A DNA stretch of 62,019 bases, the filler included, from Thelocarpon superellum (Eukaryota), in assembly GCA_026025795.1 (NCBI GenBank). It is 8 parts of 8 records of this genome, joined end to end, with 100 filler letters (N's around TTAATTAATTAA, not from the genome) between each part and the next. Parts side by side here need not be neighbours in the genome. Positions count along the whole stretch, not along the records: positions 38,895 to 46,547 come from JAPEUG010000627.1; 7 more parts are not named here. One strand, given 5' to 3'. Below are positions 1 to 62,019 of this stretch, in pieces (position 1 is the stretch's first letter; each line of letters begins with the position of its first letter). Made by a program: the position numbers and the translations under genes. The notes under the pieces were generated by a model that saw only the letters and a program-made list of their open reading frames with translations, was not told the origin of the DNA and did not search any database.

Positions 1-11012: not shown

Positions 11013-13947
11013 TTATTCCATCACGACGTCTCCAAAGAGACTGGCACGAACCTGAATGAGCGCGGCCAGCTCGAGAAGAAATGCTTGTAAAATGACCACA
11101 TTCGTCAAGAGATGACTGACCGTCACCTCCCCTCCCGTCACCACCTCTCGGTCATTGGCGTCGCTATGCACGCTGCTAGCGTCGCTGCTCGGGATGTCAC
11201 CTGATGCCACCAGCGCGAAGGGCACCTTGACTTCGCGCGGGACGCCAATCTTGCGGGTCAACCGCTCCTGCGCGTGCGAGGAAAACGTCGGAGGTTTCGG
11301 GGGTGAGGCAGACCGAAGTTCGCCTCGGAGAGGCGAAGGCGAGAATGCCCGGTCGCTGCTCTGCACGGGAGTCGGGGAGTCTAGCGGATGGGAGGAGTTG
11401 ACCTGCAGCCGAGCCTTGGGATGTGAGGTTGGAGCTTGCTGTCGGCCCCGAGGCGAGCTCGCACGGGAGATAGGGTCGGGCGTCCGGATATCGAAGATGC
11501 GCTGGGAGATGGAGTCGAGTGCCGTGGGCCGCTGACCAGGGCTCGGGGTCGGAGGCGAGATCGGAGAGCCCCCAGACATGTCGCCTGGCTGCCGGGGAGA
11601 CTGAGGCAGTGAGGAAAGCGCCTCGTTCAGCTCGTCACTGACCTGGAAAGCTTGCTTTCGCTCCGATACGTACTCGTCGAAATGAGGGATTTCGACGCGA
11701 TAGGCGTGTAGTTGCCGAATCAACGCCTCCAAAGCCGACAAGAGCGGTGGCCGTGGACCTGACGACCAGGACACCTGCTTGACATGCACGATCCGCGGGC
11801 CATCCGTTCCGTCCTTGGCGACCTCGCCGTCCGCCTCCGGAGGCACGTCTTGCTTCAGCGGATCCAGCAGTAGCCAACCCTCCAGTCTCATGTATCCGCA
11901 CGAGGCGAGATTGATGATAGTCTCGGTCACACTGAGGTTGGTATCAACGGAATTAGTGAAGAAATTGGTCAATACGGCCAGGATCGTTTTGAACAAGGGA
12001 TCGTCGGTCCGGAGCATGTGAGGATAGATGTCTCGTGGCCCACCGCCGACCATGAAGCTCGCGTTGGAAATCTTCGCCAACGAGACCGCACCGCTCTTGG
12101 CCGCCAGGAGGGGAGCTGAGCACGGGTGGCTCTCCAGCAAGGTGAGGTTATCCTTGACGTGGCCGTCGTAGGAGTCGTCAAAGTCATCCTCACCCCCAAT
12201 CTCGGCGACTAGCGAGAAGATGACTTCCAAATGTCGTTCGTGCGTCGCCATGGTCTGCTTCGGCAATGTGACGGGCGTGGGCATGGTGCGTAGCAGCGTG
12301 GAAATGGCATAACGGTGGTGTCGGCGCAGGATGACCGAAAGCAGCTTGAGCGTGGCCGTGACGGTTTGCTGGCTGGCCGAACGCAAGCTCGCAAGCACGA
12401 GATCCACCAAGTTGAATAAATCCGGCGTCGGATGATCCTCGCCCCCCGCAGTGCGAGTGAGCATCTCCAGTGACTTTCGCTTCCGATCCGCGCTGGGTGA
12501 AGTAGGGGTGGATCTGGTCGCCGGACGACGCTGGTCGGGGAGGGCGAGCAGGTAGTGCAAGATCAGATGGACGAGGTCGGGGTGATCAAGAGATTCGAGG
12601 ATGCGGCCGAGGTAGGTCAAGACCGCCACGGCGGAGCCTCCGTCCACATCCGAGGATTCCAACAACGAGGGATAGAGCAATTGCTCCAGGAAGAGCACCT
12701 GGAAGTGATCGAGCAGCGTTTGTTTGACCTCGACCGAGTTGCAATGCTCGAGCACATCCTGCCAGAAGACGAGATACGACAGAAAGGTGTCGAGGTGGGC
12801 TTGAAAGTCGGGCGAGCTGGAGCTCTCAGCGTGCGCATTGGGCGGGGGCCCGGTGTAGTCGGACAACGCCAGAATCGTGGGGAGTTCATGGTCGGCATAG
12901 GAGACGACCAGTTTTCTGGGCCCGTCAGCTAGGTCTATCCCGGAGGTGATGGCGGGGGTAAAGAAGGGTATCGGACCTGCTTAACTGGCTGTAAAGCGCG
13001 CCCAATCCACTCGCCATCAGCGTTGCCAGATCACTCTCGACCAGCCAACGCTCCAGCTCGAGAGAACTCGAGGCAGACTCAATGATGTAGAGCATGCCCG
13101 TCCGTGAAAAGTCGCCCACCCGGCCTTCATGATGCATGTAGCCCACGAGCAGGTAGAGGAGCGGAAAGTCTTCCTTATGGGTCACCCCTTCGAACGAGTT
13201 GACGTTCCGCCGGCCCGCATCCTCGGAGGGACGGTCAGTCCACTCGTCGCCGCTGCCGCTGCCGCCGACGTTCTGCGACGTGAACCAGTTGGGAAGAATG
13301 TCGGGTTGTAGACGGACCTTGGCCGCGATGCCGAACAGTAACTCCACCACCTCTCCTTCGGTTTCGGGTCCAAACATGACCGAGTTCGGTCCCGACACCT
13401 GTCCGACAAAGTCCATCAAGCTCTTGGCAAAGGTGGGGTCGTAGAGGAATTCTTCCTCTTCGCTGTCGATGAGCGTGCTAAAGGCCGCGATGGCCTCGCG
13501 AATGACGCCGTCATTGCGCGAGCTGGATGCGGCCTGTGAGATGGTGACATGAAGCTGGCTGGACGCCGCAAAGGCGAGGCACGGGTGCGGGACTGGAGAC
13601 CGAGCCTCTTCGTGGAGGACGGCGGTTAGGCGTTGCAGGTTGAGACGGAGCGATTCGCCTGGGGCAGGGTCGTAGTCGGACGGCAGTGGATTCCGAGAGC
13701 TCTGCTACAAGAAGTCAGCCGGGTAAAACTACTCGACCATCGAGTGGCTACTGACGACAAGCTGACTGTGGAGCTTCTTGAAGCGGGCGAGGCGCTGCTG
13801 GGGGCTGTTGCCAGTGGATGGCTTCGCCGTCGGCGAAGCGCCGATCCCGCCGATCAGCCGTGACCACTGTGCAATTGTATTCAGTGCCTGTAGTAGCAGA
13901 TGCGACCGTCAGAGATAGAGAGGGCATATGGGACGTACAAATTCCAT
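11013..13947 (-). CDS. Retinoic-acid-induced 16-like / FHIP (FAM160) protein, FTS-Hook-FHIP complex
   Basis: Spliced start MEF|WSRLIG (9-nt first exon, intron 13938-13867), EDFPLLYLL..HEGRVGDFSRTG, LMASGLGALYSQLSR|KL, LLYPSLLESSDVDGGS, C-terminal HLLTNVVILQAFLLELAALIQVRASLF. Confidence 0.88.
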
Positions 13948-14516
13948 GGCGTTGGCCTGCCCATCTTGGGCAGTAAGGAAGTTCGGGAGCTGCCCGTCAA
14001 TTGTCTTGATCGGCTTTGACTAAGCCAGTCCGAAAACCAGCCGCGATTGGCTTTGGCTCGAGATCGGGAAGCATCCTCACAAACGACTCTTCTCGCCCCC
14101 TCAGCTCCCAAATGTCTCTACGCAACAGCCTCTTGAGTCGATACAGCCCAGGGCTCATCTCGCAAGTATCACGCGACGCTGTGCTGTGCTTTTCATCGTT
14201 CTGTCGATGTTCAATGTGTGAGCTTGGTCTACGTCGTGGGCAGTTCACGCTACGGACGTTGACTTGCATCTTCTTGAGCCCCGTCTTACATCCTGCCCGA
14301 TTCCTGCCTTCCGCCTGCCTTCTCGGTGCTCCTACACCCTGAGCTTCTACGAGGCTGATGCATCTGTTCTGTCGCACGACCGTAGCTGGATCATGCAGGA
14401 TCATGCAGCGAAAGCTCCCGAGCATCTCTGCGCGTTGCCAGCCCCCTTCAACGCCAAGAATGCTCGCGATCCTGCCCTGGTACGCCAACGATGCAAACAC
14501 GCTGATCCATCGCAAG

Positions 14517-15259
14517 TCAAAACTCGTCGCTCTCCGTCCGCTTCTTCCGCGTGGGGGCCTTCTTCCGCTTCCCCTCGGCCGCGTCTGGTTCGTCTTCGGT
14601 CTTGTCGGTGGCATCCGGAATTTTGGAAGTGATGTCCCACAGGAAGTCTAGCTGCTTACTCCGCTCCACGCTTCGCTTCAAGTGGACGGCCGTGATGCGC
14701 TTGGATGACTTGGCGCTGGCCTCCTCGGCCGCGCTGGACACGAGCGCGATCATGAAGAGCTCGAGTGCTTTTGCTACGCTCGCGGTCAGCATCCAGGTCC
14801 CGCGCACCGGTCCGTCAGGGTGAGGTGGGGAGGAGACGTACAGACGGCGACGGGGGTGACTTGAGCCACTTTGCCCACGTCCTCGTCGGCTTGCATGATC
14901 CTCTTGATCCGCGCGACGGGGAATTTGGTTTTGACCTCGACATCCGCTTTCGGTCGGGCCGCGGCAACAGCTGGCGCCGCCATTCCAGACCGTCCGCGGG
15001 TCCGCAGACCGGGCGCTTCAGTCAAGGACCCCGACTCCGTGGCCGGTTGATATCTTTGCGGATTGCCGGGTACGGTTCCGTAGTGCGCATGCTCTGACGG
15101 CGGCGGTGGCGGATAGGGTGCGAGGTTGTAGTGCGCGGTTGCGTAGGGGGTGGGATATGCCGAGCTCTGTGGCTGATATACCGTGGGATCGGCTCGAAAG
15201 GTGGGATCGTGATAGGGGGTGAGGTCGGGCGATTCGGGTGCGTAGGAGCCCTCTTCCAT
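14517..15259 (-). CDS. BUR6: Negative cofactor 2 alpha subunit (DRAP1/Bur6), histone fold
   Basis: [38 protein letters not shown]. Intron 14841-14774. Confidence 0.92.
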
Positions 15260-15497
15260 CTTGACGGGGGCCCGTGTAAGGCCGCGGTAGATCACTTAGG
15301 GGGGACTGAAGGTGATGGAAGTGGTTCGCCCAGTGACCAGCACTTCAATGAATTGTGCACAAAGACGGTGGTGATAGCTCCGATCTGGGCACCCCGGGAG
15401 GATGCTGATTGGTCGAAGCGAGGATTGGAAGGATGCAGGACGACGTATGCAGGGCTGAACACATGCAGGACGGTTTTTGCCCGACCACTCCGCCTAT

Positions 15498-15597
15498 NNN
15501 NNNNNNNNNNNNNNNNNNNNNNNNNNNNNNNNNNNNNNNNNTTAATTAATTAANNNNNNNNNNNNNNNNNNNNNNNNNNNNNNNNNNNNNNNNNNNN
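15498..15597. other. Artificial contig spacer
   Basis: N44-TTAATTAATTAA-N44. Confidence 0.99.
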
Positions 15598-16035
15598 GCC
15601 TGAGCCACAGCGCTGGCCATCTGGTCGATGTGATATCCTACGGCCCCTCCTGCGAGATGCAATGGGCGATTACGACGTAGAAGAGGGAGTAAACGAGCTG
15701 TACCTGCCCTTCCCTGTGCCCACGCAGCATTGAGCCAGGCAGCAACACGTCGTTTCCAGCGCCGGGCGGCATTCGACCCGTCACGCAAGACCAGCGGTCG
15801 AGATCATTGTGGCCGCCGAGGCCGAGCAGCCAACCCCTTTGTCGAGGTATCCCAGTCATATTCTCTCTTTGCCCTTGACCATATATGGCTGCGCCATGGC
15901 CACTCATCTGTTGCATCGCACAGACAGTCCTTTTCTCCCCTGCGCCGCACGATCCATCCGTGCCTCTGCCATTTTGGGCATCTCAAGACGCTACGGGCAC
16001 GATTGACGCTATCCTTTCCAACTCCCAGCACCAAC

Positions 16036-17853
16036 ATGGGTGACATCTCGCCACCGAGCATCTCCCGCTCCAAAGGGGTTTCCCACGAGGGCGATTCGGG
16101 GCTTCTGCCCCAACCAGGACCGAGCTCGCCCGTACCGGACCGCGGCGGAGTGATCAAGGGCGTGGAGATTGGACAATGGAGGGTCGGTGACGATGTGCGT
16201 GCTCGCTGTCCTCGTCTGTCCGTACGCCGCAAGAGACCTAACAGATTCCGTGTTCCCAGCACCTCTCCAAAGTCTCATCCGCCGACTGCGATCTGCCGCC
16301 CGACGCCGCGGCGTATGCGGTGCTGCGCGACGGCAAGCTGTCAATCTTCTCGGTCGAGCCGGTGCTCAGTGCCATGTATGAATTGTTTCGCCAAGCCGTC
16401 AGCCCGGAGGACCCGGTCGCACGGTATGGCATTGGGGTCCGCCGACGCTCATCCAGCGCCGACAGTGGCGATGACGGACGGGCCAACAAACGTCGGTGCG
16501 CGACCTGCGTCTCCCACCTAGCCTCGCCTCACTTCAAGTTGGAGACGGAGGCAGCACAGCGGGCACTGCAGGCACAGCTGGCACAGAAGGCACAGCAGGC
16601 GCAGCAGACATCTCCGTCGCCGGCGCCAATGATTGACCTTGACCTGGTGCTGGAGCAACAGATGGAGATTGGCGAGTCGTCGACCGTGGAAGACTTCTAC
16701 CGCGCCCGGTTTCATGACCTGCAGCAATTGCACTGCAAGGTGTTGGCCAAGGCGTGGATCAAGAAGTTGGAGCCGCGCAAACAGACGACGCATCCTTATA
16801 AGGATGGTGACGATGCCGCTCCCGACTGGTGGCCTGCCGGCGTGAGACACCGCGAGCCTGATCATATCAAAAAAGAGCGTAAGTCGCGCCACCTTCGGGC
16901 ACATGCGCCAGGCTGAGCCGGCGCGCCTTTCTAGCACGCATCAAGCTTCTTCTCGCCATCCTCCGTGCCCACAAGGTCAGCGTGGAGGAGCTGAAGAGCG
17001 CGACCGACGAAGTGTCACTCAAGTGGGCGGACGACAGGAAGGACATCCTGGCCTCCATCTACCGCGTAGCGATGATCGAGGAGCAGCATATGCAGGGCGG
17101 GCTTGGTGAGTCATGTCACCCACGTGTGGCTCCCCAGGCCCACCGAACTCGTCACTAATGGTGCAAGGGTCGGGGACCATCGTGCATGTGCCGCCAGAGA
17201 TGAGCCGTCTCATGCCGCCGAGGCAAGGCGCGGGATCTTACCACCACAATGATGCGAGTGATGAGGACAGCGACAGCAGCGACGACCCGCCGCGCCGTTC
17301 CGATCCCGGCACCCTCGCTTTGTCCACCACTGCTGTTGCCCTAGAGCGTGAGTCGGGGCCGCCATCGGCAGGCCAACAGGCGCCGTCGCAGGCCAAGGAT
17401 TCGGGCCCACCGTTCACCGCCGGTCAGCCGATCCCCCGTGCTAGCCCAGCTCTCCCCAATTCGGCGTCTCGCTCGACGCCTCTGCGCCAGACCAGCGGAT
17501 CCGAGGCATCCCACCGTCCCCCTCGCCCGCCAACATCCGAGACCCTACAGCGGCGGCCGTCTTCGGTGCTGGCGCAGGCACGTGGACCCACAAGGAGTCC
17601 GTCGCAAGCGCCACAGCCGCCGCGGATTCATCTCCCGTTGCCGCCGGCGCTGTCTCGGACCGCCCTACCACCACCGGCGGCATCACCCTCTGCTCTTTCC
17701 CAGACGCGACCCTCTCGGACGCAATTGGGCGAAGGCGCGCTGCCCACCCTCGAGAGCCACCCGGCGAACGACACGTCGGCAGCGCGGCCTTACCCTCGAT
17801 CGGGCGCACCCCCGCCCACCTTGGCACCCACACGGATGCCACGTAGTACATGA
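16036..17853 (+). CDS. DUF2841 / YDR124W-like protein with Pro/Ser-rich tail
   Basis: FYRARFHDLQQLHCKVLAKAWIKKLEPRKQTTHPY..PDWWPAGVRHREPDHIKKE|.RIKLL. Introns about 16195-16259, 16879-16934 and one from 17106. Both termini uncertain. Confidence 0.8.
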
Positions 17854-18200
17854 CGGGACACGAGGACGGGTGAGTCGCCCCCGCCTCCACCGCCAACGAC
17901 CACATGCCGCGAAAGCAGAACGTTTGATGTCTCCCGTTTCATGTTTCATGTTCGAAGAGAAGGACGTCGGGTGCAATGTGAGTGCCTTGGAGTATCGCGC
18001 GCTTGGTCAGAAGACATGTGAGTATGGAAGCGTTTGGGCAATAATGGGACCATGCCGTGGAGGTATGAAGCACGTGAAGATCAGACTGGCGCAAATCATT
18101 GGACTCTGAAGGACAGATAGTAGTAACGTACGATAGTATAGCCAGTATTCTCTTCATCATTTAGCCCCATCGAGCCCGTTGCAGAGAATCTGGTGTGTCG

Positions 18201-18640
18201 TCAATTAATTGGCCAATTCTCCTGCCAGATTTCCGACTCGCGCTCATTGGGCGCAAAGGCCTCGATGACCTGTTTCGTCATCTGCCGCATCGCGTCCCGC
18301 GCCTCGTCATATTGATCCTCCCGCACGAGGCCGCGTTCGGGGAAGAGATGACGTGCGAGTTCCATCGCTGCCACCTGCCTCGCGCTCCTGAAGTGAGGTC
18401 GTCCGGCATCAGGATTCGCGACCTTGGCGACGATTTGTGCGCCATCATCCATGGTCAAGAGGAAGGCTTTGTTGTGCATGCCATCGGGATACTTTTCGAT
18501 TTTCACGCAGGACTCGGCGCCGACAGCGTCGGCAGCGCGACGTGTGAGCTCGTTGACGTTGAAGCGAGTTTATCGCCGCGCCACTTCATTGGCTTCGTCG
18601 CAGAGAAAACGGCCTCGAGTGAAATGAAAGTCTTCGTCTC
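18201..18640 (-). pseudogene. Relic of an aminoglycoside-phosphotransferase-family (Aim9-like) gene
   Basis: Reads DFHFTRGRFLCDEANEVARR*TRFNVNEL...KYPDGMHNKAFLLTMDDGAQIVAKVANPDAGRPHF...MELAR, then jumps directly to a C-terminal-type segment ending IWQENWPIN*. In-frame TAA at 18572-18570; no HxD/DW kinase core. Confidence 0.75.
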
Positions 18641-19368
18641 CGGGAAGGAAGGCTGGCTGAGGGCAACAATGGCGCAGACCCATGATGTTGAGACTTACCA
18701 TGCGTGGAGATATGAGATGCCCGCTGCATCATCGATTGTCTCATGATTCCATCGACTGGTCCGTTGGACAAACCAGCACAGCTACGGGCATATCGAAGCA
18801 ACACCGATGCATTTCCAAAGATACCCAAAGAACAGGCAATCGGTAGCAGAGCCTCGAGTGGGTCGGAGATCCAGGCGTTATGGATAGAGCGTGGATGTAA
18901 TGAGAATGCGGAGCTCGAAAGCTACGATCGAGGGACACATGGACGAAGAACGTCTCTGGCCTGGCTGGTCCAATTCACATTGAGCTCTCTGCATCCACGG
19001 CGTCGCTCCTGGTTCTCTTCGCCTGCTTCGATATACTGTGCCGAGCCCCATTGCTCTGCTCACGTTCTAAGTAGAACATTGACGAGATAAACCCTGACAT
19101 TGGAGGGGGATTCCCGATTGACCATTCCCACCGCAACTTGACTCGCGGATGACGCCGTTTTGTAAGAGAGCATCGGATCCACTCACCAACCCGCGCCACT
19201 ACTTCCGTAGAAAGTACGAAGTACCATTACGGTGAGCGTGGCGGGGCCACACCGCACCTTGGTCGCCGTAGGATTTTGGTGGTCCACGCGATTCGACGTG
19301 GTCCGCCAGTTTTTCTCGCGGCTAGCAACCGTATCGTCGACGACGCCGCGTGCCGCCAGATCATCACC

Positions 19369-20025
19369 ATGGCTTCCAAGAAGGACATGCGGCGCGAGGA
19401 TCTGGTGATTCCCTACCTTGAGTCAGCGAAGAAGGAATCCGAGGGCGACATTGCTAGTGAGTGACGCTGCGGTGCCTTGTACTCCATCCACGACGTATAC
19501 CGTGATGCTAATGCGCCCCAGGCACATTGTCCAGCACGCTCCCCATGGCTGCCATGTTTACGCGGAACAAGTGAGTGTGCTCTTGATAGGACAGACCATG
19601 GCATGAGATCTAATGGACATGGTGATACAGGTTGATTGGATGGTAGGCACTGACCCTGCTGGCGCCACCGCCACTGTCGCGTATCTAAGGGGATCACAGG
19701 ACGTCGGTGGTGTTGGCAGTGCAGGGCTGGCTGGCGGAAACCCCCGACCAGGCCAAAAAGTCGAGTCAACCGGCCATCTTCTCCATTGGCATGGCAGGTA
19801 TGTCGTCTGGTGCGGTTGAAGTGCCGCCGGCAAGGCTAATCACGTCGCGGCGGACAGTCATGGCATTGGCCGTGGTACGTCTGATGGCGCCATGCGTGCT
19901 ACTCTCCTTATCGACACTTCGACGCTGACTTTTCCCAGAGCTATGTCCAGCTCTTTCTTCCCCCACCTGGCGTGGGCCGAGGGGGAACCGGCACCGAAGC
20001 TCCGGCGCCAGTGCCGCCGTCGTAG
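19369..20025 (+). CDS. PAT complex subunit Asterix (UPF0139/WDR83OS homolog), 6 exons
   Basis: Spliced product MASKKDMRREDLVIPY...STLSSTLPMAAMFTRNKLIGWTSVVLAVQGWLAET...FSIGMAVMALAVSYVQLFLPPP. Five GT-AG introns, all preserving frame. Confidence 0.85.
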
Positions 20026-20588
20026 GTGTGGGACACCGTGTACAGGATCGGGTGTACTTGTATGCTTCAGGATTCATCGTTCACCTAATAGACCATCTAT
20101 GGACTGTGTTCCTCTGGGAACCATAACTGGTGCAATCTATGCCGGGGTGCTCGAAACAGAAGATGGCTCATAGCTAGCCAGGACGCATGATTCAACTGCG
20201 TTCTAGGGTCGCACCGCCACCTCTACCGCGTTGGATAGAGGCGCAGCGCCGGACAGCGGGCTGACTCACCGCTGTACCGAGTGCCGAGTACTCGTTCCTG
20301 AGGAGGTGAGTCGAACTCGCGTAAGTCAGACGGCGGTGGGGCCGTTTCTCTCGTGACTCCCGCCGCCAGTCCCTCATCACCCGGACCAGCGCCGGAATTC
20401 CCCCGCCACCACCTCCTGCAACACGACCAACACGACCAAGACAGCCAAGACAGCCAAGATTACCGCCACGCCGTTCATCCACCGCTGCCACCGTGCCTGT
20501 ACCATCCATCCCCGCCGCCATCTCCCGCGCTCTTGATTCATTCCCCCAAGACCCTCCGTCCGGCGATACCCCCGACACTCACGAGTTT

Positions 20589-21303
20589 ATGTCAATCGAA
20601 AATCTCAAGACCTTCGGTACGTGCGACGCATGGCGTGCGGCGCCCGACGCACGGCCGCCATCGCTTGCCCTCCTCATGCCCCTGACTTGTCCGCGCGTCC
20701 GTCGGGGTCGACGGCATCCTGGCGCGTCACGATGCATCCGCTCGAACCGACGGTGGCATCGCCGCGGCCGGCCGTCGTGTTCCTTGGCGCGGACCTTGAC
20801 GGCTTATCCCTCGTCTCCCGCTGGCAACGTGGGCTAACCCTCGCTCTTGCGACATAGACCCCTTCGCCGAAGCCGACGAAGATACTGGCGAAACAAAGCA
20901 GTCGCAGAACTACATCCATATCCGCATTCAACGTAGGTGTCACTGCGCCCGACTCGACCCGTTGGGGGCTGACGCGGCTGACGTGTCGCGCGGCAGAGCG
21001 GAATGGACGCAAGACCTTGACCACGGTGCAGGGTCTTCCCAAGAAATTCGATCAGAAGAAGATCCTCAAGGTGATCAAGAAGAAGTTCGGTAGGTGTCCA
21101 GGTCCACGTGCGCGCGCCCACGTGGTGGCATCGCTAACGTCCCCTCCATCGCAGCCTGCAATGGCACCATTGTCAACGACTCGGAGATGGGCGAGGTGAT
21201 TCAGCTGCAGGGGGACCAGCGCAAGGACGTGCAGGAGTTCCTGGTCGACAAGGCCGAAGGGCTGGAGCTCGACGCCAAGACGATCAAGGTCCATGGGTTC
21301 TAG
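20589..21303 (+). CDS. SUI1: Translation initiation factor eIF1
   Basis: MSIENLKTF|DPFAEADED..YIHIRIQ|QRNGRKTLTTVQG..KKKF|ACNGTIV..IQLQGDQR..IKVHGF. Introns 20617-20857, 20933-20996, 21090-21154. Confidence 0.98.
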
Positions 21304-21937
21304 ATGCGCCACGCCCCGTCCTGCCCCCTCCCATCCGGGGCCTCGCTCGGTCTGTACCCGAGCCGGACGGAAGTCGTGCCGCCATCGCCTTCATGCGCGC
21401 TTCCTGCCGGGGCTTGGAGTACTTGACGAGGTCTGTCTGGCACGTGCGACGGGACGGGGCGGGATCGTGGGCGGATTTAGATCTCGCGGCGTTTGGCGAT
21501 GACCATGAGTGAGCGCGAGCGGGCTGAGAGTGGAGTGTAGAGCGTCGACGCACGGCGGTACAAGCATGCGGGACAAAGACGCGGTAGTACGAGTATACGT
21601 CGGTGCTGCTTTGTTGTGGAGGTACCTTGTCGCGATCCTATTGTTGCCGTCACTGTTTCTGTGTCTGTTTCTGCTCCTGTGTGTCTGGAGTGCGAGGTGA
21701 GAGGAGGCGGGAGGAGAGGAGAGCACGAAGTGCCCATGCGTCTAGTCCTTACAGTGAACCAATCCTCCCAGGGCATCAGTACTCGTACCTCTCTGCATGC
21801 CGCCTGCCTACCTGACGTGTGTCTCAAGATGCGAAGGAAGAAGAACGAGATGTACAAAAGCCGAGGGCTTGCTAAGAACCAAGATCTGCACGACCCATGC
21901 ACACATTCCATCACAATGCACCGTCGCTCCACCTCCC

Positions 21938-23070
21938 CTAGCCCCCGGCCACTCCCAGACCCAAGCCCAAGCCCGTGTTGGTTGCGGGCGTAGGAAGGCC
22001 GGCTCGGTGGTCGCGCAAAGGCCCTACCCAATCGAGCGCGACCCGAGCCATGTGCTTGCAGAGGACGACGAGCGGCGCGAGGGCCTCCGTCTGCGGCTCG
22101 CGCGTGAGATGGAGCTGCAACAGCAGGGCGCACATGCTGATGAAGCTCGCGATGGAGAAGACGCTGATGCTGGCGCTCGTCTCCTTGGTGATGTTGGACG
22201 TGATGTTGGTCATGTGGTACAGCACCGTCAGGGTCTGCGAAGAGTGTCCAACAGTTAGTGACGGTCACGCCGGAGAGGTGGAGGAGGCACGTACGCTCGC
22301 AATAGCGATCCACGCCGGCAAGAGAAGACGCGTATCGTGGGTCCAGCCGGACAGGTACAGCACCCACGACGTGATGTAGGCATTGATGGCGTTGACGCTG
22401 AGCAGGCGGATGATGGTGGCGGTGGGGGTGTAATTGAGGAGCCTGTGCGACGCGTCAGCCAGCTCCCTGGGGGCTTGACCGGCCCAGGAGCGACCGACCA
22501 TCGCGACATCAGACAGTCAATGAAGAAGAAGGAGAGATAGGCAGAGGCGCAGCACTACCATCCGTCCCAGGGTCAGAGAGTGATCGGTCGAGAGCAAGGC
22601 AGCAGGAAGACTCGTACCCAGAGCACGGACAGAAAGACCTCCGTCACTCGAAAGCGCTTCTCCACTTCCCACGTGGCCGCGGCGTCGCCGTCGATCAAGA
22701 CCAGCTCGGTCAAGAGGGTCAGCGCGCACCGGAGGCCCCACCAGCTGGCGGGCGCGACGGAGAGGGCGCGACAGGCCTGCAACGGCGCCAACCAGTGCCG
22801 GCCCACGCCCAGAGCGACGGCGATGCGCGGGTGCGACACGGACCCTGCATTGGCCGCCCTGTCCTCTCCGTCCTCTCTGTTCGCTTTGTCATCGCGACTG
22901 GCGGTCGCTGCCGCATATGAGGGCGGACGACCATCCGCAGAGGCCGGACATGGCGAGCCGGTGCGCGAGGCAGCGCGGGTAGCCAGGTAGCTAGCGGAAC
23001 AACGGCATGTGCTGCCGCGGTGCAAGGAGCAGAGTGGGGAGGAGGGGGGAGGAGTGAAGCGGATCTGCAC
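21938..23070 (-). CDS. EOS1: Eos1-like ER membrane N-glycosylation protein (start uncertain)
   Basis: HPRIAVALGV..CRALSVAP..TEVFLSVLW|CSASAYLSFFFIDCLMSRW|LLNYTPTATIIRLL..LLLPAWIAIAS|TLTVLYH..NITKETS. Three introns. Confidence 0.82.
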
Positions 23071-23268
23071 CGGATGCAGAGACCCGCAATGTCAGTGCAG
23101 GACAAGCAGACGTGGGTGCGCGTGTGCAAGGTGGTAGGTGTGGAGTCGAGTGAACCGGCACCTGAGCTGGAGATGGGCGGGAGCTGAGCTGGAGCACTTG
23201 CACCCTGCTCGACTGCTTGATCGCTACGCCGAGGATGGCGAAGCCCTGGGAACTGGCCGGTGCCGTCA

Positions 23269-23368
23269 NNNNNNNNNNNNNNNNNNNNNNNNNNNNNNNN
23301 NNNNNNNNNNNNTTAATTAATTAANNNNNNNNNNNNNNNNNNNNNNNNNNNNNNNNNNNNNNNNNNNN
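23269..23368. other. Artificial contig spacer
   Basis: N44-TTAATTAATTAA-N44. Confidence 0.99.
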
Positions 23369-23412
23369 CCGAGGACAGAGCAGGATCCGGTTCTTCCACC
23401 AATTCGGGCAAG

Positions 23413-25609
23413 ATGAAGACCGTAAGTGTTGCAGGAGCGTCTCCGCCAACATGGCTGATCATGGTGACAATAGACCTGGAAGGACATCGTTCCGGTGCCG
23501 ACATCGCAAGACTTCTTGGACCAGGTGCTCTCCCGGACGCAGCGACGGTTACCCACGCAGATTCGGGCAGGGTTCAAGATCAGCCGGATCCGAAGTGAGT
23601 TGACCATTCCTCGATGATGTTACGCCATGAACGTCGTTGACCCGGCGCCTCCAGACTTCTACACCCGAAAAGTCAAGTACACGCAGGAGACCTTTTGCGA
23701 GAAATTGTCGGCCATCCTCGAGGGCTTCCCACGGTTACAAGACATTCATCCCTTCCGTAAGTGGCACCTGCCCCGGCAGTCGGCGTGAAGAGGCACTGAC
23801 CTTGGGATGATGGTCCACTGTAGACAAGGATCTTCTCAACACCCTCTACGATGCGGATCACTTTCGCATTGCTTTGGGACAACTCTCCACGGCCAAGCAC
23901 CTCATCGAGACGGTGTCCCGGGATTATGTTCGTCTCATCAAATATGCGCAATCGCTGTTTCAGTGCAAGCAGCTGAAGCGCGCCGCCCTGGGCCGGATGG
24001 CTACCATCACCAAGCGGTTGAAGGACCCTCTCCTCTACCTCGAGCAGGTCCGGCAACACCTCGGTCGTCTTCCGGCCATCGATCCCAACACCCGGACGCT
24101 GCTTATCTGTGGCTATCCGAATGTGGGCAAATCAAGCTTCCTACGGAACGTCACACGCGCCGACGTGGACGTCCAGCCGTACGCATTTACCACCAAGAGC
24201 TTGTTCGTCGGGCACTTTGACTACAAATACCTGCGCTTCCAAGCCATCGATACGCCCGGCATCCTCGACCACCCGCTCGAGGAGATGAACACGATCGAGA
24301 TGCAGTCCATTACGGCCATCGCACATCTGCGGTCCGCCATCCTCTACTTCATGGACCTCTCGGAACAGTGTGGCTACTCCGTCATGGCACAGATCCAGCT
24401 CTTCCAGAGCATCAAGCCGCTATTTGCCAATAAGCTCGTCTTTCTCGTCATCAACAAGATCGACTTGGTCCGGCCGGAAGATCTCGAGGCAGAGACACAA
24501 GAGCAGCTCCAGTCGCTGCTGAAGGCCGGCGACGTGGAGATGCTGCAGCTCTCGTGTACCACATCCGAAGGCGTGATGGACGTGCGGAACGCGGCGTGTG
24601 AGCGGCTGCTCGCCGAACGGGTAGCACAGAAACTCAAGGCTGGCAGCAGCAACGGCGGTGCGGTCGGTGGACGGTTGGGCGACCTGCTTGGCCGGATTCA
24701 CGTCGCGCAGCCAATGGAGGGGACGCAGCGCGAGGTTTTCGTTCCAGCGGCTGTCAAACAACGGGCCAAGTACGACAAAGAGGATCCCGCCCGTCGCCGG
24801 TTGGAGCGTGATCTCGAAGACGAGCAGGGCGGCGCCGGCGTCTACAGCTTCGATCTCAAGAAGAATTACCTACTGGACACGGACGAATGGAAGTACGACA
24901 AGATGCCCGAGGTCTTTGATGGGAAAAACGTGTACGATTTCATTGACCCTGACATCGAGGCCAAGCTGGCGGCATTGGAGGAAGAGGAAGAGAGACTAGC
25001 CGAGGAGGGCTTCTATGAGTCGGACGAGGAGCTCGAGGACGCCGCCGAGGCCAACATCCGCGCCAAGGCCGAGCTGATCCGTGAGAAACGAGATCTGATC
25101 CGCAATGCGGCTAAGATGAAGAAGTCGCTCAAGAACCGTGCCGTCATTCCCCGCACGGCCACGAGGAAGAAGCTCTCCGACATGGAACAGCATCTTGATT
25201 CGCTCGGGCTGGATTCGACCGCACTGTCGATGCGGGCGCGCGCCAAGTCGCGCGGACGTAGCGTTACGCGCAGTCAGACGGGCGCCGGCGATGCCATGGA
25301 CCTGGATGCTCCAGTCGGCTCGCGCGCCGCTTCTATCGCACGGGCCAAGAGTCGGGCGCGCAGTCAGAGCAACCGGCGCGATGACGGCGTCACGGATCCA
25401 GCGGCCCGCAGCAAAGCCGACCGGTTGGCGAAACTGGGCCAGAAGAAGATGAACCGGATGGCGCGACAGGGTGAGGCCGATCGGCACACGTCGTCGGCAA
25501 TGCCCAAGCATCTGGTGAGACTGCCCGGTCTTCCTGCAGGAGCGATAGGTACTGACCACTATCGTAGTTCGCCGGTAAACGAGGCATGGGCAAGACGCAA
25601 CGGCGGTAG
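23413..25609 (+). CDS. NOG1: Nucleolar GTP-binding protein 1
   Basis: [24 protein letters not shown]1 [10 protein letters not shown]2 YAFTT, G3 DTPG, G4 NKID; end [17 protein letters not shown] after intron 25515-25568. Confidence 0.97.
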
Positions 25610-25724
25610 AGTCACGGCCATCTCCAGTGAGAGTGCTACGACGTGGCGTTGGGCAGGATCATTTGATGGTCGAATGGGGAGTCTAGCATGCCGCGATTCG
25701 GGTAGATTTAAAGGACGCCTCGCA

Positions 25725-26531
25725 TCATGCGTCGGCGCGATACCGCTCGCGATACGCAGTGAGCCGGGCCATGTCCTCGGGCGCGTGCGCGTGCGCGTCG
25801 CTCAAGCCATGGATGATGTCGTCCAGGGTGAGGATGGAGAGGACGGGGATCCCGTACTGCTTCTGCACCTGGCCAACTGCACTCGGTCTCGGGGCCGGGT
25901 CATCATCGTCTCCTGGCTTGGCGACCTTCTCCATGCGATCGAGGGCCACAACGACCCCGACCAAGCTGCCCCCCTCTCGCGCGATGATGTCGATGGCCTC
26001 TCGGATCGCCGTGCCCGCCGTAATGACATCGTCAATGACGAGCACTCGCTTGCCTTTTAACGGACATCCCACAATGGTGCCGCCCTCGCCGTGGTCCTTG
26101 GGCTCTTTGCGGTTGAACGCGTAACTGAGCTGACCGAAACGCTCGACGTCGAGCGTCGCAAGCTTCTCCGTCGTGGCCGTGGCCAGAGGGATGCCCTTGT
26201 AGGCCGGGCCGAAGAGCACGTCAAATTCCAGCGCGGGGATCGCTGTCGATATCTGCCCCGTACTCGTCGTGGATGAGGACTCGTCAGACTCTGCCGCCAG
26301 GTAGGCCGCAATGGTCTGCGCGTAGGCGGTAGAGATGGACCGGAGAAGATCGGCGCGGTGGAAGAGTCCGGCGTTGAAGAAATATGGCGAGACGCGTTTC
26401 GAGTTCAGCGTGAAGGAGCCGAAGCGTAACACGCCGCCATCAAGGCAATGCTGGAGAAATTCGGCTTTCCAGGGCGCCAAGCTGCCGGATGCTGCTGCTG
26501 CTACCGCTGCTGGGACTTGGGCGTCGGTCAT
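25725..26531 (-). CDS. URA5: Orotate phosphoribosyltransferase
   Basis: [48 protein letters not shown] motif [11 protein letters not shown]; intronless. Confidence 0.97.
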
Positions 26532-27402
26532 TGTGAGGTTGATGGAGGTGGAGTGTGGTCGTACGAGGGGCGTGGCGTGGGGTGTTGATGTCAAGAAGTA
26601 TGGAGGGCTTCTGATCCAAATCTTCGTTCCTGACGCGCCATTCACTCGTCGGGTCTGCCCCACCATGAACCGCACCCGACCCCACCACTACGGTGGGCCG
26701 AGACCGACGCAAGGGCACATTCCCCCCACCGATCCTTTCGCTTGTCTGAAGAGGTTGAGAGCGACTGACAGGCACGAGGGTGACGGCATGATCAAACGAA
26801 GGTACAAAGATGAAAGTGAGAGCCTAGATGGAAGCCTCACCAAGCTGCCAGATGTGGCCGTGACACACGATATATGGGTACTCGCATTGACTGAAGGATT
26901 TGTGCGACAGGTCTACCAATCCGCATCCAAGTAAATCGATTCGTTCGTAGTCTCCCTTCTCAATGGGCTGGTCCTTTTTCGTAGCGTGGGAGGCGCGTTT
27001 GGGAACACACACAATGACTGTCTACGGATCGGCTAGTTAGTCTGACCTCACCGCTTTCTGGTGCAACTCAACGATCTAGACTACGCACGATGCGATGATT
27101 GTGGACGGTGCTTCCCACTTTCTGGCACCTGCATCAGGGTTGTAACCCGTGGCCTGGAACCCCCTTCGTGCTCCCTCATCGCAGCCCACCCTCATTCGAT
27201 CTCCGTGGGGAATCTTCCCCGAGTCAGTTCGTCTTCACCAAGACCAGACACTCCGACGACCGTCGTGGTTGATGTTGCGACAAGCCGTCGACCGTTGGGC
27301 CCGTGTTCGATATCTGGCTTGTAGGCCATTAGGCGGAGGGAGACGGAGTACTGCGTGACGATCGCATTGTTTGGTCCGACAGCGTGGGAGGTGTTTTCCC
27401 AG

Positions 27403-27587
27403 GTGAGTTTGTGCGGCTCGTCTTCGTGTGCCCCGTCGGGTGTCCCTCGTGGCATCCCTACAGGCTCCCTGGCCGTGATACGATACCACGGCAGCTTGGA
27501 TGTGTCGGCATCGGTCCACATAACTCTGGCTCCGGGACATGTTCCCCCTCACCACCGCCTTCATCTGGGCTGACGGTCTGCTTCTAG
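27403..27587 (+). other. Probable 5'-UTR intron of MET13
   Basis: CAG|GTGAGT donor, GCTGAC branch at 27569, pyrimidine run and TAG acceptor 60 nt before the ATG. Confidence 0.7.
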
Positions 27588-27647
27588 TCGACAGCACGTT
27601 AGAAGCAAGTCCAGGCGTTTGGGCCCGGGGCATCATCTTTCTTCACC

Positions 27648-29706
27648 ATGCATATCTCCCAAAAGTTGCAGGAGGCCGAACGGTCGGGCCGGTCGACGTT
27701 TTCCTTTGAGTTCTTTCCACCCAAAACCGCCCAGGTGAGAGGACATGAAGGGGCTCTCCTCTTCTCTGCTAATGTGGATCTCCAGGGCGTTCAAAACCTT
27801 TATGATCGTATGTGCCTACCAGCCTCATGCCCTTCCGGTTTGACGAACGCTCACCATCGTAGGTATGGATCGAATGCATGGGCTCGGGCCCAGCTTCGTC
27901 GACCTGACCTGGGGCGCGGGCGGGCGGCTATCTCATCTGACGTGCGAAATGGTCAATGTGGCGCAATCCGTCTACGGGCTTGAGACGTGCATGCACCTGA
28001 CCTGTACCGACATGGAGAAGGGAAAGGTGGACGAAGCATTGCGGGAAGCGTACAATGCCGGCTGCACCAACATCCTCGCCCTCCGCGGGGATCCACCGCG
28101 CGAGAAGGAGAAGTGGGTGGCGACGGAAGGGGGGTTTCGTTACGCCAAAGATCTCGTGCGGTACATTCGTGAGAAGTACGGAGACCACTTTGATATCGGC
28201 GTAGCGGGATATCCCGAGGGCATGGAGGATCAGCAAGACCCCGAGGAGCTGCTCGACCACCTGAAGCAAAAGATCGACGCCGGCGGCACCTTTATCGTCA
28301 CACAGATGTTCTACGACGTCGACATCTTTCTTAGTTGGGTCACGCAGTGCCGAGCGCGAGGCATCAATGTTCCTATCGTGCCGGGTATCATGCCCATCCA
28401 AACCCACGCCGCCTTCCTCCGACGCGCCAACTGGAGCAAATGCCGCATCCCACCGGCGTGGACCGAGGCCATGGATCCGGTCAAGAACGACGACGCCGCG
28501 GTGCGAGAGGTGGGGAAAGGGCTGGTGGCGGAGATGTGTCGAAAGATCCTGGACGCCGGCATCATGCATCTGCATTTGTAAGGCGGCTCACCTGAGGACA
28601 ACGTGTGGTACTGACCTGCACTTAGCTACACCATGAACCTCGCCCAGGCCACGCGGATGGTGTTGGAAGAGCTCGAGATGACACCATCGGGCGACTCGCC
28701 GCTGAAGCAGCCTCTACCATGGCGGCAGTCTCTGGGACTCAAACGACGGGGTGAGAACGTACGGCCGATCTTCTGGCGAAATCGAAACAAGTCGTATGTG
28801 CTGCGGACCCAGGATTGGGATGAGTTTCCCAACGGACGCTGGGGCGACTCTCGATCGCCGGCGTTTGGCGAGCTGGACGCGTACGGGATCGGGTTGAAGG
28901 GCTCCAACGAGCGGAACATTAAGCTCTGGGGCCAGCCTCGGACGGTTCGTGACATCGCCCACACGTTTATGCAGTACCTCGAGAAGACGCTCGACTCGTT
29001 GCCCTGGAGCGACTCGCCCATCACGGGAGAGGCGGACGCCATCCGCTCGGATCTGGTAGACCTCAACCGCCGTGGCTTCCTGACCATCAACTCGCAGCCG
29101 GCGGTGGACGGGGTCAAGTCATCTCATCCCGTGCACGGATGGGGACCTCCCAATGGCTACGTTTACCAGAAAGCATATCTCGAGCTGTTCGTGTCGCCCG
29201 ACGTCATCGCGGAGCTCATCGCACGTATCGAGGGTCAATCGGATCTGACCTACTACGCGGTGAAGAAGACGGGTGATCTCCAGACCAATGCACCCGGCGA
29301 TGGCCCGAACGCGGTCACCTGGGGCGTATTCCCTGGCAAGGAGATTGTGCAGCCGACGATTGTGGAAACGATCAGTTTCCTGGCGTGGAAAGACGAGGCG
29401 TACCGTCTCGGCACGGATTGGGCTCATTGCCACTCGGCGCCCAGCGCCAGTCGACATTTGATTGAAAGCATGATGGATACATGGTACCTTGTGAATATTG
29501 GTGAGCCCGAGCTTTCCCCTCCTCTCCTAGGGGATGAATGATCTACGAGGCTGACCGCCGGGGGGCTAGTGCACAATGACTTCCACGAGACACGGGGGCT
29601 CTTCTCACTATTCGAAGGTATGGAAGTGCCAGACATGGATCGGGCCTTCGAGGGCAAGGCGGAGACGATGGCGAACGGAGTGGCGCCTGAACGTCTGCCA
29701 AATTAA
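27648..29706 (+). CDS. MET13: Methylenetetrahydrofolate reductase (Met13 type)
   Basis: FSFEFFPPKTAQ|GVQNLYDR|MDRM, TWGAGG, NILALRGDPP, VAGYPEG, TQMFYD; SAM-regulatory domain WDEFPNGRWGDSRSPAFG, TINSQP, NAVTWGVFPGKEI. Four introns. Confidence 0.96.
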
Positions 29707-30094
29707 CGTCCTCGCTCTCACCACCCACTTGACTATACCGGCACGAATCGCAAAGTAGTCGTGACTCCCACGAGTCAAAGTCCGCCACAACAACAATCCC
29801 CTTTTACCATTTCAACAAGCCCATGAAAACTCACCGAAAGCATGCACGAGGAGAAGAAGAAGCAGAAGAAGAAGAAAGTAACGACATGACAGTACCGACC
29901 GACGAACGAATCATCAACTGAGCAGGTTCAGCATCATCATCCACATCCGTACGAAGTCGAGTGGGGAAAGAAAAGTGGGGACTGGGGAAGGGGGGGGTGA
30001 TGATGGTGGGGTAGGCTGGATGGCTGGATGGCGTTCTTGGTGCATTTGCGCATGGAGATGGGGGTCACGGTGAGAGGGAGAATAAGCGGACAAT

Positions 30095-30134
30095 TAGGTA
30101 GGTAGGTAGGTAGGTAGGTAGGTAGGTAGGTAGG
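30095..30134. repeat. (TAGG)10 tetranucleotide microsatellite
   Basis: Directly visible. Confidence 0.95.
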
Positions 30135-30364
30135 AAGGTCGGAAGGTAGAAAGGGGACAAGTAGAGGCAGGGAGCGTAGCCCTCAACGGCTCCACGACTC
30201 CATTGCGATACATCTCCCCTCCCTCAGATATGACCCATCTGCAGGACCAGTAACTTAGACCTCGGGTTTGTGCTTGGCACGTAGATGAAACGTATGAATG
30301 GTGGTAGGTGGGTGGATGGGCGGATGGGTAAATACATCACATCATCACATCAACACACATCACA

Positions 30365-31035
30365 TTAATTAGCCGGCAGCCTCTCGACAACGCCCTTCAT
30401 CTCCTCGTCCGTGTAGATTCGGAATCCTTTGTCGCGCGTCACGCTCGCCAGCTGTACGTTCTTCGCGTCGAGCTTCTCCTCCATCACTTGCTTCAGCGTC
30501 TTTAGCACGAGTGTCTCGGCCTCTGGGAGCGTGAGGGACTATGCGGTGTTAGTATGAGTACGGGTGATGGAGTGCTGGAGTGGGAGTATGTGATGGGAGA
30601 CGGGAGAGAAGACAAGGAGAGAGCGGAGGGAGGGAGGGAGGGAGGGAGGGAGGGAGGGAGGGGGGCGTGCCTTGTGGAATTCGTTCTGGAGCTCTGCTTG
30701 CGCTCCTTCCGACCCCGAGCCTATCGCTTTCGCGTCATAGCGGTAGAAGGTGCCTGAGGGTTCGGCATGGTATCTACGCAACTCGGTCAAGATGGGACGT
30801 CTGGGGCGGAGGGGGCATCGTACAGCTGCGGCCCGTCCTCGTCAAAGCCAGCAATCAGCAAGGCGACGCCAAACGGCCGACTCATGATGCTCTCCTCGCC
30901 ATCGGCGCCTTCGCCGAACCGCAGGGCCAGGTCGCAGATGGCTTGGGTGCAGCTCTCGACGCGCAGCGGCTCGTTGTAGTGGAAGGCGTGGTTCTGCGAC
31001 TCGACCCGGGCGTGTTCGATCATGGAACGTGCGTC
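30365..31035 (-). CDS. PUP2: 20S proteasome alpha-5 subunit, 5' part missing
   Basis: [80 protein letters not shown]. Introns 30823-30774 and 30670-30539 (GC donor). Confidence 0.96.
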
Positions 31036-31135
31036 NNNNNNNNNNNNNNNNNNNNNNNNNNNNNNNNNNNNNNNNNNNNTTAATTAATTAANNNNNNNNN
31101 NNNNNNNNNNNNNNNNNNNNNNNNNNNNNNNNNNN
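31036..31135. other. Artificial contig spacer
   Basis: N44-TTAATTAATTAA-N44. Confidence 0.99.
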
Positions 31136-31162
31136 TTTCCACCCCATTCCCTAGCCCGGTTC

Positions 31163-33406
31163 CTATCCCTTCCCCGAATCCTCCTTCAAGCCGACAATCC
31201 GATTCAACACAATCTTCCCATCCACCTGATCTTGATCCATGGCAAAATAGGCCACTCGCATCCCCTGGAACCGAACCGTCTCCGCTCGTGCCTCTGCCCC
31301 CGTCACGTCTCTCTCGCCCTCCTTGGCGGGCCAGGGCGCCCGGCGTCGAACCTCGTCGAATCCCGTCTCGATCAAGGCGTGGGGAAAGACTTCCTCGCTG
31401 TGAGAGTTGACGATGGATACCTCCGGCTCTTCAATCTCCTTGTTCTTGGCCCCCTTTCCTTTCTTGCCCTTGCCCTTGGCTTCGCCCTCCGGACCAGGCG
31501 TTCCCTTCTGAGTTGGCTTCGCCTCGTCTCCTTTGGCCGGGTACACTTTTTGCCCATCCACTGCCGTGCTATCCGTTGCAGGTACGCCGGCGGGCTCTGC
31601 CCCTTCGTCGATTCTATCGCCTTCACCCTCGTTCTGTTTCGAGTCCAGCAGGATGTCGGTCGACGTCACGTCCTTGACCTTCTTCGAGAGAATCAGTGGA
31701 TTGAAGAGACGAGCTTCCACCTTGATGGGGGAGTTGTGCTTAGGCGACGCTGCCACCCATTGGATGTAGGCTTTCGGCTTTTTGATGTGCACGCCCTCTT
31801 CCGGCTTCTCGTACGTGGCATGTACTTCCTTCACATGCCCCGTCGCGGCGTCGGTCGTGAATGAGGTGGCCCGGATGGGAAAGGGAACCTTGAACAGACC
31901 GACCGCCTTGCCCGGAGCCAGCCGAAAATAGTCCGGGCTGTCCACCTCCTTAAAGTCGGTCCGATCAATGTAGATGGTGCGGGTGAAGGGAACGGTGTGT
32001 TGACCGAATTCAGGCTTTTTGGGTGAAAAAGGTAGTTCAATCTCCTCGAGGTAATCGTCCGCGAGGTTGTCGATAATGACGGGGATAGGATCGAGGAGGA
32101 CCATCAACCGCGGTACTGTCTGCTCAAGATAACGTCGTACGCAATTGTCTAATCGGGCAGCTTGGATCTTGGACACAGCCGTCGACACGCCAAGCTCGTT
32201 GACAAAGGACAGGATCGCGCCGGGAGGAATGCCTCGGCGCCGTAGTCCAACCAAGGTGAAGAGTCGCGGATCATCCCAGCCTCGAACATGTCCGTCCTTG
32301 ATGAGCTTGGCAATCTTGCGCTTCGACAGGACCGTCCCTTCCATATTAAGTCGTCCATATCTAGGCCATGTCAGCACCACTGCGGCCTCGCCTCATGAGC
32401 AGGTCTCCTACTCTCGTTGCATCGGTCGGTAGACCTCGAGCGTATCACACAGCCAGTTGTACGACTCGCGCGAGTTGATAAATTCGGCGGTGCAGAGCGA
32501 ATGGGAAATGTTTTCGAAGCTATCGCACAGGCAGTGGGTGAAGTCATACGTGGGATAGATCTTCCACTTGTCCCCCGTGCGTGGGTGGTGTGACGTGTCG
32601 AGGATGCGGTAGGCCGTCAAGTCCCACATCTGCGGGTTGCCATCCTCGTAGTTCTGCTTCATGCGGAGAAAGGCCTCCTTCGGACCGTATCTGCCGTCTC
32701 GCATGGCGCGGAACTCCGCCAGGGACTCCTCGATCGGCCGGGACCGGTGCGGGCAGCCATAGCGAGGACCGCGGCGATCGGGTCCTCCTCGTTGGAGATT
32801 GACTTCCGGTGCTAGGTCACCCGTCAGCCGTGTGTTCACCATGGTCTGGCCATTCTTACCCGTGCAGTGACAGACATAGGCACGGTCTTTCCGAATCAGG
32901 GCCTCGGCGAGCTCGTACAGCTTGTCGAAATGGTCGCTAGAGTGGGTGATGGCGTAGGGCGTGAAGCCTAACCATTCGATGATGTCTTTGATGGCCGTGA
33001 AATATTGCTCTTCTTCCTTTTCGGGATTCGTGTCGTCAAAGCGGAGATAGCACACGCCTCCATGGAATCGGGCGAAGCCAAAGTTGATGGCAATGGCTTT
33101 GCTGTGCCCGATGTGGAGATACCCATTGGGCTCTGGGGGGAAACGCGTGATGACGGTGGTCGAGGGCTTCTCGCGGAACACGTCGGACAAGAAGCCTTCC
33201 TTGAACATGGAGTCTGGGTCGCTAGCGTTCACGTTGTCTCCCGCATGCTTTTCTTTCGTGGGTGGCCCATTGCCCCGTGGTTCGCGTGGGGCCTTTGGTG
33301 GTTTTGGTGCTTTGGCTGCTTTGGGAGGCTTGGGTGAGTTGGCCGCAGGTCGCAGGGGCAGTGCCACCCGTTCCTTGACCTCTGTAACTTCTGCCGCCAC
33401 GTCCAT
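31163..33406 (-). CDS. GLN4: Glutaminyl-tRNA synthetase
   Basis: [49 protein letters not shown], anticodon-binding RLAPGK. Introns about 32859-32812 and 32411-32361. Confidence 0.96.
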
Positions 33407-33706
33407 GATGGACTGGGTGGATCGATCAACGATTGCGGGTTGTCCCTCTTGACGACTTGGTGGTGGGATGTGCACAGGACACTCGATAAGAATGACTCAA
33501 GTGTCAAGACGGATCTTATCTGGAGTCGCCTTGCCTCGGTTACGCCGTATGGACGCAGGAACAGATGGCGCTCGGTTACAATGGCTCTCCACACATCCCC
33601 CCCGGGAACCAAGCAAAGCTCAAGGAGATCCGCCATCGACCCCGCCGGGGATGCATACTCCGTCCGACCAAAATACTTCGTAGATGGCGTGCATCCGTGG
33701 CGCCTC

Positions 33707-34411
33707 TTAGAAGAAGCATGGGATGAATCGTGGAGTCCGCTGGTGCCACGCACGCCACTCGTCCCCAAAGGTCTGCTCCATCATGCCTTCTTCCACCTCG
33801 ATCCGCTCGGCAAGCGCCCGCAGCATGACGACCGACCAGCCGACGAGCACCAGGCCAAAGACCGGAAGCGCCCGCGGCATGGCGGCTGGAGGAAGCCAGC
33901 AGGCCAACGCCGCGTCGGGCCGGGCAAACAAGAGAAGGGTGGCGAGCACGTTGAGGATGGCGGCGGTGTACGAGGGATGTTGCACGTAGGCATACATCCC
34001 CGTCGTGATGAGCTTCTTCGGCGGCGCCAGCTTGAAGGTGAAGCTTGACCCGAGCGTGGCAAAGGCATACAGTCGGCAGGAGCCGGCGACGAGGAGCACG
34101 AGCAACAACGACAACGGGTACGCCGCCCAGGTAAAGAGGGTGGGATTGAGATTCTGTGGGTTGGGGCAGACATCGCGTCGTGGTGCCGGGGTGGACCCGG
34201 GCCCGTCGAGCGTCGTCAGTAGATAGGCGTGGGCCAGACCAAGGGTGACGGTCATGAACTGGAAGAAGAAGCGAGATCTACCCAAGCCAACGCGGTCGTT
34301 GGGCAGGACCGTGGTAGGCTCCGCGTTGGGCGGCCGGATGCATCGAAACGTGATGTATACCCCGAGCAGGACCAGCCCGGCCAGAAGAAGCTGTGGGAAC
34401 GAGATAGCCAT
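33707..34411 (-). CDS. Isoprenylcysteine carboxyl methyltransferase (ICMT/PEMT) family membrane protein
   Basis: LGSSFTFKL..KLITTGMYAYVQHPSYT, RIEVEEGMM..FGDEW..RFIP; several TM segments. Confidence 0.85.
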   Translation of the reverse strand: MAISFPQLLLAGLVLLGVYITFRCIRPPNAEPTTVLPNDRVGLGRSRFFFQFMTVTLGLAHAYLLTTLDGPGSTPAPRRDVCPNPQNLNPTLFTWAAYPLSLLLVLLVAGSCRLYAFATLGSSFTFKLAPPKKLITTGMYAYVQHPSYTAAILNVLATLLLFARPDAALACWLPPAAMPRALPVFGLVLVGWSVVMLRALAERIEVEEGMMEQTFGDEWRAWHQRTPRFIPCFF

Positions 34412-34776
34412 GGCGAGGAGTCGCCCGGCGCTTCGTCGCTAATGGATGGAGCATGCACGGGTTGGGTCTATTGGGATGGCGAAGGAGATGTGTGACTTGG
34501 GAAATCCGGCGCAACGGGTGCCCGAGGACTCGCGTGCCGTCGTCCTGCACGTGTCGACGACCCACGAACCGGTCCTCCCGGGCTGGAGACTCTCGTGGGA
34601 CCGATCGACGTCCGCCGAGACGAGCAAGCATGGCCGCGATCAGGAGTGGTGGCATTATCCATCTATGCTCTAGTCTATCCTAACTCCCGCAAATGCACGG
34701 CTCATCAAAGGAGCGCCAATGGTGATGGTGGGCAGATGGAGGGCGAGATGTCTACAGGTCGAGTGGAGTCGGCAGA

Positions 34777-36183
34777 TCAGACGATGGAATCGCCATCCTC
34801 GTGATGGCGCACAAGCGGGTCAGCCTCCAGCTGTCGGAGGAGGTATTGGTACAGCACCAGCATCGTGCCACTCTGCACGCTGGTCCACACGAAGCGCGGG
34901 CCCACGCCGCGAAACCATCCAGCGATGCCCTCGGCCTGGTAGATGAGGCGCAAGCCCGTCCAGGCCGAGGAGGTGTTCAACTTGACGGCGTCGTGCTTGG
35001 GCACCGACGTGGAGGGGGACGAGGTCGAGATGCGACGGGTCTGTCGCGCCCCGCGGGGGGCGGGCGGGGTGTGGGATTTCGAGGCGAGAGGACGTGCGGC
35101 AGGCGCCGGTCGATCGGTGGAGTGCGCCGTCTCGGCCGGATGCAGCTGGGTCTGGATCCGCGTCTTGACCACGTCCAGCGGACAGGTCATCACGCCGGCC
35201 AGACCGCCGGCCGCACCCGCTGTCAGGATCTCCAAGCCGAGACCAATGTCGCGATGACCGACCCAGCCCTTGGCCCATGCCTGCGCCTGCTCGTAGAAGG
35301 CGAACTGGAGGGCGGAGAAGGGCAGGTCGCGGAAGATGGTGGCCTTGTATCCCGAGTACAGCGCGGTGACGCCCTCGGTGCGGACGATGGTCCGGAAGGC
35401 GTCGATGGTGGAACGATAGTTGTAGCCCGAGTTGAAGTAGGGGTTGTTGTATCGGCCCTGCAGCTGCAGGCGTGTCTTGAGCACCTCTGACGGCACGTAC
35501 ACGAACGACGCGGCAAAGTCGGCGAGGAACCCTGACGGCAGGTCAGTGTCAGCGCACTCCCACCTGACCGACCCGTGATGCCGCCCACATACCACTGCTC
35601 AGGTAGGCCAGTTGTGGATTGAGGCCGCGATCCAACATCTGCCGTTTGCTGTATTCGTAGGTGCCGAAGAAGATGATGGTACCGGGAAAGGAACCCAAGA
35701 AGGCCGGGAAGACGCCGCCGTAGAGGCCACGACGGATCCCTTCTTGGCGGAAGATGGTGGCATACGAGCTGGACATGGACGTGTACTTGGGCGGGAGATG
35801 TGGATCGCCTTGCTGCCGCGTCTTGACCGTGTCGATTGAGTGCATGAGCAGGTCGCCGCTGGTACCCCCGACCCCCCCGGCGAGCATGCACTGCCACACG
35901 GCGTCAGCCATGGATCTGGACGTCGCAGCTCTCGCGGCGGTGGAGCACTCACGTGGAGATAGGGTGGTCGAACACTGGTCTCATCGTCCAAGCATCCCCG
36001 CAGCTGTTGCTCGTCCACCGCCGCCGTCACCGCCGCCACCTGGGCCGCAGGATCCTGCGCTCCTTGCACCTCCGCCATGGGGCGGGCCGAGGCGTGGGCA
36101 GCTGCAGCATAATTGGCGGGCGGCGAGTCATGGTGGGATGAGCCCGGCGACAACAGACTCCACAGACGAGAGGCTAGGGACAT
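34777..36183 (-). CDS. Mitochondrial carrier family protein (Mme1/YMR166C-like)
   Basis: Three carrier repeats: HSIDTVKTRQQ, PSEVLKTRLQ, PLDVVKTRIQ; FRDLPFSALQFAFYE. Two introns. Confidence 0.9.
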
Positions 36184-37428
36184 GGCCCTCCCCCGATGGT
36201 GGCTCAACACCCGCGTTCACGGGGTGGTGGTCCTCTTACGAGGGCATGGGTGAGGCATACCGGCCTCGGATATCGCTGCGTCGAGTTGTCGTCCTCGCTC
36301 TCGCAAGCCACAGTTCGCGTCGCAGCAACCTTTTCGTTTTGGCCTGATGGTGTGCAGAGTGCAGTGCGCAGTGCAGTTCAGTTTCCATGACCAAGCGAGT
36401 CCAACGTTTCGTCATCTCGCTGCGACCGAGCATGGGAGGGAGTACGGCGCGACATTCACCTCACTTGATCCAAACACGTCGTCTACCAGCACAGGTACTC
36501 GTACAAGCAGGTCTCCACGACGGATCCGTACAAGAATCTTACTGTCCTTGTGCTCTTGAATATTATCAGATTGTCCTCTGGGCCTCCAGCCATTCTAATT
36601 CATTGGCTTTGGAAGGATCGCGAGGTGTCGGGCCACGTCATGTGTGGGAGCCTTCTTCTCGGTGATTGGCTCGGCATCTGATTCTGTTACCACCGGCCCA
36701 GCGCAGGCATGCCTCCATCACGGTGCCATCACTCCCACGTTCTTCGTACTTACCTGGACGTGCCATGGGTCTGCCTCCTCCACGATCCCCCTCACTGCAA
36801 GTTGTATTCCACGCGATGTTGAGCATACGAAGGGGCCCTCGCAGCGCTTCAGCAATGAATAAGTGGCAGAGTCTGTTCCTTTGAGCTCCTGGCGTTGGCT
36901 CGAAGACGTCCCATACTCATGACTGGAGGCATTCAGCGATGCAACCATGAACCAGCGGCGGGCACCAGACGAGACGACGAATACTCGGTTGCGTCCTCGT
37001 AATGCAGCTGGGTGGGAGGGAAGGCGATCGAGCTCGGTTCGCCTCGGTCAATTGCCGTCTGGCGCCCGGCGGGTCAGGACAGGGCGATGGTAGTTCGGCG
37101 GCGCTCGCACCGGCCATCGCTTAGCGTGCCTAGCCGGGGGCGCCGCACCGAACGCTTTTGGGCGACGCGACCTGGGGGGAGCGCCCGGCTGCTCCCAGCC
37201 GCCCACACCAGCCCCCTCCAGATTCAAAATAAACAAGGGCAGGCACATCGCCATCACCACCCACCCCCCTCCCCCGTGCCGCGCTGGAGCCGCCTGTACT
37301 TCCCTCCCCTCCCCATTCCGTTGATCATCCGTCCTGCTTGTTGTCTGAAGGATATACCACCGTGTCGCGCATCTGCTACCCATCGAGTCGCCCCCTTGAC
37401 GCGACGGTCATCACATTCCGCCAACATC

Positions 37429-38579
37429 ATGTCCACCGTCTCCTCGTGGTTGCGCGGGCAGCGCAAGACTGAGCTGGTCGAGTTGGCGAATGACGCGGGC
37501 CTGAAAGAGTGAGTGATGGTCGCGCGCCCCAACGCCGCGATCGCCCGCGCTGACCGCATCGCGCGCCCCCAGCTTCGACAGTCTCAAGAAGAGTGAGCTC
37601 GAGGCCAAGCTCGACGAATACCTGCGCGCGCACGAGTCGACGCTGTCCAAGCAAACGCGCTTTACACCCTTCTACAGCCGCGTTGGCTCATCCGGCTCGC
37701 CGGTCAAACGAGAAAGCGCAGGACCGACGACATCGGGGCCGACGTCGGACGGCGAGTCGAAGCCGGTCAAGGCGGTCCGCCGACGAGTCACCAAGGTGGC
37801 CGATGAGATCAGCAACACGTGAGTCGCGTCGGAATGTCGGGTGGGCGGCGCAAGGCGCAGGGCGCATCGCTAATCGTGCGGCGCGCAGGCTGGCCACGGC
37901 AACCAGGACACCTCGCTCGAGTCTCTCCGTGGCGCGATCCGTGCCGCTGCCGCCGTCGCCGGCCGTGGTGGCCGACGCGATCGACCGGCGCACCGCGGTG
38001 CTGCGCAACAAGGTGGGCAACGCATGGGACCAGTCGGGTGTGACGGAGCAGGCCGAGTGGCTGCGCAGCACCCTGAGCTCGGTGGCGAGCATCGAGAACC
38101 TCGTCCTCGCCGTGGAGGCATACGGGCTCCGCGAGGAGGTGCTGCCGTCGCGCTACGCCTTCACTATCCCCGCCATCGCGCTGCTCCGCACGCCGGCCTG
38201 GCCCGTCTTCCTGCCCGACCTCTTCCTGCTCCTGACCTCGTCGCTGTGGTCACCCGTCACCCTGTGGCTCGCGACCAGCCTGACGCTCCCGCTCGCCGCC
38301 GCCTTCTTCATCAACCTCACGCTGAAGCACAAGCCTAGCGGGCTATCGACGCGCGCCCACGCCAAGACGGCGCAGACCTTCGACCCGTTGACTTTCAACG
38401 TGGTCAAGGCGCTCGTCGCCTTTGTCGTCTACTCGCAAGACGTCAAGTTTGGCGGCTGGCTCAGCGACGACAGCGTCGACCGCGTCCGCGGGGCGGTGCC
38501 TGGCGGCGCCGAGGGCATCATCATCGGCGCCGCCATTGGCGTCCTGACCAGTCTCTACGATGCCGTGTTGAAGAAGTGA
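37429..38579 (+). CDS. Conserved fungal membrane protein of unknown function
   Basis: MSTVSSWLRGQRKTELVELA|FDSLKKSELEAKLDEYL, PPSPAVVADAID, PDLFLLL..WSP, DPLTFNVVKAL, GVLTSLYDAVLKK. Two GTGAGT introns preserve frame. Confidence 0.8.
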
Positions 38580-38794
38580 ATCACACCGCGCGGTGGCAGG
38601 GGCGACGACGGATCAACGGTGGGGGGCCAGCGGGAGCCGGCGGTGCCCCGCGGACCTCATCTTCTTCTGGGGCTGGGCGGGCACGATTGGGGGGCCTTTC
38701 CACATGTACAGGCCTTTTCTGCAAGGTGTCGATGATGGCGTTTTGGCGTCCCCTGAGATACCTTGCTTGATTCTCCTTGACTGAAGTGAGTGAG

Positions 38795-38894
38795 NNNNNN
38801 NNNNNNNNNNNNNNNNNNNNNNNNNNNNNNNNNNNNNNTTAATTAATTAANNNNNNNNNNNNNNNNNNNNNNNNNNNNNNNNNNNNNNNNNNNN
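38795..38894. other. Artificial contig spacer
   Basis: N44-TTAATTAATTAA-N44. Confidence 0.99.
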
Positions 38895-39224
38895 TCAAGC
38901 GCCTCAAGGGTGGACTTGGCTTCGTACTGTTGTGAGTGGTTGGTGAACAGTGGGACGGTAGATGGGGCTGAGATTGACGGTGGAGGGATTGGCTCTGTGA
39001 CGTGAGGGTCAGACAGAAGATCAGAGACGTGGAGCAGAGAATCAACCGAGCCCACACCTGGGGCCACGAGCCAAGGGTAGCGTACCCGGACCAAAAGGTA
39101 TGATGGAGGATAATGGGGAGAATTGTAAAGCCTCTTCCACTGTCAGCGGTCGGATTGGGCGGCGTGGGACGGCCTGGTAAGGATGGAGATGCTGCCCCAG
39201 ATCGGGCGGGTAGGACTGGTCCAT
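38895..39224 (-). CDS. SCC2: 5' fragment of cohesin loader Scc2/Mis4 (rest beyond contig end)
   Basis: MDQSY..RPLTVEEALQFSPLSSIIPFGP|EPIPPP resembles the Pezizomycotina Scc2 N-terminal motif. Intron 39085-38995. Confidence 0.6.
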
Positions 39225-40138
39225 GTTGTCGCAGTAAAGAGCTCCGGTGAAGAAAGAGAAGCGTCAATGTCTTCACTATCCTTTCCGCCGTCACCACACA
39301 GCTCTATCGCGAGGGTATTGCACGAATGCTCTTCGGCGTCTTCCGCGATCGAAGGTGGGAAGTTCGGGCATCGGGGGCGGCAATCATGCTCCGGGCGTAG
39401 AGCCGGGCTAGATGATCCTCACACGATAATCCTCACACGAAAGGTGTTGAGAGGAAATCAGATGGACTGCTTGCTTCACCAAGCATCGCCCAAGGCTAGG
39501 CTACGTCGAACTGGGCGTCTTATGTTCGGAGGATGACCGCCTGGCAAACAGCCGGATGCCTACTGTACACTTAACCCTCATGCACGGCCCTGACTTTGGA
39601 CTTCTGTCCTCGCTTCTTCCCGCTTCATGTTCCGCACTAAGCTCCTGACGACACGCTCAACAACTGGTGGACACTGGTCTGCGCACTCCCAAAGGCATGG
39701 ACGGGCCATCCTCATCACCAGCACACGAGCACAGGTCAGGGGGGCTTTTCTGTTTTGCTGTGTGGGTTACCTAGAGTACTCTCCCTTCTTTCAGGAAAGG
39801 TATTCAACGTAGTGGGGGTGGCTTCTACGAACAAGAAGTGTCCACTTATTCGATGGTAGAGTTGTGCGGTAGACCAATACTTGTGGTATTGTCCGTCGGT
39901 TAAGGTCTCGTCCAGTCTCATCCACTCTTTACCTGACCCATCGGAGTGTCTGGTGGCGCAACTGCATCGGTTTTCGGTCGCACCAGGATCGGCAGCCCTA
40001 CGGCGGAGCGAAGGACGGTGATTCGACCCTATCCTCTCGATTTGAGGGAACACGATCTACCCTCCGAAAATTTCAGTTACGATCCAGCAAAGAGCGACGC
40101 ACATTGCACGGCCTGCCCAGCGAACGCTCCGTCTCATC

Positions 40139-40623
40139 ATGACTGCCATCGGCTCTCTTGTCTTTTGCAATGCTTGCGGAACTCTCCTCGACCGCTCGTC
40201 GGGGAGAGGAGGCTCGATCTTGACGTGTCGCCTCTGCGGCGCCAAGTGCAAAGGTTAGACGTTGGGCTGGACTTGGCCCTCTGGCTCCCCTTGGCTGAAG
40301 CATAGGACCTGCAGACAATTCGTCTCACACCGTCATCACCAAATCCAAACCCTCGGCCTTTCCCTCCACCCTCCGCTCTAAGCTGTCGAAGGTGCAGACG
40401 CTGACATCGGACGATATCCAAACGGAATCGATAATTCGACAAACCTGTGAGGTGTGTGGGAGGACCGAAATGCGGTGGTCTGCTGTACAGCTGCGCGGAG
40501 CGGACGAGGGCAGCACTTGCTTTTACAGCTGTGATTGCGGACACAAGTACGTCCTGCATACGCCCATATTACCGCACTGGAAATTGACGACATGCCATGT
40601 CTAGATTCACCGTCAATAGTTGA
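40139..40623 (+). CDS. RPA12: RNA polymerase I subunit Rpa12
   Basis: MTAIGSLVFCNACGTLL..CRLCG|..FPSTLRSK..CEVCG..QLRGADEGST.FYSCDCGHK|FTVNS*. Two zinc ribbons, two introns. Confidence 0.93.
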
Positions 40624-40641
40624 GGTGAGAAGCTCGAATGC

Positions 40642-41719
40642 TTACGCCGCCATCGCCACGGCGCTTGCCCTCGACGGATCATCCTCACCCTCCGGCAGCA
40701 ACGCGTATTCGTGCTCGCCATTCTTTTCAAATTCCGCCATGTCCAAGGCTACGACGACGCTCTCGCGTACCACTGTCTCCTGGTCGTGCAGGAACTGTCG
40801 AAGCATATCGTCCACTCCAGGCTCATCACCCAGGCTGCCTAGAGCCTCGGCTGCCTCGTGTCGCACCATGCCCACTTCCTCCGTATTGCTCAGCGTCTGG
40901 TATAAGCTCGGAATGGATGCTGGATGCGACAGCTGACCGAAGACGAAAGCCACCTCGTGTCGGAAGAGCGCGGACGGATCGTGGAGCCCTTTGGCCAAGG
41001 CATGCACGGCCGGCACTGCCGTTGGTAAGTCAGGTGGGGAGCTGAGATCACGCAGGCTGAACATGGCGCGGTATCGCTGGAAGAGGGGCAATTCGGTGGA
41101 GAGGAGCGTCCTTTCGAGGTCCGGAATAGATGGGGTTTCGGCCGTCCGTGGTAGTGAGGGGGCAGGATCAATAGATGTGAAGTCGCTATATTGCCAAGCA
41201 ATGTCAACTGGGTCCACTCGTTGGTCGAGCCATGGTCCACGCCTACCTCGGCCGTAATCGCTCATCCTTGCTTTGCTGGGAGACTAGCCATTCGAGTCGA
41301 TCGACAGCAATCTCGCACGTCTCCCTGACGACCGTATCCTCATGCGGATCGTCACGACACTTCCGCAGGAGAGCTAGGCTATCCGTGTCGCCCAAGGCGC
41401 CGAGCGCCTCAGCGGCCTCATGACGGCATATGGCCTCCTCATGGACGTCTTCCAGCCGCCCTCGTAAGAACGGGGCAGCAGCTAAATTGTTCGTCTGGCC
41501 GAGACAGTATGCCAGCTCGTGCTTGAGGAGAGACGACGGCGTGCTGAACGTCGCTGCAATGCTGCGGATGGCAGGGAGCGTTTGTGATGTGGGCGGCTGG
41601 AGAGAGCCCAAATGTTTCAGGGCGAAGAGTGCACGGAAGCGGCGTGCCAGTGGAACGATCTCGGAGATGAGCGTCGTACGCAAAAATTCAACCTCTGCCT
41701 CCATTCTCCTGTCATCCAT
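40642..41719 (-). CDS. LIA1: Deoxyhypusine hydroxylase
   Basis: RFRALFALK, four HE motifs (LLKHELAYCLGQ, RHEAAEALGA, FRHEVAFVFGQ, VRHEAAEALGS), S|DFTSIDPAP. Intron 41246-41186. Confidence 0.96.
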
Positions 41720-41966
41720 CAGTGTCGAGGTCGGCGAGCGACAGGAGCATGGTCGGTTATTGGTGCATTTGGGGATGATCCTCCAAGAACTTTTCGGTAG
41801 GTTGGACTTGAGTCATCAACACCGCCGGCCTTTTAGCGCGGGGAGCCCTTGTGAACGTACCTCCTACATGGTGGGGTGCCGCTCTCAGGTCTATTAATTT
41901 TCCTTCTCTTGACTCGCGCCCTTCCTCGCCACATCATCGTATCGCGAGATCGCCCAGCACCAAACC

Positions 41967-42504
41967 ATGGGTTCCGTCGTCCTGCCCCATCTGGACTGTG
42001 GATGGAAAGTCGATCAAGCCATCTTGTCGGAGGAGGAGCGTTTGGTTGTGATCCGCTTCGGCAAGGACGGGGAACCACTCTGCATGAGACAAGATGAAGT
42101 GCTCTACCGTAAGTAAGCCAAGCAAGACGGCCACGACCAGATCGTTGACGGCGGTATCGCAGGAATCGCCGACCGGGTAAAGAATTTTGCAGTCATCTAC
42201 GTGTGCGACAATGAGCAAGTGCCAGATTTCAACCACATGTACGAACTCTACGACAAGGTCACCCTGATGTTCTTCTTCCGCAACAAGCACATGATGTGTG
42301 ACTTTGGCACGGGAAATAACAACAAGCTCAACTGGTTGTTGGAGGACAAGCAGGAGCTGATCGACATCCTCGAAACCATCTACCGCGGCGCCAAGAAAGG
42401 ACGAGGTTTGGTCGTCAGTCCGAAAGGTTGGTCCGACACTTCCATCCATGGTCAATTTGATGCTGACCATTGACGTAGACTACTCCACTCGATACCGCTA
42501 TTAG
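41967..42504 (+). CDS. DIB1: U5 snRNP thioredoxin-like protein Dim1/Dib1 (TXNL4A)
   Basis: MGSVVLPHL..W.VDQAILSEEERLVVIRFG..MFFFRNKHMMCDFGTGNNNK..YRGAKKGRGLVVSPK|DYSTRYRY*. Confidence 0.97.
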
Positions 42505-42795
42505 AACAGAGTCCTAGAGAAGAGTGGTCAAATCGAAATTGGGGCGTGGAGTTGAATTATGTGCATTGCCCATGGAGTTTGTGATGTTAGCACGACCATA
42601 TGTGGCGGTTCATGGACCTTTAACAATATGTATATCAACACCTTCAGTCTACGTAAGGTGTTGTTCATTCCCCTGGAAGGTTGCCATCACGTACAGACGA
42701 GGAATTGATAAGCAGTGAGAAAACAGGTGAAGTGGTTGGTAAGAGGTTGACAACGGGGATTATTCAGTGTAATAAGGCGTTCCTGGATCGACAAC

Positions 42796-42930
42796 GGTTG
42801 TGTAGTGTAGTGGATATCGTACGTGCCAACAATTAAATTGCTGATGTAAACGATGCTAATACTCTCACAGACATTGGATTCTGATCAATCACAAATTCCA
42901 ATAACCCCGGTTCGATCCCGGGCACGACCT
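42796..42930 (+). tRNA. tRNA-Gln(CUG) with two introns: a 52-nt spliceosomal-type intron at 23/24 (42819-42870) and an 11-nt canonical intron at 37/38 (42885-42895)
   Basis: Joined exons give 72 nt: GGTTGTG TA GTGT AGTGGATA TCAC A TTGGA TTCTGAT TCCAA TAAC CCCGG TTCGATC CCGGG CACGACC T. All four stems pair; A box TAGTGTAGTGG and B box GGTTCGATCCC are intact. Confidence 0.92.
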
Positions 42931-42933
42931 AAG

Positions 42934-42938
42934 TTTTT
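42934..42938 (+). terminator. RNA polymerase III terminator (T5)
   Basis: TTTTT three nt after the tRNA discriminator base. Confidence 0.8.
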
Positions 42939-43010
42939 GCAATTTCCACGTCGAATCACGGTCCAACATGGTTGAAATGTTGCATTCGTAATTGCTTGGC
43001 CGTCGCGACG

Positions 43011-46000
43011 ATGCAGCCGGAGGTGGAAGAGATTCAATCGGGTGGCCAACTACAAAAATTACTGAAATTTCGACAAGATACCTCTTTTCTCAAATCAGGT
43101 GTGTGGGGCCAACGGATGTTCACATAAAGAGACCGCCCTCTGATTCTCGGCTGTAGCCTACGGTCAGTTCAAACTTTTTCTGGACCCGTTGGAGCAGAAG
43201 ACGCTCCTGGGGAGGGAGTCATTGGAGCGGCAGCGAATTCTGAAAGAATACCTGGATCTCGAGGACGAACGGAGTGGAGAAGATGATGGCCGGTATCTGG
43301 CGTCGATCATGCAAGCATGGGCGCAGGCGTCTCAAAACAACAACGATACGCTCTTCTCGACCATCGCCGAAGTACTGACGTCGTTCCTGCGCATCATCTC
43401 CACCAAGATCGACTTCCGGGATCACGGTATCCGAGCGTGTCGTGCGCTACTCCAGCCCGCTCAGCTGAAGCTCTTAGCCAGAGGCACCTCAACCAGTCGT
43501 TCCAAGGAACGTGTACTGGGCTCCACCCTCGCCTTGCTGACCGAGGTGGTGAGCTTTGACGGAGGTAGCCTAGCAAGGCGTGTTTACGATGTCCGAGAAT
43601 TTACCTGTCAAGGTCTGGGACGAAATCTTGCCCTGCGCGGTGACGCGTCAGGCGCATCGAAGGATAAGAGACAGAAAAGCTCAGTCCGCCACAACGCGTT
43701 GCGATATCTCTTCGCCCACTTCCGCTTCCAGACGAGTGCCAATAAGAGCGATCTCTTAGGTCACCGCGACGTCATCGCTGGCATCTTCCGCGATCTTGGG
43801 GAAGATACGCCGGAGCTTATTCATGATGTCTTGACCGGCATCCTCGAGCACATCATCCGCGATGAGAAGTTGCCTTCCTTCTCCAAACGTCGCGTTTTGA
43901 CCGACTGGAGTCTGGGACGCGTATCCAGTCTCTACCGGTACAAATCACTGACGGTGAAGGAGCGGCCTCTCGAGAAAGCCGTTGACGTAGAAGCTCACGA
44001 GTTTCTCCTGTTGGTCTGCACCACACCGGGACTTGGGGTGCTCTATCCACGATCCGGTTGGTATCCGCCCGGTACTGACGGCGATCTGGGAGATGACCAA
44101 GAAGACTCGGATGATGCCGACGCCATTGACCTGGGCCCAGACGTTGGTCCGAGATCCCAAGGATTCGGCGGAGAACTACCGTTGCGCAATTCCACTTTGT
44201 CAAAGTTCATCCAGACGCTTCGTCCGCAGACGTCGACGATGCAGAGCGAATTGATTCTGGCCATCTTTCGCGCGGCGCCGGAGCTGACGGCCGACTACTT
44301 CGCTAAGAAACAGCATGTCGCTCTCGACCCGAAGCTGACGACGGCATGGATTGGGTACTTGGCCTTCATCCTCTCCACCGTGCAACTCCCTATGCCCACG
44401 TTCTGCGGTCCGCGCGACGGATATGCCGCCTCGCCGCCACCGATTTCGGTGGCGAGCGAGAACATCTTGCCCACTGTACTGAGCCGCAAAGTCTTGACTC
44501 GGTGTTTGACGCAGAAAGTGCCGCTGGTAACCTTTCTTGCCCTTCGTTTACTCATCGTCGCCTTTGAAAAGCTCCAACAAGTGCTGGATGCATTCCGATC
44601 CGCGTCTAGCCAAGGGCTTCGTCGATGGGAGGAAGGAGAGATCAGGCTCATCGAGGAGTTTTGTCGTCGTTGTCCCAAGATGAGCCATGTGATCACGGTC
44701 TTCCGAACGGTTTCGGAGGAGAAGTCAATGCAGCGCGAGGCGGCGACTCGCCTACTAGAGAAGTATTACGCGGTGATTCCGCAGGTCGCTCTGGACGAGA
44801 AGTTCGACGTCTCCAGTCCCTTGACCGCAAGCCTTCGGCGGGTGGCGGACCTGGGAACTCCGCTCGTCAATCAAGAGATGCGCCCCCTCGAGCTCGAGCG
44901 TCTCTTGCATATCGCCCGATATTCACCCGATATGCGGTGGTTCAACAAATCCGGTTCGTCCCCCTGTGATGCTTTTCTCCGGACGTGCCACTAAAAGTTG
45001 CAGAGGGTGTTCCTCTTTCGCCTTTCACGACGCTCGTGTCGCTCGCCGTTGGGTCGTCGCGTAGCCTCCCCATGACCTCGGTGCGGCAGGTGCTCGCTTT
45101 TGTCTCCCACGATCGACAATTGTTCCAAGAACAGACTGCCGTTCCGGCTCTGAATGCTCTCACTGCAAGTCTGCCGTCGGACTCGTTGAGCCCTTGCTCG
45201 CTCGCGACCTTTGTATTTCTAGACGCCTGCGTGGGTCGCTATGTGCGCAAAGCCGTCTATTACCAGGGCGGGTTGGAGCGGCTGGTGATGGAAGGTCACG
45301 ACGGCCCAGGTGGGGAAGGAGAAGCGGCGGCAAGTCCAATCTTGGTGACACTCTGCGAGCAGTGGCCGTTTATCGTCAAGGAGCCATCCGTGGACGCCGA
45401 TTCCAAAGATACTATTGCCCAGTGGCTCGCGCGGCTTTTGCAGTTCCTGCACCAGATCGGAGAAGATCGCGCGACTCTCCTCCGGATCCGGGACATGATG
45501 AACGATGAGAGCGGAAGCGATAATCAGCGGATGGAGTTTACACGGGTATTTGCACGGAACCAACACGCTGGCTTCATCCTGGTCGATGATCCGGTCATTG
45601 TTGCTACTGGCAGCACTGAAGCAGCTGCAACAACGGAGATGCAAGATCGAGACGACGCCAGCGAAGACGAAGAGCTCATGAACGTGGAGGTGAGCAGTGA
45701 AGATCCGGCAGCCTTGTTCCGATGGGTCAAAAAGGACGTACAAGCGGTGCTCGAGGATGGCGATGCGGCTGGGCTCATCCGCTGCCTGTGCTCTGAGGAG
45801 ATCGGCATACGGCGACAGGGTCTCAGCGGACTTGCGCGGATGGTCGTGCGGATGCAGGAATCAGGGTATGCGGAGAAGGAGATGGTGGTGCTTCTGCTCC
45901 AGGAGCTCCTGCACACGGCCAAGGGCTTGGCCGACGACGGGGTGCTGCCCACGTACCTGGTCGAGTTCGCGGCGCGTGCAATTCTGGTGCAGACAGACCC

Positions 46001-46536
46001 GTCGCATTTCTTGTACGGCAAGGTCAACCAGTTCCTGCACCGCGGTCCCACGTGGGATGCGGACCGGGTGCCCTTGCTCCGCCAGATCCTGCTCCAGCCG
46101 CCAGAGGCCGATGACGCTTTCTTCGACGAGGTCGTATGGCTGCTGGACATGGTTATCCTCGGCCTGCGCACGCCGCAGGTACGTGCCAGTCGTCAGCGAG
46201 AGACTGCAGCTGACCCGATGGATCTAGGATCTGGATGCTTATCGACGAGGGAACGTCTTTGAACGATTCTTGTCTCTGTACAATGCCCCGCATCTTCCGA
46301 CGACCCTCCGACGACAGATCCTCCAGCTCCTGCTGCGTGCCTCGAGCATCGAGGGCGGCAGTACGACGCTTATCACGCGCGTCGGCGTGTTGAGTTGGCT
46401 ACGTGGGCACCGAGGCCGAGACGAAACGGCTACCGAGCGGCAGTTGCAGCATTTGGCCCGGCGCATCTGGGACACGTGCGACCAGGGACGGGTGCAGACA
46501 TGGAGTGGCGGAAGCATCATGGGCGTTGTCGTGTGA
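43011..46536 (+). CDS. URB1: Nucleolar pre-ribosomal-associated protein Urb1/Npa1
   Basis: MQPEVEEIQS..LQKLL.FRQD|..FKLFL, LLTEVVSFDGG, IFRAAPELTADYF, DPKLTTAWIGY, ENILP..LTRCL, HFLYGKVNQFLHRGPTW, GGSTTLITRVGVLSW. Introns 43099-43156, 44953-45003, 46179-46227. Confidence 0.9.
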
Positions 46537-46547
46537 AAGTACGCACA

Positions 46548-46647
46548 NNNNNNNNNNNNNNNNNNNNNNNNNNNNNNNNNNNNNNNNNNNNTTAATTAAT
46601 TAANNNNNNNNNNNNNNNNNNNNNNNNNNNNNNNNNNNNNNNNNNNN
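46548..46647. other. Artificial contig spacer
   Basis: N44-TTAATTAATTAA-N44. Confidence 0.99.
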
Positions 46648-46732
46648 GTACGGACTCAACAGAATTTGGACGGCATGGTCTTCTCAGAATGGGAAGTGAT
46701 TGAAGCTAGCAAATCTCTGGATAACAATGAGA

Positions 46733-47970
46733 TTAATTCCGATCTAACCTCCGTCGCAGATTGCGCGTGCGGCGCATCAATTTCTTGTATTTATGTTTCT
46801 TCATCTTCAGCCGGCGTTGGCGCTTGACGCTGATGGCGTAGAGGCCGTGGTTGTAGTGCTGCTGGTCCAAGTATTCTTCCCATCGTTCTTGACGTCGACG
46901 CATCCTCTCGAGGAATCGCGCCGGAGGTGCGCTGGCAGATGGCTTATTGTATTCTCCTTCTCCCTCCTCCACGACGGAGATGCTGTCGTCGCGTTCGGTC
47001 ACAATGGGCGACGTACGCGCCGTGTACGTTTTCGACCCATTGGGATGCGTCGACTCCAGGATCGTTAGGATCGTCGAATAGGACTTCTTAAGCGTGGCGG
47101 AGGGGAGGGCGTCGTCGGCAGCGCTCGACTTGTTCGCATCGGTCGGAATGGGCGCCGGCGGGGGAGTGAAGGGTTGGAATTTGCCTGAGAGCAGGTGGCT
47201 AGGGAATTGAAGAGGCGACGTCTGAGGAGCGCCGTCGAGATGACGTGTCCCTTTGGATGCGTTGGCGTCATTTGATATAGAAACCGAAGTAACAGCAGCG
47301 CGGAGCTCGGTGTCTGCATTGTCATCGTACGGCTCCGTGGCCGGTTGGCTGGCTGCTTCCAATGTCTCCACGGTCGACGAGAGTGTCGAGATGACTTCGG
47401 AAGGGTTGTGATCCTTGCTTCGGTGCGCGAAGATGCCGTCAAAGGAGTGCGAGTCGGTCGCGGTCGTTGGGACCGACGACGTCACCGAGATGGGACGGTG
47501 GAGGGAGAAGAAGGCCGACACGGAAATATCTGCACGGTGATGTCAGTCCATGGCTCCCCTACAAGAGGTCTCGTGGCCGACGAACCAGCTGGATGCAAAT
47601 GATGAGTACTGGGGACGCTAGGCAGATTCATCGATGCCTCATCCTTCCGTCGTACACGCCCTTCGCCCGCGGCGTCTCTTGTTCGCCGCCGGCTCAGGCG
47701 GGTTGTCGGCCGTTTGTCGCCGCCGATCTTCTCGGTCGACGGCGAGGTGGCGGGTGTCTGCTGCGCTTGAGCCAAGGGACGTGCGCCATGGGGGGGGCTC
47801 GATGGTTTGGAGGAGGAATGTCGACGATGATGGGTCCGGTAGGAGCATGGATGATGTGAGGCTACTGCGATTGATGCCGTCAAGCACCGAGCTGACGCAG
47901 ATGAAGTCGAGCACAGCAGAATGGTATGACCAGTCCGGCCAACCAGACCAAGAGATGAATGAGGAAACAT
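46733..47970 (-). CDS. COX24: Mitochondrial small-subunit ribosomal protein mS38 (Cox24/DUF1713)
   Basis: Ser/Arg-rich presequence-like N-terminus, NLPSVPSTHHL|..SAFFSLHRPISV, C-terminal ISVKRQRRLKMKKHKYKKLMRRTRNLRRRL. One intron about 47586-47530. Confidence 0.88.
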
Positions 47971-48876
47971 CAGGCCGATGAAGGACAGCACGTCGGTCGC
48001 GAAGCACCTACAACGCCCACGGGGTGGCCGTTCTTGAGGCACGAATCCTGCTAAGGCTTGCTGATGCTGGATCGACCATGATGAGGCGAGGTCACGACCT
48101 ACGCTCCGCAATCACGTGAGGATCCGGTACGACCGTCTCGACAGGGCCCCCCGGCCGACCCATGGTACTTCACCACCAATCCGAAGGACACGTTCGCAGC
48201 ATAGATAATTCCTCCTACGGACTAGGTGCATCGTCACAAGATGGCATGTGTTCATTCATCTTTAACATTCTTCCCGCATTAGTTGTCGTGTGTAGAACAC
48301 CTACTTGCATTCTCCGCATTCGTGAATCGAGAGTGAGAGAGGGGGCACAAAGGCACAAAGGAACGAAGTAGCACGACCAAATGACCAACCCAAATCGCAC
48401 GCCAGATGCAGAATCCGCTTGCATGCGCCCAGCGCTCTTTGAGCGAAACAGGTCGGACATCGTAACCCCACCACCACGCCCGCCACCCCGAACTGCTGGT
48501 GGACGCCCAAATTTCGAGTAGACACAAGACGGGGCAACGTGAAGGAGCATCTTCAAAGACCGTGGTGCGATCCGACGAAGACGTGGACGTAGGAGCCGCG
48601 GCGCGGCAGCAGCAGCAGCAGGAACAGAAGCAGATCCGGTGGGCTGGAAACATGCCACCCACACCCCCCGCCCCACACCCCCCCCTCTTTGCTTTTTCCA
48701 CCCCAGTAGGGAATCCTCCTGCTGCTTATTTCTTCCCATCCCCGCGGGGCGGACGAGATCGATGGCTGTGAGCCGGTCGTCCCTTCTTGTTCGCATTCAA
48801 CGGCGGCTCGGGGTGACCACCCACAACGCTGGGAGGCGGTCAGGACCTTTGGGCTGACGCTCGCTGCAACCATCAC

Positions 48877-50256
48877 CTACAGGATGAGCTGGTGGAGGTT
48901 CCTCTGGATGATCATGTCCCGCACGCTGCTCATCGTAATCTTGAGCAGGTTGGTGTCGGTGGCATTAGTGAAGTGCGTGTAAATTTCTTTGGACGGATTT
49001 CGGTTGAGTCCCCGGAATTTGTCCTCGAAGAACTTACAGGCCACCTTCAAGTCGCTGGAGTCGCCAACGTAATCAGGGAAGTATTTGGGGATCGGACTGG
49101 CCTCGAGCTTCTCGCGGAAGATATCCATCTTGTTGAGGAAGAGGATCAATGCTGACTTCCGGAACCATTGGGAGTTTGCGATCGATTCGAAGAGCATGAG
49201 CGCCTCTTGCATTTGATTCTGTCCGCGCCAGCGGAGAAGTCAGTCATCGTACCACCGATCGGGAGCGACCACGACCCTTACCGCATCCTTGTCTTCCACG
49301 AGGCACTGATCGTATCCGCTGATGGCGACTAGGAAGAGGAGACAGTGCACATTCTCAAAGCAATGAATCCACTTTTTCCGCTCCGACCGCTGCCCACCCA
49401 CGTCAAACATGCGATATGTCAATTGCCCCAGCTCGAAGATGGTTTCCGTGATGCCCGTGGTCCGGAGCCGTGAGCGGAGCACGTCTTGGTCGTTGGGGAT
49501 GTAGTCCTTGGCAAAGATCCGGTCCAGGTCCGTGAAAAAGCTACCCCACACGTCAGTCCGTCCGCGTCCGTCCGGACAACCTCGCCGAGCGTGGGGGGAG
49601 AAGGGAAGGGAAGTGGGCAGGGGATGGGCAGTGAGCCACAAGAGAAACATACTACACGAGATTGTCGTGCAACGCATACTCATTGCCTTTGACGATCGCT
49701 TTTTGGATTCCGGAATCCTTCCAGAGGCTTTTGAAAGCGGGGAGGTACTCGACGGGCAGAGTCTCATTGGGACCAATGTCGCGTTCCAAATTGATCAACG
49801 GCACCCATTTCTGTGGCGCGCCCGGGTCAGGGCGGGTTGGGACGCCGACGGGACGGTGGCCTACCTCGTTCTCCTCATCGCCCATCTCGATCCCAAAGTC
49901 GCCCATGGCCTCCAAGATGACCTTGTATGCATTGTTGATGTTAGAGAAGACAATTGCACGCCAATCCTCCCGTTCGGCCTTGGTAAATCCGTGGGCGTAG
50001 ATGAGCTTCATCTGCTTGAGCACGGTGGACTTGCCACTCTCGCCCGCACCTGCCATCGACCCCCATCGTCAGCCAGTAGGCCCTGAAGGGAGGGGGACCG
50101 CCCCGCGGGCCGGGACGGCGGCGTATGCGTACCTAGTAACAGCAATTTGATCTCGGTGCTCTTCTTCTTTTCGTCCCGACGGATCATGTTGTCAATTTCC
50201 CGCGTCCGGGCCAGCTCCCGCTTCTGTTCATCGTCGCTCGTGTTACCGAAGCACAT
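48877..50256 (-). CDS. Heterotrimeric G-protein alpha subunit, fungal group II (GNA-2/GanA type)
   Basis: MCFG start without Gly2, [44 protein letters not shown]. Four introns. Alternative in-frame ATG at 50265. Confidence 0.93.
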
Positions 50257-53248
50257 CTTGAGCATGACGTCGGTGGCGGTCGCGCGCCAGGTGGGTGTGA
50301 CAAGTGAGGCTCGACTGGAAGGGGATCAATAATTCACGACCACGCCGACTTCGAGCGCACGCCGCGCCGACCAGGAGAGCAAAGAGATGGGGGCGGACGA
50401 GGATGGTCGCTCGGGCAATGGCGTTGGGTGCTGGTCGCGGCAAGAGCGACGGGCGGTGCGGCCGCAAGAGCAAGCGAGCAGTCCAGATTGCACCACCTCG
50501 AGGACAGAGCACCGTTAGCCCTCACCCTCCTTCTGTCGCTCTCGCGCACTCGACGTCGTCGTCGTCGGTGGCGGCGATCGGACGTTGAACGATCGACCGG
50601 CCTTGATCCCGGAACCCGGTCAGGCTGCGACGGTGATGAAGTCTGCGACGGCGGGTAACGGTGGTGGAACGTGCGTTGGGATGATCGAGCGTTGTGACGA
50701 GCGGGAGGATGGCACGGGGTGACAATATGGACGCGAGCGACGGTAGTCGGACCCCAATGCGGCGTCGGATATCCGGTCAGCGTACGAAAACTCGGGGCGC
50801 TTGAGAGCCCTGGCGACGAGGCCAAGAGGGTGAGACAATGTCGAGGCTGAAGAGTCAACAGGTTGGTGCACTGAGTGCAGTGGCAAGTGGAGATGGTAGC
50901 GTTTGTAGGTCGACGGCAGGCTCATGAAGTCTCGGTGTACTTCGTACCGCCGCGTCATTCCGGTCGTCGAGACCTCAAGACGTCAAGTTTTGGGGACCCT
51001 TCACCTCCTTCGGCAGGGTGCGGGTGAGGTAGGGTCGGGGCGGTGGCCGCAAAACGATCCAGTTTAGATGTCACTGCCACTAAGTAACTACTAGACCAGC
51101 CGCTGGTGAGCTGGCGAGATGGCGAATTGGCGCGCGATGCCAAGGGGCGATTGCCTTGGACGGAGGGTCCGCGGCGGGGGCCATGGGAACGGGGACCGCA
51201 GCTTCACTGACTTGCACCCTGCCTCGCTCGTATGGACCATGTCACTCTCCGCAGCTATGCTGCAGTGGCGCATGCGCCTAACGAGTCTTCCCACACTCCC
51301 GCTCAGAGCTAAACATCCTTTTACGAGGTCCACGGCCAGAGAACGCTCGACGACCGGCCGAGCGACCTGCCCTCGGCTTTCTATCCATGTTCCCCGCCCG
51401 GACTCTGGAGACGATGCTACCGCCGCCGCTGGGATCTAGCTGGCCGGGCCTCGCTTTCGCCCCTGGCCTTGCGCCGTGGCAAAATCCCCCGGTCGCGATC
51501 CGCAAGGTCGTGAAGCCATCCGACCACAGGCCCAAACTCTACCCTGCGCCAGAGCGCGAAGAGGGACAGTCGGCGGCCCACCCCCGGGAGCAAGGTGCGC
51601 GCACGCCACAGCTGGACCGACGCTAACATCGGGCTGCCTTACTTGTGTACTTCGTACTAATGGAGGGCCGAATACATCGGCATCCATCTGCCCTGGACCT
51701 AGCCTGCTGAGTGGTAGTGCCTCATCCACAATCACGCGTCCGCCTCGTCACCCCGCTGTCATCGGCAGCGATCGTGGTCGTCGGCATCCATCGATCCTGG
51801 CCGCCCCCATGCGTCCATGATGGTTCACGCCGATGCACGGTCCCGCGGCCAATCGATCAGTCCCTACGTCAGTCGTACCCGGAGGACAGGCATACTATGC
51901 TAGTATGCTTGTCCACCAGGTTAGGCCAGTAGCTCCTCCCAGCCCACGTCCCCTCTGTTGGCCCTCGCCAGTCCAACGGTAGGTCATAGTGCACAATGCA
52001 CGTAGTATGAGGACATACGAGTAATAACGACGGCTCACTCAGAACGTGGCAGACGCGTATGGTCGGTGGGGGAGCGACGGCCGCTTCCATTGGTTCAAGA
52101 ACCGAGGGCTCTCGATGTGCATCCCCAAGGAAGTGCCGCGTGATCGGTCTGACAGACCAGCGGCACGGACGACGTATTCCCCGGCAGTCGCTCAGAATGG
52201 GGAGCAGGAGTCGCCATTTACCCTTGAACCTATTCAACCCCACGTTTGCGTTTATGTGGTACATAGGAGTCGCGTCACCGCCCTTGGAATGATGCAGCCG
52301 CTCGAATATTCGGCCGGCCGGCCGGCTCGCGATACGCAGCTCCTTTGAGTGGTGGAAGCAGGACGAGATATTCGTGAAGGCCGTCGTCAGGATGTGGCCA
52401 GCCCGCTGGCCAGCCCGGGCCCATGAACGACCCCACCCCAATCCACAAAACGCCACGGCTCATGTGAAGATGCTCGTAAATTTGAAGATAAGCATTCTCG
52501 ACGTCGCAGCGTGCGATGACCACCGCCAAGCCATCTGCAGCCATGCCGCTAGCCACTGCCTGGCGGCGACTGACTCTCACACCCTGGGCTCGCCGACACT
52601 AATCGTATGCTAAGCATGGTACAAGTACGGTACGAATACAAGTACGGTTTCTGCGCGGAAGGTATCGGTGGTACCGCTGTTGAAGCGGCACGGCAAACCA
52701 TGGGCAGCGCCCCAGTGACGGCCATGGGGGCCCTGCTCAGACCAGCACTCCGCTCATTTCATGGTGCATACGCCTCTCTATGCTTGAGTCATGCTCGTAG
52801 ACCCCGATCTGACAGGATCGACGTCTCGAAGGGGCGACAATTCCCAGGGTGCAATTTGACGTGACGAGTGGTAATCATCGCGTAGGAGGCAAGCTGGTAC
52901 TCGCCGTCAGGATAGGTTTGGCCAATGATAAAGCGCGAATGGAATGGCCATCAAACTCTAATGAAATCCCGGAAGCCATGTGCATCTCCAATTTGGCGTG
53001 CAGAAATAATCTTCCTAGATCAAGATTGAAACCAACAATCCCGCACCAATTCACGCCGCCACTGCCGATCTTCTGTTCTCCGACTAGGCCCCAGTGTGCT
53101 GCAGCCTCCGTGTTCGCGGCTGTCCCTGACCAAGGACGACTTCGAGGGCTGCGCGATTCGGAGTACTCGTGGTATCGATCCTGGCCCCAAAGGTCGCCGA
53201 CGCTGTCAGACGACTTATCAACGCGCATCGGCTGACAGGAACCAAGGC

Positions 53249-54299
<1,051 letters not shown>

Positions 54300-54399
54300 N
54301 NNNNNNNNNNNNNNNNNNNNNNNNNNNNNNNNNNNNNNNNNNNTTAATTAATTAANNNNNNNNNNNNNNNNNNNNNNNNNNNNNNNNNNNNNNNNNNNN
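54300..54399. other. Artificial contig spacer
   Basis: N44-TTAATTAATTAA-N44. Confidence 0.99.
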
Positions 54400-56357
54400 T
54401 CTTTTGCCATGCAAATTCCTGTCACATCCTTAGTCAGACGGGGTCCATCGTTCGGGCCGGCGCAAGGCGCTTCGACGCGAAAGCAAGACGATAGATGACC
54501 TACCAATTTCTTCGTTTCGCCTGCCTCGATGATGACATTGACGACGACGGGTACGGTGGCATTGTAGCCTCGTACCGTAGCGTCTTCCAACTCCTGCGGC
54601 GTGCGAGCCACGATGCCCACTCCCCCGCACATCTCCGCAAGCTTTTCGTAGCCCACCTCCCATCCGAGGCTGGTGCTTCGGAGACCGCCCGTGGCACTGC
54701 CGTCTATGCTGGCGCGTTGGAGCACTGACCAGTCCTGTGCCGATCTCGAATCCCCGTGGTAGACACCTCCGTTGTTGATGACAAAGATAAGCACGTCCAT
54801 GCCATATCGAGCCATCGTCTCCACCTCCATGGCGGAGAAGCCAAATGCACTATCACCTTCCAGCGCCACGATCTTTTTGGGCCGTGCCACGCCGCTCGAC
54901 GCCTCGACCGCGTCGCTGTTGTACGCCACGTGCGCAGCGATAGCATAACCCAGACCGACGCCCATCGTAGCCTGGGTGCCGGCGTCGAGACGCAGACGGG
55001 GATACTCGACGGGGAAAACTGACCGTGAGATGTCCATCGTATTGGCGCCCTCCGAGACGTAGACGACTCCGCCCTCCTCGGCAGGGGACAGCCGGTGGAG
55101 AGTGGATCGAATGACGTCAAAGGTGCGCGCGTACGTCATGGGGACTTTGTCCACTCTAGCCCGCTTCATGGCCGCTGCTTCGTTCTTGGCTTTGGCCGTC
55201 TCAAGATGTGAGACGTAGCTGGAGATTGATGGGTTGAATCGCCACCCATCCAGCGCTCGGTGTAGCTGACGAGTGACTACGGCCACGTCACCGACCAGGC
55301 CAAGCGCTGGATCGCCTCTATTCCGGCCAATCTCCTCGGCCGAGATATCCACTTGAACGAAACGAGCCGATGGATTCCACTTGGGGGACTCTCCAAAATG
55401 GAGGATCCAGTTTAGTCGGGCACTGAGGATGAGCACGACGTCCGCTTGTGCGAGTGCCGCAGAACGGGCAGAAGCCGTGTTGAGCGGGTGTGAGTCTGGA
55501 AGCACACCCTTTCCCATGGGAGTAGGCAGGAAGGGAAGCGCAGCGCTGCGAGATCAGCCTTGGGCACGTGTGCCATGTCTTCACGGATGTGGGCTCACCT
55601 TTCTACAAGGTCCCGGATCGCAGCCTCTGCTTGAGCGTGTGCTGCACCTTTCCCGACCACCACGAGAGGAGCTTTTGCAGACATGATCAAGCGAACCACA
55701 TCCAAGATCTTCTCGTCTGGTGCCCCCGCCGTGGGCGGCGTGGCCACGCGAGTCATGACTTGAGGCGATTCATCTTCAGCCTCGGATGATTGGATCAGGT
55801 CCGCGGGGAGGTCGACGAAAGTACAGCCCGGTCTGCCGTAGAACGAGCATCGGTACGCACTCTCAAGCATCGCAGGGATTGAGTCGAGGGAGGGCGGGCG
55901 GATGGCGAGCTTGGTATGTGGCGTGAGAAGAGAAATGGCATCAAGTTCCTGGAAAGCGCCCTTGCTAAGGAGATGCGTCTCACTGGAGCCGGCAAGGAGT
56001 AGTAAGGGGAAGGCGTTGGAGTCGGAATTGCCAATCTATGTCCCTCCGTCAGCATTCAGAGTCATCGGGCTTTGGGGGAGACGCGGCAAATACCCCGGCC
56101 ATAGCATGTAGGACTCCCGGTCCACCCACGACCAGGCAGACGCCTGGCCGTCCTGTCAAGTATCCGTATGCTGACGCAGCGTAGCTCGCGGCCTGTTCAT
56201 TGCGAAAGGCAATGAATCGGATGCCCTTGTTGATGGCCTCCTCGGCAATCTCGACCACGGGAATGCCGACCAGCCCAAAGATGACCTTGACGTCCAGATC
56301 GCGGAGCGCCTGGGCAATGATCTTGGCACCGCTCCTTGGTCCGGTCGATACGGACAT
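54400..56357 (-). CDS. 2-hydroxyacyl-CoA lyase (HACL1/Pxp1-like, TPP-dependent); extreme C-terminus cut off
   Basis: [65 protein letters not shown] motif [13 protein letters not shown]. Three introns. Confidence 0.93.
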
Positions 56358-56644
56358 ATCGGTGGAGGCGGAGCAGAAACCTGTCCCTCTTGCCGCATGT
56401 GAGGCAATGCGTCCCCGCGGACTTTGTGCATCACAATCGATAGTGGTGGTACTATCGACCACCGTACTCATGACGTAACAAATACGGTGAACCAAAAAGG
56501 GGAAAGACGCATTCTAGCGTTGACGAGTGGAGGTTTGCATAATGATACATCGAGTACGGCGCACACCTCCCACATTCGATGATGCCTTCAAGCAGAAAGC
56601 AATTCTGGCCATGTCTTCAGGTGACACTGCGCGGGTACCCGTCG

Positions 56645-57738
56645 TCAAAATCCTTGGACGCATCCACACATATCCTTCCACGTGATGCTGCCTAAGCCGT
56701 GCGGAATCCGCGCCTCTTCCGCCGTCCAGGAAGCCAGCAGAGCCTCGAATATCCATGCCATGGCCGTCTTCACCCAATGTTTCTTACGGCCCCAAATGGC
56801 ACCTTCAACCACTGTCGCCACCCCGTTCAAGACAAAGAAGAGGCCGATCCTCACAAGGCTCTGTGGCGGAAGAATGGGTTGGAGAGCATAGACATGGAAG
56901 ACAGCCATCAGGCCAAAAGCGCCGAGGATGCCCACACTCCTCGCCGCGGGCAGTGGAAAGCCGAGGGCGCCCAACCATTTTCGCAAGGGCGTGTAGGCGA
57001 GGCTTTCGCACGGCGAGGCAAAGGCATTGTGCCACGTCTCGCTCCAGAAGCTACTCAAGCTGTTGGCCATGTATAAGGGCCCAAAGAGTAGCGGCGACGT
57101 CTTGTACCGGAGGACCAGCTGGATGGAGGTCCAAATTATGTAGATGGCCAGCAAGACCTCGAGGGCCAGGACGAAAGCGTAGTCTTGAGGGAGGGCCTGC
57201 AGAACGGCAAAGCCACCCAGGTGGATGGCGAGTTGGCCGGCCTCGGAGAGACCCGCAGCTCCGGGGGGAACGCGAATGGGGTTAGGGGTGAAGGACTCGT
57301 AGCGGAGCTCGGTCAAGACTATCCAACTCAAGAGCCAGCCTGACGGTGGAGTCTCCGACGCGGTATATCGTGGCGGAGCACGTCGTCTTGCGACGAGATC
57401 CAAGAGCTTCATGGAGCCGATGGCGACTAGGCGGACCGGGCTGGGTCAGTGGAGCGCCAAGGCGTGCGTCAGGACCGCGTACTTGCGAAGTTCTGCAGAC
57501 ACCGCAAAGGGCCGCAATGGACTGGTGTGAGCCATGGACATGCCCAAAAGAATGCGATGGACGCAACGGTCAGGCCAAGAAAGGTCTTCTGGTGCCCTTT
57601 GACGTAGAGGGCATAAATCGCCGCGTACAACAAGAGGGTGGGTATCAGAAGTACGGCCATGGCCGGGGGAAGCTCGACGACCACCTGGTCGAGGGCGGAC
57701 GACAAGGGTGACATGGTCTTGGGACCGGTGGCGTTCAT
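56645..57738 (-). CDS. Membrane-bound O-acyltransferase (MBOAT_2/wax-synthase type)
   Basis: Multiple TM segments, MKLLD, LFGPLY..SLSSFWSETWHNAF, AFGLMAVFHVYA, FFVLNG. One intron about 57481-57424. Confidence 0.82.
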
Positions 57739-58779
57739 CTTGGGACTAAGCGCCGACAGCAGCGCTGAGGAAGATGCAACGTCGAGGGCTTAAGGAAACA
57801 TTGCCAGGAGGAGAGGGTTGATGAAGAGAGGACGCATCACCGCGACCCGATCTCCGGGGCCAGGCCGAAAGGTGCAATTAACGGCCAAGCCCGGAGGTAC
57901 GGTACCAGTATTTGTATCGAAGAATGGCGGTAGGGAGGTCGTCCAATCTGGGGGTGAGAGACGTCGTGGCGTGGGGTCTGGGGGCCGTTTGGCTGCCTAC
58001 CCGTGTTTGATTACTCAGGATGATAAGCTTGCGGTCCCGGTAACTCCGGGATTTGTTCCGCCGTGGCGCCGAACTGCGTGACTCCTAACTGCATGACTGA
58101 CCTCAGCAAATAAGCCTCACCGAGAGACTGGCCTGGGGGTCGTAACGAGCGGCGGACTCTACGAGTAGTCTGCGAGTCTGCCGTGAAATAATACCATCAG
58201 TAGTAGTAGAAGACATTTGTTGGGCTTGGAGGCTCTCCACTCCTCACTACTTTGCATAGCTACACCGAGATGAACGGGGATCCTCGAACCATCCACTTTG
58301 AAGACAGCGGGCCGTCTATCGGCTATGCTTGTGTGCTGGTGAGCAGGGTTATCAATCCTAGACCTGGGGGAATGGGCGCAGACGGGTTTCTGTCGGTTGT
58401 CACATAGGGATATTAGAGGTGTTTGATGCACAGCCCTTACAGGTCCAGGTGAATCGGCCCTTGGCCAATCCCATGTTTCGCCCAGGGACGAGGAGAAACT
58501 GGTGGGGGAGGCCGGAGCACGGGGGCCGGCCAGATCACGCGCAAGTCGACGTCCTTCCGATTGGCGAATGGTTCAGCATTTTCGGGCTTCTGGTTACCTG
58601 CCAATCGCAAGGGTTAGCTGCAACCCCGGCGGGCCGTGGAGCAGCTGTACCTATTCCACTGATTCTTCACACGCCTCCGTAACCGGTCGCCGATGTAGAA
58701 TCTCCTCTCCTTCTCCTCAGGGATACTGAGAGCCCTCATCGTCCCATCGTCCAAAGTCCTACCTTGACGTGCCGTCGCC

Positions 58780-59633
58780 ATGTACATCCCGGTCCCATTG
58801 CCCGAGGTGGAGAGCTCCACTCAGACCTGTTGCTATGGATCTCGTCCGACGACCGTGTCGGACGCGTCTCCCCACAGCAAGAAGAGGAAGAGAGACGCCA
58901 ATAGCCATGGGCCAGCTCAAGCTCTGCAGTATCGCAGGTGAAGCATCCCTCCCCCACTCAAAGTCTCCTCGTCTCATCAGAGCCACGCGAACTGACTCTC
59001 AAAAGCTCATCCAGCTTACAACCAAGTAGCAGCTCCCCAGCCGACCCAGTCGACCGAGCAATTCTCCACCCAACACAAAGTTACATCTCCAGCCCTCACA
59101 ATCTCAGCCGTCCAAGTCTATCAACATTGAGCCATCTGAACGGTCGCAAACGAGCCCGACGCGTCAAAACAGCCCACGCACTCACCGTACCGCTGCCGCC
59201 GTCGCCGCCGCCTTCGAAGTCGGTCCCTCTACCCTCCCAGTCGTACTCTCACTCTCAGTCTCACGCCACCCTCACCGACTGCCACATCTGCCACCGTCGC
59301 CCAACGACCAAAAGCCAGCTCTCGTCCTACGCGCCGTGCGAAGCCTGTGCACAGCGAACATGCTACATCTGTCTACGCGAATGCGAAGGCCCTGATTGCG
59401 GGATGCCATTAAGCTCGACCAGCATCGGTACTGGGAGCAGCAGCAACGAGAGGACAGGAGGCGGGGCAGTCAGCACGAGCATGAGCATGCGCACGAGGAA
59501 GCGAATCTGCAGCGGATGTTGCGTCGAGCACGGCTCCGAGGGCATCGTGACGTGTTTGGCGTGTCTGGACCGGATTCGTGACGGGCCGGATGGGGATGGA
59601 GATGAGGATTGGACGGGGGGCAAGTGGACTTGA
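58780..59633 (+). CDS. Hypothetical Cys-rich zinc-finger-like protein
   Basis: Exon 1 with NLS-like SKKRKRD, probable intron from 58938, then CHICHRRP..CEAC..TCYIC.REC..ICSGCCVE.G..G...CLAC. Confidence 0.7.
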
Positions 59634-60011
59634 TGGGAGTTGCCTAGGCTTGGTGATGGGGATGGTGATGAAGGCGACGATGCGGAAATTGCATGGGCGT
59701 ACGGGAGACGGGGAAAGTGGGGGGCGACTGGGGGATGGCGCATGACATGGCAGACGGATGGATGAACAGGTGATATGACACGACCGGTTATCAGAGGCGA
59801 CATGGAGGAAGGACAGGGACAAAGACCAGCACAGGGAGGGAGTGAGTGGTTCCAAGGGGATGCTGCATAGCGTGGCATATCATGATCAGTCTGATTTCAT
59901 CTCAGTTTATCTCCTTAAATCTCATCCACAACCCATATTCATGACATTCGTATCCATGTCCATCTGTACCTATCGGACAGTACTACGTACGACTGTTCTT
60001 CTCCCTCCCCC

Positions 60012-62019
60012 CTAAAATTCAAACTCGCCCCGGAAAGACTCAACGTCCATGCCCGGCACCACCTTCTCCGCCAAATCGCGGCGCCCCATCTGCGAAAAGA
60101 CGCGGCGCAGGGTGTCGTAGAGATTGGTGCTCTGGTTCTGGCTGATGATGCGCTCGAGGTCGCCGTCGCTGATCCCGCCCGCGACCTGACGCGCGCGTTC
60201 TAGCCCCTCGCGCTCCACGACCCGGTGCATCGCCAGCGCCCCCAATAGGTGTTGTGCGGCTTCGCCGAAACAGCCAATGTTGATGCAGCTTACCCCCAGA
60301 TTGTACCGCGCCCGCACAAAGTTCGGGTTGAGCGTGAGCGCCTTGGCGTACGCCGTGATGGCTTCTTCGCTGCGGCCGGAGTTGGCCAGCGTGGCGCCCA
60401 GCCGGTTCCAGAGGAGGTGGACCTGTGATCGCTCGGTGGACGCGCCCGCCTCCGTCGACGCTAGCGCGGCTGAGAAGCAGTCGACCGCCTTGTCGTAGGC
60501 TTCGGCGCCGTAGAAGAGCACGCCCAGTCCAACTTGCACGTCTGGGTCCATGTGCTCGCCGTCTGGCGAGAGCTGGGCCGCGCGGATGAAGAGGTCCGTC
60601 ACGCGGTCGTGGAGCTGCGTGCGGTCGGTGAAGCCCACGTCTGCCGCCGGTTGGACGTCCGCGGGCGAGATGATCTGCGGATACTTGACCGAGAGCCATC
60701 GTTCGAGTGTCCGATAGGCCGTCGAGTCGTAGCCCTCGTTGGTGTAGGACACCGCCAGACCCATGAGCGCCTGGAGACTGTTCGGGTCCAGCGCCAGGGC
60801 CCGCTCCAGGGCGCGAATCGCCGGCGCCTCCTTTTCGTTCTGCGCCTGAGCCCCGCCGAGCATCACCCAGGCCTCGACATGCTCGGGTGCTTTCAGTACC
60901 GCCGCTTCAAAGGCGAGAGCCGCCAGCGACAGGTTGCCCCCTTCTTTCATGATGCGCACGCCCTCGCCAAAGGGGTCCTTGACGTCCTTGAACAGGTTTT
61001 CCTCCTCAAACATGTATTCTCCCATCTGCGGGTCATTGTCGAAGAGGCCGTGTGTGCCGACCCCCTCAAAGTCATCCCAGCCTCGGAGATCCTCAATGTT
61101 GAAGCCCTCGGGCATGAACGCTTCATCGGCATTCAGCTCTCTGGCGGCCGCATTCTCAGCCTGGATGCCGCGCCACAGGGACTCGAAATCCCCCATGTCG
61201 TTGGTCTCGGAGAGGACTGACCTGTCCAAATCATTGAGCTCCCGTTCCATGGCGGCGTTGGCCTCGACATCCACATCCTTGTCGCCTTCGGCGTCGATCT
61301 GGGCGAAGTGGGCCTCCCAGTTCTCGTCGTCTAGCTCGACCATGCGGCTTTTGCCCTTGCCCTCGGCCGCGCTCTGCACGGGCCCCTCAAACGAGGGCGA
61401 GAACTGGCTGGCACGGCCCACGCCCATTGCACCGACGCCCATGCCCATGCCCATTCCCATGCCATAGTTCATTCCCATCGGCCGCTGAAAGCCGTTCATG
61501 GACGACGGCGTCTGTGCGACAGGAGTCGAGGTGCGTTCCGAGCCGGTCCGGTTCATCTGGTTGAATCGCGCAAAGTCGGCGGGTGAAAAGGCGGTGTTGG
61601 TGGCCGACGGGAACGCGGCCTCTAATCGTGATTGTTGATCCATCGGTGGGTTGAATTCGGCCGACCACGCTGGCGAGCTGCTGTGCGTTCGCAGGGGTCG
61701 TGCCTGGAATTTCTCGAGCTCAAGTCGCATCTGCTCCATGGCGAAGGGGGGGATCCCGGCGTTTTGTGGTAACTGACCCGACTCTTGCAGGAAGTCATTC
61801 ATGGCCTGTACGATCGGTGCGGTCAGCGTCTCGCCCGATGAAGAGGGGGATGTCGCGCGGGTCCAGTCGTACGATTCAACGCACCTTATCTTGCCATCCC
61901 ACAGATCCGCCACTTCGGAGACCTTCTCGTGCCAGGCCCGGCCCTCTCCCCGCCAGCCGATCTCGCTGGAGCGATTGGTCTTCCTGCACATGTTTGGCGA
62001 ATTGACTGAGTGGGTTGCC
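60012..62019 (-). CDS. PEX5: Peroxisomal PTS1 receptor Pex5 (first codons outside window)
   Basis: GNPLSQFAKHVQEDQSLQRDRL, intron 61884-61806, WxxxF motifs (WSAEF, WEAHF), TPRs LAFEAAV, LAVSYTNEG, LWNRLGATLANSGRSEEAI, RARYNLGVSCINIG. Confidence 0.97.
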   Translation of the reverse strand, partial: ATHSVNSPNMCRKTNRSSEIGWRGEGRAWHEKVSEVADLWDGKIRCVESYDWTRATSPSSSGETLTAPIVQAMNDFLQESGQLPQNAGIPPFAMEQMRLELEKFQARPLRTHSSSPAWSAEFNPPMDQQSRLEAAFPSATNTAFSPADFARFNQMNRTGSERTSTPVAQTPSSMNGFQRPMGMNYGMGMGMGMGVGAMGVGRASQFSPSFEGPVQSAAEGKGKSRMVELDDENWEAHFAQIDAEGDKDVDVEANAAMERELNDLDRSVLSETNDMGDFESLWRGIQAENAAARELNADEAFMPEGFNIEDLRGWDDFEGVGTHGLFDNDPQMGEYMFEEENLFKDVKDPFGEGVRIMKEGGNLSLAALAFEAAVLKAPEHVEAWVMLGGAQAQNEKEAPAIRALERALALDPNSLQALMGLAVSYTNEGYDSTAYRTLERWLSVKYPQIISPADVQPAADVGFTDRTQLHDRVTDLFIRAAQLSPDGEHMDPDVQVGLGVLFYGAEAYDKAVDCFSAALASTEAGASTERSQVHLLWNRLGATLANSGRSEEAITAYAKALTLNPNFVRARYNLGVSCINIGCFGEAAQHLLGALAMHRVVEREGLERARQVAGGISDGDLERIISQNQSTNLYDTLRRVFSQMGRRDLAEKVVPGMDVESFRGEFEF

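Follow-up and report, generated by a model that had tools for sequence, protein, structure and literature searches.

The tRNA-Gln(CUG) gene on the plus strand at positions 42796-42930 of the window (the whole stretch of 62,019 nucleotides that was analysed) lies in five pieces, being split by two intervening sequences, and the longer of these, 52 nt in length, is probably a U2-type spliceosomal intron residing in a working gene. We put the probability of this reading at roughly 0.62; as part of it, the insert would be a case of a recurrent phenomenon that has gone undescribed. An earlier note on this DNA had proposed that the gene is processed by the spliceosome. Its sequence claims stood, eight interrupted metagenome loci were added to them, and an orthologous pair among these loci has conserved splice signals; the splicing itself is what we infer from these data.

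The host is, to judge from its NOG1 gene, a lichen-type ascomycete: Thelocarpon superellum itself, or a genome almost identical to it. At 23811-26060 the window contains a NOG1 reading frame that was 100% identical to the deposited Nucleolar GTP-binding protein 1 of Thelocarpon superellum, whose lineage belongs to the Thelocarpales (Pezizomycotina), and the next matches, at 79-87%, came mostly from lichen-forming fungi (Candelaria, Caeruleum, Pleopsidium, Sarcosagium). The GC content of the window is about 0.59. The tRNA gene is located in an 840-bp divergent promoter region flanked by a minus-strand ORF, which ends at 42470-42479, and by the URB1/NPA1 ORF, which starts at 43309, and lies 379 nt upstream of the URB1/NPA1 start codon. 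The locus was also checked against sequence from the source sample: a contig of the X1 run spans 42784-43565 at a depth of 136.5 and displays zero differences, across the insert as elsewhere, so that a misassembly does not account for the interruption. The parts of the gene, and the inserts of the metagenome loci described below, are presented in Table 1.

Table 1. Parts of the interrupted tRNA-Gln(CUG) gene of the window, and non-canonical inserts in tRNA-Gln loci from the metagenome scan (for the latter, position is given within the tRNA, and the description lists anticodon, insert length, and donor / branch motif / acceptor).
Feature	Position	Strand	Description
5' exon	42796-42818	+	tRNA positions 1-23; acceptor 5' strand, D-stem 5' strand, D-loop, bases 1-2 of D-stem 3' strand
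A box	42803-42813	+	within 5' exon
52-nt GT..AG insert	42819-42870	+	after position 23; GC 0.385; longest T run 2
Insert donor	42819-42824	+	GTACGT, within fungal consensus GTRNGT
Insert branch motif	42855-42860	+	GCTAAT (CTAAT = CTRAY); branch A at 42859, 11 nt from 3' end
Insert acceptor	42868-42870	+	CAG, YAG type
Middle exon, 14 nt	42871-42884	+	positions 24-37; rest of D-stem, anticodon stem 5' strand, anticodon loop
Anticodon	42881-42883	+	CTG
11-nt canonical intron	42885-42895	+	position 37/38; tRNA-endonuclease type
3' exon	42896-42930	+	positions 38-73; anticodon stem 3' strand, 4-nt variable loop, T arm
B box	42909-42919	+	within 3' exon
Acceptor 3' strand	42923-42929	+	within 3' exon
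Discriminator	42930	+	T
T5 run	42934-42938	+	presumed Pol III terminator, 3 nt past discriminator
L027 insert	after 23, as in window		CUG; 41 nt; GTAAGT / CTAAC / AAG
L045 insert	after 27		UUG; 50 nt; GTGAGT / CTAAC / CAG
L042 insert	after 31		CUG; 55 nt; GTTGGT / CTAAT / TAG
L013 = L020 insert	in T-stem 5' strand		CUG; 49 nt; GTAGAG / none strict / TAG
L071 insert	in T-stem 5' strand		CUG; 55 nt; GTAAGT / TTAAC / CAG
L053 insert	between G53 and T54		UUG; 52 nt; GTAAGC / CTGAC / AAG
L069 insert	between G53 and T54		UUG; 53 nt; GTACGT / CTAAC / AAG

The 52-nt insert was found between tRNA positions 23 and 24 with the coordinates and the letters given in the earlier note. It is thus placed away from position 37/38, which is occupied by the separate 11-nt intron, and the spacing from A box to B box in the interrupted gene amounts to 106 nt, compared to the usual value of about 44 nt. 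The A box, the B box and the T5 terminator, earlier described as intact, proved to be so, and the insert was seen to be free, as had been said, of any T run able to stop Pol III. Judged by stem pairing alone, a 52-nt deletion can be placed in four ways, after positions 23 to 26. Placement after position 23 is the sole one to restore ATCAC, the continuation found after ATC in 72 of the 82 related metagenome loci, and it is identical to the placement defined by GT..AG. By arithmetic, a given placement would have GT as well as AG by chance in 1 in 256 cases, and the GTACGT hexamer alone in 1 in 4096. An ARAGORN deletion scan, tried as a measure of boundary uniqueness, was too permissive (333 mostly nonsensical calls in 3417 deletions), and the stem-pairing solver was used instead.

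In its native form the gene escapes the common scanners, as had been anticipated. ARAGORN made zero native tRNA calls anywhere in the window, with the intron option on or off, and Rfam returned no native tRNA match in the window at the gathering score and no tRNA match on 42700-43050 even at E<=10. Removal of the 52 nt alone gave a mis-parsed tRNA in ARAGORN, and a complete 72-nt cloverleaf, called as tRNA-Gln(ctg) of 72 bases, was obtained once the 11-nt intron had been removed in silico as well, in line with the claim that exact GT..AG excision restores the tRNA. When run with the -i option on interrupted loci from the metagenome, ARAGORN gave wrong parses: L042 became Pro and L045 became Arg, while L013 was called Gln but with an 'intron' of 50 nt; its intron calls were left unused for these three loci. 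Since such genes are invisible to ARAGORN and Rfam, the tRNA sets of these fungi are under-counted, and an isoacceptor reported as 'absent' may be an interrupted one.

To place the insert beside the mRNA introns of the window, two sources are at hand. The deposited NOG1 protein matched the window in four exact blocks separated by gaps of 63, 70 and 53 nt; the corresponding introns have the donors GTGAGT, GTAAGT and GTGAGA, branch motifs of the TGAC type, and CAG or TAG ends. An ORF-continuity heuristic yielded 35 candidate mRNA introns, from which 15 non-overlapping ones were chosen. These predicted introns are 49-70 nt long and contain the branch motifs CTAAC, CTGAC or CTAAT, and in 4 of the 15 (at 6111 and 46179, and on the minus strand at 22294 and 14841) the donor is GTACGT. 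With its 52 nt the insert fits the host introns in length, both those of NOG1 (53-70 nt) and those predicted, as the earlier note had stated, and its splice signals agree with theirs too. In composition it is atypical, since it is far more AT-rich than the predicted mRNA introns, the mean GC of which is 0.63. In a search for introner-like repetition, no second copy of the insert was detected in the 62-kb window or in the 82 metagenome loci, where the best matches extended over 9-10 nt.

This difference in composition speaks for the main rival explanation, according to which the gene is dead: an insertionally inactivated copy, struck by an intron or an intron-like mobile piece, whose Pol III transcripts are left unspliced or are spliced too rarely. 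Its intact exons would then be due to a recent event, or would have been refreshed by gene conversion with working copies. A second point in favour of this explanation came from the runs X2-X4, in which the insert itself is uncovered and another tRNA locus shares 42796-42818 and 42901-42930, that is, a 23-nt 5' segment and a 30-nt 3' segment. The locus is a tRNA-Gln-type gene, probably with a UUG anticodon, and because it shares these segments the family has other members that could supply the function or donate conversion. Gene conversion, however, would tend to remove the insert too. Together with the state of the metagenome loci, presented in the following, this leads us to regard the death of the gene as unlikely.

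Metagenome data were scanned with a pattern that ran through the D-arm motif as far as ATC and, after 73-103 nt of gap, ended in the T-loop; neither GT nor AG was demanded. Within reach of the scan are genes that have this D-arm motif and whose interruptions add up to about 45-75 nt. It yielded 82 loci, and these were sorted by our own stem-pairing solver into 38 uninterrupted, 26 canonical-only, 8 non-canonical (7 distinct) and 10 uninterpreted loci. The uninterrupted loci contain a 71-72-nt tRNA at the motif, the far end of the pattern having matched something downstream, and in the canonical-only loci the sole interruption is a long intron at 37/38. All eight non-canonical loci are tRNA-Gln genes, and their relatedness to the window's fungus is deduced from tRNA similarity only. 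Their inserts, 41-55 nt in length, cluster like short fungal introns, and a canonical intron of 5-20 nt is also present in all of them except L071; L013 and L020 are 99.9% identical. Insertion sites in tRNA-Gln thus number six or more, three of them within the 5' strand of the T-stem and the others at 23/24, 27/28 and 31/32. No common proto-splice-site motif was seen across the six exon contexts of the inserts (ATC|AC, CTC|CG, GGA|TT, CAG|GT, CGG|TT and CCC|GG), and for this reason no claim is made on target choice. The occurrence of similar inserts elsewhere in the same tRNA in related fungi suggests that tRNAs can depend on the spliceosome.

The ten uninterpreted loci are L005, L010, L014, L017, L051, L052, L061, L062, L066 and L074. 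L010 is a normal tRNA-Gln according to ARAGORN. L017, which contains a microsatellite, resembles a decayed tRNA-derived sequence. L062 is a GC-rich tRNA-like gene with an unparsed interruption after ATC, the start of which is not GT; this may be a non-GT..AG interruption after the same ATC as in the window.

A GT..AG placement is possible for all eight non-canonical inserts and for none of the 26 canonical-only introns. The placement is unique in L027, L045 and L042, whereas two are possible in L053, L069 and L071, and five in L013/L020. A strict CTRAY motif located 5-30 nt from the 3' end was found in six of the eight distinct inserts (that of the window included), and its branch A was located 8-15 nt before the end. 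When the interiors of the inserts were shuffled, the motif occurred in a mean of 1.07 inserts, and six or more were reached in 1 of 2000 shuffles; among the canonical introns that reach 41 nt, 18 of them distinct, it was found in none. The two distinct inserts lacking a strict branch motif are those of L013 and L071, and weak donors are present in two, GTAGAG in L013/L020 and GTTGGT in L042.

The same signals bear on a further alternative, that the insert is an ectopic tRNA intron cut out by the tRNA splicing endonuclease, or by another structure-guided nuclease, with GT..AG being incidental. The endonuclease machinery must be present, given that the gene itself has a normal intron of the endonuclease type at 37/38, and ectopic tRNA introns exist in other eukaryotes (according to the portions of PMC4090602 and PMC3978253 consulted). 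An endonuclease, however, needs neither the GT..AG boundaries that all eight loci accommodate nor the branch motif carried by six of the eight distinct inserts. Structure gives the same answer. Strict bulge-helix-bulge geometry, with a central 4-bp helix, was scored at each junction, and the central helix had only 0-2 of 4 pairs in all nine non-canonical inserts; for the canonical type 24 introns were listed, and 13 of these reached 3-4 of 4 pairs. In the window the value was 2 of 4, in agreement with the earlier observation that no bulge-helix-bulge can be built at its junctions (GATA/TCAC). The minimum-free-energy fold of the window precursor was likewise unremarkable (z -0.91) and contained no such motif. 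Structure-guided excision is, in our opinion, very improbable.

The integrity of the exons was examined in 18 genes, 9 interrupted and 9 canonical-only. All 18 were identified by ARAGORN as tRNA-Gln after in-silico removal. All four stems are paired throughout, bar a shared T13.T22 mismatch and one A.C in the T stem of L042. Compensatory stem changes were observed between loci, and each of the nine interrupted genes was free of disabling changes, which argues against a dead copy. In L017, the only locus of the set that is clearly decayed, the acceptor pairing is disrupted and GT..AG is missing.

A further comparison is provided by L053 and L069, which are orthologous, blocks of their upstream flanks aligning at 80%. 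Their exons differ at 2 positions, and the canonical intron is 20 nt long at one locus but measures 12 nt at its counterpart. The insert occupies the same place in both, its interior having diverged throughout, with three elements kept: a GTA.G start, CTGAC or CTAAC 10-11 nt from the end, and an AAG end. This is the pattern that selection on the tRNA and on the splicing of the insert predicts, and it is hard to reconcile with death of the gene upon arrival of the insert, since the insert, its signals and the exons would have been retained while the intron interior and most of the flanks were randomised.

The transcription signals were also compared. The A box is present in all nine interrupted genes by design of the search, and the B box was found in all nine as well; in L053 and L069 the last G of the intron substitutes in the B box for G53. 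Each interrupted gene is followed within about 20 nt by a T5-T10 run, and T runs within the nine inserts do not exceed 4 nt. These data bear on the possibility that the insert is spliced from a Pol II transcript, a capped non-coding RNA or a 5'-UTR, from which the tRNA is subsequently freed by RNase P and RNase Z. The location of the gene between the minus-strand ORF and that of URB1 would suit such a transcript, and spliceosomal activity is as a rule tied to Pol II (PMC8527467, in the part of the article consulted). A Pol II origin does not, however, explain why the A box, the B box and the immediate T5 run are intact in the window, why T5-T10 runs follow all eight other interrupted genes, which sit in unrelated flanks, or why no insert contains a T run of 5 or more, a feature that only Pol III transcription would select for. 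We therefore consider this route very unlikely.

Under the reading that we prefer, the gene would be transcribed by Pol III from its intact A and B boxes, the polymerase reading through the insert and stopping at the T5 run. The nuclear spliceosome would recognize GTACGT, the CTAAT branch site and CAG, and the intron would leave as a lariat. Formation of the C23-A24 junction would then allow the D-stem and the L-shape to fold, and only afterwards would end-processing and export take place and the 11-nt intron be removed by the ruler-type tRNA endonuclease and a ligase. As to its origin, the intron was most likely inserted into an abundant tRNA by reverse splicing, and the product was then reverse-transcribed and recombined into the genome, a route that has also been put forward for the spliceosomal introns of fungal snRNAs and lichen rDNA. 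It would be one case of a recurrent phenomenon, related fungi having such introns at six or more positions of tRNA-Gln. Apart from the AT-richness of the insert, the two distinct inserts with no strict branch motif, the weak donors and the interruption of L062, it counts against this reading that the spliceosome usually acts on Pol II transcripts and that a dead gene could have its exons preserved through gene conversion among tRNA copies. To the broader proposition, that spliceosomal introns have repeatedly colonised the Pol III tRNA genes of lichen-type ascomycetes and have been kept there by selection, we would give even odds.

The earlier note had cited spliceosomal introns in fungal snRNAs, U6 among them, and in ascomycete rDNA as precedents, and both are confirmed by the portions of PMC5855946 and PMC8527467 that were consulted. 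Lichen-forming ascomycetes have ectopic spliceosomal introns in their nuclear Pol I rDNA (Bhattacharya et al. 2000, cited in that portion of PMC8527467), and yeast spliced a 57-bp Cladonia grayi intron out of Pol I rRNA (same source). Like the inserts described here, these are short GT-AG introns in a non-Pol II gene for a structural RNA of the translation apparatus, and they come from the same broad lineage, as the NOG1 matches of the window indicate. The host there is, however, a multi-kb rRNA, whereas here it is a tRNA gene transcribed by Pol III and about 72 nt long, where the intron interrupts one of the cloverleaf helices and is accompanied by an intron of the endonuclease type. Splicing of the rDNA introns has been shown experimentally, while that of the tRNA insert is predicted from sequence.

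Among snRNA genes, Schizosaccharomyces pombe U6, which is made by Pol III, has a spliceosomal intron, and the U1, U2 and U5 genes of Rhodotorula hasegawae have introns of the mRNA type (PMC5855946, consulted portion). These too are spliceosomal introns in small non-coding RNA genes, and U6 shows that a Pol III transcript can serve as a spliceosome substrate. Origin by reverse splicing and reverse transcription is the accepted hypothesis for them, and the same route is proposed here. The snRNA genes were invaded because snRNAs sit in or close to the spliceosome's active site; tRNAs do not.

The introns removed by the endonuclease, at 37/38 in eukaryotes and, in bulge-helix-bulge form, also known from Archaea, Cyanidioschyzon and nucleomorphs (PMC4090602 and PMC3978253, in the portions consulted), resemble the present inserts in that they interrupt tRNA genes, sometimes in the D or T arm and sometimes several per gene, and in that scanners overlook them. 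They differ in being defined by RNA structure, whereas the inserts described here are without a bulge-helix-bulge and have spliceosomal signals.

The earlier note considered the class to be previously undescribed, and our literature search agrees: no prior description of a spliceosomal intron in a tRNA gene was found in the full-text literature searched, a body that mostly excludes subscription journals and thus leaves room for an older report. In the portions consulted, PMC8527467 has zero occurrences of tRNA, and the tRNA-intron review PMC4090602 has zero occurrences of 'spliceosom'. The non-coding RNAs with spliceosomal introns named in the consulted portion of PMC5855946 are U6, U2, U5, U1 and rRNA, with tRNA not among them. 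Splicing of tRNA is called spliceosome-independent in the parts consulted of PMC13149111, a 2026 review of non-canonical splicing, and of the preprint 10.1101/2025.06.17.660180. Taken together with the tRNAscan-SE 2.0 paper (PMC8450103) and PMC4090602, the consulted text of these sources either states or assumes that tRNA splicing is independent of the spliceosome, or deals with structure-defined introns only.

A tRNA dependent on the spliceosome would break the partition between tRNA introns and spliceosomal introns. Textbooks and present-day reviews keep the two strictly apart. The few non-coding RNAs into which spliceosomal introns have moved, so far snRNAs and lichen rDNA, would be joined by tRNA, and such a tRNA would be the second natural case of a Pol III transcript spliced by the spliceosome. 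The interrupted genes would also give compact, datable examples of intron gain at several sites of a 72-nt gene. If the broader proposition is true, some tRNAs would need two splicing systems in succession, that of the spliceosome and then that of the tRNA endonuclease. In combination with the rDNA introns, the capacity of the spliceosome would then govern the supply of both rRNA and tRNA in these fungi, and this may belong to the strategy of slow growth and stress tolerance that has been proposed for the lichen rDNA introns.

The 206 nt lying directly 5' of the interrupted tRNA-Gln(CUG) gene (window positions 42608-42813) were found in two versions in X1, the source-sample run, at depths of 59 and 92. 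Positions 42638-42783 contain every difference between these versions (13 substitutions and 3 small insertions), and from 42784 to 43565 only one version was observed in the same run. The two upstream versions could represent two alleles or two strains; the interrupted tRNA gene is present in both. Farther upstream, X1 depth rises to as much as ~610 over positions 42244-42433, compared to ~135 nearby, and several variant contigs were recovered there. This segment lies inside a minus-strand open reading frame (41934-42479) for which no Pfam match was found, and may represent coding sequence that is repeated or present in multiple copies.

A separate tRNA locus with different flanks was present on contigs of three moss-metagenome runs (X2-X4). 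It matches exactly the 23-nt 5' exon of the interrupted gene (42796-42818) and 30 nt of its 3' part (42901-42930). The 17 letters preceding the 3' match are suggestive of a canonical intron and of an anticodon stem unlike that of the interrupted gene. This locus is probably a tRNA-Gln(UUG) gene, either from the same species as the window or from a close one.

The GC content of the tRNA insert (42819-42870) is 0.385, as compared to a mean of 0.63 (range 0.47-0.77) for the 15 mRNA introns predicted in the window. The non-canonical inserts of the other tRNA-Gln loci are likewise fairly AT-rich, with values of 0.26-0.49. Among the protein genes located elsewhere in the window, mapping of the deposited protein onto NOG1 leaves intron gaps of 63, 70 and 53 nt. 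The aminoacyl-tRNA synthetase gene is situated ~10 kb away from the tRNA-Gln gene.

Protein genes located elsewhere in the window
Feature	Position	Strand	Basis and remarks
Class I Glu/Gln-tRNA synthetase gene	31163-33496	-	Pfam (tRNA-synt_1c and its anticodon-binding domain); split across two reading frames
NOG1 gene, three short introns	23474-25606	+	Introns implied by 100%-identical deposited protein

Eight fungus-like tRNA-Gln genes recovered in the metagenome scan (L024, L077, L059, L075, L048, L054, L064 and L030) have canonical introns at position 37/38 that are unusually long, at 45-72 nt. None of these eight introns has GT..AG ends, and in several of the loci a good anticodon-intron helix, in strict register, is absent. 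At another locus of the scan (L031:116-306), a normal tRNA-Gln(CUG) is followed, ~70 and ~120 nt downstream, by two more copies of its own T arm and acceptor 3' half, amounting to a partial duplication in tandem. At L062:259-387, a tRNA-like gene that is GC-rich and has perfectly paired acceptor strands is interrupted after the same ATC as the window gene. Its interruption does not start with GT and could not be parsed by the stem-pairing solver. ARAGORN forced the locus into a tRNA-Ala carrying an intron of 37 nt. The interruption may be an ectopic intron of the structure-defined kind, from another lineage. In the tRNA-derived sequence at L017:265-410, a (GTAT)n microsatellite is inserted after ATC, acceptor complementarity is missing and the anticodon arm is degenerate. 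From these sequence features L017 is clearly a pseudogene or repeat, and its decay contrasts with the interrupted tRNA genes, which are intact.

Follow-up and report, generated by a model that had tools for sequence, protein, structure and literature searches.

The locus at positions 42796-42930 (+) is, on its predicted fold, a gene for tRNA-Gln(CUG) that carries two inserts of different kinds, an mRNA-type insert of 52 nt in the D arm and an intron of 11 nt in the anticodon loop. It lies in a window of 62,019 nucleotides from Thelocarpon superellum (GCA_026025795.1), the window being the whole stretch of DNA that was analysed, including the filler between its eight joined parts. In the best reading, to which we assign a probability of roughly 0.65, this is a working and probably Pol III-transcribed tRNA gene, from whose transcript an mRNA-type intron would be removed by the spliceosome, followed by TSEN splicing. 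The original prediction had described two intron classes in one tRNA gene with a 14-nt exon between them, and this description holds at the level of predicted features, as a canonical anticodon-loop intron stands beside a D-arm insert with spliceosomal signals and without a bulge-helix-bulge (BHB) motif. The coordinates, the middle-exon sequence and the G+C count of 20/52 that had been given for these parts also agree with the sequence.

42796..42930 (+): tRNA-Gln(CUG) gene, 135 nt, three exons and two inserts; mature length 72 nt before CCA (ARAGORN on the form spliced in silico)
42796..42818 (+): exon 1, 23 nt; 5' strand of the acceptor stem, 5' strand of the D stem, D loop and nt 22-23 of the D-stem 3' strand
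42819..42870 (+): mRNA-type (spliceosomal-looking) insert, 52 nt, between tRNA nt 23 and 24 in the D stem
42871..42884 (+): middle exon, 14 nt, nt 24-37, with the anticodon CTG at 42881-42883
42885..42895 (+): anticodon-loop (37/38) intron, 11 nt; presumed TSEN/ligase substrate, the excision of which is needed for the cloverleaf (ARAGORN); position by eukaryotic convention
42896..42930 (+): exon 3, 35 nt, nt 38-73; 3' strand of the anticodon stem, variable loop, T arm, 3' strand of the acceptor stem and discriminator T (ARAGORN)

After removal of both inserts in silico, ARAGORN calls a 72-nt tRNA-Gln(ctg) with a perfect cloverleaf, consisting of an acceptor stem of 7 bp, a D stem of 4 positions (3 pairs and T13-T22), an anticodon helix drawn with 6 bp and a T stem of 5 bp. 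Removal of one insert leads either to no call at all or to a mis-call, namely a spurious 'Ser(act)' or an 'Arg(tct)' that has an odd long arm. The mis-called tRNA-Arg(tct) with a long extra arm is the gene from which the D-arm insert alone has been removed. Since the cloverleaf requires the loss of both inserts, the 52-nt insert is placed between nt 23 and nt 24, within the D stem on its 3' strand. The boundaries can be set in one way only, as a shift by +1 or -1 alters the spliced product. The 11-nt insert has a T at both ends and can slide by one base without any change of the product, and 37/38 is thus its conventional placement. This smaller insert is found at the canonical position of eukaryotic tRNA introns, whereas the 52-nt insert at 23/24 is not. 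A tRNA-derived SINE or a tRNA-like fragment as the source of the signal was ruled out by the complete cloverleaf that is restored on splicing.

With its default settings, ARAGORN reports 0 tRNA genes in the whole window, and the intact locus is still not called when anticodon-loop introns are allowed. An Rfam scan of 42500-43200 at E<=10 returned two weak unrelated matches; the tRNA gene was missed and no intron family was found in this region.

The elements that are expected to direct transcription of the gene lie within and directly behind it.

42803..42813 (+): A-box-like internal promoter element (tRNA nt 8-19), judged by its likeness to the consensus
42909..42919 (+): B box (GGTTCGATCCC), the first 10 bases of which correspond to GGTTCRANYC, the sole match to this motif in the whole window
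42934..42938 (+): T5 run resembling a Pol III terminator, 3 nt past the gene and the only run of at least four T in 42700-43000

Inside the tRNA gene, no run of at least four T is present. The features of a nuclear tRNA-Gln(CUG) gene, namely a cloverleaf with the anticodon CTG, the A and B boxes inside the gene and a run of T behind it, are all found, and by its sequence the locus resembles an ordinary Pol III tRNA gene placed in the gap between divergent promoters. No stop-to-stop ORF of at least 80 aa overlaps 42480-43143. On the upstream side, the neighbouring minus strand has HEAT/PBS-lyase-repeat ORFs (40642-41812), and on the downstream side an Npa1/Urb1-like ribosome-biogenesis gene begins near 43144 on the plus strand (Pfam Npa1 E 2.4e-95, NopRA1). 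Between these two divergent housekeeping genes, the tRNA gene is located about 210 nt upstream of the Npa1-like ORF and on the same strand. A COX24_C protein is encoded elsewhere in the window (Pfam), which likewise indicates a fungal source. The G+C content falls from 58.8% in the window to 45.2% in the intergenic gap and 38.5% in the 52-nt insert.

The 52-nt insert contains the following signals.

42819..42824 (+): 5' splice site GTACGT, in agreement with the local GTRNGT consensus
42841..42845 (+): alternative branch-point-like motif CTGAT, its branch A lying 26 nt upstream of the 3' splice site
42856..42860 (+): best branch-point motif CTAAT, its branch A lying 11 nt upstream of the 3' splice site; motif class and distances are also found in local candidate introns
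42868..42870 (+): 3' splice site CAG

The 5' splice site, the CTRAY branch motif, the YAG end and the length are all those of a U2-type GT-AG intron at the sequence level, and excision at the exact bonds of the 52-nt insert, for which there is no slid version, restores the D stem. For a chance test, the combination of a GT[AG]NGT start, a CTRAY motif 6-35 nt from the end and an AG end was counted. It occurs in 3 out of 123,936 52-mers when both strands of the window are counted together with its real introns, and in 16 out of 2,000,000 random 52-mers with the composition of the insert, corresponding to a chance of about 1e-5. A group I or group II intron was ruled out by the size of the insert (52 nt compared with a catalytic core of hundreds of nt) and by the Rfam scan.

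The signals of the insert can be compared with those of introns in the protein-coding genes of the same window, one of which is validated.

46179..46227 (+): comparator spliceosomal intron in the Npa1/Urb1-like gene, 49 nt, GTACGTGCCA..CTGAC..TAG; 3.3 kb from the tRNA insert

This comparator is validated by the split of the Pfam NopRA1 match, with profile positions 4-141 matched up to 46178 and positions 143-199 matched from 46228 on. The first 10 nt of this intron and of the tRNA insert are exactly the same, and identities of 8-9 nt with the start of the insert are found at three more candidate donors (6111, 10508, and 22294(-)). A heuristic search of the window for introns that join ORFs, which is noisy in this GC-rich DNA, yielded 56 donor/acceptor combinations at about 30 places, with 46179-46227 as its one validated member. 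Plausible candidates from this search have lengths of about 49-65 nt and combine GTACGT, GTGAGT, or GTAAGT with CTAAC, CTGAC, or CTAAT, with a distance of about 9-20 nt between branch and acceptor. With its 52 nt, the insert is inside the local range given by the validated intron (49 nt) and by these heuristic candidates. A likely further intron near 44954-45003, with a non-consensus donor, was missed by the heuristic search: at about this place the frame of the Npa1/Urb1-like gene shifts between the ORFs 43144-44994 and 44970-46262, and a GTTCGT donor, a CACTAAA branch-like motif and then CAG are present.

Two further claims of the original prediction concern the composition and the junctions of the insert. 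Its AT-richness relative to local introns was confirmed, as its G+C content of 20/52 (0.385) compares with 0.47-0.77 in all 56 heuristic candidate combinations, which form an unvalidated set. This base composition, below that of every local candidate intron, counts against the best reading. A lack of target-site duplication had also been claimed, and no duplication of at least 2 nt is in fact seen at the insert junctions. When the 52-mer was compared with the 62-kb window, neither a second copy nor any other match of more than 10 nt was found.

In the minimum-energy structure calculated by RNAfold, exon 1 pairs extensively with the 52-nt insert. At 42865-42869, the insert reads TCACA before its final G, which is the 5-mer made by the spliced junction (nt 22-26), and the unspliced RNA could thus pair the 5' strand of the D stem with the intron's 3' terminus. 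This repeat may be due to chance, as the second gene described next is without such a repeat.

A second gene of the same architecture was found in a scan of metagenome contigs for tRNA nt 8-23 (two D-loop positions free) followed by GTNNGT. The requirement for GTNNGT after nt 23 placed same-site inserts of other kinds outside the reach of the scan. Five loci were obtained, four of which (L002-L005, with L003 and L005 identical in sequence) are chance matches in GC-rich coding-like DNA. The remaining locus, L001, has the following layout.

L001:589-706 (-): tRNA-Gln(ctg) gene with exon 1 of 23 nt, an insert of 41 nt, a middle exon of 14 nt (CTG), an anticodon-loop intron of 5 nt and exon 3 of 35 nt

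The 41-nt insert of L001 reads GTAAGT..CTAAC..AAG and interrupts the same 23/24 bond, and ARAGORN calls tRNA-Gln(ctg) after this insert has been removed. The branch point and the AG that restores the cloverleaf were outside the search pattern, and their chance occurrence is estimated at about 0.004-0.008. The gene is followed by a T9 run, and ORFs of at least 40 aa in L001 look non-coding. As with the window gene, standard tools gave little for L001, i.e. 0 genes with ARAGORN defaults and one weak miRNA-like match in Rfam (E 0.44).

The mature sequences of the window gene and L001 are identical at 50 of 72 positions. Among 21 stem positions that were compared, 7 are changed in both partners and 2 in a single partner; each gene retains all 20 standard pairs, and the T13-T22 mismatch is common to both. 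The changes in stem pairs between the two genes indicate selection on tRNA structure, since the 7 double-sided changes leave all standard pairs intact. The two inserts do not align beyond their splice signals. When contigs of prokaryote genomes were scanned with the same pattern, two bacterial chance matches (L006, L007) were found, and viral contigs gave 0 matches; neither of these collections includes fungi. The window gene and L001 are the only two known instances of a 23/24 insert, a small number that counts against the best reading, and being diverged they could in principle represent independent insertions rather than one old intron. The chances are about even that some fungal lineage has an old, conserved mRNA-type intron at 23/24 of nuclear tRNA-Gln(CUG) beside an anticodon-loop intron; in such a lineage the supply of the CAG decoder would need the spliceosome first and then the endonuclease.

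The public runs listed as containing the locus are of DNA, and assemblies from them cover the window gene as well. In the Logan assembly of run X1, which possibly contains the window's own reads, one contig of 782 nt spans 42784-43565 with 0 differences. Given this contig and the independent contig of L001, an assembly artefact is unlikely. Upstream of the tRNA gene, two haplotypes with depths of 59 and 92 are present in X1, which differ at 13 sites and by 3 indels in 42608-42813, and both of them run into one contig from 42784 on. The source of X1 looks heterozygous, heterokaryotic or mixed. Run X4, which has another organism label, shares several of the X1 minority alleles. At 42244-42304, the summed depth of X1 contigs is about 820 compared with about 135 in the flanks, and several <90% contigs from runs X1, X4 and X5 align, which points to a short element, repeated or widely conserved, within the minus-strand ORF 41934-42479; Pfam finds no match for this ORF.

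In the moss-metagenome run X2, a contig of 172 nt matches 42795-42818 (24 nt) and 42901-42930 (30 nt), skips 42819-42900 and has other flanks. Judged by these matches, it is a tRNA-Gln-like gene without the D-arm insert, either from a paralogous locus or from another organism. The reported lengths leave about 41 nt between the matched parts, compared with 19 nt expected without any intron, and an intron of about 22 nt in the anticodon loop is probable for the gene in X2. As this gene is without the 52-nt insert, uninterrupted relatives exist. In the runs X1, X2, X4 and X5, 42814-42934 is covered by no contig of a relative, and at the low depth of 2-5 this gap speaks neither for nor against the insert.

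The gene in X2 speaks for a rival reading of the window gene as a dead or dispensable copy, in which a spliceosomal intron or an intron-like sequence has landed in one of several tRNA-Gln genes and is not, or not usefully, removed, while the tRNA is supplied by intact paralogues. The two halves of the gene are identical in X2 and the insert is absent there, and the G+C content of the insert (0.385) is closer to that of the surrounding intergenic DNA (0.452) than to that of local introns. However, the window gene has all its stems, the A and B boxes, the canonical intron and the terminator intact. The same architecture in L001 (50/72 identical), in which 7 pairs show compensatory changes and none is broken, is hard to explain if insert-bearing copies decay, and a dead copy would need two independent recent insertions at the same phosphodiester bond of the same isoacceptor. 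The single contig that both X1 haplotypes share across the gene weakly argues in the same direction. A dead or dispensable copy is therefore regarded as unlikely. A variant of the best reading accepts removal by the spliceosome as real and assigns the precursor to Pol II, such that a transcript from the upstream or divergent promoter would run towards the Npa1/Urb1-like gene, be spliced co-transcriptionally and then be processed by RNase P and RNase Z. In favour of such a precursor are the usual coupling of splicing to Pol II and the place of the tRNA gene, which lies in a region of divergent promoters, shares its strand with the Npa1-like ORF and precedes this ORF by about 210 nt. An intronic tRNA-like RNA made by Pol II has been described for Arabidopsis GUT15 (PMC6152437). 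This reading is made quite improbable by the intact A and B boxes at a spacing tolerated by Pol III, by the T5 run directly after a gene that has no internal run of at least four T, by the same layout with a T9 run in L001, and by fungal U6, which is described as a spliced Pol III transcript (PMC5855946).

The D-arm insert might also be a non-canonical tRNA intron that is cut by the endonuclease at a BHB-like motif, as in Archaea, Cyanidioschyzon merolae and nucleomorphs, with GT and AG at its ends by coincidence. In C. merolae, D-arm introns are described as being removed in this way (PMC9602550, PMC3978253). The canonical BHB geometry, scored as two 3-nt bulges with cut sites around a 4-bp helix (3-4-3), reaches only 2/4 pairs of the central helix in the window gene and 1/4 or 3/4 in L001. 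In a relaxed form of the geometry, which was also scored, the best score was reached by 191 out of 300 shuffled-intron controls for the window gene and by 289 out of 300 for L001, and no BHB motif was found in the minimum-free-energy folds. The insert is thus not of the BHB type by its fold, and both inserts bear signals for donor, branch and acceptor, for which such introns have no need. BHB-type cutting is considered highly improbable.

For the working gene of the best reading, the following sequence of steps is proposed. Pol III transcription would proceed from the internal A and B boxes to the T5 run. Still in the nucleus, the spliceosome would then remove the 52-nt GT-AG intron of the D stem by way of GTACGT, the branch point CTAAT and CAG, and after this step the tRNA splicing endonuclease and ligase would take out the 11-nt intron of the anticodon loop. 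Splicing itself, the spliceosome as its agent, the order of the steps and transcription by Pol III are all conclusions that we infer from features of the DNA sequence. A point against this reading is that classic work in animal cells has found Pol III transcripts to be poor substrates for splicing.

The proposed order, with the spliceosome acting first and TSEN second, is made more plausible by the contacts of TSEN and by the location of the yeast endonuclease. In published structures, TSEN54, TSEN34, and TSEN2 contact the D-arm and the acceptor stem (PMC10485636), and the 52-nt bulge in the D stem sits in this interface. The endonuclease of budding yeast works on the cytoplasmic surface of mitochondria (PMC6169838), while the spliceosome is nuclear; the location of the endonuclease may be different in this fungus. 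In S. cerevisiae, tRNA-Gln(CUG) is encoded by a single-copy essential gene (PMC3664417). On the basis of these yeast data, the intron could persist by virtue of a single-copy essential host gene, as with single-copy U6. The 52-nt insert may have originated by reverse splicing and reverse transcription, as has been proposed for U6.

In a literature search that left most subscription journals outside its scope, no paper was found that describes a nuclear tRNA gene interrupted by a spliceosomal or mRNA-type intron; one apparent match proved to speak of 'non-spliceosomal tRNA introns'. In the textbook view, nuclear tRNA introns are located at 37/38 and removed only by a protein endonuclease and ligase, and the spliceosome handles Pol II transcripts. 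The 11-nt insert of the window gene and the 5-nt insert of L001 resemble such canonical eukaryotic nuclear tRNA introns in position and size. The 52-nt insert differs from them by its position at 23/24, in a region contacted by TSEN in the structures described in PMC10485636, and by its spliceosomal signals. More than one intron per gene and positions in the D arm are also described for tRNA genes of Archaea, C. merolae and nucleomorphs (PMC9602550, PMC3978253). The BHB introns in these sources have a BHB fold at the junction and are described without GT..branch..AG, whereas the reverse is found for the insert in the window, the fold of which does not exceed that of shuffled controls.

The closest precedent, as far as the cited survey and review go, is the mRNA-type intron of fungal U6 genes. 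The U6 gene of S. pombe is a single-copy gene transcribed by Pol III with an intron removed by the spliceosome (Tani & Ohshima 1989, in PMC5855946), and unrelated introns that have canonical signals are present in many U6 genes of fungi (survey of Canzler et al. 2016, in PMC5855946). Like these U6 genes as described there, the window gene encodes a small structured RNA with internal Pol III promoter elements and a short intron. The 5' splice site, branch site and 3' splice site are likewise canonical, the introns are otherwise unconserved between species, and the proposed origin is reverse splicing followed by reverse transcription. In contrast to U6, the host is a tRNA and not a component of the spliceosome, so that closeness to the active site is no explanation for the insertion, and the same RNA has a second intron for another machine (TSEN/ligase). 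Splicing of S. pombe U6 has been shown by experiment, while splicing of the tRNA is predicted from its gene sequence.

Spliceosomal introns have further been described for the U1, U2, and U5 snRNA genes of Rhodotorula hasegawae and for ascomycete rRNA genes (Takahashi 1993, 1996; Bhattacharya 2000, cited in PMC5855946). As with the 52-nt insert, these GT-AG introns bear mRNA-type signals and interrupt genes of structural RNAs, one class of which (rDNA) is not transcribed by Pol II. They belong to other classes of RNA, and none of the cases as presented in this review pairs two splicing systems in one gene of 135 nt.

If there is indeed an old, conserved GT-AG intron in the body of this tRNA, it would be the first of the nuclear tRNAs for which dependence on the spliceosome is shown, and spliceosomal splicing would extend to a second class of Pol III RNA besides U6. 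There would be an obligatory hand-over between two splicing systems on one precursor of 135 nt, and the decoding of the common codon CAG would be tied to the activity of the spliceosome. With respect to intron gain, a tRNA stands outside the spliceosome, so that the argument from proximity to the active site, as made for U6, does not apply. Routine annotation would list the tRNA of the window as missing or wrong. As neither the window gene nor L001 is detected by ARAGORN at its default settings or by the Rfam scan, fungal genomes may seem to be without this tRNA or may hide more such genes, and there would thus be a class of tRNA genes beyond the standard finders (ARAGORN, Rfam tRNA model).
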